A DNA stretch of 64,000 nucleotides from Trichosphaerium sp. ATCC 40318 (lineage: Eukaryota > Protista > Tubulinea). The stretch spans positions 186,001 to 250,000 of the forward strand of contig JALMLS010000516.1 of assembly GCA_038496445.1 (NCBI GenBank), read 5' to 3'. This document shows, piece by piece, positions 1 through 64,000 of the stretch (its first letter is position 1; every line of letters begins with the position of its first letter). The notes beneath the pieces were generated by a model, which was not told the DNA's origin, made no database searches, and was given only the letters and a program-made list of their open reading frames with translations. A program made the position numbers and the translations under genes.

Positions 1-619
1 TAGCCTTCTCTCCAGTGACAGGAGGTAAGTTATACACTGGCTTACATCCGCTGTTAGCGCTGAAAGTATATTAGAGATGAGTACGAGAGCGTAAGAGTGT
101 ATTTTGTTCGATTTTTGGATAAAATGTTAAAAAGCATTTTGTTAATTTCCTGCTTTGGATTCGTACCTGATCAGTGCAAACGCCCGAAAAACTGATCGTA
201 AGTCTCTTTCGTCGTTATAGCCAGGGTTTCTCTTTTCGCAATACTTGTTGAGGGTTGATAGAAGAAATGATTCTAGTTTATCTACACAACTCATACGATT
301 CATTTTAGAGCATCCACGAACAGATAACTTTCTATTTGTAAAGATTACTTATTATTCCCTGCATTTGGTGCTATATTGTTCTAAAAAGGTACTTACGACA
401 AGCATGCGCGTAGTTCCTTTACTCTAAAGGCATTGCGGATAATAAGCTACAATTTGTCAGTTTAACTCAAGAAATGGCCTAATTAGCTAAATTATAGTCA
501 TTTGACGCGAAAGCGGGGTGAATTGTAGAAAAAAAACTGTGACATGCCAACACTTCGTTGTAATTATATCGCTCCTTCAAGGCTTGCAGCCTAAGCTGAT
601 GCTCTCGCCGATTTGCCAT
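1..619 (-). CDS. 5' part of a SAP-domain protein (PIAS/SIZ1-like N-terminus), runs off the window edge
   Basis: Hand-spliced MANRREHQLRLQALKERYNYNEVL|LIIRNAFRVKELRACLS|KLSVRGCSKMNRMSCVDKLESFLL. FRVKEL..L..L resembles the SIZ1/PIAS SAP motif. Confidence 0.5.
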
Positions 620-805
620 AACCTGGTGGCGCAGATAGCCGTTGGATGATATTATGGAATTAGAATGACTTTTTCTGGCATGTATCACTCAAGAGTTATC
701 AAAATAATTCTCCACGCGAGTGTATCAACAACACAGCTTGCAAGAATACATTTACAACATTGTGAGAAAAATTGATGTTTATTGTAATAATTATAAGTGG
801 GGCAT

Positions 806-2828
806 CTAACCTGGCATTGGGAATGTGCTTGCGAAAGCCTCAACTTCTTTTTTCAATGTCTAAGTAGAGGATGAATAAAACAACAGAGTAATTTTTTTCT
901 CAATTTTTTTTGATTTACCTTGATAGCATCGCTTTCTTCACAACCTGCAATGAAATCGACCAATTTCTTACCTTTAGCTTTCTACAATATATGTTAATAT
1001 CCAAGCTATTTCCACACTGAAAATAATTACAAAGAGGTAACGTACTTGGATGTCAAGAGCAATTTTCAAAGCGCGATCAAGGAATCCTGCGACTTTGGTG
1101 AAATCTGCTTCTTTGAAGCCACGTGAAGTCAAAGCTGGAGTACCCAAACGAATACCCTTTGGTGATACAGCATTGGCGTCACCGTATATTGTGTTCTTGT
1201 TGGCAGTAATGTGGGCAAAGTCGAACAACTTTTCGAGTTTGGAACCAGTGATTTTATGTGGACGCAAATCCCACAAGATCAAGTGGTTGTCAGTACCTCC
1301 AGTGACAATAGCATGACCGTTATCTACTAAACCCTTTGCAAGAGACTTTGCGTTTGCTTTAACTTGCTTAGCATAATCCTTGAACTCTTGAGTGTTGACT
1401 TGTTTGAGAGCAGTGGCAATTCCAGCAATTGCATGTTCGCTAAAAAAAAATTAACTTCAAAGGCACTGTTCGAGGATCCAAAGCAAGCAAATGTGATGGA
1501 TTCACGTATGTTGATGCAATGGGTTATGAAGGAATTTTTTTACGTACTGTGGACCTCCTTGGAGACCTGGGAAAACAGCTTTGTTGATCTTTGTTTCAAA
1601 ATCATAGTTATCTTTTGATTTACCACCGATTGGTCCTTTTCTGTAAAAGATAAGGGCAGCACGTGGTCCTCTAAGAGTTTTATGTGTTGTAGTTGTAACA
1701 ATATGACAGTGTGCGAAAGGATCATCGGCTTCCTAAAACAAAACAAGTAAGATCTTTGGTGCTTTTTTTTTAATGCTAGCTCAGACAACAAACGTACCTG
1801 AGCTGCAACAAGACCACCAATATGAGCGATATCAGCCATCAAGTAAGCGCCAGCTTTGTTTGCGATTTTTCTCATAGTAGCGTAATCCCATTCTCTTGGG
1901 TAAGCAGAACCACCCTTGTTTGTAGAGTTAGGAAAAAAAAGAAAAATGAGTAAGAAAAACGCGGTAGGCGTACTGCAATAAGCATTTTAGGCTTGAAAGC
2001 GCTTGCAAGAGTTGCCATTTTTTCGTAGTCAATGACACCAGTGGTCTAGAGCTTGTTAGATAAATGTTAACAGTTAAAAAAGAAAAATGGAGTTTAGGCA
2101 AATTATTTAATTCTGGATCACGTACTGGGTCAACTTTGTATCCCATAGACTCCCAGAAGATGGAAGTAGCAGAAACTCTCCTTTTAGCGGTCATGTAACC
2201 GTGACTCAAGCTTCAAAGTGTCAGAATTTGTAGCGAACCTCAAATGTTTAAATGTTTTTACGACGTACTGTCCTCCCGAAGGCAAATCAAGGCCCATGAT
2301 GCGTGAATGAGGTTCTAGGAGGGCTGTGTATACGGAGAAGTTAGCAGGACTTCCTAAAAAAATAGTGTAAGTAGGGAATACGTTAAAAATGTTAATTTAC
2401 CGCTGTATGCTTGTACATTTACTCCCCACTCGCTAGGATCAAGTCTGAAAGCTTCCAAACAACGTTTTATGGCCAAATTCTCAATCTTATCAACAACCTC
2501 GTTACCACCGTAATAACGCGCTCCAGGGTAACCCTCAGAGTATTTGTTTGTTAAGCAAGAACCATTGGCATCCATGACTGCGCGGGAAGTGAAGTTCTAG
2601 GTTTTTACGCGTTAGATAGCTGTAAGAGAGTGTTTGAGCGTTTAGCTATTTACCTCTGACGCGATGAGTTCGAGACATCCAATTTGTCTCTTTTTCTCGG
2701 CTTCAATAAGAGCATGAAGCTCAGGGTCTGATTTTTGTAAAGATGCGTTCTGTTAGTTTTGTAAGTTTACAAGCATAAAATACAAGAACAAGTCACGAAA
2801 ATGCTTAGTCGGTGCGTACCAAGTCCAT
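806..2828 (-). CDS. SHMT: Serine hydroxymethyltransferase, cytosolic type, about 10 introns
   Basis: Spliced exons give LELIASE|[66 protein letters not shown] and end FPMPG*. Confidence 0.97.
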
Positions 2829-3708
2829 TATTAGTGAATATAGAAACTGTAGAGACTTGAGAAAACTTCTGCACTTGCCTGTCAAAATCCGGCGAAACCT
2901 AAGCAAAAACCAACTACTCTATCAGGCAATTTTGTTGTGAGCTGTTTATGACTTCAAGTGTATCATGCTGCGCTAAAGAAGTTCTCAAGAGTATGGGTGT
3001 ACATCGTTATTGGCCACTTCGGTAGTAGACCTAAAGGTATTGCGTTTGTTCTTACTTTTTTCTTATCTTCATCTTGGTTACACAGTAGCAGTTTCACATA
3101 GGATATTAATCGACAGTGTATACATAAGATCAATGAGTGTAGGCAACGGATATAGGACTAGAAGGCATAAAAGTCTATTTATTACCGTAAACTTGTGGAT
3201 AAACTCAATTGCAAAAAACTTGTAAAGTATCATAATTTATTATCAAACTATATATATACCACAATCGGATTTAATGCAATATCAGTACACGTAATAATGT
3301 TACTTAGTCGTACAACTTTATCAGCTTAGTAGGTGCTGCACTATGGCTACCACAACACTATTCCCTACAAAGCTAATGAAAATGTATAAAAAAAATCTAC
3401 CTCAACATCAAAGCCATGATAAAGGTATAGCATCATTAGATAGCATAAGTAAAATTGCAGTATCAGCTGAGTACTATTGTTAGATTATGCTACAAAGATT
3501 CATATTTAAAATGACTTCTTGTCGCTTTGGTTGTGCTTAACATTCTACTAAATCACATTATATATAAAAACGTACAAAACTGTCTAATATGTACTACTGC
3601 TTATTACTATTTTTGGTAACTAGCATTACAACAGTAAACAAAGAAAACTAACAACAAAAAGTTAGAAACTTTTATTTTATTAGTGCCCAGTTAGTTATAC
3701 ATACGCTT

Positions 3709-4344
3709 CTAAGGTATAGTACATTTTAGTACTGCAACACCTTTACTGTAAATGTTACGTTGCCTTAAATTACCCTTTTCATCCCATCTCTTGTGCTCTC
3801 CCTCCATTTGGCCGTTGGCGTAATTATGTAGCGTTCTCAACTGGCCATTAGGATGCCATGAAAGGCAAACTCCTTCTCGTTTATCATCAACATACTTAGC
3901 GCGGATATAGAGTTGACCACTTGTGTACCAATGCTTGTATTCTCCTGTCATTTTGTCGTTATCATAGTGTCCCTTCATTTGCATCATACCATTGTCATGC
4001 CACGCCTTGTACTTGCCTTCTTTTTTACCATTGACATACTGACATTGCATACACAAAAGATTATTCGGATACCATATCTTAGTTTCTCCATGAAGTAAAC
4101 CATGCTGCCAATACGATTTATGTAAAATTTGAGCTGGCGACTTACTTTTTTTTTGTTTCAACCATCTACCATGTTTTTTCAATTCGCTGTCGAATCTAGT
4201 GGCTATGGCTGCTTGTTTGGATAGAAGTGGCCACTGTAAATACGCTTCAACGTCTATGTCAAAGATATATAGGTGTAGCTCCACTGGGAGGTCCAGTAGA
4301 TTGTAACGATCTGATTTACACGTATTTTTCTTCGTCTCACCCAT
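3709..4344 (-). CDS. Intronless F-box-like + MORN-variant (YwqK-like) repeat protein, 5 repeats
   Basis: LLDLPVELHLYIFDID..WPLLSK..TRFD..KHGRW followed by 24-aa EGxxKxWxxNGQLxxxxxYxNGxx units. First plausible ATG is at 4344. Confidence 0.85.
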   Translation of the reverse strand: MGETKKNTCKSDRYNLLDLPVELHLYIFDIDVEAYLQWPLLSKQAAIATRFDSELKKHGRWLKQKKSKSPAQILHKSYWQHGLLHGETKIWYPNNLLCMQCQYVNGKKEGKYKAWHDNGMMQMKGHYDNDKMTGEYKHWYTSGQLYIRAKYVDDKREGVCLSWHPNGQLRTLHNYANGQMEGEHKRWDEKGNLRQRNIYSKGVAVLKCTIP

Positions 4345-4751
4345 ACATTCCGGAATAACGCGAAATACGTTGATTAAGCAAATCAAAGCCCTACGTTTGT
4401 TCAGCGAAAGGTATCTTCCGAAAGCTTTTTTTTTATCAGTCACGTGCAGTATTTTTTTTTCTGTATTAATCTCCAGAAAACCACGTAGTTTCGCGGAGCG
4501 TTTCACTCCTTGTGCTTACTCTGTGAGTCGTAAACAAGACACGAAAGGTCACTTGAATTAACAAACACTGTAATAGGACCATCTAACTCGTCTAATATTC
4601 AGTATGGCTCGGAGACTCAACGTGGTTAAGGAGGTTTTACGTGAGTGTCGTGTTTTTCAATTTTCACAGAAATCGGGGATTCATCGGATTAACTTTAAGG
4701 TTTTTCTGTCTGTGAACTTAAACCATAACAAAATAACTTCACAAAGACCAA

Positions 4752-5099
4752 ATGCAACTCTTCTACCTTCTAGTCGCTATCGTATTCCTATCACTATACG
4801 TACAATCCGCTGATGGTAAATGCGCACTTAAATGGGCTTCTCGAACATTCAGACATGGAGGAAAAGGGTACTGCGTCGAGAGATGGGGTTCTTGCCCTGT
4901 TCCAGGAGCTAACGGCAAATGGTACTCAGCATACAATGAAGACGTACAAAATCGTTCATGCTCCGGTGCTGGAGACTCTGGTAAATGCAGATGCAAGCGC
5001 TGTAAAAACAGAAGCGTTGATGGACAAAGCTGTAACAGAAGAATTGAGTCTCGCACAGTAACTGATTGTAATGGTCTTACCACTTTCACTTGTACCTAA
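4752..5099 (+). CDS. Small secreted cysteine-rich cationic protein (115 aa)
   Basis: Hydrophobic signal peptide MQLFYLLVAIVFLSLYVQSADG, 10 Cys, Arg/Lys-rich, with AATAAA about 40 nt downstream. Confidence 0.7.
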   Translation: MQLFYLLVAIVFLSLYVQSADGKCALKWASRTFRHGGKGYCVERWGSCPVPGANGKWYSAYNEDVQNRSCSGAGDSGKCRCKRCKNRSVDGQSCNRRIESRTVTDCNGLTTFTCT

Positions 5100-5396
5100 T
5101 TGTAAGCAAAGCTAAGACAACTACCATATTTGTGGTAAAATAAATAGAAACATTGTTAAAAAACTTCGAATAGTTTTTTATTCTTTTGTCTTATTTTTAG
5201 CTTTAATAGCAGTTTTCACCTTTATTGAGGTACTGTAATACATGAAAACATGAGTGGAGTATAGAGGGGTATGCTCTTCTCATGAATTAGTTAGTCCTAA
5301 GAGTAGCACATTCAACGCAAAACCGACAGAATGTAAACAAAGACAATTTTCTTTTATTAATAAGCCTCAAAACGAGAATTGTTGCAGTTTGTTTAT

Positions 5397-7612
5397 CTAC
5401 AGTCTAACAGTTACAAATCTGCTTTGAGCTGTACTTGGTAATTCTAAAGACACAGTCTTTCTACTCCCACCCTTTGTTACAATAATATCATATGAGCCGT
5501 GGTACCCTCGTATACTTGTTCTTCCTTGCGAGTTTGTAGTTCTCTGCGCGTTTGTCTGCCAAAGATTCATTAGTGACTGGTAGCGTCTACCAGCAGCGTT
5601 GAGTTGCCAGTTCTGGTTTACAATATGGGCATTTTGTCTCCAATGTCTTCCTTGCTAAACTAAAAGTAAGACAGCGAAGTACTAAGAGCAAAGTGTTTAT
5701 CACTTACCCAAAATCCCCACATGAGTATAGCTTCAACATTGTCGTGTCCATATGCTGTATAGTACAGTCTCTCGAGATTATCTGCGCGTATATTTTCATT
5801 TGCGTTTGAGCTATCATACTCAGTGACGGATACTAATCGGAACATGTAAATTAAAGGTTGATAAAACAATGCATACTTGGAATCTTAGCGCCATTTACTG
5901 TGATGGTAGAGAGCCTATCTAAACGATCTTTGACATCAAATGGGTTTACTGTACTTCCAAAGTGACCCTGAACACCAATACCATCTACTGGAGCGCCTTG
6001 ATTCAACAAGTTTTGTATAAACGTCTAAAAAAACATTGTGTTAGAAAGTAAACTTAAACACTATCATACTTTATATTGAGTAACTTCGTTTGCGTCAGTG
6101 ATTATGTTGTAGTCATTAACATACAATTTAACACCAGGATATATGTTTTTAGCGTCTCTATGCATGTTCGCTGTTGTCGTTGAGCCCAACCTTGAGGTAA
6201 AAAAGCTTCCGTGCGTTGCCTCGTTGTTGACTGCCAGAAAGTACTTAGAACAACTTTTTTCGTTATAACCATTGGCTTACCGTCCATATGCCAAATCCCT
6301 ATTGCTTTCCAATGATTCATGTAAGAGTTTATACGAGAATTAACAGCTTGTCGTAAGGCAGAAGTAGATAATCCCTTAACCCAATCTTGAACAAACTAAG
6401 AAAAAATTAAGAAAACTTGTTTTGGTTTGAGGGTGAGTACTCTGTCAACTGCCCAGAACATTGTATGGAGTCTCACTTTCATATTATTGGCTTTCATAAA
6501 GTTTACCATTCTATCTGCTTCAGCGTATGTAACCTAAACTCATCAAAACTCAAAGAACTGTATTTGTTGTTTTTGTACTTGTCCTTGGTTTCGCTCGTTA
6601 TCATACCACTTTCCTGCATTCTCTGGAACACCACAGTTAAAATTATCCCGAAGGAAACTTTCGTAGTTTCTCGCATCAGAAGATGTTCTACCAATGAAAC
6701 CGTTTCCGATAGCCGTTCCGAAGCAAAACTCTTTTTCTTTTTGTTGAAATCTAACATTTGCTCCTTGGACAGGTGTACCAGCACTATCAACAACACGAAC
6801 ATTGATTGTACTCTTCCTGATAGAATTGATTCTATTTTGAAGGCGAGCTTTCTCGGTTTGCCAATTGACGATAGTGACAGAGCAGGTATCAATGAAGTAG
6901 TTGACACCTAAAGAATCATTAGAGTTTCACAAAAAAAAAAGCCACACGTGCTTGGAGGAGGTCCTTCAACATAGACTAACAAATCTTGATAAACACTCTG
7001 GGCTTCTAGTGTCAATTTAGCATCAAACCTCGTCCATATATTTGCAGGAGTTGAAAACGCCTTCATTCCAATGTATTGAGCGGGGCCACCCTTGTTTATG
7101 CTACCATGAGTCAGCAAGCAATAGAAAAGAACAGTGGTTGTATCAGGAAACGCACAATGCTGTAACCTTGAAATTCTGAGGAGATGTCGTCCTCACATAA
7201 CAAGATACACTAAGAAAGGCTCCGGCATTATTCGCTTCTGGTGTAAGCAAGTTGACACCATTTCCTTTCAACTGAAATTTGATGCCAGAATACGTGCCAT
7301 GTCTGAACAAGAAGTTGAGGAGTGGACGAATACTTGCGTATATACGTACCTGTTGAATACTCTAGCACTGTAACTTCCTTGATGTCTTGGATTTGATACA
7401 AATGAAATTTGAGCACCACCAAACGTGTCAGTATACCTTCTATTTTCGAAACCTACGAAAAGAAATTGGTAAACATCAGGACCACGTGATATCGAACGAC
7501 AAAGGCTTGTTGTATTGTTTCCAAGCGTACCTCCATCGCTAAGTTTATTAGCCAGTGTACAGGCGAAAAAACCAATGAATGCGAGTTTAAACAAGCAGTT
7601 GTTGCGATACAT
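5397..7612 (-). CDS. Secreted GH10 endo-1,4-beta-xylanase with N-terminal CBM4_9-like module(s)
   Basis: Signal peptide, DGGFE and YVEGPPPSVNYFID (CBM), then GH10 motifs WHMD|VNNE, LYVNDYNI, IGVQGHF, VTEYD, ILMWGFW and a C-terminal RGYHGSYDI. Confidence 0.9.
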
Positions 7613-8733
7613 GTGAGGTTACAATGGTTTTAAGTAGACTTTCTTAAACAGCAGAAACTAGCGTCCCATGTCAAAATTCGCAAGCTATTTGCGCTAGTGT
7701 TCTTACCCAACGCGCTAGTAGTTTTAATATAAAAGAGAACTAGCATTGTGGCTCCTCGTAAGTCATTGGTTAAAACACATATTCTTGAGTGGTTCCCTTT
7801 TCATCTTTTCATGGCACGTGATTTCCAAACGCGTTATCGAGACGAATTTCACTAACGTTCAATGTCATAAGAGAGGGTGCTATGTTGAGCTCAAAAGGCG
7901 ATGAACATTGTAACAGTGTACTATAATACTCAGAATTAATATTGTATTCATGAGGAAAAAATTCATTAATTCATACCTTCATACCAGGTATTGCTGTCTT
8001 CAAGTTTTAATACAGGCTGACTTTTAACAAAAAAAATCCAGTTTCGCCTGATTTGACGGATTTGACACTTCTTGCAAATCTCACTTTTTTATGTGATCTA
8101 CCCTCACAAGCGTGTCTAGCGAATCCAAATATTTCAAACCGTGATTTAAAAAAACCAATCCACAATTATTTATTTACATATTTGATACCTGGTGGCGTTT
8201 ACAAAGCCTATGGTAGCGTCGTTATACTGGTTTGAATTGTTGTGTATGAGTTTTTCACGCTCTACCCCTGTTGATGCCGTGAGAGTGCCGTTAATAGCGT
8301 GGGTGCTACTTGTAGCGCTAGTAAAATTTTACACGTACCTGTAGCAATACAGTTGGTTTTTTATCACGTGAAACAAAGTCGAACAGTGTTTGAGTCTATT
8401 CATACCAATATGTTGCTTTTAGCCATCGTACCTTTTCTTTTACGTTGCTTTTTCTAACAGATGACTTCTATGGCTTACACGTACCACATACAGTGCCTAG
8501 GTAATATTGCGATCTTTCCTGCCAAGACAGCTGCACCAAAAGCTCTATCAAGTGCCTTCTGCTTGCAAACTCAACCACAATAGCCTTAAAAGCAGCCACG
8601 TGTTATTTAGGTTTTCTGTAAATAGCGTGGTTTTTTAACTAGCTGATATTTTCTTCCACATCTGTCGCTTAAAAGTCAAGTCTGAAACAGTCTATTAAGC
8701 CCTCCATTCACATATTGAAAACACTCATCACAA

Positions 8734-9652
8734 ATGTCGCTTCACTTCATCATATTATCAATACTCGTAGCTAGCTCGTATGGCCAAAGTGGTAATTTGG
8801 CAAGTCTTTATGGTTTTAATAGGAAATACCAACCTAACTTCTTTAATAGCTCGTTTCATGGCCACTTACAACGCCATTCCCTGCTGAACTTTTTTACATG
8901 CTCGAAGCTTCTTTTGAGGCTTCTGGAATTACTGCTGAAGAGTCCCTGCTTACAAGAGATGAGGATCTTGATAATACCGAAGATCTTACGGATAGCTGTG
9001 TAGAAGTACGTTTTTGCCTTTGTAGAAAGTACTGACACCTTCAATAGTCGACATTGTTCGAGACGACTTCTGACATAGACCTTGATGCGAAATTTAGGTT
9101 TAGGTTTACCAGTGCAGAATACGCAGGGCCAGCAACAGCAAGGTACAAAAAATAACCGTTTTTACGACACAACAGGCCTTCTTGAGGTTTGTTTGTACAT
9201 CAGCTTCTATTCAACGAATATTTTCGACTTTCTGTCGAATACCACGTGATACCCTGATATCATTGATTTAAGAACTCAGAAAGACCTCAAATTGCTTCGT
9301 ATTGTAACTATTTATGTTAGCGTCATCGTATCAAATACTCCTCAAGCTGCGAGCTACAGATTATTTATTGGAGATCCTATGGATCCTGATTTCGAAAACG
9401 TTGTCACATCTACAGCAAATCCAACAACTACATTATCTATAAGCTTTAATATCGTACAAAACCAACGGGTTACCATAGATATTCAACCTTTTGGTACATT
9501 TGAACGAGTTTGTTTTTGTTTTCTTCTTTACCTTCTGATTGTTTTAAACAGGTGTTGGTTTTTCCCCTGCAACTATTTGCTTTGAATCCGATTTTGAAGT
9601 TTTTGAAGTTTTGGGATCTCCTTGTCCAAGGAGACTTTCATCAGGAGTCTAA
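8734..9652 (+). CDS. Secreted hypothetical protein, 5 introns (first is GC-AG)
   Basis: Signal peptide MSLHFIILSILVASSYG. An open frame is obtained only with the GC donor at 8800; ends LSSGV*. Confidence 0.6.
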
Positions 9653-10237
9653 AAGTCTGACTAATAAAGCTAACAATTCTAAAAACGCACCAAATAAATT
9701 TAGTATAAAAACATAGAACTGTTTTTTAGTGCACCCGTTCTTGGGTTCGCTCATTAGCTTACCACTTTTCTGAATTGTCTGGACCAGGTCCACAGTTAAA
9801 TCAGTTGTAGTTTATTGCATCGGAGATTGTTCAAATGATGAAACATTTTCTTGTTGAATTCTCCTTGGCTTGACTATCAACAAGTTAATTTTATGTGATT
9901 GAAAAAAGTTGCAAATGAAGGTGCTTGCTGGAGCCCCTTCAGCATACGCAGGGAATCATTAACTATTCCAAATGGTATTGTAGATGTAAAATAACATTGG
10001 ATTGCATCCGTCTCACTCAACTTCTAGCATCCACATGCAGTTTTCGCAATAAAGTCAGTTTTTAGGAGCAGACAACAGTTTATCCTTTTTTCAAGGGTTT
10101 CAAAGGGAAGAGGTGATGTTGCTTGCCATTAGTTATCTGTGATCCAATATATGGCAATCTAAGGGTTGTGAGGTTAGTCAGCAAAGTTCCTCAAATACCT
10201 GTCGTGACTACAGACATAATAGAAATCCACAACAATC

Positions 10238-11330
10238 ATGGCTAAGAAGGCGTTACTATTGATAGAACCTTTAGAAATACTCCAAATACCCAATGAGATT
10301 TCTAAGGAAGAAATATTCGTTAAATAAAGCGTAGCAGACGTTATTCACTTTAGTATGGCTTGTAAAAAGCAATCAGGCCATTATCAAGAACGATACACGC
10401 TTGTGGAGCAATTACATACGACAACACATTTTCACGTATGTCGCACAATGGCATTACAGTATCTGTAACAGGCGAATTATACTTTAAAAGTAAAGGAGTA
10501 CTCCACCTCAAGCACCAATAGATCGCTCAAACGAAGAATCATTATCAATAGATCTCATTCTTGTCAACGATTAGCTGAAAAATGGTCAACCGTTTACAGT
10601 TTGAAGGTCTGGATGTAACTCCTTTTTTTTGAAACCTTGTAAGGTTTTAATTCATTAGAAGAGTATGTTGCTCTTCACTTTGATGAAGCTGAAGAGGAAT
10701 TCTTTGACAAGGATTTTGAGATTGGTAAAGCGAGTTTGTTGGTAAACATAGAAATTGAAAAAAGCAGCAACAAATACGAGGGTCATTCATTACGTTCAAG
10801 TGATATTGGCGAAGTTGTTTCAGATATGAAAGATAAAGGTATACGTAAGGAATTTAGGAAAGATGGTACATACCGTGATGGTGATGATCGCGAGAAAAAA
10901 GAAGAGGAGTGGTTAGACAATCTTTCAAAAACAATTGTTGAGATAAAAAGTTTGAAAGGATCATTCTTCAAGGATATATTTGGCCACATGAACCATGCAC
11001 AAGGATGTATTATTGTCATTGGTTAGTGGGTATATCTCTTTTCAATCCAAATTTAATGTGATAATAAAGTTGACGTTATTGTTTTTAATGTTGTCCTATT
11101 CATTCACTGAGGCTAGTTTCGCCATCTAGTGTTGTCTGGGCTTTTCAAGCTAATGATGATATAACTGACATTAAAAGGTATCATTAGCTCTAAAGGCTAT
11201 AGCAGAGCACATCCATCAGATTTCATATCAATGTTCCAACAGATGTTTCCGCTAGCACGTCTTCTTTTTTACTGTACAAAAAACTAGAATCAACGGTCAT
11301 CCTGGGCATGAGAGGACGTAGTAACAGCTT
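10238..11330 (+). pseudogene. Disrupted F-box gene
   Basis: LQIPNEISKEEIFVK*SVADVIHFSMACK has an in-frame TAA, and a frameshift precedes NDTRLWSNYI. The 3' limit is approximate. Confidence 0.5.
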
Positions 11331-11598
11331 TCAATTATCCTTTTACCAAACGTTTGTACAGTTGGCAGTGAGAAAAACGTTAGAAACGTTTCGTCAAAAC
11401 TAATCTCTAATGTTGTTCACTTCATGTTTGAGAGTACACCAACCCACCGAATCTGGTCATTATACTCCCAAGAATAACACACGCGATAAATACTATTACT
11501 CGAGTCAACGAAAGGGAGAACAAGTCTGTGACAAAAATAGGAGTTAAGTGAAAATATGGAAATAAGCAATAAGTTTGTAGTTTCTCGCATAAACGACC

Positions 11599-12591
11599 AT
11601 GGAGGTCAAGTACAAGTTCTCTTTAGCTGGTGATAAAGGTACGCCAATAATCTGTTGTTACGCGCTAATAAAAATTACTAAAGGAGTTGGGAAAAGCTGC
11701 TTGAGTCATAGTTTCGCCAAATCTATTTTCCCTAAGCAATATGGTACGTAATCGCGAATAAACTTGGTACCGGTACAATAATCTAACGTAAAACACCAAA
11801 GATCCTTCGATAGCTAATAGATATACAAAGAATATCACAGTAGACGGAGACTTGGCCGTGGTAGAGATTCGTGAGTATCGTTTCAACTCAATTTTTTTTC
11901 GAATACCTTTTTTTTTGTATATTTCTCCTCGCTAATCACGTGATTTAGTTGACGCTTCAAGTGGTGAACAGTATGACGGTTTTATAAAAAACATAAATAC
12001 GCAAGTGTGAACTGTATTAACTCTGCTATTAGATATATGGCTGTACATGAAATGCAGTGGAAGTCATCTCAATGCGTTTTGTTTTGTTTTTCAATGACAG
12101 ACAAAAACTCTTTCGATAAGATACCTTCATTGTACTCCAGCGTTACAAGGTAAGTAAAATAAAACGTAACGGTGAACCATATCGATGATAAACAAAAAAG
12201 AAAACATAAAACATAAAAAAAACCAAAATCACGTGACTTTTTTTCTGTAGTATACATAAGACCGCTCAAGTATTTGTATTGGTTGGTACTAAAGGTGATA
12301 TGAATAAAGACAGACAAGTTACAAAAGAAGGAGCAACCGAGTTGGCTGAATACTACAAGTACGAAATTCAAAATACATCAAAACTTATGGACAAGAAATA
12401 CAAACAAAATGGCTGGGAGTCAAGCGTACTAACTTGTCACTAGGATGAAATACTTTGAGACTTCAGCTCTTACACAAAACGGTATTCATGAATTATTTGA
12501 GTATTGTATACGTAAGATAAGAACTCGTCAAGAAGCTGCGAACAACACAAATAATAAAAGAAAAAAGAAATTATCATGTGTTATTTTGTAA
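11599..12591 (+). CDS. Divergent Ras-family small GTPase with CAAX
   Basis: Spliced G1 GDKGVGKS, YDPSI, DASSG, TKGD, ETSA and a polybasic tail with CVIL*; 6 introns. Confidence 0.9.
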
Positions 12592-13447
12592 CGAAAAAAA
12601 AAAAAATTTCCCGAATAAAAAATTGTATTATATTGTGTTTAAAACAGAAATAAGTTTTCATGAGACGGGTTCACAGAGTATCTTAAAATGACATCAAGAC
12701 GTAAAAAGGGTAAGTCTTGAAAAGAGTTTAACAAGTCGATTTTTGTTCCCACGGATAGTTCAGTACACTAACCAATTCTATCACTCTGATCGAACCAACG
12801 AGCGGCACGAGAATAGGTGACTAGGTAGGTTGTGTTTTTTGTGACGTTGTCTTCAAGGATTGTTTCTGGAACGCCATGTGTCATTATTGCCTTTACCTAA
12901 CACTAGCTTGTGATACGAGAAATGCTCAAAGTTGAAACTTCAAAGATTGTACCACGTCACTTTTGCCGACTCTACTTGTGTCAAGAAAAATATAATAGAG
13001 TTCAATAGCGTAGCCATCGAACAAGGTGATGAAGACTGTGCTTACAATGCAATATTCAGTCAACAAAAACAAGCATTGTTCATGGCAATAAGTGGTGACT
13101 GCGATAATAAACCAAACAAAAGTCGTATGACTCAAATAAAGCAAATGATAGGTGAGTACAAAGCTCCAACTGCAACATAAAATTACGTTTCGAATATAAC
13201 CAAGTAAAAACAAACAGTTAATCAGCCAAGCTGAGTCCATTAGTTTCATACTACTACGACAATTGATTTTGTAGAACAATAAGGTATGGCGTGCAGACCT
13301 TAACGATAAGGTGAATATTCCAAGAACGTATTAAGAACTTGACAAGTTTAATTTCCTAGAACTTAAATAAGTCAAGCTTGGCTCACTTGTCACCATAAAC
13401 TTACACAAAACAACGGAGCTCCAGGAGAACACCTTATTATAATAATA

Positions 13448-15420
13448 ATGTCTAAACCAAAGGTGCCATAGACGAAATGTCACATGTTATTTTGACATAG
13501 AGTTTTATAGTTGAAGCGTGAAGGTACTATGGAAGCTACAGCCACTGAAGGCCAAAGCATTTTGGAAGCACAAGGATTCGAAAATGCAAAAGACCGACAA
13601 ACGCGCTCTACAAAGCGTGTACGTACCTCATTATAATATAGCAGTGCTCCAGTGAGCTTATATCGTGCATTACAGGCGGTAGAATCGGCGTCAGTGATGC
13701 TTGGAGCAAAAAGAAAAAGACCGACTGATATGACCAAAGAAGAGCTTAGTACTTACGTAAAAGGTCTACGCATGGCGTTTAGGTATTTTTTAACCCGTTT
13801 TGAACATAAAAAGCGTTAACAGCAAATTTAGAGTTTTCGACGAAAACAAAGATGGCGTAATAACTGGCGATGAATTAAAGGCTGTATTACGCTCCCTGGG
13901 TAAAAAACCAACGGTTGCGAAGATTAAAGGCATTTTAAAGGAAGCTGACACGAATAAAGATGTAAAATAGCAAAAAACTAGCGAAATTTCTGTGGTTTTC
14001 TTACTTTGTTTTTTTAGGGAGGTATTTCTGTTGACGAGTTTATCAAATACATGATTGATAAACAAAAAATGAAGGTCCAGGTATATTGATAATACAAACT
14101 GCATACAGGATTACAAACAGCTTACTGACTTCGAGTTAGAATGATGAAAAAGAACCAAAGAAAAGAAAAGTTGCAAAGAAAACAAAGCAAGTACAATCAA
14201 CTTCAACACCACCAAAGAAAAAAGCACCTCAGAAAAAGACAGCACAAAAGAAAAGTAAAAAAGCAGATAAGGAAGAAGATGAAGGTGATGCAATGGAAGT
14301 TGATACACCAACAACAAAGAAAAAGCAAAAGTAAGTTACATTTAACAATCAATCTTTGAGCATTTTGTTGTTAACTCTTTCTTCCAGACCAGCATTAAAG
14401 CGTGGATTGAGTATCACTGGATTCTTTACAGAGTTTGCTGATCAACATGATGAGATAAATGCAACTCATAAAGATGCACATATGAACCCTTCAGGCCGTG
14501 GATATGATCTCGGTAGAGAAAGTGCTTTTGGCATGTTCACAATCATCTTGCGTTCTTATTTTGGCGATAACGTGTGGACCAAGCCTAAGGAAGCATTAGA
14601 AGCTAAGGGATTTGTAGTTATTATTGCCAAAAATGATAAGGTACAACAACGAAAGCAAAACTTAAAGATACTAAGCGCTTTTTAGGAGTTTTTGGATGAC
14701 TTGGATAACCACGATGAAGCTTGGGTTTGTGCTGGTCATTCGGGCACTCTATCAAAAGAAATATGTGACGCATTGGCCAAGTATCATGCTGCAGGTAAAG
14801 GAATATTCATATGGGCAGACAATGAACCATATATTCAGCAGGTACGCAACTTTATGCTATTTCCTTGTTGTTAATCGAATTTAAAAGGCGAATGGTCTAA
14901 TTAAAGCACTCGGTTTTGATTACCAACTAACTGGAAACGTACCTGGAGCTAAAAACCTAACTCTGGGCGGACGTGGAAAACCTAAGAAAGGACAGTGTAA
15001 GCAACAGTCTTTCGGGGTTTTTTTGTTGTTGTTTCTGACTTTAGATTTAGTCAAACGACACTTGATAACAACTGGTCTTGTTTCTCTTTGTGAAGGATAC
15101 ACTATATGCTATCCGACAAAAGAAACTGATGATATGAATATCATAGGATCTGGAACAGACGGTCCTCCATGCTTCTGGTCGCATCACCCGAAAAACAAAG
15201 GTAAACAAGCTCTATTTTTTCCCAAGTTATAAACTCACTTTATTTACAAGGGCGTGTAATTGTCGATTGTGGTTTCACTAAGCTTTACCATAACTGGGAT
15301 TCAGCTGGTACTGGACGCTTTGTGCGTAATTGTGCTGTTTGGTTATCTGGAGTTGATTGGCGCCTTAAAATTGGAGCTGGACTTAAAGGCGATATTGATT
15401 GGTCATCTGTAAATCAATAA
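13448..15420 (+). CDS. EF-hand pair + charged linker + uncharacterised C-terminal alpha/beta domain
   Basis: AFRVFDENKDGVITGDEL and EADTNKDGGISVDEF, then YDLGRESAF, GIFIWADNEPY, DCGFTKLY and GTGRFVRNCAVWL. Confidence 0.8.
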
Positions 15421-17431
15421 ATCTTGTTAGTTTCTTTTAAATCTTGTAGAGCTTTGCTCCAGTTGTTCTGAACAAAAAAGTCTAACTAAGACAATCTAAA
15501 AAAGATGACAATAAAATTCTTTACTGAATGGTACAGTACGAGATAAAGTGCCACTTGAAACTTTGAAAAGTTGTAAGAACATTTGCATGAAATGACGCTA
15601 CGAACAAGTGAAATGAACTGGTTTTTCCTTTTTTAGCCTCTTGCGATTTCTTCTTTTGTCGCTTGCTAATGATAACAGTAGTTTGTGCTACCTTTGCTAT
15701 GCAAAGTGCGTAGGTACAATTTTTGACCAGTTTTGGCCGGAATTTTAGTGAGTTATCTAGTGCGAACTTTATCCTTATTTTTTTATTTTTACACTTTCCC
15801 TCCACGTTTTGTATCTTTAGTTTGCAAACTTTCTGTACTTTGCAAGTTCGGCCAGTACTTCATTTAGATCAATGGTGTCCACTTTATCCTTTAGAGAAGG
15901 TATCAAGCTTACTGCTTCGTCTTCTGTCTCAGGGCAAAGATTACCAAGTTGTACTATCTAAATAATCACGTGTAAGTCTCTACATAAACGCAAATGGTGT
16001 TTGGGGGTACCTCGAATGGAGCCAGCTTATCAGAGAAACGTAAGAGCGCTCTAAATAACAAAAATAGGTCAGAACGGGTCTTAGACTTCAATTTGACGTA
16101 AAAAGCTCAAAGTAGTTTTGCAATGTGGTTAGATACTATTTGATGCGTAAAAATGGATAATAACGCAGTTTCGCGGTATTTCGGCAGTTTGTTTTTTTTT
16201 GAAAAGTTAAAAAGTATTCGTTCTATCGTAAGCTTCTACTAAAGTATATTTCTATGCATTGAGCGTACTTTCGTATTTCTTCGACTACTTCTTTATCCTT
16301 GTATCTGCCAAATTGCGCTACATATTCGTATGTCTTACCAAACACACTATTGATCACTTTATTAGCTAATATACATAAATTAAACCACGTACTCTCCGAA
16401 ATTCTCGTCAGTGGTATCAAGCCTGTGTTCGAATAGAATAGCGACCTCGGATATCAATAGTGGCTCTGCATTTAAAAAATCTACAAAAAACAAGTTTATA
16501 AACGTTACATTCAAGCGTTTATCACCAAATTGTTACCTGCTGAGAAAGACAGTGTTTTAGCGTCTTGCTCATCATCCATAGACGCCATTGTTATGCCCTA
16601 GACACAAACTTAGTTTAAATGTGTATTGACTTAACGGATTTTTAGCGGGAGCTGTATTAGTGTACTGGGTGGTTATCAGTGACATATAATAGCGTTTTAT
16701 ACTGAAAAATGGAAGAAGTGACTGGTGCGCGTAATAAGCGATGTTATTGCTGTAATTAGCTCATGATCGCGTAGAATTAAACGAAGCAATGGTAGAATTG
16801 TCTGAGGAAGTAGTTCGGTTTGTAAACAACTGCCAAAAGATGCAAGAGTACCAACGATCCGTTTTAGACACATGCGCAGTATGGGTGAGCTTAATAAAAC
16901 GCTTATCCGTAATTTTATACAAACTGAAACTTTTTTTTAGTGCCGTTGGATTAGTAAAAGCAATTTTGAGGTTGAGCAGGCGTCTAGGGATGAGATGGAC
17001 TTATCTTAAGACCATCACTCGATTCCGTGCATGTGATTAGGCGTACGGCATAAATAATTGAAACAACAGTAATTTTTGTAAATACTCTTTGTGTAATATA
17101 TATAGAGACTTCTGAAACCTTCTCTCCGGTTAATTAAAATTAAGCACCACAATATGGTGTACTTATTACGCAATCACGATTCATGGTTCCAATTTCTCAA
17201 CGTTTAACAATAAATCTTTCAGCAAATTATCAAATAGCGCGATAACTAGACGCACACGCCTTTTCATGTGCTGTCAATGGCTCCGTACAATAAAGAATAA
17301 ATCAGTGGAGCTGTTTTGAAGCCGTTTAGGAGATTTCTTAATGGAGAATTACCTTGTAATAACCGTCAAGGAATCACTGTGAATTTCTGGAAAACACAAG
17401 CATTTTTCGTAGTTTTTCCCACACGTCAATC

Positions 17432-17812
17432 ATGACTACTTACACAATCGCCAACAAATGCCCAGGGTGTACTGTTGTAATGACCAAGTGCTTTCTCAAC
17501 TTCTTCGACAGGTACGGGGTTTCTTTTTTTCTTCAAAAGCGTTAGTAACACCAAGACGTTAGGTGTATGGATATGATTGATCAGTTTAACATGCCTCAGT
17601 TGGTTGAAGGAGATTTTCACGTTCTCCAGATCGATGAAGCCACCAAGAAAGCAAAATCAATCACCTTTGAGCTAGATGTGCGTTTGGGAGATAAACAGAC
17701 ATCTGAGCAGCTTTCTTTGGATTTACATCGAAAAGACGCCATCATTTCAATAGAAACGAAGCGTTACGGGTTTTTTAAGAAGACTACTCGTTGTGTAGTA
17801 ACAGAGGTGTAG
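17432..17812 (+). CDS. Small hypothetical protein, one intron
   Basis: MTTYTIANKCPGC...FFDR|CMDMIDQ...VTEV* with a clean GT-AG intron and a downstream AATAAA. Confidence 0.55.
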
Positions 17813-17989
17813 CACAAGGCCGTTTAAAAAGAAAAAATAAAGAAAAAAAAATCCAACTATTTATGAACCAAAAGCACGTGTTTCTCTAAAAAAATTTTAT
17901 TGCCGATATCTTAACTCTTTACTATGTACATACAAGCATCCCAAGCGCTAAAAACACTTGTGTAGCAAGCAGTAGGTTTACGCTATTTT

Positions 17990-18058
17990 CTTCAGCAGCT
18001 TATCAACAATGCCGTTGCCTGTTAACGGTTAAAGCGACATGTTTCATAAAATCAAGTC
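17990..18058 (-). promoter_or_regulatory. Eukaryotic SECIS element in the SelK 3' UTR
   Basis: Minus strand reads AUGAA-acaugucgcuuu-AA-ccguuaacaggcaac-ggcauugu-UGAU. This has the AUGA/GA core, a pairing helix II and AA 12 nt from the core. Confidence 0.7.
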
Positions 18059-18123
18059 TCCCTGATGGTTTGTGCGTTTGAAAAAGCGTTTACAAACAGT
18101 GATTAACGAGGCTGTGATCGTGT

Positions 18124-18634
18124 CTAACAGCCTAAAGAGTTGTTGGTGAGTGTTGGCGCTAAGTTGGATAAAAATGCACTAAAACGCACCTCCACCGCCT
18201 CATCCGCCTGCAGGTACGTTGTGCTCGCCTTCTGGGCGGACTCTTGCTACTTCACGTTTACCTGAATCTACAACAATATCAGACGTATTTGAGTTAGACT
18301 GGCCGTACTGTAATACATGTTAGGGTCGTAGTCCTTCTTTTTATTCTTTTCTACGGCCTCAGGCTATTTTGGGTTAATAATTATCTAAATGGTTTCTTGG
18401 TACCGATATTAGGGTCTGAAAGCTAAATTGACGTAAGAATTCAAAAAAAATTACGTTAATGTCTTACAAAAAGCCCACGCCGTTTACGAGGTCCCAAAAT
18501 GCTCTAGGAATTGAGTCAAAGCGCCATACAGACGAATCCCCAATGGTTCCGTCTAATTGATGTAAAAAATCACGTCATTAGTGTCAGCAAGTACCTGCGC
18601 GAATGTACGTTGTCCTCGTGCCAGTAGTTGTCAT
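18124..18634 (-). CDS. SELENOK: Selenoprotein K (Sec encoded by TGA at 18200-18202)
   Basis: Spliced MTTTGTRTTYIRA|DGTIGDSSVWRFDSIPRAFWDLVNGVGF|FFQTLIS|PEAVEK...PAGG-U-GGG. This is the SelK pattern (YI..G, WR, FW, FF.TL, GGU) and has a downstream SECIS. Confidence 0.85.
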
Positions 18635-18804
18635 ACTGGCTAGACAATGACGTGTTAGCTTCTTGGCTCGCCTTACAAAGTCAAAAACGTTATTTTGTGA
18701 GATAATTCTCAACCTTAACTTTATTAGTTTTTTTGCTTTTCCTTTTTCAGCCAAACTATTAGCGATTGCCCACGTGATTACTACGTTTTCGACAATCGGG
18801 CATT

Positions 18805-19404
18805 ATGGGTTGTTTAAAGACTTGCGGGATTGCTTTTGCAAGGTTGTTTTTTGCTATAATAGCAATACTCGATATTGTTGTACTATTTACACTTGAAGTT
18901 GTAGGTGCTGGAGGTACGTGCTGTTCACGCTTTGCTTTTTATTGGCATTATTTTCCACTTGGAACTTTTTACCGAAAATTCAGCACACGTGCTATTAGAT
19001 ATTGACTAACAAGCATACAGCGGCGACGTGGGGTTTCTCGGAAGTCCTACGTTGGAGGACAGCAGAAACAAATGACCTTTGGCGCTTGATTGTAACTGGG
19101 GTCACTTGTGCTGCGCTTTTACGCTTCTTGTGTATCCATTTCGTCCACAGAGCGGCTTATGAAGCCTTCAATGATGTACGCGTTGCTTACAGTCATGAAT
19201 CATTGACAAAATTAGGATTATTTTGCGACAAGAGAATTGTTTATAAGAACTCTTCAATTTCCTGTTGCTTCGTTTGTGCTAGCACTAGGATATGGTAGCC
19301 TTAATTGTGTCAAGAAAAGGCGTCAGAAAAGGAAGGAAAAAGAACTTGTTGTGTCGAACTACTCCTTTAGCTCTTATGCAGCAATAAAAGCTGACAATGT
19401 TTGA
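18805..19404 (+). CDS. Small multi-pass membrane protein
   Basis: Three hydrophobic segments; two GT-AG introns keep the frame open. Confidence 0.6.
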
Positions 19405-19665
19405 TTGTGATATATTTTAAAGTACGTTATTAACTCTTTTCTGTTGCAAGGTAATGCGCCTCACGTGCTAGGGTCCTTTTAAGTTAGTACAAGTACAAGT
19501 GGGCGCGTATTGGTGTCGTGACTGTCAGCAACGTACCTCGCATTAACGCTGGTTTGTCTTGTGATGGCCTTTTTTGTCAACAAAACGACACAACAATTTG
19601 AAATTGTTTTGTGGCATAAATTCACATACGACCGTGCTTAACGCAACAAGCTCGTATATTTTACA

Positions 19666-20893
19666 ATGCAGCAGCGTGTCGTAGTACTACTAGTATGTAT
19701 TGCCTTCATGGCAGTTTCTTGGGCTGATGACGCCGGTTTGATAACACGTGAAAGCAGTTTCGACGTCAAAGAAACTGTAGACCGTATTATTAAGCTTATT
19801 GAAGACAGATATCCACCAATTAATGTCGCGTTAGCTTTTGACCACCAAAAGAACGCCCACGAGTACGTGAGACTATTGTTTTTCTACACCAGCGGCAATT
19901 AAAACACGGGAAACAGTTTTGAACTTTCGACGGAAAAATGGATTTAACAATAATTTAGAGTTGGGCTTGATATGCCGCCTACAACAACTCTTTTCTTTGG
20001 AAATCCTAGCCTAGGAACTCTATTCATGCAGGTGGATCAACGTATAGGCATTGATTTACCGTTACACGTGCTCGTTTGGGAAGAACACGGAAAGGTTTCT
20101 CCATCTTTTTCAAATTTTTAGTCTGGTAGTTAGTGTTTATCTTTGTACTAGGTACTGGTTGCTTATAATGATCCTTTCGAGTATCTCAGAGCACGTTATC
20201 GTATTGCTGGTAAAGATCCTCAGTTTACAACAATGAACGACACTCTTGCTGCTATCGTCGAGTTCGCCATTGGGAACGAAAAAGGTCAAGTATCGCAGGT
20301 CTCCAAAAGAAGAACAAAGTCATTTGTGGTAACTTTAGCCTTCTTAATACCTTTCTGTTGACATTTAACAGCCAGGTCTTATTGAAAAGAAGAGTGCACA
20401 TTCTGTAAAGGAGACGCTGAATAGGTTGGAAGCGTTATTCGAAGGAACGCCTATTGATGCCTATCTTCGTGTTGATCATCAAGCTGCTGCTAGCGGTGTT
20501 GGTCTTCAACTTCGTCCTACAGAAGTAATTATGTTTGGTAATCCATTACTTGGTACACCACTGATGCTCAATGACAGGAGACTAGGCAAGTTGGAAGGAT
20601 TCAACTCGAAGTTTTTTTTCTAAGACTTTATTCCTGTAGGTAACGATTTACCAACGAAGGTATTATGTTGGCAAGATGCCAGTGGGGATGTGTGGTTAGA
20701 GTATACCGATATATTCTTTTACAAGGACAGATATCACATGGTGCGTGTTCATTTATGTGTTACTTTATCGTTCTTTTGAGATGTTGCTGTTTGTAACTAA
20801 TTTGTGGTCTAGATAGGAGATGATGAAATCTTTGCTATGTTGGCTACAGCAATCGATAACTTGACTTCTAAGGCTGTAGCTCCAGATGCTTAA
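19666..20893 (+). CDS. Secreted tandem DUF302 protein
   Basis: Signal peptide plus two copies of DHQ..A..VGL...T..FGNP.LGT..M....G.DLP.xVL.W. Confidence 0.85.
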
Positions 20894-21140
20894 TACAAAA
20901 AAAAATCGCGCATAATACTCCGCATAAACAGAAATCACATGCAGAAAGCGTCGTTTACTTTTCTATCTGAGTTTCCCTTACCAGAGAAATCACTTGTCTG
21001 CATGAGGTACATGAACAAGCTAACATATGAACGTAACGGTTGAGGCCATGAATTCGTAAAAGCCTGAAAAGGAAAGCTCGTTTAGCACGTGTGAATATTA
21101 GCTTAATTGCGAACGTAACTTAACCCGTTGTGGAATATTT

Positions 21141-24098
<2,958 letters not shown>

Positions 24099-24314
24099 GT
24101 CATAATTACTGTAATAAGAAACTAAACAAATTGTTTTTACATTTGTGAACTATCTTTTAATCTCTTGCACAACTTTTATCTCGTATTCGGGAGAACCCTT
24201 TGTTCAATGATAAATATGAACCTTTTTTTTTCAGTATCATTTTGATGATCATCTCAATCTTGGTTTACGTTTTAGTTTATTTGATCAATGATACTGCAGT
24301 CAGTAGCGAAAAAA

Positions 24315-24760
24315 CTAAATTACAAAAATTGTTTGATTAACAAATTGTACTTTCAGCTGCCCATTGTCAAACCCTCCTTTGCCAACGCCTTCTCGTTTGT
24401 CATTAATCCAATAGCTTGACATCTTTAACTGTCCGTTTTCATGCCATGTTCTGGTCAATGAAATACCGCTGTCACTTTTCTGACAGTTTCGATGCCACAT
24501 GGTGGATTCTTTGTTACCAGTTTTTCTTCCATACACTCGAGTTTAGGACAGCGAATACAAGTAGTATCGGGTAGGTTTCTTGTCCTAAACGAAGCAAAAT
24601 GCGTGTCAGGAAGCAAATAGCATTCTATAGTCGTTTGAATACACTGTCGTGAATTGTTTGAACAAAACTGGGAAGACAAACAATCCATCAGTTGCTTTTG
24701 CTACTTTGCTCAAAACTTGAATATTTACAAACGAGAACCCATGCCATAGTGATTTTTCAA
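24315..24760 (-). pseudogene. Decayed F-box-like/MORN-variant gene
   Basis: Frame-broken fragments FVNIQVLSKVA and TWHENGQLKMSSYWINDKREG. Confidence 0.5.
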
Positions 24761-24887
24761 TTCAAGAAATGTTACCCTTAGAGTAGTGACAAGATTTTAC
24801 TAAAATTTCTTAGAGATCTGAAATCAAGTTAAGTCAGCTAATTCTTACGTTTTCCCATTCAATCTTATCAAATAACGCCATCAAAAC

Positions 24888-25191
24888 ATGTCATCACCTA
24901 TCATCAGTCTACGGTTACATCAAGACAAGAACAACCATAAACGTATTACAAGTCTGAGGTCATCACCTTTAATCCCAAGAAGACGCCAACACCTTATTGT
25001 ATCAGGTACTAACATTGTTTTTACCGTCGGAAGTACTTTTCCAACAAACGTTCAAAAAAAAAGATCGTTGGGAAAAAAGTCCTAACTGACTTTTCTCTTT
25101 AGATGAAAAAGTAGTTAAATCGAATGATACAGCGTTGAGCAGACGAATACGTGTAAACAAAAAACTAAATACCTTAGCGGAGAAAATGTAA
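24888..25191 (+). CDS. Possible small basic protein, one intron
   Basis: MSSPIISLRL...VS|DEKVVK...EKM* followed immediately by AATAAA; no recognisable motif. Confidence 0.35.
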
Positions 25192-25739
25192 AATAAAACA
25201 AAAACCATTCTGTACGCGCCGTCACGTGTTTATGAATCAGTTTTTGTAAGAATAAGCTGCTAAAAAAAACTGGCACGAAAAGTGTAACGATTTTCTTGTA
25301 TTGACTTGAAAGGTAAAGTAGTTTACAAGTGAAGCCAAAGCTGGGTACAATGACGCATTGTTGAAAGTTGTAGTCTAGTTACATGACGTGATACGTAAAA
25401 AAGATTAGACACTGCCACGCCGTTGTATGAATACAACGTACTCCGGTACAGGTTTAAGCAACGGGCGTTATAACATAGTCCGAAACGTTTGTTGGAGAAT
25501 ATACAATGTACTTTAAAGACTGTTTGCTGTGCACAGTACAACAATGTAGAAGCTGGTACATATAGGTATAATACGAAATTGTGATGCTATCTTAAACAGC
25601 ACACCATCAAGTATGCCTGTTACCGAAGATTAAAAGTAGGAGCTTACAAATCAATAAATTCGTGATGAGAACCATTTTATTTACTTTTCTTCACAAGGTT
25701 ATTATTTTTGTGTTATGTTCTATGTGACAACCTTTATAC

Positions 25740-26445
25740 TTTGTAATATAAACCTTTCCTTTTCTTCGTCTATATATATTGTTATCATCTCCTCATGACC
25801 ATCTTTGTATTCCCCTTCACGTGTCAAAAATCCATCCTTATCTTTTCAAAATGTGGTCCATTCAACTTCCCATGCACATAAGTATACATATCCACTCTAC
25901 CTCTAGAGTACTCTGTAACACACTGTCCATGCTTTTTGCCGTCAACATACATAGTTGTTTTTTTTCCTCGAAGGGCTTTTGCATAGCTGTGGTACAGAAT
26001 GAATTTACCATTCATCTAGATAATTACATTCAAAAAACTTGTTCCCATGCTCATGCCACACAGTAAATTTACCATTAAGCTTTCCTTTTATCACTGTAAT
26101 TACATTCTTCCCTTCCACAATAAGACTAGATCCGCGACCAAACACCAACTTTTAGTCCATGATTGTAACATCCAGACTCAACAACTTATGAGGCTTTTTT
26201 GTACATTTCAAGATTTGATGGTCGGTGGAACAACAACGAATAGTACGGAACACGAAATGCCTCGTAGTTACCGTGAATACTACCATCGACATACATGCGC
26301 TTGGCGATACTTTCTGGAGTTCGTACAGTCTTACCTTGCTCGTATTCTATTCTCGGGGAGCGTGTCCGAAATACAGTTCAAATTCTTTGAAGCTACCAAG
26401 TCTGAGAAAATTAGCTTAAGTACCGATGTAGGTAATTTATTGCAG
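25740..26445 (-). pseudogene. Decayed F-box-like/MORN-variant gene
   Basis: NKLPTSVLKLIFSDL, then NGKFTVWHEHG and YVDGKKHG...YVHGKLNG in different frames with stops. Confidence 0.55.
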
Positions 26446-27328
26446 TATTAAACGGGGTAGTATAAGGATGTGCAAGGCATTAAGATAGTTCAGAGAATAA
26501 GGTTCATCAAGGTTAATCACCGGGAAGCCTGAACCCAATCTTCATAACGCTCGCTGGTATCTTGACACTTTGTGGCCGCTTCTGGAAGCCACCCTTTTTA
26601 CCTGGTACCTTAGGCGGATGTTTTGGAGGTGGGCGGTTTGGTTTGTTGATGCCACCTCGTTAATGGAAATCACAGAATAGTGCCATTAGCTAATTTTTAT
26701 GAATACAAGCAACTTTCATATTCATTATCGTTGGCAGCCAAATATGCATGAAAAACGAATGAATATTTTTAGTAGTGAATACTAGTGAACATTACCTCAG
26801 TCACAACGGCAACGTTTGATACATTTTCCGTAAATGGTTGAGAAAGCAGCTTTGTTGAGTGAGGTTCACATGATTTTATTCTTCACAGCCGAAAATTTTG
26901 AGCGGGTGCAGACACTAAAACCTCATTCATAGAAGCACGAGTCCACAAGAGAAGTTATTCTGGTCTACTGTAGAGCGAAAATATTCAAAATCAATCACCT
27001 TTCAATTATTGTAGTGATTTTGGACTTTGTTTGATGCTATTACAAGCAATGGTTGTTAAGATAGCTCTAGTCTAATATAGCGCTTCTTAACAATTTGTAC
27101 CGAAGCACATATCAAGTCTTTTAATGAATCTTTTACAACTACCAAATTCCAATTTTTTTGCCAGCCAAAGTCCAACGCATTTGAGAAACAATACGACTGT
27201 TGGCTGGAACTGTGCACTTACAAACTCATTTCCTGATTAAGTTGACATATTTAAGAACAGCACTTGGTGGTTCAGTAACAAGCCATACTTTCTTTACTGA
27301 AATCACTTAGAACTGATTTGCCTTTTAG

Positions 27329-28137
27329 TCACATTACAATACATCTATGCTGTTTGCGTTGTACTGGAGGTGGGAGTGCCTTAATTCTACGAATTTCTCT
27401 GATAAGTTCATAAAACTGTTCATTAACATTGACACGTGTTTTAGCAGATGCCTCAAAAAATAAACATTCATTCTTTTTTGCAAGTTCCTTTCCTTCTTCT
27501 GTGGTTACTTGTCTGTCTTCTTGCAAGTCTACTTTATTTCCCACAAGTACACTTGGTTTGTTTTGTGCATCACATAACCTACAAACAAGTACTCAGTCCT
27601 TGAGAATGTCGATAATAGATCATGAATAAGTGGTGTTGGATTATTGTTGTTACCTATAAATAGCGTCAAAGAACTCCTGAATTTCTTCAAATGATAGTCT
27701 GTCTGTTGTGCTGTACATCAAAATAAAGCCGTGACCAAGTCGAACGTGCTACAACCTGCTGTTAGATTGCCAATCTCGTATTACTTACTCGTTCATCAAG
27801 AAAACTAGAATACTCTTCACGTATCCCCGTATCAATAATTTCAAGCATGATATTTTCGTCATCTATGGTGACTTGCTTACGATACCTTATTGCGTGAGCG
27901 TTTAGAGTTGTTTTAAACTCAAAACGTTAAAGTTAAAAACTGGGTGCGTACGTTTCTTCGATGGTTGGGTCTAATTCTTCCAAAAATAAGTTTTGAACTA
28001 ATTGTATTGTTGTTGTTGATTTTCCAACTCCTACAGGGCCAAATACAACAAGGTTGTACTCATTTATTCCAAGCTAGACTTGTGAGTGTTTGTTTAATTT
28101 TACAGCCTCGTATTTTTTTGCGTACGAGAAGCTCCAT
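27329..28137 (-). CDS. Ras/Rap-like small GTPase with CAAX
   Basis: [16 protein letters not shown]|[27 protein letters not shown]. Confidence 0.92.
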
Positions 28138-28628
28138 GTGAAGTGTAACGATTCTTTGGTTATTATTGTGGGTTCAATGAAATCTATTTTAAGAGGTAAG
28201 CACTGAAGAGAAATTACATGTAATAGGAATAAAATGTGTTGAGGCACGTGGCTTTGTTGTTTGTGTTATCACTTATAATACACACCAAAACAGCCTCATA
28301 TTTTGTGGATGCAATACAAAACTGTCATTCACTAGATATCACAAACTTGTGTTATTACGTCATCAACCGGTTGTGTAGATCCGGTTCACGACCTTTTTGA
28401 GAATAATCCAGTTCTGGTCTGAGTATCATAACACCAGTCTCGGTCTGGATCGAAAAAACCGGTTCATAAACGGTCCAAACGGTCCGCTGTCAAAGGGAGT
28501 ACCTTGGAATTGGATTAAAGCACGTGAAGAAACACTATTTATTGACCGTTACTTTTCTTTCTGGGGCAATGTTTTCTCCAACAGTGACCAAGAAACGAGG
28601 CTTAACTGGTTTTTATAACTGTTCATAC

Positions 28629-30926
28629 ATGGAACAGTTACCAGAAGAAATAATCGAGTTGATATTATGGCCGCTACCTCCAAGCAGTTTAACGAAGTGT
28701 GCAGTCGTATGTAGTTTGTTCAAAGAAATATCCGACAGCGACAGGCTTTGGAAGCAACACTTCCTACAGTACGTTTACTTTACGTAAAACCTGTCGTTAT
28801 TTATTCGTTTTTAGCGTAAGTAAAAACACAAAATCTATAAACGGCATCTGGGACTCTTTTAAACAAGCTTACGCAATGGAGAGTACAGGTACATTGTTTA
28901 AACACCACTCGGCGTAATTTAACTCAATCGTAGAGAAGGATTGTACTAAACGCCTGTGCGCAATTAAACCTATGAATTTGACAGTTGTACAGTAAGAACG
29001 AAATGCATTCGCGTGTTTAACACGATTAACTTATTTTTAAAAATAGAGCTTCAAGCGAAGACTACCAATCCCAAGGTCCCGAAAATAGCCTTGTTGGGCG
29101 CTTGTACAGGTACAACAAATCATCAACGAACTTATGACATTGCTGTTCGTGAAAAATCTAAGCAGCAAACAGGCTGTTGCATTTTTTGAAAAACAAAGAA
29201 AGAAACGTGCTACACTTCTATTTGTTCAAAAATTCTTCTCTTTTTGCAACTTCTCACCCTTTTCGCATAGCACTACTGGTAGTTATGATCCAAATTCTAC
29301 TGATTACGTTATTTACAAAATACGGGATTCGAAGGTATCTCTTGTTCTTATGGTGTCTCTATGGGTGAAACAATTTTATCGTGGAAACCCGTATACACCT
29401 CGCGAAGTAACATTCTCAGTTGGATCTTCTCCTACTGATTTTCCGACAACGTCAATTGCTTACAAATATGACAGGACCTCCGGTAAGCTTCAAAAACTTT
29501 CATATTTTTCTACTTTTATTTCAAACCATCACGTGATACTTTTTTGTAACTTGAAAAAAATTTGTCAGAATTTTTGTTTGTGTTTTGAATTATGTGCTTA
29601 CATGTTATGTAGAAGAACAACATTTTATCTTGAAGCCTTTCAATGCTGTTGGAAGATACTTGAAGGTAGGATTGCTCGGTAGAACAAAAATAGACACTGG
29701 GAATTCGTACATGACGAACTTGTACATGATAAAAGTGAGAGGGATACCTTTACCTGATACCAAAATATACAAGCCATGCAGAAAGGCTATTTTTAGTCAT
29801 AAAATACGTCAATGGATAACCATGTTACCCACAGATGATTCTACAGAAAATCTTCTGAGACAACTAAAAGAAATAATGAAAGGTAAAGTTTTCTGGTAAC
29901 ATACGCTTTTTTACAATATTTTAATGACTCTGTTTTAGAAAAAGACAAGAAAGAAGAAGTTCAACAGCAACGTATTTCTCCTTTACGGTTTACCTCTTTT
30001 GTTACTCCATCACCCAATAGTGATGAAAGTACCTATTACTCGGGTAAGTAAACTCAACAAGCACAAAACCACTTTTTTCACAAAGTCACGTTTTCAATCT
30101 TACAGCGTGACTTATCTAATCAGCTTTTTAATGAGAATGTTTTTAGGAGATCGTTCATCGTTGTACAAACGTTTTAAGGGAAAATTGTATGTACAACCTT
30201 GCGTGCTAGTACTTCCAGATGAAATTGACCAAGTTGATATTAAAACTGAGTCTCTACAAGTTTTAAGCTTATACAGCACTACACCACTCCTGGCGTCTCT
30301 ACCAGAAACCTTTTTCTCCTTTACCAACCTGAAGCTACTAAATTTAGTTGATAACGGTCTTGTGACACTCAGTAAAGATATCGGTAAACTAGTAAACTTG
30401 GAGAAACTGAACTTACTGGGAAATCAACTAAGCAAACTTCCTGATGAAATATGCAACCTTACAAAGCTCACAGAGCTTTATTTGGGTGAAGGAACTGGAC
30501 ACCATGTTAGGTACTATATTTTTATAAACGAAATAGTGATATATTGTAAGTTAACACTCTTTTTAGACGATGTGAAAACAAGTTTAAATCTCTTCCAGAA
30601 AATTTTGGGAATTTAATTAACTTGACACTTTTGTGGTTGAGTAGATTACCACTAGAACCGTAAGTTTATGATTGAGCAATTTTTGCACCTACATTAGTAT
30701 CACATCTAATGCTATATTAGGCAAGGGTTACCGGATTCTTTAAGGAGAGTGAAAAACTTAAAAAGTCTTGTAATGAACGACATACCAAAAGGTTTGGTTT
30801 TTTTTTTGTTAAACAATGTCTTCTAATTTTCCATGTTTGTTAGCTGCAAAACAACGACTAAAGGAGCTAATAAACACTGCTTGTCTGGCGCAAGCTCAAT
30901 GGCAACACCATGTATTTCAAAATTAA
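28629..30926 (+). CDS. F-box + beta-sandwich-like region + LRR protein
   Basis: MEQLPEEIIELIL...CAVVCSLFKEISDSDRLWK, then LRRs LTNLKLLNLVDNGLVTLSKDIGKLVNLEKLNLLGNQLSKLPDEI. Confidence 0.85.
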
Positions 30927-31290
30927 AGCATCAATACAGAAGGGGAAAAAAATTGCATCTTGAATAAACTTCACACAACCTAATTATGCTGTTTTGCATT
31001 GTTCCTTTGTATGAAAGTGCCTCAGGTTTTTAGGCAATTTCAAGAAAAATGTGCAAAATAAGTGAGTTGGTTTGTTCGTATTTACAGTTTGAGAATAAAA
31101 ACTGAATTTTTGACCGAAACAGCCACTACTAGTAGTGTTATTAATGAGACTGTTACAAAAACTGTTTCGTTAACACCTCTAAATGTTTACACGTCCGTCC
31201 TGTTTATCATACGTCCTTTCAGATAATTTCCAGCTCAATATCCTAACTTCCTAAGTCACCTTACATCCATTTATCAAGTGTCTCAACGAA

Positions 31291-32894
31291 ATGGAAAGCG
31301 CTTTAGTTTCGTATAAGCCCGTAAAGACGACCAACAGACGAATTAAAAAGAAAAAGAAGAAAAGAAACATTAAACCAACACCATTTGATTATATAAGATC
31401 TGGGGATGTTAAAAGCATTATGGGTTGTTCGTTGGAGCAATTAGATATTTGGGAAAGTAATATACAAGAGATAATCAATGGCGAACAAGTTGGTACGATT
31501 AATGTCGTAATCACGTGCTAACGAAACGTTTTTTTCGTTTGTTGTTTTTTATTCTAAATGGGATCTTTTAGCTTCGTCATGGCATACCACACATTGTGCT
31601 GTGGCTCACGGACAGATAGGTATCTTACAAGGAATGCTAATCAAGGGTATAAGTACTCGTTACGTTACACCAGTAGGTGGTAACAGTTGCTTACACCTTG
31701 CTCTTGAAAGAAGACATAATGAAGAGGTACGAATACAACGTTACAAGTTCAGTTTGTAACATGCTATGCTAGTTAATTAAAACGTTGCTTAAAACTGGAA
31801 TCGACATAAACTTGACTAACTCAAATGGAACAACATTCAAGGTATGCAACTTCTACAATAAACACAGTCATTAGCTTAAACTAGATTCTAGGAAGTTATA
31901 TCTTCTGAAGTTAAGTATGTAACACACAAAGAGTGGATAGAAGAAAAAGAGAAACTTGAAAGGATAAAAAGTAATCTTGTTGATCCATCTATACCTTCAC
32001 TCCAAGGGCCCTATATATACCAATTACCCCCGGAACTTCTTTTTGAAATAATTGCAAAGAATATAAATTGTTATAAATCCCTTCTCGTAATGGCTTGTGT
32101 TAACAGAATGTTCAAGGTGATTAGTGATGGTAGGAAATAATAGCTGCTATTTGCTTTCGCTGACTAGGGTTTTCACAGATGAGATACTTTGGAAACGCTT
32201 GTACAATGAACTTGAGAATGAACCTAACACAACGAGTATGACGTACAAAGCACGTGTCAAGAGAGCAGGTAAATTTTTATTTACACATGACAATACCACG
32301 TAGATGTAAACCTAATGATTTCTAGTTCTTTTAAACATTACTGCTCCATACTTAACAGACGAAAGATGGTTGGAAATACGAAATTCCTTAGTTGTAATTG
32401 AGCAATGGCGTCAATACAAGCTAGAAAAATCACGTAAAGGCTACGATCATTCAATTCGCAACATTGATTCACAACAATGTATATGGGAAGTAAAGGACAT
32501 AACAATGACAGAGCAAGAGAAAATAAGCAGGCATATGTGTAGATTAGTGATTGATAGAAATACACAGAAGAGTTGCACAGCTAAGCGTAATTATTATATT
32601 GATGCATATGGAAGACACAACTGTAGACCAAGTATATGGGGCAATACAAAGAAATCAACACGTGCTACAGTACAAATAGAATGTCAAGGTTTTAACTACA
32701 AAGTACATGTTTACCCTTGCACGTGGAAACAAGTAAGATTAATTGATTTAGAACAAGGTATTTACAAGGTTGGTAATATTGGGTTGTTCAGCTCAAAAGA
32801 ACTTACAAAAACTTTGTTCTTTGATCAACGACCTGCTCGAGTTTTTTATTGGAACAAGGGCAAATCAAGAAAAACTGAAAGTCACATGCTATAA
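31291..32894 (+). CDS. Ankyrin repeats + internal F-box + C-terminal domain
   Basis: HTTHCAVAHG, GNSCLHLALE and LLKTGIDINLTNSNG (ANK), then QLPPELLFEII...MACVNRMFKVISD|DEILWK (F-box). Confidence 0.8.
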
Positions 32895-32918
32895 GCTTTA
32901 AATAAAACTTATGATTTA

Positions 32919-34600
32919 TTACTCCTTGCCTTGGTTTTCTTTCCATCTTTGAACGTTGGTGTTCCTTGGTTCACTGTAGAACACAGGAAGCGTCACTTTG
33001 CAAAGAATATAATTCAGCTTTATGAGTTTTTGTAGTAGTGTTTTTTTTTAGTAGTTTTCCAACGTTTGTACCTTCTTTCCAGGCTCAGTTTCCTCAATTA
33101 ACACACAAGAATCATGTACGTTGTACATCTGTACGAGTATTAAAATCTATCGTTATACCGTCATCTGTTGGCACCATTGATAACATTGCATCTTTTCTGT
33201 ATTTGGAATAATAGACAAGAAATAAGTCTTTTCTTGATGCGGTAACAGTTTGTTAAGCAATACATCATCCCTACATAGGAGTCCCTTGTTGTGGTCATAA
33301 CCACAAACAAACCTCTGAAGCAACTATTACAGCAAGTAAGTTTGATCTATCATACAAAAAAGCAACAGATGAGTGGCTAGTACTACCACTTTCTGGAGTA
33401 CATAATGCCAATTTGAGCGAGTGTAGGTAACATACAACTGAGTATAAATGGGTAGTTTAAAAATAGGTAGCGTATTATTAAAATTAACTGTACAATTATA
33501 ACCAAACGGTGTAAAACCTCCCATAACCCTGATTGTTAGGCAGGATTATTGTTCTCTTTTGGTTTTTTTTCTTCTTGAACTTTTTTCAAGTTTGCCAAGT
33601 AACTCCTCATTTTGTGATCGTTTAAAGGTTGTAATGATCTCAAAGAATGCTCAGCAATTGTTTTAAGTATCCCAACAGCGGATAGAATTAAAGATATCTC
33701 ATCATCAGTGTGAGCACGGAACAAAGAAATATCATTATCAGATGTACGAATTAATCCATAAAAATTACCAAGTGGAACATAAGCATGTGATGCCTCCACT
33801 ATTTGATCAAAGTTACTTATACGACCTGTTATAGGAGCCAAGTAAGGTTCAAAGTCATCATGCTACGAAAAAAAGCCAAGTAAGTACAAGTGAGCAGAAT
33901 AATGTTTTAAGACTTAAATTTTGTGTACCTTTAGTAGCGTAGAAACTCGTGGTCCAAAAATACGTGGTACAAAATCGCCTTCATTAACAAAGCAATGCAT
34001 ATCCTTAGCGCCAATAGTATCCAAGACGTCATCATTAAGCTCTACAGTAATAATAAGCAACGTATAGTTGTAGGGTGTCAATTCCAATACAAGAAAAAAA
34101 AAACAACTTGCCTTGGGCAACCACGAGAGGTGCTGCAACAGCATAACACCCTCGTAATCTATCAGAAAATTCCGATTGCTTTAACAACGCATATGTTAAC
34201 ATGCCAATACCACCACCCAAGCTGTGACCTAAAACAGGAATAAAAATAGAAAAATGTCAGAAAAAACAGCCTTTCGGGTGTCTTACCAGTTACCACAATA
34301 TTAGTCACATTAAGATCTCTGATGTAATTTGTTATAGGTTCATAGTTCCTTCTTGTGGCATCGTGCATGCCTTTGTGAACTTCAATTGAGACACCATCAC
34401 AAACCTGGCGTTTATCACGTGATTGTTATGATGACAGCAAATGTCTCTTACCTCCATTTGATCATGAGTTAGATCTATGTCTATCTTGGCGTCCTCTAAA
34501 GTTGCAGTGCCACGAAAAACAATATACGCTGTTCGCTCTTCGCCTTCTTCTTTTAAAATTATATACCAAAAAGTATCCGGTGCCTTCCTGCACGTGAACC
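32919..34600 (-). CDS. Class 3 lipase-like protein (both ends uncertain)
   Basis: AYIVFRGT, VHKGM, VVTG|HSLGGG, FVNEGDFVPR, DHKMRSY. Confidence 0.75.
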
Positions 34601-34785
34601 TAGTAAAGTATTAACACAAAAGAGCCATTCACTGTAAAACTAGTATATATGGCAAGTTGACAAACCATAATTATGGTTCTAACAGATGACACTGATATAA
34701 AGCGGCGATAGTTTGTTTTTCAACGTAAGAAAAAAAAGCGCAAAAAAAATTTGGTTTCTTCGACTTTTTAAAAGAATACGTGCTA

Positions 34786-36082
34786 TTAACGTTGTTTCAA
34801 AGCTTTAACGTACTTTGTAATATTTTCTGTACCCAGCCATTTTCGTATTTGACCAATTTTATCTTCTTTTTGAAGTCTATAAGCCAAAAAATTAAGGATA
34901 AAACAATCCATGCTTATTTTATCATTCGGTAAACCAATCTTTGCTCTTGGAGAGTTTATGAATTTCACAAAATCAACATAACCTCTACCAATCAAATCTT
35001 TGTACATATGATCTATCAAATCATGTTGTTCAAGAGTCCAGCAATACTTAATAACTTCAGGTGGGAAAAAAAACGGAAACATTGGGCTTTGTCTTGTTGT
35101 TTCTGGTGTTAAGTCATAACACTCTTTTATACTTTCTACAAATCGTATATCTTTTGTCATACAGAAAGCCCTCATTACTTGAAGAACATGCCAAGAGGAG
35201 ATGCTTGGAAAAGACGTTAAAAAAAGCAGAAGGAGTTAAGTTATAAATAGTTCAGTTAAGTTGTTTGGCAGTTTACCTCGCTTGTTTTTGTTGAATTGCA
35301 GTTTTAAATTCTTTCCATACGTTCTCAGCTGCGTCCAGGTATCCAGCAGTACAAAATAGAGTTATTTGCGCGGTAAAAAACACAGGTGACGTCCATTGAG
35401 AGGTTGGAAGCAACGCGTTTTTTAAGTTCTTATACTGCATCAGTACAAACGTTAAAAATAGTCATACCTCAGTACAGAAGTCTACGGCCATCTTTTTATG
35501 CACTAAAAAGGGTTAGCTATTTTACAATATTGCTTCGAGTTGTTAACGGCCTCAGACGCGTTTAATTTGGATTTATAGCCATATAGAGCGTTTTATAGCG
35601 TTGTGTAAAGTAAAAGCCGTAAAGCTAAAATAAGAATGTAGTCGCCCGTTTAACGCGTTTAGTACTAATGTTACCGTACCTCCTGCAAGTGATGAGACGT
35701 CTTTAGAGACTTTTTGAGCCCAATCGATAACTGCTGTGTCGCCAATGGATTTTGGTAATGCGAAAAGCATGTTAATAGCTTCTTTGGAGCCTATCCAGTT
35801 GTTTGCAGCTTCTTGGAGAGTTTGTGTAATTATTCTTACTCTTTCCAACCCCATCTCTCCAACTTCCACAGAGAGCTTTTCAATACCACTTGTAATACTT
35901 GCAGTGCTGATTGAAGCCTTTTCCGCAACTTTTGTTACAATACTTGTAGGTTTCTTCTCAGGCGCTTCCATTCGCTTGTTATTAGTATTTATATCCAAAT
36001 CAGTACGTTTACGACTCGTTCGATTTGTTACTCTTACACGCGGTTTACAAGCGTAACCAAACGCGTTAAATAACGAAGACAT
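34786..36082 (-). CDS. Hypothetical helical protein (exon structure partly unresolved)
   Basis: Several open exons joined by GT-AG introns, ending KALKQR*. Confidence 0.4.
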
Positions 36083-36713
36083 CGTATAAAGACAAGCTGA
36101 AGTACCCGTTGCTTTTCTTACACTCGTGTACTTAACTTTTTGACGAAACTTGCAAAAATAAGCGAATTCTCCTTTTAACGCGAAAAAAACGTACGCGTAT
36201 GAAATATCATTTAAAACGTAGATAAATAGGAACATAGCAAAAAGCGTCTTTCACTACATGTCGGTTTAACGTCTTTCTTCACCGAAACTAGCTAGTATAA
36301 GTGTAACTGTGTCAGGGCATGCCTTGAAAGTTTGTACCGAGTTCAGTCGGAAAGCTGAGCTCACGTCACGTGGGTGTTTATTGAAAAAACCCCAATTCAC
36401 AGCCTTCTTACTCAGAATTTCCAGTTCATGATTCACTATATGTACGATCTCAGTTGCTTAGTTCTAATGTGTCAGGTTATATGACCGATGACATTGCTAG
36501 CAGCCAGACCAAAAAACACTGGTTATTGTGTACCCTTCAAACCTTAAAATAATATTGCCAATGTGTTCACTTTAAAATATGTTTGGCCTACAAAACAAGC
36601 AACTACAATAGTATATTTATTTTGAAGGTTTGTCTTGAAGGATTTACAATATTAGTATATTTTCAGTACATTGATTTGAACTTCTAATTGGCACACTGCA
36701 GTGCATGTATTAT

Positions 36714-37670
36714 TCAGTTTATGAGCTTGCCATTTTCGTACTTTTTATGTATTTGTAAAACGCCAGATGTACTATAACTCTTATAGTCTCCATTGTGTTT
36801 ACCTTTGATATAACAGCAATGAATGGCTAATTGTCCATTCATATGCCATATCTTGCACTCACCTTCCATACAATCATTTATAAAATGACATACTGATTTC
36901 AACCTGCCGTTAGTATACCACCGTTTTTCTTCTCCGTTCTTCTTGCCCTTGATGTAATGACATTGTGATCGTAAAACTCCTCTAGAATACCACAATTTTT
37001 CTTCACCCTCTTTTTCACCGTTAACAAACTCACATTGTGCTTTCAGTTGTCCATTGTTAAACCACTGTTTGCCAAAACCTTCTTTTTTACCATTAATGAA
37101 ATTACATTGCACGGCTACCTGCCCATTTTCATACCATCTTTGGCTTGTTCCTTCAAGTTTGTTGTTGACGAAACAACAATGTGACCGTTTATGGCCATTT
37201 TGATGCCACAGTGTTAGATAGCCTTCATGTTTACCATTGACAAAATTGTATAGTGCCTTTAGCTGGCCATTAGGATACCACCTCTTCTCTACTCCTTCTT
37301 TTTCACCATTGATGTAAGAACATTGTTTGACAAGCTGTCCACTCTTGTTCCAAAACTTTTCCTCTCCTTCCAGTGTACCTTTAATATAATGGCGCACTGC
37401 CCCGATTTGACCATTTATATGCCATTTCTTGTATTCTCCATGATATAAACCGTGAACGAAATACGCTTGCTTGGCAATTTGCTTATGTTTTGGGTTTTCA
37501 AGTTTATTCCTTTGTCTTATCCATTTTCCATGCTTGTTTAGTTTATTATCAAACCTTGTTGTTGTCGCTGCGTATTTTGATAAGATAGACCACTTTTTAT
37601 TGATTTCAAGGTCCATGTCGATGATATAAAGGTGTAATTCCAGCGGAAGGCATTGTAGAATGTTGGACAT
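36714..37670 (-). CDS. Intronless F-box-like + MORN-variant repeat protein, 10 repeats (copy A, 318 aa)
   Basis: MSNILQCLPLELHLYIIDMD..WSILSK..TRFD..KHGKW plus ten 24-aa units. Confidence 0.9.
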   Translation of the reverse strand: MSNILQCLPLELHLYIIDMDLEINKKWSILSKYAATTTRFDNKLNKHGKWIRQRNKLENPKHKQIAKQAYFVHGLYHGEYKKWHINGQIGAVRHYIKGTLEGEEKFWNKSGQLVKQCSYINGEKEGVEKRWYPNGQLKALYNFVNGKHEGYLTLWHQNGHKRSHCCFVNNKLEGTSQRWYENGQVAVQCNFINGKKEGFGKQWFNNGQLKAQCEFVNGEKEGEEKLWYSRGVLRSQCHYIKGKKNGEEKRWYTNGRLKSVCHFINDCMEGECKIWHMNGQLAIHCCYIKGKHNGDYKSYSTSGVLQIHKKYENGKLIN

Positions 37671-38395
37671 CCTATTTCTGCAGGTACTTGGCTGTTTGGC
37701 ACTCGTAAAGACACTGCAGAATCGAAAAGAACAACCAATCAACAGTCTGATGAAGTACTCTCACGTTGTAAAAGAGAGCGTTTTATAGAATAAAGTAGAC
37801 GAGGTTCAGTCAAGCTTGCTCTTCAATGAAAGTATTCAAGACTCTCCTTACTGCCTTCAATGTGAGCTAGATTGGTAAGTCATTGAAGTTGTCTAACAAG
37901 CTTGTTTCACTAGCATTCAACAACAGCTTTTTTTTTGTTGACGGATCTTGACACCACGTGTTTTTAACCATCACTTTATTTGGTACATTAGTGTAGTTCT
38001 GTTAATGTCTCTGAGGTCCAAAAGTTGTCTCCTATACTCTAAAACAGATAATTACGCTATGTTAATACCGTACACTCAGCGCAAGATACTTTGGAAGCGT
38101 TTGTAATTTTCTTTGAGGTTTTAACGTTTTCTCGCTGTTAACACAACTCTTTACGCCTGAATGTGCCAGCATTCGCGCCTGGTGCTAGTAAGTTAACATG
38201 TAAAAAAGCATTATTAATTTGTACCCGTTTTTATAGCTCCTTGGGGTGAGCAGTTATGAGCGCACCTAAGAAAAATACTGCGATCATCTTGTTAGATGAT
38301 GTGAACAGTGCTTTTTCATCTTGCCTTAATGTGCATAAGGACGACAAGCATGGTACATTGTCATGAGTTATAGAATGAGATGTATTCACATTGCA

Positions 38396-38533
38396 CTGGT
38401 TCCGCCAAGTTGTTATCAAAGCTGTCAGTTCTTGCAAGAACTATCTCAACTGGCAAAAACTGACAGAACTTGCAAGCTGTCAGTTTTGTTAGTTCTTGCA
38501 AGATCTGACACTTTGATACTTCTGCCAAACCTG
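38396..38533. mobile_element. Palindromic MITE-like relic
   Basis: Nested inverted repeats built from CTGTCAGTT/CTTGCAAG motifs (38414-38518); the right end is ...ACCTG|TA. Confidence 0.45.
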
Positions 38534-38645
38534 TAGCAAACTTGAATGATACAGGCAATATTTATTTTAAGGTTTGACTTGAAGGATACAATATTTTTAG
38601 TACGTTGATTTGAACTCACAATTGGCACACTTGTGCATGTATTAT

Positions 38646-39602
38646 TCAGTTTATGAGCTTGCCATTTTCGTACTTTTTATGTATTTGTAAAACGCCAGAT
38701 GTACTATAACTCTTATAGTCTCCATTGTGTTTACCTTTGATATAACAGCAATGAATGGCTAATTGTCCATTCATATGCCATATCTTGCACTCACCTTCCA
38801 TACAATCATCTATAAAATGACGTTCTGATTTCAATCTGCCGTTCATATACCACCGTTTTTCTTCTCCGTTCTTCTTGCCCTTGATGTAATGACACTGTGA
38901 TTGTAAACCTCCTCTAGAATACCACAATTTTTCTTCACCCTCTTTTTCACCGTTAACAAACTCACATTGTGCTTTCAGTTGTCCATTCTTAAACCACTGT
39001 TTGCCAACACCTTCTTTTTTACCATTAATAGAAGTACATTGCACGGCTAACTGCCCATTTTCATACCATCTTTGGCTTGTTCCTTCAAGTTTGTTGTTGA
39101 CGAAACAACAATGTGACCGTTTATGGCCATTTTGATGCCACAGTGTTAGATAGCCTTCATGTTTACCATTGACAAAATTATATAGTCCTCTTAACTGGCC
39201 ATTAGCATGCCACCTCTTACCAACTCCTTCTTTTTCACCATTGATGTAAGAACATTGTTTGACAAGCTGTCCACTCTTGTTCCAAAACTTTTCCTCTCCT
39301 TCCAGTGTACCTTTAATATAATGGCGTACTGCCTCGACTTGTCCATTTTTATGCCATTTCTTGTATTCTCCATGATATAAACCGTGAACGAAATACGCTT
39401 GATTGGCAATTTGCTTCTGTTTTGGGTTTTCAAGTTTATTCCTTTGTTTTATCCATTTTCCATGCTTATTTAGTTTATTATCAAACCTTGTTGTTGTCGC
39501 TGCGTATTTTGATAATATAGACCACTTTTTATTTATGTCAAGGTCCATGTCGATGATATAAAGGTGTAATTCCAGTGGAAGGCATTGTAGAATGTTGGAC
39601 AT
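38646..39602 (-). CDS. Intronless F-box-like + MORN-variant repeat protein, 10 repeats (copy B, 318 aa)
   Basis: Paralogue of 36714-37670 with about 23 aa differences. Confidence 0.9.
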   Translation of the reverse strand: MSNILQCLPLELHLYIIDMDLDINKKWSILSKYAATTTRFDNKLNKHGKWIKQRNKLENPKQKQIANQAYFVHGLYHGEYKKWHKNGQVEAVRHYIKGTLEGEEKFWNKSGQLVKQCSYINGEKEGVGKRWHANGQLRGLYNFVNGKHEGYLTLWHQNGHKRSHCCFVNNKLEGTSQRWYENGQLAVQCTSINGKKEGVGKQWFKNGQLKAQCEFVNGEKEGEEKLWYSRGGLQSQCHYIKGKKNGEEKRWYMNGRLKSERHFIDDCMEGECKIWHMNGQLAIHCCYIKGKHNGDYKSYSTSGVLQIHKKYENGKLIN

Positions 39603-40642
39603 CCTATTTCTGCAGGTACTTGGCTGTTCTCGTAAAGACACTGCAGAACAAAAGAACAAGCAGTCAACTAATGGCAATTGTCTGAAGAAGTACTTTCCGC
39701 GTTGTAAAAGAAAGAGTGTTTATAGAATAAAATCGGCGTGGTTCAGTCAAGCTTGCTGTTCAATGAAAGCATTCAAGACTCTCCTTAATGCCTTCAATGT
39801 GTAGCTAGATTGGTAAGTCATTGAAATTGTCTAACAACTAGGCTGTTTCACTAGCATTCACCTAACAACAGCTTTTTTTTTGTCATGCCTCGGTCTGTAA
39901 AAAGCACATCGCAATCAAAACTTACTATGCAATTATGCGTGAAGGACACGTATAGCCAGTTGAACGCTTTAAAGACCTAACACCGTTCCTTCACGTATTC
40001 CCGTATTGAAAGACAGGAAACAGTTGGCGGTTTGTTGTGTACGATCAAAGATTCTGTAAGTTGTTCGTTTGATAAGTGAATTAAAGAAGTATTCACTCAT
40101 TAAATATAATATAGCAACCAAGGTGCATATAAATGTCATGTAATACACCGGGATAAATAGGAGCTGGTCCGAGCCAAAAGGTCTTTAAAGTTCAAGCAAA
40201 CGTTGTCAGAAAATACCACCCTAAAGAAAGACATAAACTTTGCTCCCCGCGGACTGTGAAAGAAGGTGGACAGCTCCCCGACGATATACTACATTATTGC
40301 GTGTATCACAAAGTAGACACGCGCTATCACCATAATTAAGGCTAAAATATAGGCGGCCACACGTTCCCTAGACTACTGAAAGACGTCATCTTTTTAAGTT
40401 TAGTATTTCAAATAAATGCCTTTTCTAGCACGTGATTTGCCTCCAGCTCTTAGAAGGCATCTAAATTTTACCTAATGTGCGTTATTACTTTTGATTAAAA
40501 CGCAGTAAATTAGTAAAAACAAGCTCACAAATGTGGGAATACCACAATCTTTTTTTTGAGACACATTTTTACAGAGAACCAAAACAAACGGCCACAGTTT
40601 ACCATTAATAAACCATCATAATAACCCACTCTGTAACACAAC

Positions 40643-43196
40643 ATGAGCGCAAGGATTATTATTACGCTTGCTACGATAGTTCTAGCCACTATTTTATCAA
40701 GTAACGGCCAAGGCATTCTAATTGATGATTTTCAAGTACGACAACCACGTACCTTTGTAAACAGCGCGGATGGCATGGGTATGAGTGTTGTTAGAAATGA
40801 CGCCCTATTTGCTGGAGAGCGAAAGGTTAGGGCTCTATTCCAAGAGGGCCCTAGTACGTTATTTTTCAGCTAAGAATCAAACTGTTATTTTGTTTAAAAG
40901 CCGGAAAATAAGAACTTATTACTGGAGATTTTCACGTGATTTTTTTTTTTTTCAAATTCTCAAAGGTCATCACTAAGAAATCATTCTTTTTTGTATTATA
41001 ACGCTACATCCATGTTTTTGAAAAGTATTATTTTATCACGTGATTTTTTTTTTCTTTCGTTTTGCAGGTGTGACGAAGATTTTTTTTGGTTCGAGCCCAA
41101 AAGCGGCGAGATCTTTCTTGTATTAAAGTAATCTGATTTTTTTTTATTACAGGTGCATTTGAGGGCGTATCATGTATCCTCACACAAGGCGTCTTCGCTA
41201 TTAGTTGTGATAACCAAATCACTGGTGGCTGTTGGGCAACATATACGGGTCCTGAAGGAGCGGATATTAGCCCACCGCGAGATTTAACAGCTTGTGGTAA
41301 GTTTCGTTTATTTCATCAAATGATATTTCACAAAAATACATATTAATACTACAGTGTGCTCTGTAACAAACGCTTAGTAATTCCTAGGCGGATGGTACTC
41401 TTTTCTAGAGTTTAGTGATAATCCAGTAAATGTCACTATAACGGCTTATACACCTATGGGACCACTAGTATCTTTCGAGATATTCGAACCTGTTACTCCT
41501 CCAGGTGAGCTTTTTTTTTTCTTTTCAACATTTTTGTACGTTATTAATCTCGCTTCAGGACGTCTTTTATGGCTTCCTTTTGTGCAACCTCTAGCTGGTT
41601 ATATGGTTGTTCAAAAAATAGATTATTCTCTCGTTGGTGGCCCGGACCTTGATAGTTCTGTAAGCCAAATATGCTGCACACCACCTGTAGCTTGCTGGTA
41701 AGTAAATCTGAAAATGATCATAATTTTTTTAATTTCAATAAATCAGGCATAACTTTACTGTGGAGTCTCAAGCTACCGAGGGATTTCTTCAAAGAGGTAT
41801 CATAATATATTATTATTATTTTGAAACTAAGTGTATCGAACAGGTGACTCAATAAGAGCAACAATCTCTTGTCAAAATTTCGGAGCTCCACCGACAAAAA
41901 CTGACTCTGAGCTCGCCCATATTACCTTCCAATCACCTCCATTTGGCGTAATTGTATCGCAATCAGTAGAGTGCGAACTGGTACAAAACTAACGGTTTTT
42001 TCAAAATGATGTCACACAACTAACAATTTACGTCAGTTTAACATGGGTAATGTTGTTGCCAATCAGTTCATGCATTCAGTAAACTTGGATGTTGGCCAAA
42101 CAGAGAGATGCTCATTTATTATTTCCTTTATTGACGGCGGATTTGCTGAGCTCCAATTCTCTATTGTCGCAGGAGGAAGTACGAGTCTATCTCATGAAGG
42201 TCAAAACAGGTAAGTGAAGAAGAAAGTAAAATTTCTTTCCGAAATCTCTTTGTTGGTGATTTTTTTTTTAAAAGGGCAGGAACATTTGATTTGTGCTCTC
42301 CAGCTTCACCTTCAGGTATTGCGGTTCGAATAGTCGGTACGAGATTCTGTGACCACTAATCAGCACTAAAATCGCTTGTTTAATGCAGATGACGGCAACT
42401 GTCCTCCATTCAACTTCACCGAGGGCATTAGTGGTACTTGGCAACTAGATAATAGCCTAAATGGTGCTGCAGCTCCACCATTGTATTGTATCCGGTTTGA
42501 CGAACTACTACCTGGCATGGCACGTGATTTTTATAAAAATGTATGTAAAATATTTAAATCTCTAATACGCTACCGTTTAGGATCCAGTAACATTTGGATG
42601 TGACGATGATAGGGCTTTCCTAAGTCTAGATGGACAAAACGATAGGTTAGTTTTTTTTTTGAAGGGTTTTTTTTTCGGCTTCGAAGTTTAATTGGTTATA
42701 TTAGGATGCGTCTGTTTGGTTATGTTTCGGGTGGAAGAGATATTGGACAAACATGGGAATTAGAAGAGGAGATGAAAATAGATGTTTGGTATACGTAAGT
42801 AGTGATGAAAGGTGTTGGTTCACTTGGTATTAAAACCTAAATTTAGAGGTATCTCCTATCCAAGTGATGGTCGCATTGAAGGATTGCGTGGTGAAGGATT
42901 TATAAGTTATCGTGGTGAAGTTTTAGAGATAAGAGGTGTCGGAAGACCATCGCTCTTTATTGAAGAAGAAATCTTGGCTAACCAAAGCAGAGCAAGAGTA
43001 GAGTACGTTGTAGTTTTTGAAAGAAAAAAATCACAAAAATTAATGCTGTCACGTTACAACTCTGTACTTATATGGTTTTTACAGGAGTTGGTTGGTTACA
43101 ACGAATGGTACTGCCGTCGGTGCTGAACGTGGAGATTGGCTAGCAAATATTGGCGATTGTATATCAGAAATGTTTAACGCAACTGCCATTTTTTAA
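40643..43196 (+). CDS. Large secreted multi-domain beta-rich protein, about 12 introns
   Basis: Signal peptide MSARIIITLATIVLATILSSNG; spliced frame stays open to ATAIF*. Confidence 0.7.
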
Positions 43197-43398
43197 ACAA
43201 AGTAAATAAAAAGTACCCAACGAGCTTTAGAAAAAAAAAACGACACTGCTAGCTCTCAGAGTCTTTTTTAGCGTTGTCATAAAAATACTTTACGATTGTA
43301 GAAAGGCAAAAGAATTAATAAATTAAGTCATAAACCAATCCTTTCTTGAATAAGTACATTCATTTTTTTTACCTTATTAGTGTATTTTTTTCTTTGTT

Positions 43399-44495
43399 TT
43401 ATATCTTTCCTTTTTGTAAAGAAGATACGACCTGCTTGGCATATGATGATAAGTACTTATACAAAGATACCCAATCGTGTGTCACTGAAAAAATTTCGGA
43501 TCTAGAGCAACAAATAAGAATAAAAGAAACAAAATACTAACATCATCAGGTCAAAAAATTGTTTGTTACGTACACAGCAAACGGAAAATAACTTGGGATT
43601 ACGCCATGAGAATACTCTAAAACATGTGTTAAACCATTATAGTTGCTGCTTAACAATACCAAGCATCCAACTTCCTCCTTTCAAGTGCATGCCTGTAGCC
43701 TCCCAAGCAAAATGTTCAATACGAGCACCAGGTTTGTGTTTTACATAATCAAGTGCTCCTTCACTCCACTATCAAAAAAAAAGATAAGTTCCTGGGCCCA
43801 CGTGATCAATCACGTGCGAATTTTTTCTAGAAAAGGTAAGGAAAAAAAACACGAACCTGGTGGAACTCTCCTTTGATCAAGAAATCATAAATGTCACCCC
43901 TTTGTTACACCAATGTTAATTAAACTCTTAATTAAAAAAAAGTGGTGAACTGTTAGTTTACCAGTATCTTCCAGAGTGTCCTGTAGTAGGTAATGGAGTA
44001 CCAAAAATGAGTATGTACTCAGTAAGGGACGCGTGGAGTAGTTTGAATGATCCCTACAGTAAGAGTTAGCGTACAGTTCCATGAAGAGAGGAAAAGGCGT
44101 TCAAATAGGGCGGATTTTGTGATTTCGCTGTTTTAGTCTCGTTTTACGCTAGAGATCGCATCGATGCTTTAATTAAGCGTAGTAAACAGTATTGTACCAT
44201 CCAAGATCCACAGTTGATGAAAACGAAGTCAAATTCGTCTGTAACCAAGTCAGGGTACTTTAAACGAAGAGTGTTAGTGATATTAGCGATTGCTTTCTCC
44301 AATGGAAGGTCTAGTGAAGAATTAGTTTCAATTAATTCTAAAAGCGTTGTAATACGCGCCTTTCGCGTCATTGGCGATCTTGTGAAGCTCTCCGGCATCA
44401 AAAAGAGGTGGTTGTGCGGATAGGTACAAAAACGCGGGAAGTAGTAGCGCAGTACATAAAATTGATGATACAAAACAGTAGTTGATGCCACACAT
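43399..44495 (-). CDS. ERG2: C-8 sterol isomerase / sigma-1 receptor family
   Basis: N-terminal [22 protein letters not shown]|[25 protein letters not shown]|W, WML|EYSHGVIP; ends LQKGKI*. Confidence 0.93.
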
Positions 44496-45933
44496 TTTTT
44501 TCGGAAAGCTAAAGGAAAACAAAGGTGGTTTTATGGGTCAAAGCAATTAGCTTCGATGTTTGATATTGCACGTGCCTTACAAATGTATTTGTTATCAAAA
44601 AAACGACGCGACTAGCAGACGTAAATAGTTGGCTAATTCTACGCAGTTTAACTACCCTCCTGAGTATCCGCTTAGACCCCCATAAGCAGTTTTTAATACA
44701 AAATATCGTACAAGGATATCTAATAAATGCGTGACCATTAGTTATCTGAATAACATCAGCACAATAAAAAGTGTAGGTTTGCCAGGCCAAGCTCAAGATT
44801 GGATAACAAGTATGAGGTGTACACAATAACTACATACGGATAAATGTGTTTTTACACGTGGTTTCGAACGTATCTAGTGAGTTTGTAGATAGTTCTTTAT
44901 TATTTTCAAACAGAAAGGCCTGGCACGATGTTACCTTTTCTAAGGTTTGCAATTACGTTTCTGTAGTATTCCCCAGTATTCATTTGTCATCATGCTATTG
45001 TTTGTGGGCCAGTAATTTTGAAATTAAGATAGCACAAGCCCAATTTACATGCAACAAGTGAAAAGTTTCCACGCTTTGTGACAGAAATCCCCTTTTTAGC
45101 TATTCAGTGCACAGAGATCTAAAATTCTTGCTTTTGATGTTTAATGAGTTAAAAAGTTAGGAAAATATAAGAAGTTTTTTACTTAGACATGTGCATAAAC
45201 ACTCGTGCGACTAGCACTTTTTTATTATTTTTTATCTTCTCGAAAACACCATTGAGCTAGATTGGACTTTTACTTCTGTACATATTAACACGTGGTTTTG
45301 GTATACATACCCTAATCACAGCTTTCCAAACCATTTCCATCTACCACAAAAAGCAGAACATTGATACAATTGTTATTCTTATCTGCGCTGCAAACCATCA
45401 TCATATCACTTTTCTGTACCCCTTTTTGGAAGTACCTTAGGAAATAACAAAGGAGTTATTGCTCTCTTGTCGTTGTTGTACAATAACTTAGCCGTGGGCT
45501 GAATAGTATCTAAAGAGTGTCCACACTTTTTGTTATCAATCTCGCAGTTGGACGCTCATCAGTTTTTTTATGGCTGCCCTACAAATCAAGGATTGGACAA
45601 CAATGGTAACATAGTGCGCTTTAGTAAACTTTATTCTTCGAACAGTTACACAATTTCTAAGAATAATTTTTTATCGATCTTCTATGTTTCAGTTCGTTTT
45701 ACTTGATGATTGTCGTCATAGATGTCACAAAAATCCATAGCCCACTGTGCAGTCACTGTTGTAAGTTGGTGAATAATGGCTGTACTTAGCATTATACTTG
45801 CTTAGCGCATTTATTCTTGGTAAAAGCTCTTTAGAAGCACTCTTTACTCATCCTTCAGATACGTGTCAGATATCATCAAGTGAGTAAAATACCAATAGGG
45901 TTTTTTGTAATCACTAATAGTAATAAGGTTATC

Positions 45934-48900
45934 ATGAAACACGTGGATACTGACCCAATGTTGGTCGATGTTGCATCCGCAACCGATATTGACACTCCTA
46001 TTGTACCTACAAAACGACAAAAAACTGTTGGAGAAGTACCTCAGACTGTTCATTTACCATACGAGATATTGTTGATGATTTTTCTACAAATACGACGCAC
46101 GGACTTGAAACGAGCAGCTTGTGTTGATGTACGTTCAAACAAATATTACGACTTATGTCAGATTCTCATTGGTACCTCCAAAGCGATTTTGGTGTGATGT
46201 TAGTCGTGACTCTAATCTCTGCTGGATTCCCTTATTCGAAAATGACTGTGGAAACATAAGAGGAACATGGCATTTAAGTTCGGCAAGCCACAAACATGAC
46301 TGGGGGGCAACAAAAATGCTGTTTGAGAGTATTCCCATCGACAAACTGAAAGTAGAACACTTTAACTTATGCATTAAGAAGTCGGCAAGCTATGAAAAGC
46401 ATAGATGCATTGTACGTACTATTTGCATATATCAATGGAACACCAATTTGTATTGTTGTGTAGGTGTCTACAGGGCAAGACAAATTTGAACTGGAAGCAT
46501 CAGGACTATTACTTCGCGATAATATTTACTCGGCTTTTGATGAGTTTACTTGGAAAACTATGCAGTCAGATCCTGGGCTTTGGCGCGTTGATATTACAGA
46601 CAAAGGCAAAAGCACAGGCGATCTTGGTCGACTTGTGAACCTAAATCTTCTCCTCAACACAACAAGGTAGTGATAAACTTTCAAAGACCTTTGTGTTAAT
46701 GACTTTTTTTTTAAAGGTTGTGTGATGTGGTTCAAAGGAAACAGGATGTTCCTGGTCTTAAGCTTATGATGGTTGTGGCCATGCAGGATATTATTAAATC
46801 CAGACTTTCCAAACCGTTCCTTAATAAATCTTCTTTCCAACAGCCGTTTATATGCATGGTACGTGTCAGCTGTTCGAAGGAAAGTAATTTTGACAATAAC
46901 GCAGGACGGTGTCAAGATACAGAAACAACCGAAACACCTTAATTTGAGGTTACACAAGTATCAAGTAAATGCTTACAGTTGGATGTTGGCTGTTGAGAGA
47001 GATAAGAACTTTCGTGGTACCTGGTTTTTTGTTGTTTTACTTTGCGTATTTAGTTAAATTATTTAATAGAGTTCAAGTTCAATACACTGCTACCTTGGCC
47101 CCGGTCTAAGACTTCGATCATGTTTGATGTTGAAAAAAAAGAAATACTTACAGCTGAGCAAATTGAAGAAAGAGGGAAAGTCAAGACTGTTACGTTTTCT
47201 GGTGGTGTATTGGCTGGTACTCTCAAGTGTTATTTTGACATTATATCATTGTATTATTGATTTAACGTTAATTAGATGACACGGGACTTGGTAAAACCGT
47301 TGAAGGTAAATATATTTCTCACTTTTTTTAAGCGCTCTCTGCCTCACTCACGTTTCTATCAGTCCTAGCATTGATTCTTGGTCATCCAAAAGAAAATCAC
47401 AAACCTTGTGTAATTAAAGACGAGAATGGTGTTTCTTTCTATTCTTCTAAAGCAACTCTTGGTAAGCTCTACATCCATACAATAACATACTAAAAGATGT
47501 TAGTATGTTGTCCAAGTCACCTTACAAAGCACTGGTGCTACGAGATTAAAAAACATTCCAAGAAAAAACTTGATGTAAAGAAGATAACTACAATTGCTCA
47601 ACTTCGTAAATGTAATGCTCTGGCGTTATCAAATGCTGGTACATTTAATAACACTGATCGCAGTTATTTTCATTCTGAATCTACTTTGACTGTAATCCTT
47701 AGATGTTGTAGTTGTATCGTATCAGTTTTTCAAGAATGACAACTATAAACGAATGCTATGGCCCGAGGTTCCTTGTGAAGGCAACTACCTCAGAGAACGT
47801 ATTGCGAAGGTTGAAAAAATGCGCAAGGCAAGCAAAAATGTATTAACGATATTTGTATCACGTATTAACTGAATCACAGTCTGAAATCACAACGGATAAT
47901 TTGGAATCAAACTCAAAGAAAACACCTATTCTCGACTACTTTATGTGGCACCGTTTAGTACTTGATGAGGTACATGTTAATTATAGTATCAATGAAGTAA
48001 CTGGAAAAAAGGGGCATGAATATATTGACAAATGGTACTTGAGAGGTACTAATGTAAATTGGGAATCGCTAATAAGAGGCAATGTCAAAACCTTACAAAT
48101 TATCTAGTGTTCTATACAAGTCTCTATTCAACGTTTAAGTGGTATGTTACTGGTATGTATTGTATAAATGTTATAGTTATGTTGTCAGTCTTAGTTTCTT
48201 TAGGCACTCTACTCCCAGACTTGTACGTATTAGTGGAAATGTGGAGAATGTAGTACAACTAATCTTTTGATAGTGTTAAATATTTAGGCAACTTCCTAAT
48301 GAAAAAGACAACATTTACTTTTAGTGAAGATACGCGTTATAATCTATCAAGTAGTATTACAATCAAGAAATCTGACTTACTTGCCCAAAGTGCTGAAATT
48401 GAAGCGCATCGTCTTGAGTATGTTGTGTATTGTTGATTGGCTACAGGTCTAAAATTATTCGATGTAAAGGAGAGGTTTTTACCCTGAATTACAAGTATAG
48501 TTTACTGGTAAAATGGAGTAAAAATCTTGGGTAAAACAACATTTTTTCAGGATTTTTACCCAATGCATTTACCCTTAAACTCAGTAAATACCAAGAGTAA
48601 ATATTGAATAAATACAGTAAATACTCACAATATTTACCAGCAAATATTCTCAGTATTTACCAGCAAATATTCTCAGTAAACGTTCAATAAATAAATCATC
48701 ACAAGTTCAGAAAATAACACAAAACACACTTTATTAAGATACAAACTACACAAATTACACAAAACACACTTCGCTAGTCCACAAAATCCTCATATGTGAA
48801 CCAAATCCATTGTAAACGTGGTTGTAGGTGAAATCGGGTCTTGCGGTCGCAATGAGCTTGGTTTCGTCAGTTTTTGTAAATTACTAAGCTTGTAGCGTAC

Positions 48901-51900
48901 GTTTTGATGAAAAACGCCTATATTGCTTGACATTTGCATCATTTTGGCGTCCGCACCAGAGACAAATCTAAAATCGATACCCAATACCTATTAAATGCCG
49001 TTTAAGGTGTTGTGGAGCGGTATGAAAATTTTTTTTGCAGAGTACGCTATGTTTTAAAAACTGCTTTGCAATAAAAGTGTATGCATTCATACCCTTGTGT
49101 GGAGAGCGTTCATCGTGTGAAATATGGGTTTGAAGGTGAAACTACCAAAACCCTCCCTATGGAGGCTTTTTAAAAATACAAATTTAGGAAAAGATGTTTT
49201 TTTAGGCGCTATAAAAGCAATAAAGCGCCAAATGCAGTTGTGAGAAAGAAAATCTTTTTTGTGAAGCTAAAAATTTACTAAAAGTGCTTGCGTACCCTTC
49301 TCTCCACCATACTGTCCTAAATAAAATTTTGGTATCCACAAATTGTGTTTTGTTTGAATACGCTCACTTTTGGAGAAAAATAGTCGTTTTTTTGTAGTTT
49401 AAGGTAGTCGTCCTTATGTGGTAATATTGTTGATGGTAAATACTGGGTAATTACTGAGTGAGAGTATTTACCCAAGTTTTACTGAAAGTAAATACTGGGT
49501 AAATACTGAGCAAGAGTATTTGCTGAGTTTTACTGAGAGTAAATACTGGGTAAGTACTGAGCAAGGGTATTTACCCAAGTTTTACTGAGGGTAAATACTG
49601 GTAATTACTGAGTGAGGGTATTTACTTAGTTTTATGTAATTTTACTGAGGGTAAATACTGGGTAAGTACCGAGTGAGGGTATTTACCCAAGTTTTACTGA
49701 GATGTAAAATTGCGAAAACTCAGTTTTTACTGGTAAAAGGCCAATTGAAGGTAAAATCAGCATTTTACTCTTTGTTTACCCCAAATAATTTTAGACCTGT
49801 ATCTAACTGTTTTTTTTCTTTACAGCTTGCTTTTATGTGATTTTATGATTAATAACTTGATTTGGAGAAACACAAAACAAACTGCAGCAGGTCTGAAAAT
49901 TATCATGGTATAATACCATATTTTATGGTATAATCACCTTTTATGGTACAAGCTCAGTATAATCCATAATTATACCATATAATTATACCATAAAATATGG
50001 TATAATACCATGTTTTTTGGACAAATGGTATAACAGCCATTATACCATGTTTATACCATATCTCAATTTATAGAATATAATTATACCATAAAACATGGTA
50101 CTATACCATGGTATTATACTGTATTTTACAGTATATTATACCATGCATTATACCATATAATTATACCATAAAACACAGTATTATACCATGGTATTATACT
50201 GTATTTTACAGTATTGTATACCGTGCATTATACCATATAATTATACCATAAAATGTGGTATTATACCGTGGTATTATACTGTATAAGTATAAGTTAGTCA
50301 AAGCTCACTTGGTCTGCACTTGATTTAATAGCATATGGACCTACACAAACGCCATACCACACAATGCTTTGACAGTAGCCGTTATTGAACATAATTGGCA
50401 TGTAAATGTGTGAAAAACAGTTTTAAGAGAGAAATCTGGTAACGCGCCCCAATTACGGGCGTTTTAGGGATAAATTGGCCAACTTTCTCCGATTAATGGT
50501 ATTTGAGGAAGAAACCACTCCGCGTACCCCATGTTAGAACGCTACAGTGGTATACACACCAAAAACGCGTTTAGCGCTCGAAAAATGCCCATTCGCAAAA
50601 AACCTCCAATTGGAGGTTTTTTTCTCCGGCTCTCATTTTTTTCTCCCCTCCATACGCATTTTTACACTCAATCAACGCCATACAGCCTCATTTACCAAAT
50701 CAAGAGCAAAATTATTTATTTTTTTTTGACATTCTTGATATATGCCCCAATGTGTGTTAAACCACGCGATTAGTGATATAAGGCAAAGTTGTTTCAGAGC
50801 CTACCCATTTTTCGAGTTTTTTGGTTTTTTTTGGATTTTTTTTGATTTTTTTGGTTTTTTTCCTACCAAACGCCCGCATTTGCCGGAACAGATAGCATTT
50901 AGGCTCTGCACCCATGCGTTGACCTTACGAGTGATATTGTAAACTAATTGGCTAAGCCAGGGCATAAAACTAAGTTTTGACCAGTTTATTGCCCACACAA
51001 CACAAGATACGCTAGAAAGTAGTTGTTTTAAAGCTGTTTGCCATAGGTTTTACAGGCTTAATAGGTGATATAAAAAAAACAAAACGTGTTAGCCGCCCAA
51101 CCAGGTACTATTCCGCTAGAACTCGTTTCCGATGAGGTTGGTAGCTATTTTCATTTCTTTGTTTTAGTCTTGGTTTGGCTTCACCGTGCAGGTCATTTGT
51201 TACTCTCAGCGCTGCCATAAAACAACAATTTTTGTACGACTATTTATTTTGTGTACAAGAAACCAAGCCGGCGCTAACTCTTCTTTTAGGTTTCATGCTA
51301 TATCCATTCAATGCACTTACAGCAAGTACGATCTGTTCTTTTAAGGTTATTTGATCACTGCAAAAAAGGACATGGGCAAAACTAAAAGTCACGGATGTAA
51401 ACAAAAAAAAGATGTATTAATAAATGTGTTTTTATTTTTAGAACAGTTTTTACACAGTATAATACACCTGGTTTTGTGGTATAATCTACCAAGTTTTAAG
51501 GTATAATATACCAGGCTTTATGGTATTATACTGTGTTTTATACCATGTTTTATGGTAGAATTATACCATATAATGCATTTTTTCAGGTGAAAAAATATGG
51601 TATAAATTCGCACTTTCTACTGTATATTTATGGTATAATTTGGCTGTTTCATGGTATAAATCCTTTGATTTATGGTATATTATACTGGAATTTGTGGTAT
51701 AAAATTGGAATCAATGGTATAATTATACCACAAATTCATGGTATCTACCATAAAAACAGCTCGAGAATTTTAGACCTGAGCTTCAGAGTTTGGCATACCT
51801 CCTTATACAGAAAAAGTTATTATCATCCCTTTGCATCCTGTTGAAAAAGCTGTATATAATTCTGCTGTAAAACTAAATAATCAGAGTATGTTGCATTTGC

Positions 51901-53423
51901 TACAAAACCAAGCGTTTTTTTGAAGTTGTTTTGCTTTATTCTTCTAAAGAAAAGATGAAAGAGTGTTGCGGAATGGAAATGAAAACAATGCACTGTTTAC
52001 TTGATGGTTGGGTTGCTTCTATATGTGTACGTTTTGATATTGCAACTATTACATAACTCACTTGTATAAGGCTGCAATCAAGTCTCATAAAAAAGACATT
52101 TCTAAAGCAAAACTCAAAATAGAGGGAGCTGTATTAAATGTTGTTGAGTATCCAGTAAAGTCAAGGAAAAAGGCAGAAAAGGCTACACAGAAGATACAGG
52201 TTTACGAGATTCATTCGCAATCAGTGGCTTACTATGACTTCCAGAAAGCCCACAAACAACTGCACATTCTTGTACCATATGAGATATTACTTAAAGATTT
52301 GGTAAATATTAACTTTTGAATCACGTGTTGTCTAAATATAGCTTCTTTTGTAGATGAAAAAAGCTATGTTGTTTGTGGAAACAAAAAAAATAGCAATTGA
52401 ATATGAATGTGATGTCAAGAATATGGACTACAATCAATTACAATCAGCACTAACAAAGCATGGTATTGAGATTAATGATGAAAGAAAGGCGAGAAGAACA
52501 CTTCGTAAAATTATTGATAGAATACTTGTTCTTGTTTTTTTTTGCCTTACTAAATATTGATGTTAGTATGAATATAGGCACAAATACAAAGGTCTCACGT
52601 TCAAAAAGATGAAACTAATGTATGTTATATATTATAGGTGTATTAACAAATGCATCTATAGGTATAGAAGCAAGGTAGCACAGCTGATTCAAATATTGAG
52701 TAAAAAATCAAATGCTGACAAAAAAGTGATTCTGTTCTCTCAACATCAAGAACTACTCAAGCAGGTCCACAAGGCTCTCTTTGAAAACAACATCTATGCT
52801 ACTATTGTTTCTGAGTATGTGTACATGGGTATTTTATACCAGTGAGTACGAACTAACACAGCATAGAGATGTATATAAACGCATGAGAGATATTGAATGG
52901 TTCCAAGACAAGACCAGAGACATCCTTAAATGTACAGTTATTCTTCTCAAGTACGTGTAGCTTGTTAATGTTGGGCAAACAAAAATACTTATCTTTTCAT
53001 GTAGTATGTCAAATGCCACACCAGCAGGAGCAAACTTGATGAATGCCGATATGGTATTTTTGTTGGGTAAGGTTTTACTTCACGCTTTTTAGCACTGAGA
53101 GCAGTTAGATCCAATATTCAATTTAGAAAAAGCTGTAGCCACAAAAGGTGAAATAACGATTTGAATTGAGATTTCTTACACTAACCCTCATAACAGCAAT
53201 TGAAAGAGCTTGTAGACTAGGTCAAAAGAAACAAGTCACTGTTTTCCACTTTAGTATGAAGGATACTATCGAGCATGTTCAGTACAACAAGATTCACAAT
53301 ACACGCATGCAACAGGGTAAGATTGATCCAGGATGGTCTAACCATTAACATTCAACATTAGAAAAGCAAGTGAAGAAGAAGGTGAGCGAAAAAGAAGAAA
53401 AGAAAAATTGTGCACACAAATAG
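45934..53423 (+). CDS. F-box + SNF2/RAD5-like helicase, interrupted by two transposons
   Basis: HLPYEILLMIF (F-box), LHKYQ, GGVLA|DDTGLGKT, LVLDE|GHE, KWYVTG, WRNTK, KVILFSQ, GANL, RACRLGQ. Confidence 0.85.
48444..49799. mobile_element. Non-autonomous TIR DNA transposon (1356 bp) inside a helicase intron, TSD TA
   Basis: Perfect 16-bp TIR CAGGTCTAAAATTATT, TA on both sides, subterminal GTAAA/TTTAC repeats. Removing it restores a normal short GT-AG intron. Confidence 0.9.
49436..49702 (+). repeat. Subterminal tandem array, 5 x about 52 bp
   Basis: Unit GTAAATACTGGGTAAnTACTGAGnnAGnGTATTTACCCAAGTTTTACTGAnn. Confidence 0.9.
49888..51778. mobile_element. Non-autonomous TIR DNA transposon (1891 bp) inside a helicase exon, TSD AG
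   Basis: Ends are CAGGTCT(G)AAAATT ... AATTTTAGACCTG with AG on both sides. Removing it restores KQTAASEFGIPP. Confidence 0.9.
49905..50285. repeat. Subterminal TATACCAT/ATGGTATA array (mirrored at about 51455-51750)
   Basis: Many copies of the motif in both orientations at both ends of the element. Confidence 0.85.
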
Positions 53424-54180
53424 TTTTGGATAGTCCCTATGATTGCCAATGATGGTAATCTAAAACGTGCTTTGTCCTATGATATTCTTGAAACAACCAA
53501 TAAGATCATATAATATTGATTATTTGATGACGTACCTCTCTGATGACATCAATAAAAATAGTTTAGAAACACTAGCAACCTTTAAAATTATAAAATATGG
53601 TTGTTCCTTATACCATGACCGGTAGCAAACTGAGTTGTAATTTGTGAAATAGATATCCACGTGAGTAATGCACATTTTCTAAAAGCAATAAGTCATAATG
53701 TATTAACCCAATTTCGGTCACCTCAAAACAAGTTCCACCCAATTTGCACCACGTGTTTCTGGTTTTTTTCAAAGAATGGACTGTAATAACATTATTTGCT
53801 ATCATTAGTTTATCCAATAAAGACTGTAAAGAGCTACAACTGACACTACCTTGAATCACTTCAAAATCTAAGCAAAATAATAACCGAGCCTTTTGTCATG
53901 GCTCATGGCGTATATTACTGGTACAATTAAGAAGAGTGTAATGCGTAGTTACTAAAAATCCATCAAAACGCAAAGGTTGTATACTTTAAGACTACGTCCA
54001 CAACAATCAAGTTAAAACTTAAGACTACGTTAGTTTTTTTACTGTAGACTTTACATTTTTATGCAAACATAACAACTATTAATATTGTACAGTGAATTGC
54101 TTTATTTACACAAAACAATCGCTATTAGTAGAATTACTATCAAAACACTTTATCATTAAGCTGCATCTTCGATCAACAAT

Positions 54181-55554
54181 CTAAATTCCAGTTTTATTCT
54201 CTCTTGCTCTCACCATGCACTCTCCTTCAAGTTTACCATCAACATAAACACAGTTCCTAAACAATGAACCATCTGTACACCACTCTGAATACTCCCCATG
54301 TAGAGTGCCATTGACGTAAGCACATCTCTTGAGTAAGTGAGTATAATACCACTCTTTAAACTCTCCATGATATTTACCGTTGAGATAATAACACTTCTTT
54401 GTCAGTTTACCATCCTCATGCCACTCTTTGTACTCTCCTTCTTGTTTCCTGACACAATCAAACTTGAGTTTTAATTGCCCATTCCTATGCCACTCCTCAA
54501 AGCTTCCATCGTATTTGTTGTGGATACACATGTAATGATGTGTCAATACACCTTTTTTCGAAGATGACGATGAATACCATAATTTGTACTCTCCATAGAG
54601 TTCACCGTTGACGTAATTGAAATGCTTCTTCAAAATACCATTTTTGTACCATGTCTTGTACTCTCCATTAAGTCTACCTTTGGTGAAATAACATTTCTTC
54701 ATCAGTTGTCCATCGTAGTGCCATTCTTTGTATTCCCCATGTCGTTCATTGTTTACGTAATTACAAATGTTCTTCAATTGACCATCTTTGTACGGAGTGT
54801 TTTCATCTCGATAATTCACATAGGTTGTCGTGTGAATACCTTCAATCTTACCATTCACATAATTACACTCCTCTTTTGACTGGCAGTTCCACATATCAGA
54901 CCATTTAACATACTGGCCATGACGTTTACCATGTTTGTATGTACAGTGTAACTTCAATTTATCACATTTGTACTCTTTGTAGTCTCCGTGAAGTTTACCA
55001 TTTATGTAATTCTGATGCATCACTAACTTTCCATCATTGTCCCACTCTTTATACTCTCCATGAATACCGCCATTGATGTAAGTACACTCCTTCACCAGTT
55101 GGCCATTGCTATGCCATTCTTTGTATTCTCCATGTTGCTCATTGTTCATATAATTAGACAGTATCTTCAATCTACCATTATTGTCATACCATTCTTTGTA
55201 CTCGCCTTGTCGTTCACCGTTGGTATAATTACAGTGCCAAGCTAACTGAGGTATATTCTTATCGTAACTGTTATAGTGCCAGTCTTTGTGTTCTCCATGT
55301 CGTTGACCATGCTTCCAAAAGAATTTTATATAGTCCTTTTGTCCGCTTTGTAAAGGCAGCTCCTTTACCCAACGCCCGTGTTTTTCCATGTCAGAGTCAA
55401 ACCTAGTCATTGTTGCCATGTGTTTTGATAGCAATGGCCATTTTAAATACACTTCAAAGTCCAAGTCGATAATATCTAGTTGTAGCTCTACTGGTAACTG
55501 AAACACGTGACTACACGCTGATATTCCGTTATTCATTCCCTTTTCGCGGTTCAT
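54181..55554 (-). CDS. Intronless F-box-like + MORN-variant repeat protein, about 14 repeats (457 aa)
   Basis: FQLPVELQLDIIDLD..WPLLSK..TRFD..KHGRW plus HGEYKEW units. Confidence 0.9.
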   Translation of the reverse strand: MNREKGMNNGISACSHVFQLPVELQLDIIDLDFEVYLKWPLLSKHMATMTRFDSDMEKHGRWVKELPLQSGQKDYIKFFWKHGQRHGEHKDWHYNSYDKNIPQLAWHCNYTNGERQGEYKEWYDNNGRLKILSNYMNNEQHGEYKEWHSNGQLVKECTYINGGIHGEYKEWDNDGKLVMHQNYINGKLHGDYKEYKCDKLKLHCTYKHGKRHGQYVKWSDMWNCQSKEECNYVNGKIEGIHTTTYVNYRDENTPYKDGQLKNICNYVNNERHGEYKEWHYDGQLMKKCYFTKGRLNGEYKTWYKNGILKKHFNYVNGELYGEYKLWYSSSSSKKGVLTHHYMCIHNKYDGSFEEWHRNGQLKLKFDCVRKQEGEYKEWHEDGKLTKKCYYLNGKYHGEFKEWYYTHLLKRCAYVNGTLHGEYSEWCTDGSLFRNCVYVDGKLEGECMVRARENKTGI

Positions 55555-56303
55555 TAGGCGTAATACTAGCGACTTGATAGGTGTTGTGTTTCCCTGGACG
55601 AGGTGTGAGCGTTGTGTGACTGTACTCCTTATGACCGTTTTTTTTATTGATCCACGTGGATCACATTTTTCTGTGCAGCACAGTTTGGCGCAAAGGCTGC
55701 GTTCTTTTTATTCATTAATGTACGTCTTTGTACCTTCGAACGTCCACTATAATCAACAGTGATAGTCAGGGTTGTTAAATCCCACTAACGTCACCTGTAC
55801 CACATCCAAGAACTAACCTCGGAAACGTTTGTTTGCTTTCGCAGAAATCACGTTTTTACTGAACGTGCCAACGGCGTTCAGCCCAAATATACAAGCCTGT
55901 GAAGCTGATAGTACTATATCCATTCTAATTCTCATCTTGAATGTTAGAATGATATTATAACAGGCTTGGAGCAACAGAAATTAATTAGAACGATGCACTA
56001 TTGAGATACCATGTGCCATATTTATGCAATCACTTGCAGCAAATGTGGCGTCTTCTCCGAGGCTAGACGTACTCATACCTAAGGCGCTAACGAATACGAC
56101 CAAGACAGTAATCCAATACACTCGTGGAGGGAGTTCTCTTATCACAAGTGTACATTCTAAGTGAATATAGCTCTACTACATTCACATATTTATTTAAAGT
56201 TTTTTTGTTGGTACTGGTGTAATAAACTGTCAGCATAACATTTACAATACACTAACTCAGGCTGGTGTACACATTGGCATCCAAATACCTAACTAGTTTT
56301 TGT

Positions 56304-56996
56304 TCACTTTGTCTTTTTTTGCACACCGTTTACATAAAAACAACAATCCACCAAATCACCATCTATCAACCATACCTTATACTGCCCTTCTAATTTTCCA
56401 TTAACATATTTAGTATGCTCATATAATTGTCCATTCTCATGATGCCAAGTCTTGTACTCTCCCTCCAAAACACCTTTTGCATATGAGCAATGAAGCCTTA
56501 ATGTTCCATTCTGGTGCCAGCTTTTGTATTCTCCATCTAAGCATCCTTTGATGTAATGACATTGTTCCTTTAACTGGCCATTCATATGAAATGTCTCATA
56601 CAAACCACTCAACTTGTCATTAACATAGAAGCACGTTTTCTGAATAACACCATTAAAGTACCATTGTGTGCACTTGTTTTCTTTCTTGCCATTGACATAC
56701 TGACAGACATCACTCAAATACCCACTTTTAAACCAATTCTTTTTACAACCATGTTTCACTCCGTGACGGAAATATAACTCCTCTTGTAATACTCCAATCC
56801 CTCTGTTTACATTATCTCTATAAAATCGTCTCCATTTGCCATGCTTGTTAAGATTATCGTCGAACCTAGTCCTGTTTGCTAGCTCTTTGGATAGCAGAGG
56901 TATTTTAATAAATGTTTCAGCGTCTAAGTCCATTATACTAAGCTGAAGCTCCTTCGGAAGCATAAAGAAATAGGTTTTACTCTCTTTTGTATTCAT
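56304..56996 (-). CDS. Intronless F-box-like + MORN-variant repeat protein, 6 repeats (230 aa)
   Basis: FMLPKELQLSIMDLD..IPLLSK..TRFD..KHGKW plus 6 units. Confidence 0.9.
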   Translation of the reverse strand: MNTKESKTYFFMLPKELQLSIMDLDAETFIKIPLLSKELANRTRFDDNLNKHGKWRRFYRDNVNRGIGVLQEELYFRHGVKHGCKKNWFKSGYLSDVCQYVNGKKENKCTQWYFNGVIQKTCFYVNDKLSGLYETFHMNGQLKEQCHYIKGCLDGEYKSWHQNGTLRLHCSYAKGVLEGEYKTWHHENGQLYEHTKYVNGKLEGQYKVWLIDGDLVDCCFYVNGVQKKTK

Positions 56997-57322
56997 TCTG
57001 TAGTAAACATGTACGTTACAATAAAACTGTTATTTTAAAATGCTAGGCGCAATGTTCTACGTAAGTTCGTTGCCATGAATTAATCACGTGACTGTTGACC
57101 AAAGTTTCAGGTGAAAAAAGCGGCCAGAACCAAAAAAGTAGGTGATACAAGCATTTAAATGTATACACTCTGCTGTTCCAGTCACCAGCCGTGTTTTTCT
57201 TTTTTTGTAACTATTTCGCTATTGAGACAAGAGGAAAACTACAAATTGCTCAAAGTGTAGTTCTGGCTTGTTTTCAATGAAATGCTACACAATATCTTAA
57301 GCTAGCGTAAAACGTAAAGAAA

Positions 57323-58432
57323 ATGGGCGGTAAGAGCAGCAAAGCGGAAAAAAGTGAAGGTAGGATACAATACAACTCAATTTGATGTATTTTGCTGGTT
57401 TTGAAAGCGCTACTACGAAATTATACGCCCCACACGCGTTTATACCCTGTTTTCTTGTATTTGACGCATTTGTTTTATTGAATACGACTAATTACTCTCA
57501 TAGCTCCTATAGTACCTGCAACATATGAAAAAGACCCCAACCGTGAATAGTAAATGAACGTTTATGAATAATCCTATATTTAAACGCGGTTCTTTAGTGA
57601 TTATTTATTCAAAGTGTTGACGGTTGGAGATACCTGGGTTGGAAAGACCTCTTTGATAAATAGATTCATAGACCACACGTTTATAGAAGCGTATACACCT
57701 ACAACAAATCAGAGCGATTTTGCACGTGTTTTTTTTGGTCTTATCAATCCCGTGACCTTTCTGACATTGTCTATTTTGAACTGATTTTCCAATTAGAAGT
57801 ATAAAATAATTATGGATAGTGATGATAACAGAATTAAGTTACAAGTATGTGATTTTAATGGTACGTAATATTGAGTATCTTTTAGTACAATCAAGCTCCT
57901 TGCGAGTACAGTACTGTTGTGATTGTGCTTCCGAGGTTTCTTTTTTTTCAGAAATAGTTGGCTGTTTCTCCAAAACCTAATCTTTTGCTACTAGCACCAT
58001 CAAAGTTTAAAGTCAGAAATACATCTCCTTTTAGAGGAATAAGTGGCGCATTACTACTATTTGATAGTACAAACAGACTAAGCTTTAAAAACGTAAACAA
58101 ATGGGTACAACAAATGGATAGATATGGACCAGAAGAGATCCAAACAATTCTTGTTGCATCCAAAACTGATCTTCCATGCAATGAACGTGTGGTCACTACC
58201 AGTGAGGCCAAAGTACATAATAAATACTAACAATATGGTAACTAACTATTGGTGGTAGGAACTAGCCGAAATGTATGGAATGCTATACATTGAGACTTCA
58301 TCTAAAGATGCAATAAATGGTAGCATTTTTTTTCCTAACACTCTTCTTGCACTGAATGAACTCACTTTATATGTAGTTGAAGAAGCATTTATTGAGCTAG
58401 CATCCATGATCATAGAGATGAAAGAACCGTAA
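57323..58432 (+). CDS. Divergent Rab1/8-like GTPase with an N-myristoylation motif and no C-terminal Cys
   Basis: MGGKSSK, EY|DYLFKVLTVGDTWVGKT, IKLQVCD, SKTD, ETSSK; ends EMKEP*. Confidence 0.85.
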
Positions 58433-58599
58433 ATACAACCATTGAGATGCATTATACAACATGTTTACACTGTGACAGTGGCTTCATCCACTTTAAGAAT
58501 ATGCGTTTTATTCGAACAAGGGTAATTCTTTCAGATAAATGGTTGTAAAATCACGTGATACAAAAATGTGCTCTTTTTAACCATTTCTTTTCTTTGAGG

Positions 58600-59946
58600 T
58601 ATATCAATACATCTTGAGGTAAACCAAATTGCTTGTATTCAAATGTCTTCAGATTGAGATAAACACATATCTTGATTTGACCCTTTTATGAATAAGTCTT
58701 TCAAAAAAAACAAGATTTCGAGGTTGACTATTTACCTTTTGGATTATACGTGCTCTAGTTAATTGTGTTGAATCCACGGTGTAATCTTTTAACTCTTTTT
58801 GATAAGACCAAGATATTAGGGACTCTAGAATTTGAAAAATAGTATCTAAAAACTTGATATGTGTTGTATGTTGTAATGTAGTCTCTTCTGAATCTTCAAA
58901 AAACACACCTTCATCGTCTCTATATCTTCTTCTCAGTATTTTTTTACATCCCTTTATTAATAACAGCAGTTGTTAACAAAGTGTAAATTGTTATTAAACT
59001 TACAACGTATTTCCAAAAACTCGATATGTCAGAAAACATTACGTCAGGTTTAACACGCTTGAACAACATATCTTCTGCCCTTAAAAGCAAAAATCAGATT
59101 AGAGTTATACATAAACGTTGTGGGGGTTTTTTAATGAATACCGTCATTGTGAGTGAGGTACGTGCAATTGAAATACAAGGAAAAAGTCAAAGGGATGATA
59201 AAATAGCTTAATTGAAACATGGTGTACCCAGTACTTATGTAAGGAGTACCAGTGAACTCGTGATACATAGACAGTTCAACGTTGACTAACTTATCATTGT
59301 ACATTGCGTAGATACCAGAAATAACAACCTATGTAAGAAGATCAATCAACATCAACAAAGATTGTAAGCTTTAAAAAAAACCATACACAATGTCTGACAA
59401 AATCATCTTGAACACGTTCTCCAAATGCTCGACCACAATTACTTTCAACAGACATTGATCCTGGGTCAATAATGTCTTCAATATCAAACAAATTCGTCAA
59501 CTCATTGTGCATACGGCTGGAGTAAACTGCAATGTTCAGTTTCTGAGCACGTGCCAAATGTACGTACATCTACACATACCACATCAACAAAAAAAACGAC
59601 TACAAAGCATAGATTTGTGTAGCATCGTACGTTGTACCATGATGTAAAGCGTTCTTTTAAAGAATCTCGAACGTGAAAAGATTGTGCGCACTTCTTCTGC
59701 CAAAAGTAGCTGTTGAGCGTTCTATCGCGTAGTGTAGTACAAGTACCACCTTAATAACGTTATTTTTTAAAGCCAAAACAAGTTTGTTTTGAACAACTCC
59801 AAACTTTCTGTTTCTAGCGTACTCAACATTAAAGCAGTTATAACAGATGATTTTAAGAGTATTTGAACGAATAATTCGTTGGGAAGCATTGACCATTCTG
59901 ATGTTTTGTCTCTTTCGCAACGGTTTTTTGCTTGCTTACCATCCAT
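58600..59946 (-). pseudogene. F-box gene with an in-frame stop
   Basis: WSMLPNELFVQILL...NLFWL*KI, with further exon-like segments downstream. The 3' limit is approximate. Confidence 0.5.
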
Positions 59947-60251
59947 GTCAATCTTAAATTGTTTCAAAGCAATGACAGACTTAAGCCTTCGATGTAATGT
60001 AAGGACTGGCTCACGCCGGTCAACTGTAATCAACCTAAATAAACACACTTAATCTCCTCGAGTTCTCCGAGCACCTTCTCCTGTTATATCGATTCATTAC
60101 TTGAAGATTTCTTTATGTTTTTCCCTGAACAAAAGAGTGTAATTGCAAAAAAAACAATGTCAAATATGCCAAGTGAATTTGTAAACGTTTATTAATAACG
60201 AACAAATATATTGCCACAAGGGGGTTTTTACATCAACAAGATTGTTCCTTT

Positions 60252-61902
60252 TTACTTTTTCTGTAAATCAAGTGTACCAAAAACATACTCCTCAATAGGA
60301 TTCATCGAACATTTTCCTCTAGAGGTATACATGAACGTAAAAGGATCACCTGTATCATTCTTCATATCTTTGAGGAAATAGACAATGACTTCAGCATCAT
60401 GCTGAATGTATGACATAACCTCAGCTTTGTACTTACCAACAGTACACTTAATACCACTTTTAACATCCTTAACATAAGATTTCGTTGCAAGTTTCTCATG
60501 CTCCTTCTTTGTCATAGCATCCGATTTTACAAACCTAATAACATCCTTTCCAGGATATGCATCGAAAGGCGTTTTAATGTCATTATAGCTCTCACTCTTA
60601 CCGCCACTACTGGTGGTACCAGCTGCAACAACGATAAGTAAGATAGTTCGCACGTGTAGTTAAAAAACAAAAGATGGTCGTACTTGCTACTGTCCATGCG
60701 GAAGGCATAGTGAACTTTACATTGTAACCTTGTATGTCAAGTTCTTGCTCTTTGAGTTCAAATTCAGTGTCAACTTCGAGAGTATTAAGCAAGTTGTCAT
60801 AAACAGCCTTGTTATCCTTCTTCGCATCTTTACAACGTGTGTATGCAAGGATACCTTTCTGACCAGTAGGCAAACGTTCAACAACACAGTAGATTTGAGA
60901 GATGACAATATCTTCATCTTCAACAGTTGCAACAAACTCAATTTCAACTTCAGCAGCATCACAACCTAGTATCATGTTAGTTTGCGAAGCAACCTAACGC
61001 ACACTGTACCTGCTACTTTTTTGGCTACAATATCTTTCGTAATCTTTACATCTTTGACCTTACAAAGACGATCGGTACTGTTTGAACTACCGTATGCTTT
61101 TTTGATATTTTTATGTCTAAAAAATTCCTTATCTGTATTCTTCAGAGCAGCAATATAGGTATTTACAGCATCCTTAGCGCTTCCTGAAACTGCTTTTTGT
61201 TCCATAGTAATCCTAAATCATTTAAGAATACAACACGTGGCAAGAAAAAGTAGTAACAAATTACCTTTCCAATTTTGTCTCTCCAAAAGTCATTTCAGGC
61301 GATAAAAACTCTGAATCAGTCGTGAGCCAAGCAGCAGGCATATGTCCCATAACATAGTCCTCAAAAGAGTATGGATAGCGTCTTACTCTGTCATAACCGT
61401 AAAGTACAGTAACGAAATCACCAATTGTTATTTTTCCGCGTTTCTCTGCGTCCATTAGTGCGTATACGTCGTTAACGAATTCTAGGCGATACTAGTAAGC
61501 GATAGACAAAAATAGTCGCAAAGAAAGCCTTTGTTCGGAGTTGTGATAGTTTTTTGATCACCATACTGCTCAAACCTACTGAGAACTCACCATCGTCCGA
61601 CTTTCCGCCTGTTACGTCATCTTTTTTGTCAATGCCATTTAGTTCTACAAGTTCGTCTTTTTCGTACAGTTCAAGGCAAGAAGCTATACAAGCCTTTGCT
61701 TGTTCTTCTGTGAGCCAAGCTAGAGTCTAAAATAAAGAATAAGCTATTTCAGCCCATTACTAGTTAAATGCGCTAAAAGTGAGTCCTAGTGCAACACGCT
61801 TCGTACACCATCTGTGTCATGCTCGTAAAACTTCTTGACAAGCTTTGATCTGTTTTTGTAATGACTCAATCCTTTGCAAAGTGTTGCTTGTTTAGCGCCC
61901 AT
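60252..61902 (-). CDS. MG-start protein with degenerate EF-hands and two possible PsbP/Mog1-like domains
   Basis: MGAKQAT, FYEHDTD, MDAEKRGKITIGDF, and repeated MPAAW / FTMPSAW domain starts. Confidence 0.65.
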
Positions 61903-62544
61903 TGTTGTGTATGTGGTGTAACTGTATTAATTGGCTAAGTTTAAACGCCAAGACTTATTCGTACTTACTTCACGAGATGTTCATGCCTTTAAACCCGATA
62001 CTCCTAGCGCAGCGTCAACAAGCAGCTATATAGAGTTAAAATCTATTCATGAGCTTAAAGCACTTCAAATTCTGTGTTCGCAAAAAGTTAGGACAACTCA
62101 AAAGTTCCTTTTCGGAATTGGGTTGTCAAACGTGGACTTCTCACGTGACTATTGTCATTTGTAAATAGTTGATAGCACCTTCCGTGGTTGGGGTGCAAAA
62201 GGTTCCTTGTGTACACACCCGACAAGGGTCGTAACAGTAAAAAGTTAGGATTCAACATTATTCATTAAATGAACATTTCACAAAAGCATACTGCAAACAC
62301 TTTTTTTGGTTTATTGTCCTTTCAATGCCAATGTTTTCCGAAGTTCAACTGCACACTTACGCATTTGGAAGTACTGGCACAGCAGATTTTTACACATAAG
62401 CCAAGTTAAGTTACTATGACGTCTACTGATAATCGCAGCTTGTAAAGCATCAATGAGGCTAGATAACCGCGTAAAGATAGCATTATTGGGCGCTTTACTC
62501 ATTTTTAGTTTAGTACGCATAAATAAAACCGTATTATACTGAAA

Positions 62545-63361
62545 ATGCGTGTATGTTGTCTTCTTTCCACAAATCCGAGCGAATTATACATTTGAACCGC
62601 TTCCAAACCATAAAACATTTAAAACCTTGAGCAGGTGGACACTAACATCCCCAACACTCTTTCTTACCTATTGAAACAGATATCTCACTTTTAACAGTCC
62701 ACCTCGTGTTGCTATTGAACGACATGCAGTAAAGTTACCAAGTGGTGAAGTAGAACCAAATTGGCTCTGGGTACGCACTACTGAGCGAATAAAATGATAT
62801 TGAAGGTCTTCTACATAGATTGTTACACCTCCTTACGTTAATGTCATGGCTGTTACGGAACAAGGAACAGTTTTAGTATTCAAACAAGAAAAATATGCAA
62901 CAGGCACGTGATTATTTTTTTGTGTCATGGTTTAACCTCTTCTTACTTTGGATAAGATGGGGTTTCGTTGGCGGCCTGTGGAGGATATATTGATGAAGGA
63001 GAGACTCCATTAATGGCAGCTAAAAGAGAATTAATGGAAGAAACAGGGTACAAAGCCAAGGAATGGACCTTCCTTGGTACATATGCAAGTGATGCTAATC
63101 GTGGTACGCTAGCACTTTGTTGTTGAGTTCCTAAACACGACAGGATCTGGCACTGGTCATCTTTTCTTGGCTCAAGGCGCCTTCAAGGCAGACAAGAAAC
63201 TCGTACAAGCTGATGAAGAAAGTCAAGAATTGATGGAAATGACATTGAGCGAGCTTGAAGATGCCTTAGCTGAAAACGAGTTTAAAGTGACATCATGGTC
63301 GCTCACATATGCATTGGGTCAAGTACACATGAAGAGAAAGCAAAAACAAAGTAAAAAATAA
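62545..63361 (+). CDS. Nudix hydrolase (ADP-ribose pyrophosphatase-like); start uncertain
   Basis: Nudix box GGYIDEGETPLMAAKRELMEETGY. Confidence 0.88.
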
Positions 63362-63607
63362 ACATCCTGTACGACCAAAGAGCTCGAGTAAGACTTGCCT
63401 TTCGATGACACGTGGAGATGTAACGAAGAGTCAAATATACAAATGTGACACCTTTGACGCCAGATTTGGTCGTCATAAAGTTTTTGACCGAGTTTGGGAG
63501 CACTAAAGCATAAAATGATAAGTTTAACATGCAATACGTAAAAATGTTTCATTTCGCTCAAGCACACTGCTGAGGGTGTTATTTACAAGTTGAGAGTGTT
63601 TTGCGGT

Positions 63608-63997
63608 CTAATGCATCTGTTGTGTTGCGCTTTGAAGCGCATTTAATCTTTCCATTATTTTAGCGAGAGTTTGGTTCACTTTGGCCATTCTCTTGCGTGC
63701 TGCTATAAGCTTGGCAACGTACGGCGCTAGAACAGGCACTTCAGAATACCCCATAAACTTTTCGAGTGCTAGTTACGTGTTAAACAGTATCATAATAGAG
63801 CAGTTTATCGTATTACCCGCAGATAACTGGTCAATCTGATCTGAAAGTTGTTGCTGGCTCATAAATACACCTTTAATACGATCATCGCATTCAGTGACCA
63901 CTGGTGTTAATAATTGCATTAGCCCATCGGCAAAAACTTCTTTGGTTGGTTTAGGGCCTTCTTCGCTCGCTTTTGAGTCGGTTGGAGCGTCAGACAT
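63608..63997 (-). CDS. SNAPIN: BLOC-1/BORC subunit SNAPIN
   Basis: FADGLMQLLTPVV...SQQQLSDQIDQLS|A...LAPYVAKLIAARKRMAKVNQTLAKIMERL matches the Snapin pattern. Confidence 0.85.
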
Positions 63998-64000
63998 TGT

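Follow-up and report, generated by a model that had tools for sequence, protein, structure and literature searches.

Within the 64-kb window, i.e., the whole stretch of DNA analysed in this study, a gene on the forward strand that is predicted to encode an SNF2-family helicase carries two transposons, referred to here as elements A and B, of which A is located in an intron and B in a coding exon. A slash marks the splice position in donor sequences throughout.

45934–53423, + strand: host gene with an F-box-like N-terminus followed by an SNF2-family helicase (hand model)
48418–49825, + strand: intron 13 of the host gene, which hosts element A
48444–49799, no strand assigned: element A, 1356 bp, non-autonomous, with termini as in B (16 of 17 nt inverted)
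49826–49887, + strand: part of the split exon to the left of B (..LLLCDFMINNLIWRNTKQTA), with the left AG as its last two letters (49886–49887)
[quoted passage not shown]
49888–49901, + strand: left TIR of B, CAGGTCTGAAAATT, delimited by alignment of the four ends, with a GT at 49891–49892
49901–50284, no strand assigned: left subterminal repeat field of B, with GGTATAA/TTATACC motifs in both orientations
49911–49913, + strand: first in-frame stop (TAA) on read-through into B (..TKQTAAGLKIIMV, then the stop)
50285–51456, no strand assigned: unique non-coding core of B
51457–51745, no strand assigned: right subterminal repeat field of B, with GGTATAA-type motifs in 21–22-bp units
51766–51778, − strand: right TIR of B, AATTTTAGACCTG, which holds an acceptor-like TTTTAG (AG at 51772–51773)
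51779–51788, + strand: candidate acceptors, i.e., the right AG (51779–51780), the AG of CTTCAG (51785–51786) and the AG of AGAG (51787–51788)
51781–51885, + strand: part of the split exon to the right of B ([A]SEFGIPPYTEKVIIIPLHPVEKAVYNSAVKLNNQ); the donor A/GTATGT comes next at 51886

The host gene was modelled by hand as 25 exon pieces with about 1000 open codons and 23 GT-AG introns, and an exon-by-exon frame check showed that every piece was open and that all phases were consistent. The motifs DDTGLGKT, DEVH, LFSQ and RLGQ were read in the exon translations. The exon at 53199–53315, which contains motif VI, matched SNF2 ATPases in PDB, including Fft3 (the best match, E = 3.7e-5), ERCC6, INO80, CHD1 and ISWI. 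By these conserved motifs and the PDB similarity, the gene probably encodes an SNF2-family helicase. Pfam matches of single exons were weak, with SNF2-rel_dom at E = 0.011 and 15.3 bits (cut-off 24.9) and Helicase_C at E = 0.045 and 14.5 bits (cut-off 23.5), and the exact exon pieces gave no Pfam match; exon 1 gave an F-box-like match (E = 1.8e-4). Moreover, PDB returned nothing useful for either part of the split exon or for the DExH exon, a library-wide phmmer search with the helicase-C exon gave a single, irrelevant match, and a scan of viral contigs for relatives of the same exon added nothing. For 48204–48270, the SNF2-like frame f1 (..RISGNVENVVQLIF) was rejected because it does not join the adjoining exons in phase, whereas frame f2 (TLLPDLYVLVEMWR) does. 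The window also carries arrays of MORN_2 genes, which, together with the short introns and their yeast-type branch motifs, set this DNA apart from human sequence. Exact look-ups of three versions of a MORN open reading frame gave no match, and the best homologues of the 457-amino-acid version are bacterial YwqK-like proteins with identities of 28–44%. No Rfam family and no tRNA was found in the window.

The native introns of the helicase gene ranged from 27 to 158 nt with a median of 50 nt (n = 23). Given that all 23 are canonical GT-AG introns with yeast-like branch motifs (yTAAC-type, found in 13), an altered spliceosome is not indicated. At donor position +3, A was present in 20 of the 23 introns and C in none. 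GTG donors were rare (2 of 23), and the native donor at 52528 is apparently non-GTA (GTTCTT).

Element B is flanked by AG at 49886–49887 and AG at 51779–51780, and when direct-repeat lengths from 1 to 10 were tested at its borders, only k = 2 gave a match. The sequence-only reading had proposed a 1891-bp TIR element inside a helicase exon, and its coordinates and letters were all correct. Removal of B together with one AG leaves an empty site that reads ..AAACTGC-AG-CTTCAGAG.. and restores an exon of 167 nt, the phases of which fit the fully open gene model of 25 pieces; the left piece is read from 49827 and joins exon 13 (48325–48417) in phase 2. The reverse complement of the right end of B is CAGGTCTAAAATT, and alignment of the ends of A and B showed that the left TIR of B differs from the other three ends by one inserted G. 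In the window, the terminal 13-mer has three exact copies, plus a fourth that differs by a 1-nt indel. The expectation for an exact 13-mer is about 0.002 in 128 kb (both strands), or 5.2 if two mismatches are allowed, and its recurrence is far above chance. Inside B, the left subterminal field includes an 80-bp unit repeated 2.7 times (50068–50284), and the core includes a perfect 26-nt palindrome (50597–50622), a T-rich microsatellite (50808–50861) and, at 51419, the AATAAA that had also been pointed out from the letters alone, which is the sole + strand copy within the element.

Element A, which the sequence-only reading had overlooked, lies only 88 bp upstream of B in the same gene, and two of the copies of the terminal 13-mer bound it. 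It is flanked by TA at 48442–48443 and TA at 49800–49801, and its subterminal repeats comprise eight copies of GGTAAATAC and a 51-bp unit repeated 5.1 times (49436–49708). Without A and one TA, intron 13 is a 50-nt intron of the form GTATGT..TCTAAC..TTTACAG, and A is harmless within this normal intron. A and B are alike in their ends only, and their contents are unrelated. A composite element made up of both was considered and rejected, as the 88-bp spacer consists of the end of a host intron and the start of an exon. No second copy of either element was found in the 64-kb window. Neither contains a transposase, as their open reading frames are at most 80 amino acids long and gave no Pfam match.

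All four ends carry the same inverted repeat, matched at 16 of 17 nt in A and extending over 13 nt, interrupted by a 1-nt indel, in B. Only a fixed 2-bp target duplication fits both elements (joint chance about 1/256), and both empty sites restore the normal structure of the host. A and B are non-autonomous cut-and-paste TIR transposons. A transposase encoded elsewhere would recognise the ends common to A and B and would probably also read their GGTA(T)AATAC-type subterminal motifs. Termini of the CA..TG type together with duplications of 2–5 bp are a documented feature of the CACTA/Mirage/Chapaev/Transib group (PMC12730594). Similar to this CMCT group (CACTA/EnSpm-Mirage-Chapaev-Transib), A and B possess CA..TG (CAG..CTG) termini, a 2-bp duplication and short subterminal repeats that are arrayed in either orientation, and they have no coding capacity. 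Different from it, however, their ends are CAGGTC and not CACTA, and the comparison is one of termini and duplication. Harbinger/ISL2EU relatives are also able to make 2-bp duplications (PMC12730594). A Tc1/mariner origin agrees with the CAGGT-type end and the TA of element A, but was ruled out because B is flanked by AG on both sides without a TA. Similarly, the 8-bp duplication of hAT elements does not fit, since the flanks of B (AACTGCAG and AGCTTCAG) match at only 6 of 8 positions and those of A (ATTGGCTA and TATCTAAC) are unrelated. No autonomous copy of the family was found in the window or in the viral and metagenome collections searched: the TIR 16-mer gave 57 singletons in viral contigs, none of them a family member, the TIR 18-mer gave 41 singletons in metagenomes, none at a locus with an inverted partner, and a 26-mer of the left flank had no match in metagenomes. 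In the full-text literature, the TIR string occurred only in unrelated primers. The family of A and B is that of an unclassified non-autonomous element.

A pre-mRNA that carries B would meet a stop codon 8 codons into the element on read-through, and if the spliceosome removes B at all, it would use cryptic sites that are mostly out of frame. The allele bearing B is thus most likely null or strongly weakened. About 520 codons downstream of B are still open, and the C-lobe motifs of the helicase are all present; the earlier claim of an intact downstream helicase held, and the remaining pieces of the gene are all open. A fully open remainder of the gene fits a young insertion, and if the insertion were old, the open codons and C-lobe motifs would argue for a working gene. 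Our preferred reading, with a probability of roughly 0.6, is that B, a non-autonomous DNA transposon, jumped recently into this coding exon of the SNF2 helicase by a cut-and-paste mechanism and may still be polymorphic; it is most likely an ordinary gene-disrupting insertion.

Whether the ends of B could serve as splice sites bears on this reading. The left TIR does begin with CAG/GT, the GT being at 49891–49892, as the sequence-only reading had observed, and both junctions that it had put forward are in frame and stop-free: 49891->51780 gives T-A-A-A-S-E and 49891->51786 gives T-A-A-E. Scored with a splice matrix built on the 23 hand-annotated introns only, with native donors scored leave-one-out, the TIR donor CAG/GTCTGA reached 2.8 bits, compared with a native mean of 5.5 bits (sd 2.4), and it has C at position +3. 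Scores at least as high were found for 46 of the 163 unused GTs in helicase exons (28%), and 44 of the 110 GTs inside B (40%) scored as high. The TIR donor is indistinguishable from background GTs. Moreover, stronger donor-like sites lie at 49908, 49928 and 49946 in the left subterminal repeats, where the donors ATG/GTATAA and ATG/GTACAA, 17–55 nt further into B, score 5.7–7.5 bits. On the acceptor side, the AG at 51780 is preceded by G (GAG) and scores 5.0 bits, but the TTTTAG 7 nt upstream of it is better placed and its use leads to a frameshift or a stop (TGA); no yTAAC-type branch motif was found before the 51780 acceptor near the 3' end of B. Of the combinations of GT and AG near the ends of B, 4 of 36 are in frame and stop-free, so that chance alone is expected to supply an in-frame choice.

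The frame neutrality of insertion through an AG duplication had been proposed as a property of the family. This did not hold: element A is flanked by TA and sits in a pre-existing intron, so AG is not the target of the family and frame neutrality is accidental to the site of B. That GT..AG pairs at the ends of B keep the frame thus probably reflects a coincidence of the insertion site rather than a designed property of the family.

Other than as a simple disruption, B might be removed from the mRNA through cryptic splice sites in or near its ends, a route known from maize Ds/dSpm and C. elegans Tc1, or through pairing-triggered, spliceosome-independent excision (SOS splicing); the outcome would be an imprecise mixture of products that includes in-frame ones. 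The substrates of SOS splicing are exonic and not intronic DNA transposons; it needs only inverted repeats that pair, and it produces small indels, a fraction of the products being in frame (PMC12779559). B is indeed an exonic DNA transposon with inverted ends able to pair, the 80-nt ends giving −39.4 kcal/mol as RNA (z = −6.8 vs. shuffles). Moreover, one in-frame pair (49908->51788) starts at a stronger donor, and the open downstream reading frame is also compatible with such removal. Similar to maize Ds/dSpm, C. elegans Tc1 and the SOS cases, B is an exonic DNA transposon with pairing ends and a restorable frame (PMC12779559). Different from B, which is described here from its DNA sequence, those cases have been shown with RNA, are imprecise and mostly non-GU-AG, and involve longer repeats. 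Perfect terminal pairing in B is limited to 7+6 nt as opposed to the 54-nt repeats of Tc1, SOS splicing, with AKAP17A, CAAP1 and RTCB as its factors, has been demonstrated in human cells and C. elegans only, and B lies in a conserved helicase block in which scars would be less tolerable. Removal of this kind is unlikely.

An alternative closer to what was first suggested for this locus is that B is a new spliceosomal intron, with its donor at 49891 and its acceptor at 51780 or 51786, and that the helicase works with one Ala more or one Ser less, so that an intron would have arisen in the manner of introners. A 5' splice site within the element combined with a 3' AG from the duplication is documented for introners (PMC11282704, legend to Figure 2). 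The two in-frame, stop-free junctions, the 5.0 bits of the 51780 acceptor and the intact downstream helicase agree with this alternative, and the native GTTCTT donor at 52528 suggests that the helicase gene can make use of weak donors. In addition, the extra G of the left TIR of B falls exactly on donor position +5, where it raises the score from 1.0 bits for the family form GTCTAA to 2.8 bits, and it could be a compensatory change. Against it stand the donor and acceptor comparisons above: the TIR donor is matched by 28% of unused exonic GTs, its +3 C occurs in none of the 23 native donors, better-scoring donors are present a short way into B, the GAG at 51780 sits behind TTTTAG, and the 3' end of B is devoid of a yTAAC branch motif. 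Moreover, such an intron would measure 1.9 kb in a gene with a median of 50 nt, and sister element A, with its TA duplication, uses a pre-existing intron. We consider a new intron quite improbable. Still less probable, in our view, is its full form, in which B represents an intron at the moment of its birth, the CAG/GT, sharpened by the +5 G after insertion, is spliced to CTTCAG or to the AG of the duplication, the helicase survives with one residue more or less, and the CAGGTCTAAAATT-ended family is a previously undescribed intron-generating transposon of a eukaryote with short introns.

Introners, which are known from Micromonas, Aureococcus, dinoflagellates, fungi and others, resemble B as TIR elements with a duplication at the exon junction, a GT near the 5' end and an AG from the duplication, as in the scheme for Micromonas IE1 (PMC11282704). 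According to the Methods of PMC12130899, however, introners are defined as families whose numerous, near-identical introns are spread over unrelated genes and have consistent splice sites that are used. In contrast, B, described here from its DNA, is one copy of 1.9 kb with splice signals at background level and no second copy in the window, and sister element A creates no intron of its own. At the ends of B, the donor is of background strength and out-competed, and the splice sites are not consistent with those of the host. What stands of the introner-like proposal is the exonic TIR element and its two in-frame GT..AG pairs, and what lacks support is that the ends act as splice signals and that the family is introner-like. 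Terminal inverted repeats and a duplication also mark the borders of the non-conventional introns of euglenids and of the non-canonical, MITE-derived introns of Fritillaria borealis, and in euglenid introns CAG is often paired with CTG close to the ends (PMC11282704). In contrast to both, the 23 native introns of the helicase gene are all canonical GT-AG.

Finally, it is highly improbable that B is not exonic and landed exactly on the 3' splice site of a prior 51-nt intron (donor TAT/GTGATT at 49837, acceptor GCAG at 49887) in which 'CDFMINNLIWRNTKQTA' would be intronic, for although 49837->51780 is in frame and stop-free and an ATAAC precedes the AG by about 30 nt, this requires an 11-nt micro-exon and a GTG donor (2 of 23), the stretch is A-rich without a pyrimidine tract, and its translation shows the pattern ..RL.LL..FM...WR..K..(I)PP..E, which we take, from SNF2/BRG1-type sequences, to be the conserved SNF2 block before motif IV.

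On present evidence, with B as a gene-disrupting insertion, the locus serves as a warning for annotation, given that gene callers may invent a 1.9-kb intron at B. In addition, the ends and subterminal motifs of A and B provide a pair of seeds for a search for the family in the full genome. If in-frame removal of B were true, the locus would be a single datable case of a transposon turning one exon into two, and sister element A in the adjoining intron would be an internal control, which would be useful for understanding how introners begin.

[quoted passage not shown] The 13-mer CAGGTCTAAAATT was found by pattern search of the window in three exact copies and one copy with a 1-nt difference; about 0.002 exact 13-mers were expected by chance (128 kb, both strands). 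The four sites formed two inverted pairs, one around B and the other around a second element, A, which is absent from the sequence-only reading and ends 88 bp upstream of B. The letters and coordinates of B agreed with that reading when the sequence was re-read.

Elements and flanks
48444-49799, 1356 bp: element A, bounded by the second inverted pair of the shared 13-mer
49888-51778, 1891 bp: element B, left end CAGGTCTGAAAATT, right end AATTTTAGACCTG
49886-7 and 51779-80: AG and AG, flanks of element B

A is flanked by TA/TA and B by AG/AG, each a 2-bp direct repeat, and no direct repeats of other lengths matched at either element (lengths 1-10 tested). Both targets were GC-NN-pyrimidine-rich, GGC TA TCT for A and TGC AG CTT for B.

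The model of the host gene was hand-built from three-frame translations and then checked exon by exon with a script. It contained 25 exon pieces (45934-53423, + strand, ~1000 codons), all open in the phase passed on from the preceding piece. Its 23 ordinary introns all follow GT..AG and span 27-158 nt (median 50); the host is a eukaryote with short introns, and its sequence does not look human. The exon translations included the motifs DDTGLGKT, LVLDEVH, VILFSQ, and IERACRLGQ. Pfam scores from single exons were only weak, and the motif VI exon alone matched SNF2 ATPases in PDB (Fft3, E 3.7e-5, followed by ERCC6, INO80, CHD1, and ISWI). Exon 1 gave an F-box-like match (E 1.8e-4), and the F-box-like motif at the helicase start (45934-46128) was interrupted by intron 1; the combination of F-box and SNF2 is unusual. 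Two introns predicted from the hand model stood out, 47306-47332 being only 27 nt long and 52528-52566 having a GTTCTT donor. In addition, intron 11 (48046-48203), at 158 nt, was unusually long by the standard of this gene, and an alternative frame of exon 12 (48204-48270), RISGNVENVVQLIF, resembled LIRGNVKTLQII inside intron 11. Both resembled the SNF2 motif III region, and the likeness may reflect an alternative exon or what is left of a local duplication.

A sits within intron 13. Minus A and one TA, this intron reads GTATGTTGTGTATTGTTGATTGGCTATCTAACTGTTTTTTTTCTTTACAG. Its length of 50 nt equals the median; the donor is GTATGT, the acceptor is CAG, and the branch motif CTAAC stands 20 nt before the 3' end. 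Exons 13 and 14 agree in phase only with the GTATGT donor and not with CAG/GT in the left end of A, which makes A a harmless insertion into an intron. B interrupts a single exon, whose pieces are 49826-49887 and 51781-51885. Minus B and one AG, they form a 167-nt exon (..LIWRNTKQTA-A-SEFGIPPYTEKV..) with the phase kept on both sides, which we take to be the conserved SNF2 ..LRR.K....LP.K.E.. block before motif IV. Read-through of B meets a TAA at 49911, 8 codons in. Two random insertions would lie within 100 bp of each other with a chance of ~0.3%; this suggests a hot spot for insertion. Elements with these termini were found nowhere else in the 64 kb.

Donors and acceptors were scored with a small position matrix from the host gene's own 23 introns, where position +3 of the donor is A in 20 and never C (G in 2, T in 1). 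GTCTGA, the TIR donor of B, has C at +3 and scored 2.8 bits against a native leave-one-out mean of 5.5 (sd 2.4). Scores at least as high were reached by 46 of 163 unused exonic GTs of the host gene and by 44 of 110 GTs within B, 23 of the latter reaching the native mean. Just downstream, the subterminal repeats of B hold stronger donors, ATG/GTATAA at 49908 and 49928 (5.7 bits) and ATG/GTACAA at 49946 (7.5 bits). At the 3' end, TTTTAG (51773) provides the first AG beyond the last plausible branch region, and splicing there would produce ACC TGA or shift the frame. The duplicated AG comes 7 nt later, as a GAG, and the CTTCAG acceptor scored 1.6 bits. No yTAAC motif, present within 45 nt in 13 of the 23 native introns, was found near the 3' end of B. 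As an intron, B would be ~38 times the median length. The junctions proposed earlier, 49891 to 51780 (T-A-A-A-S-E) and 49891 to 51786 (T-A-A-E), do keep the frame. However, among 36 GT x AG combinations close to the ends of B, 4 were in frame and stop-free, and the in-frame option is therefore the chance expectation.

Rescue at the RNA level, through cryptic or structure-triggered removal of B, is a live minority option, unlikely even with the two routes taken jointly. The ~520 codons 3' of B are intact, which fits a very young insertion or continued selection alike. Compared with the other three ends, the left end of B has an inserted G that takes position +5 of the donor and raises its score from 1.0 bit (GTCTAA) to 2.8 bits (GTCTGA); by our estimate, about 5% of single TIR changes would improve the donor, and the observation, being post hoc, is only a hint. 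Moreover, the 80-nt ends of B are predicted to pair as RNA (-39.4 kcal/mol, z -6.8). In C. elegans and human cells, the pairing of inverted repeats within exonic DNA transposons triggers SOS splicing, an imprecise excision independent of the spliceosome (PMC12779559). As an exonic DNA transposon with pairing ends, B may be a candidate for such excision.

Birth of an introner-like intron is not supported: exonic insertion and, on paper, in-frame removal stood, but the splice signals were weak relative to the 23 native introns. Introner families consist of many similar introns spread over unrelated genes, with splice sites that are consistent and in use; some introners bring the 5' site and rely on the duplication for the 3' AG (PMC11282704; PMC12130899). 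B resembles the latter in geometry only, and its splice-site quality falls short of consistent, used sites. The ideas that AG is the family's target and that the family needs to make its own intron are contradicted by A, with its TA duplication in a pre-existing intron.

Beyond their ends, A and B had no sequence in common by blastn. The subterminal regions of each held dense arrays of short repeats, different in the two elements and present in both orientations: in A, a 51-bp unit (x5.1) and 8 exact copies of GGTAAATAC-type motifs; in B, an 80-bp unit (x2.7) and 26 GGTATAA-type motifs. Neither motif type was enriched in the rest of the window. The motifs of A and B differ at a single base, which suggests putative binding sites for one transposase. 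The core of B contained a T-rich microsatellite, and a perfect 26-nt palindrome, AAAAAACCTCCAATTGGAGGTTTTTT (50597-50622), occurred there once in the window. No ORF >80 aa and no Pfam match was found in A or B; both are cut-and-paste elements of the non-autonomous kind. The CACTA/Mirage/Chapaev/Transib group has as its hallmark CA..TG termini and duplications of 2-5 bp, and 2-bp duplications are also possible in Harbinger relatives (PMC12730594). Tc1/mariner was excluded because B has no TA duplication, and hAT because an 8-bp duplication is absent. The TIR family of A and B is unclassified, with a 2-bp duplication.

Searches for TIR relatives elsewhere returned only chance singletons, none with an inverted partner. 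The left flank of B was not found in metagenome contigs, and neither 1.84 billion representatives nor viral contigs gave a relevant match to the helicase-C exon. Five intronless ORFs rich in MORN_2 (YwqK-like) repeats, all on the - strand, were present in the window, and an F-box-like LP.EL..I motif starts at least the last two.

Other genes and ORFs
974-2575, - strand: serine hydroxymethyltransferase gene exons (Pfam SHMT, E 9e-8)
3709-4506, - strand: MORN_2 ORF
36714-37742, - strand: MORN_2 ORF
38646-39677, - strand: MORN_2 ORF
44144-44491, - strand: ERG2/sigma-1-receptor-like ORF (E 6.6e-4)
54181-55554, - strand: MORN_2 ORF
56304-56996, - strand: MORN_2 ORF

The best database relatives of the 457-aa MORN_2 ORF, which adjoins the helicase gene, were bacterial YwqK-family proteins (28-44% identity); no close relative turned up among 5.8 billion proteins, and exact look-ups gave no match.

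The insertion of B is an ordinary event in kind, and the novelty is confined to the TIR family and to how close together the two insertions lie in a single gene.
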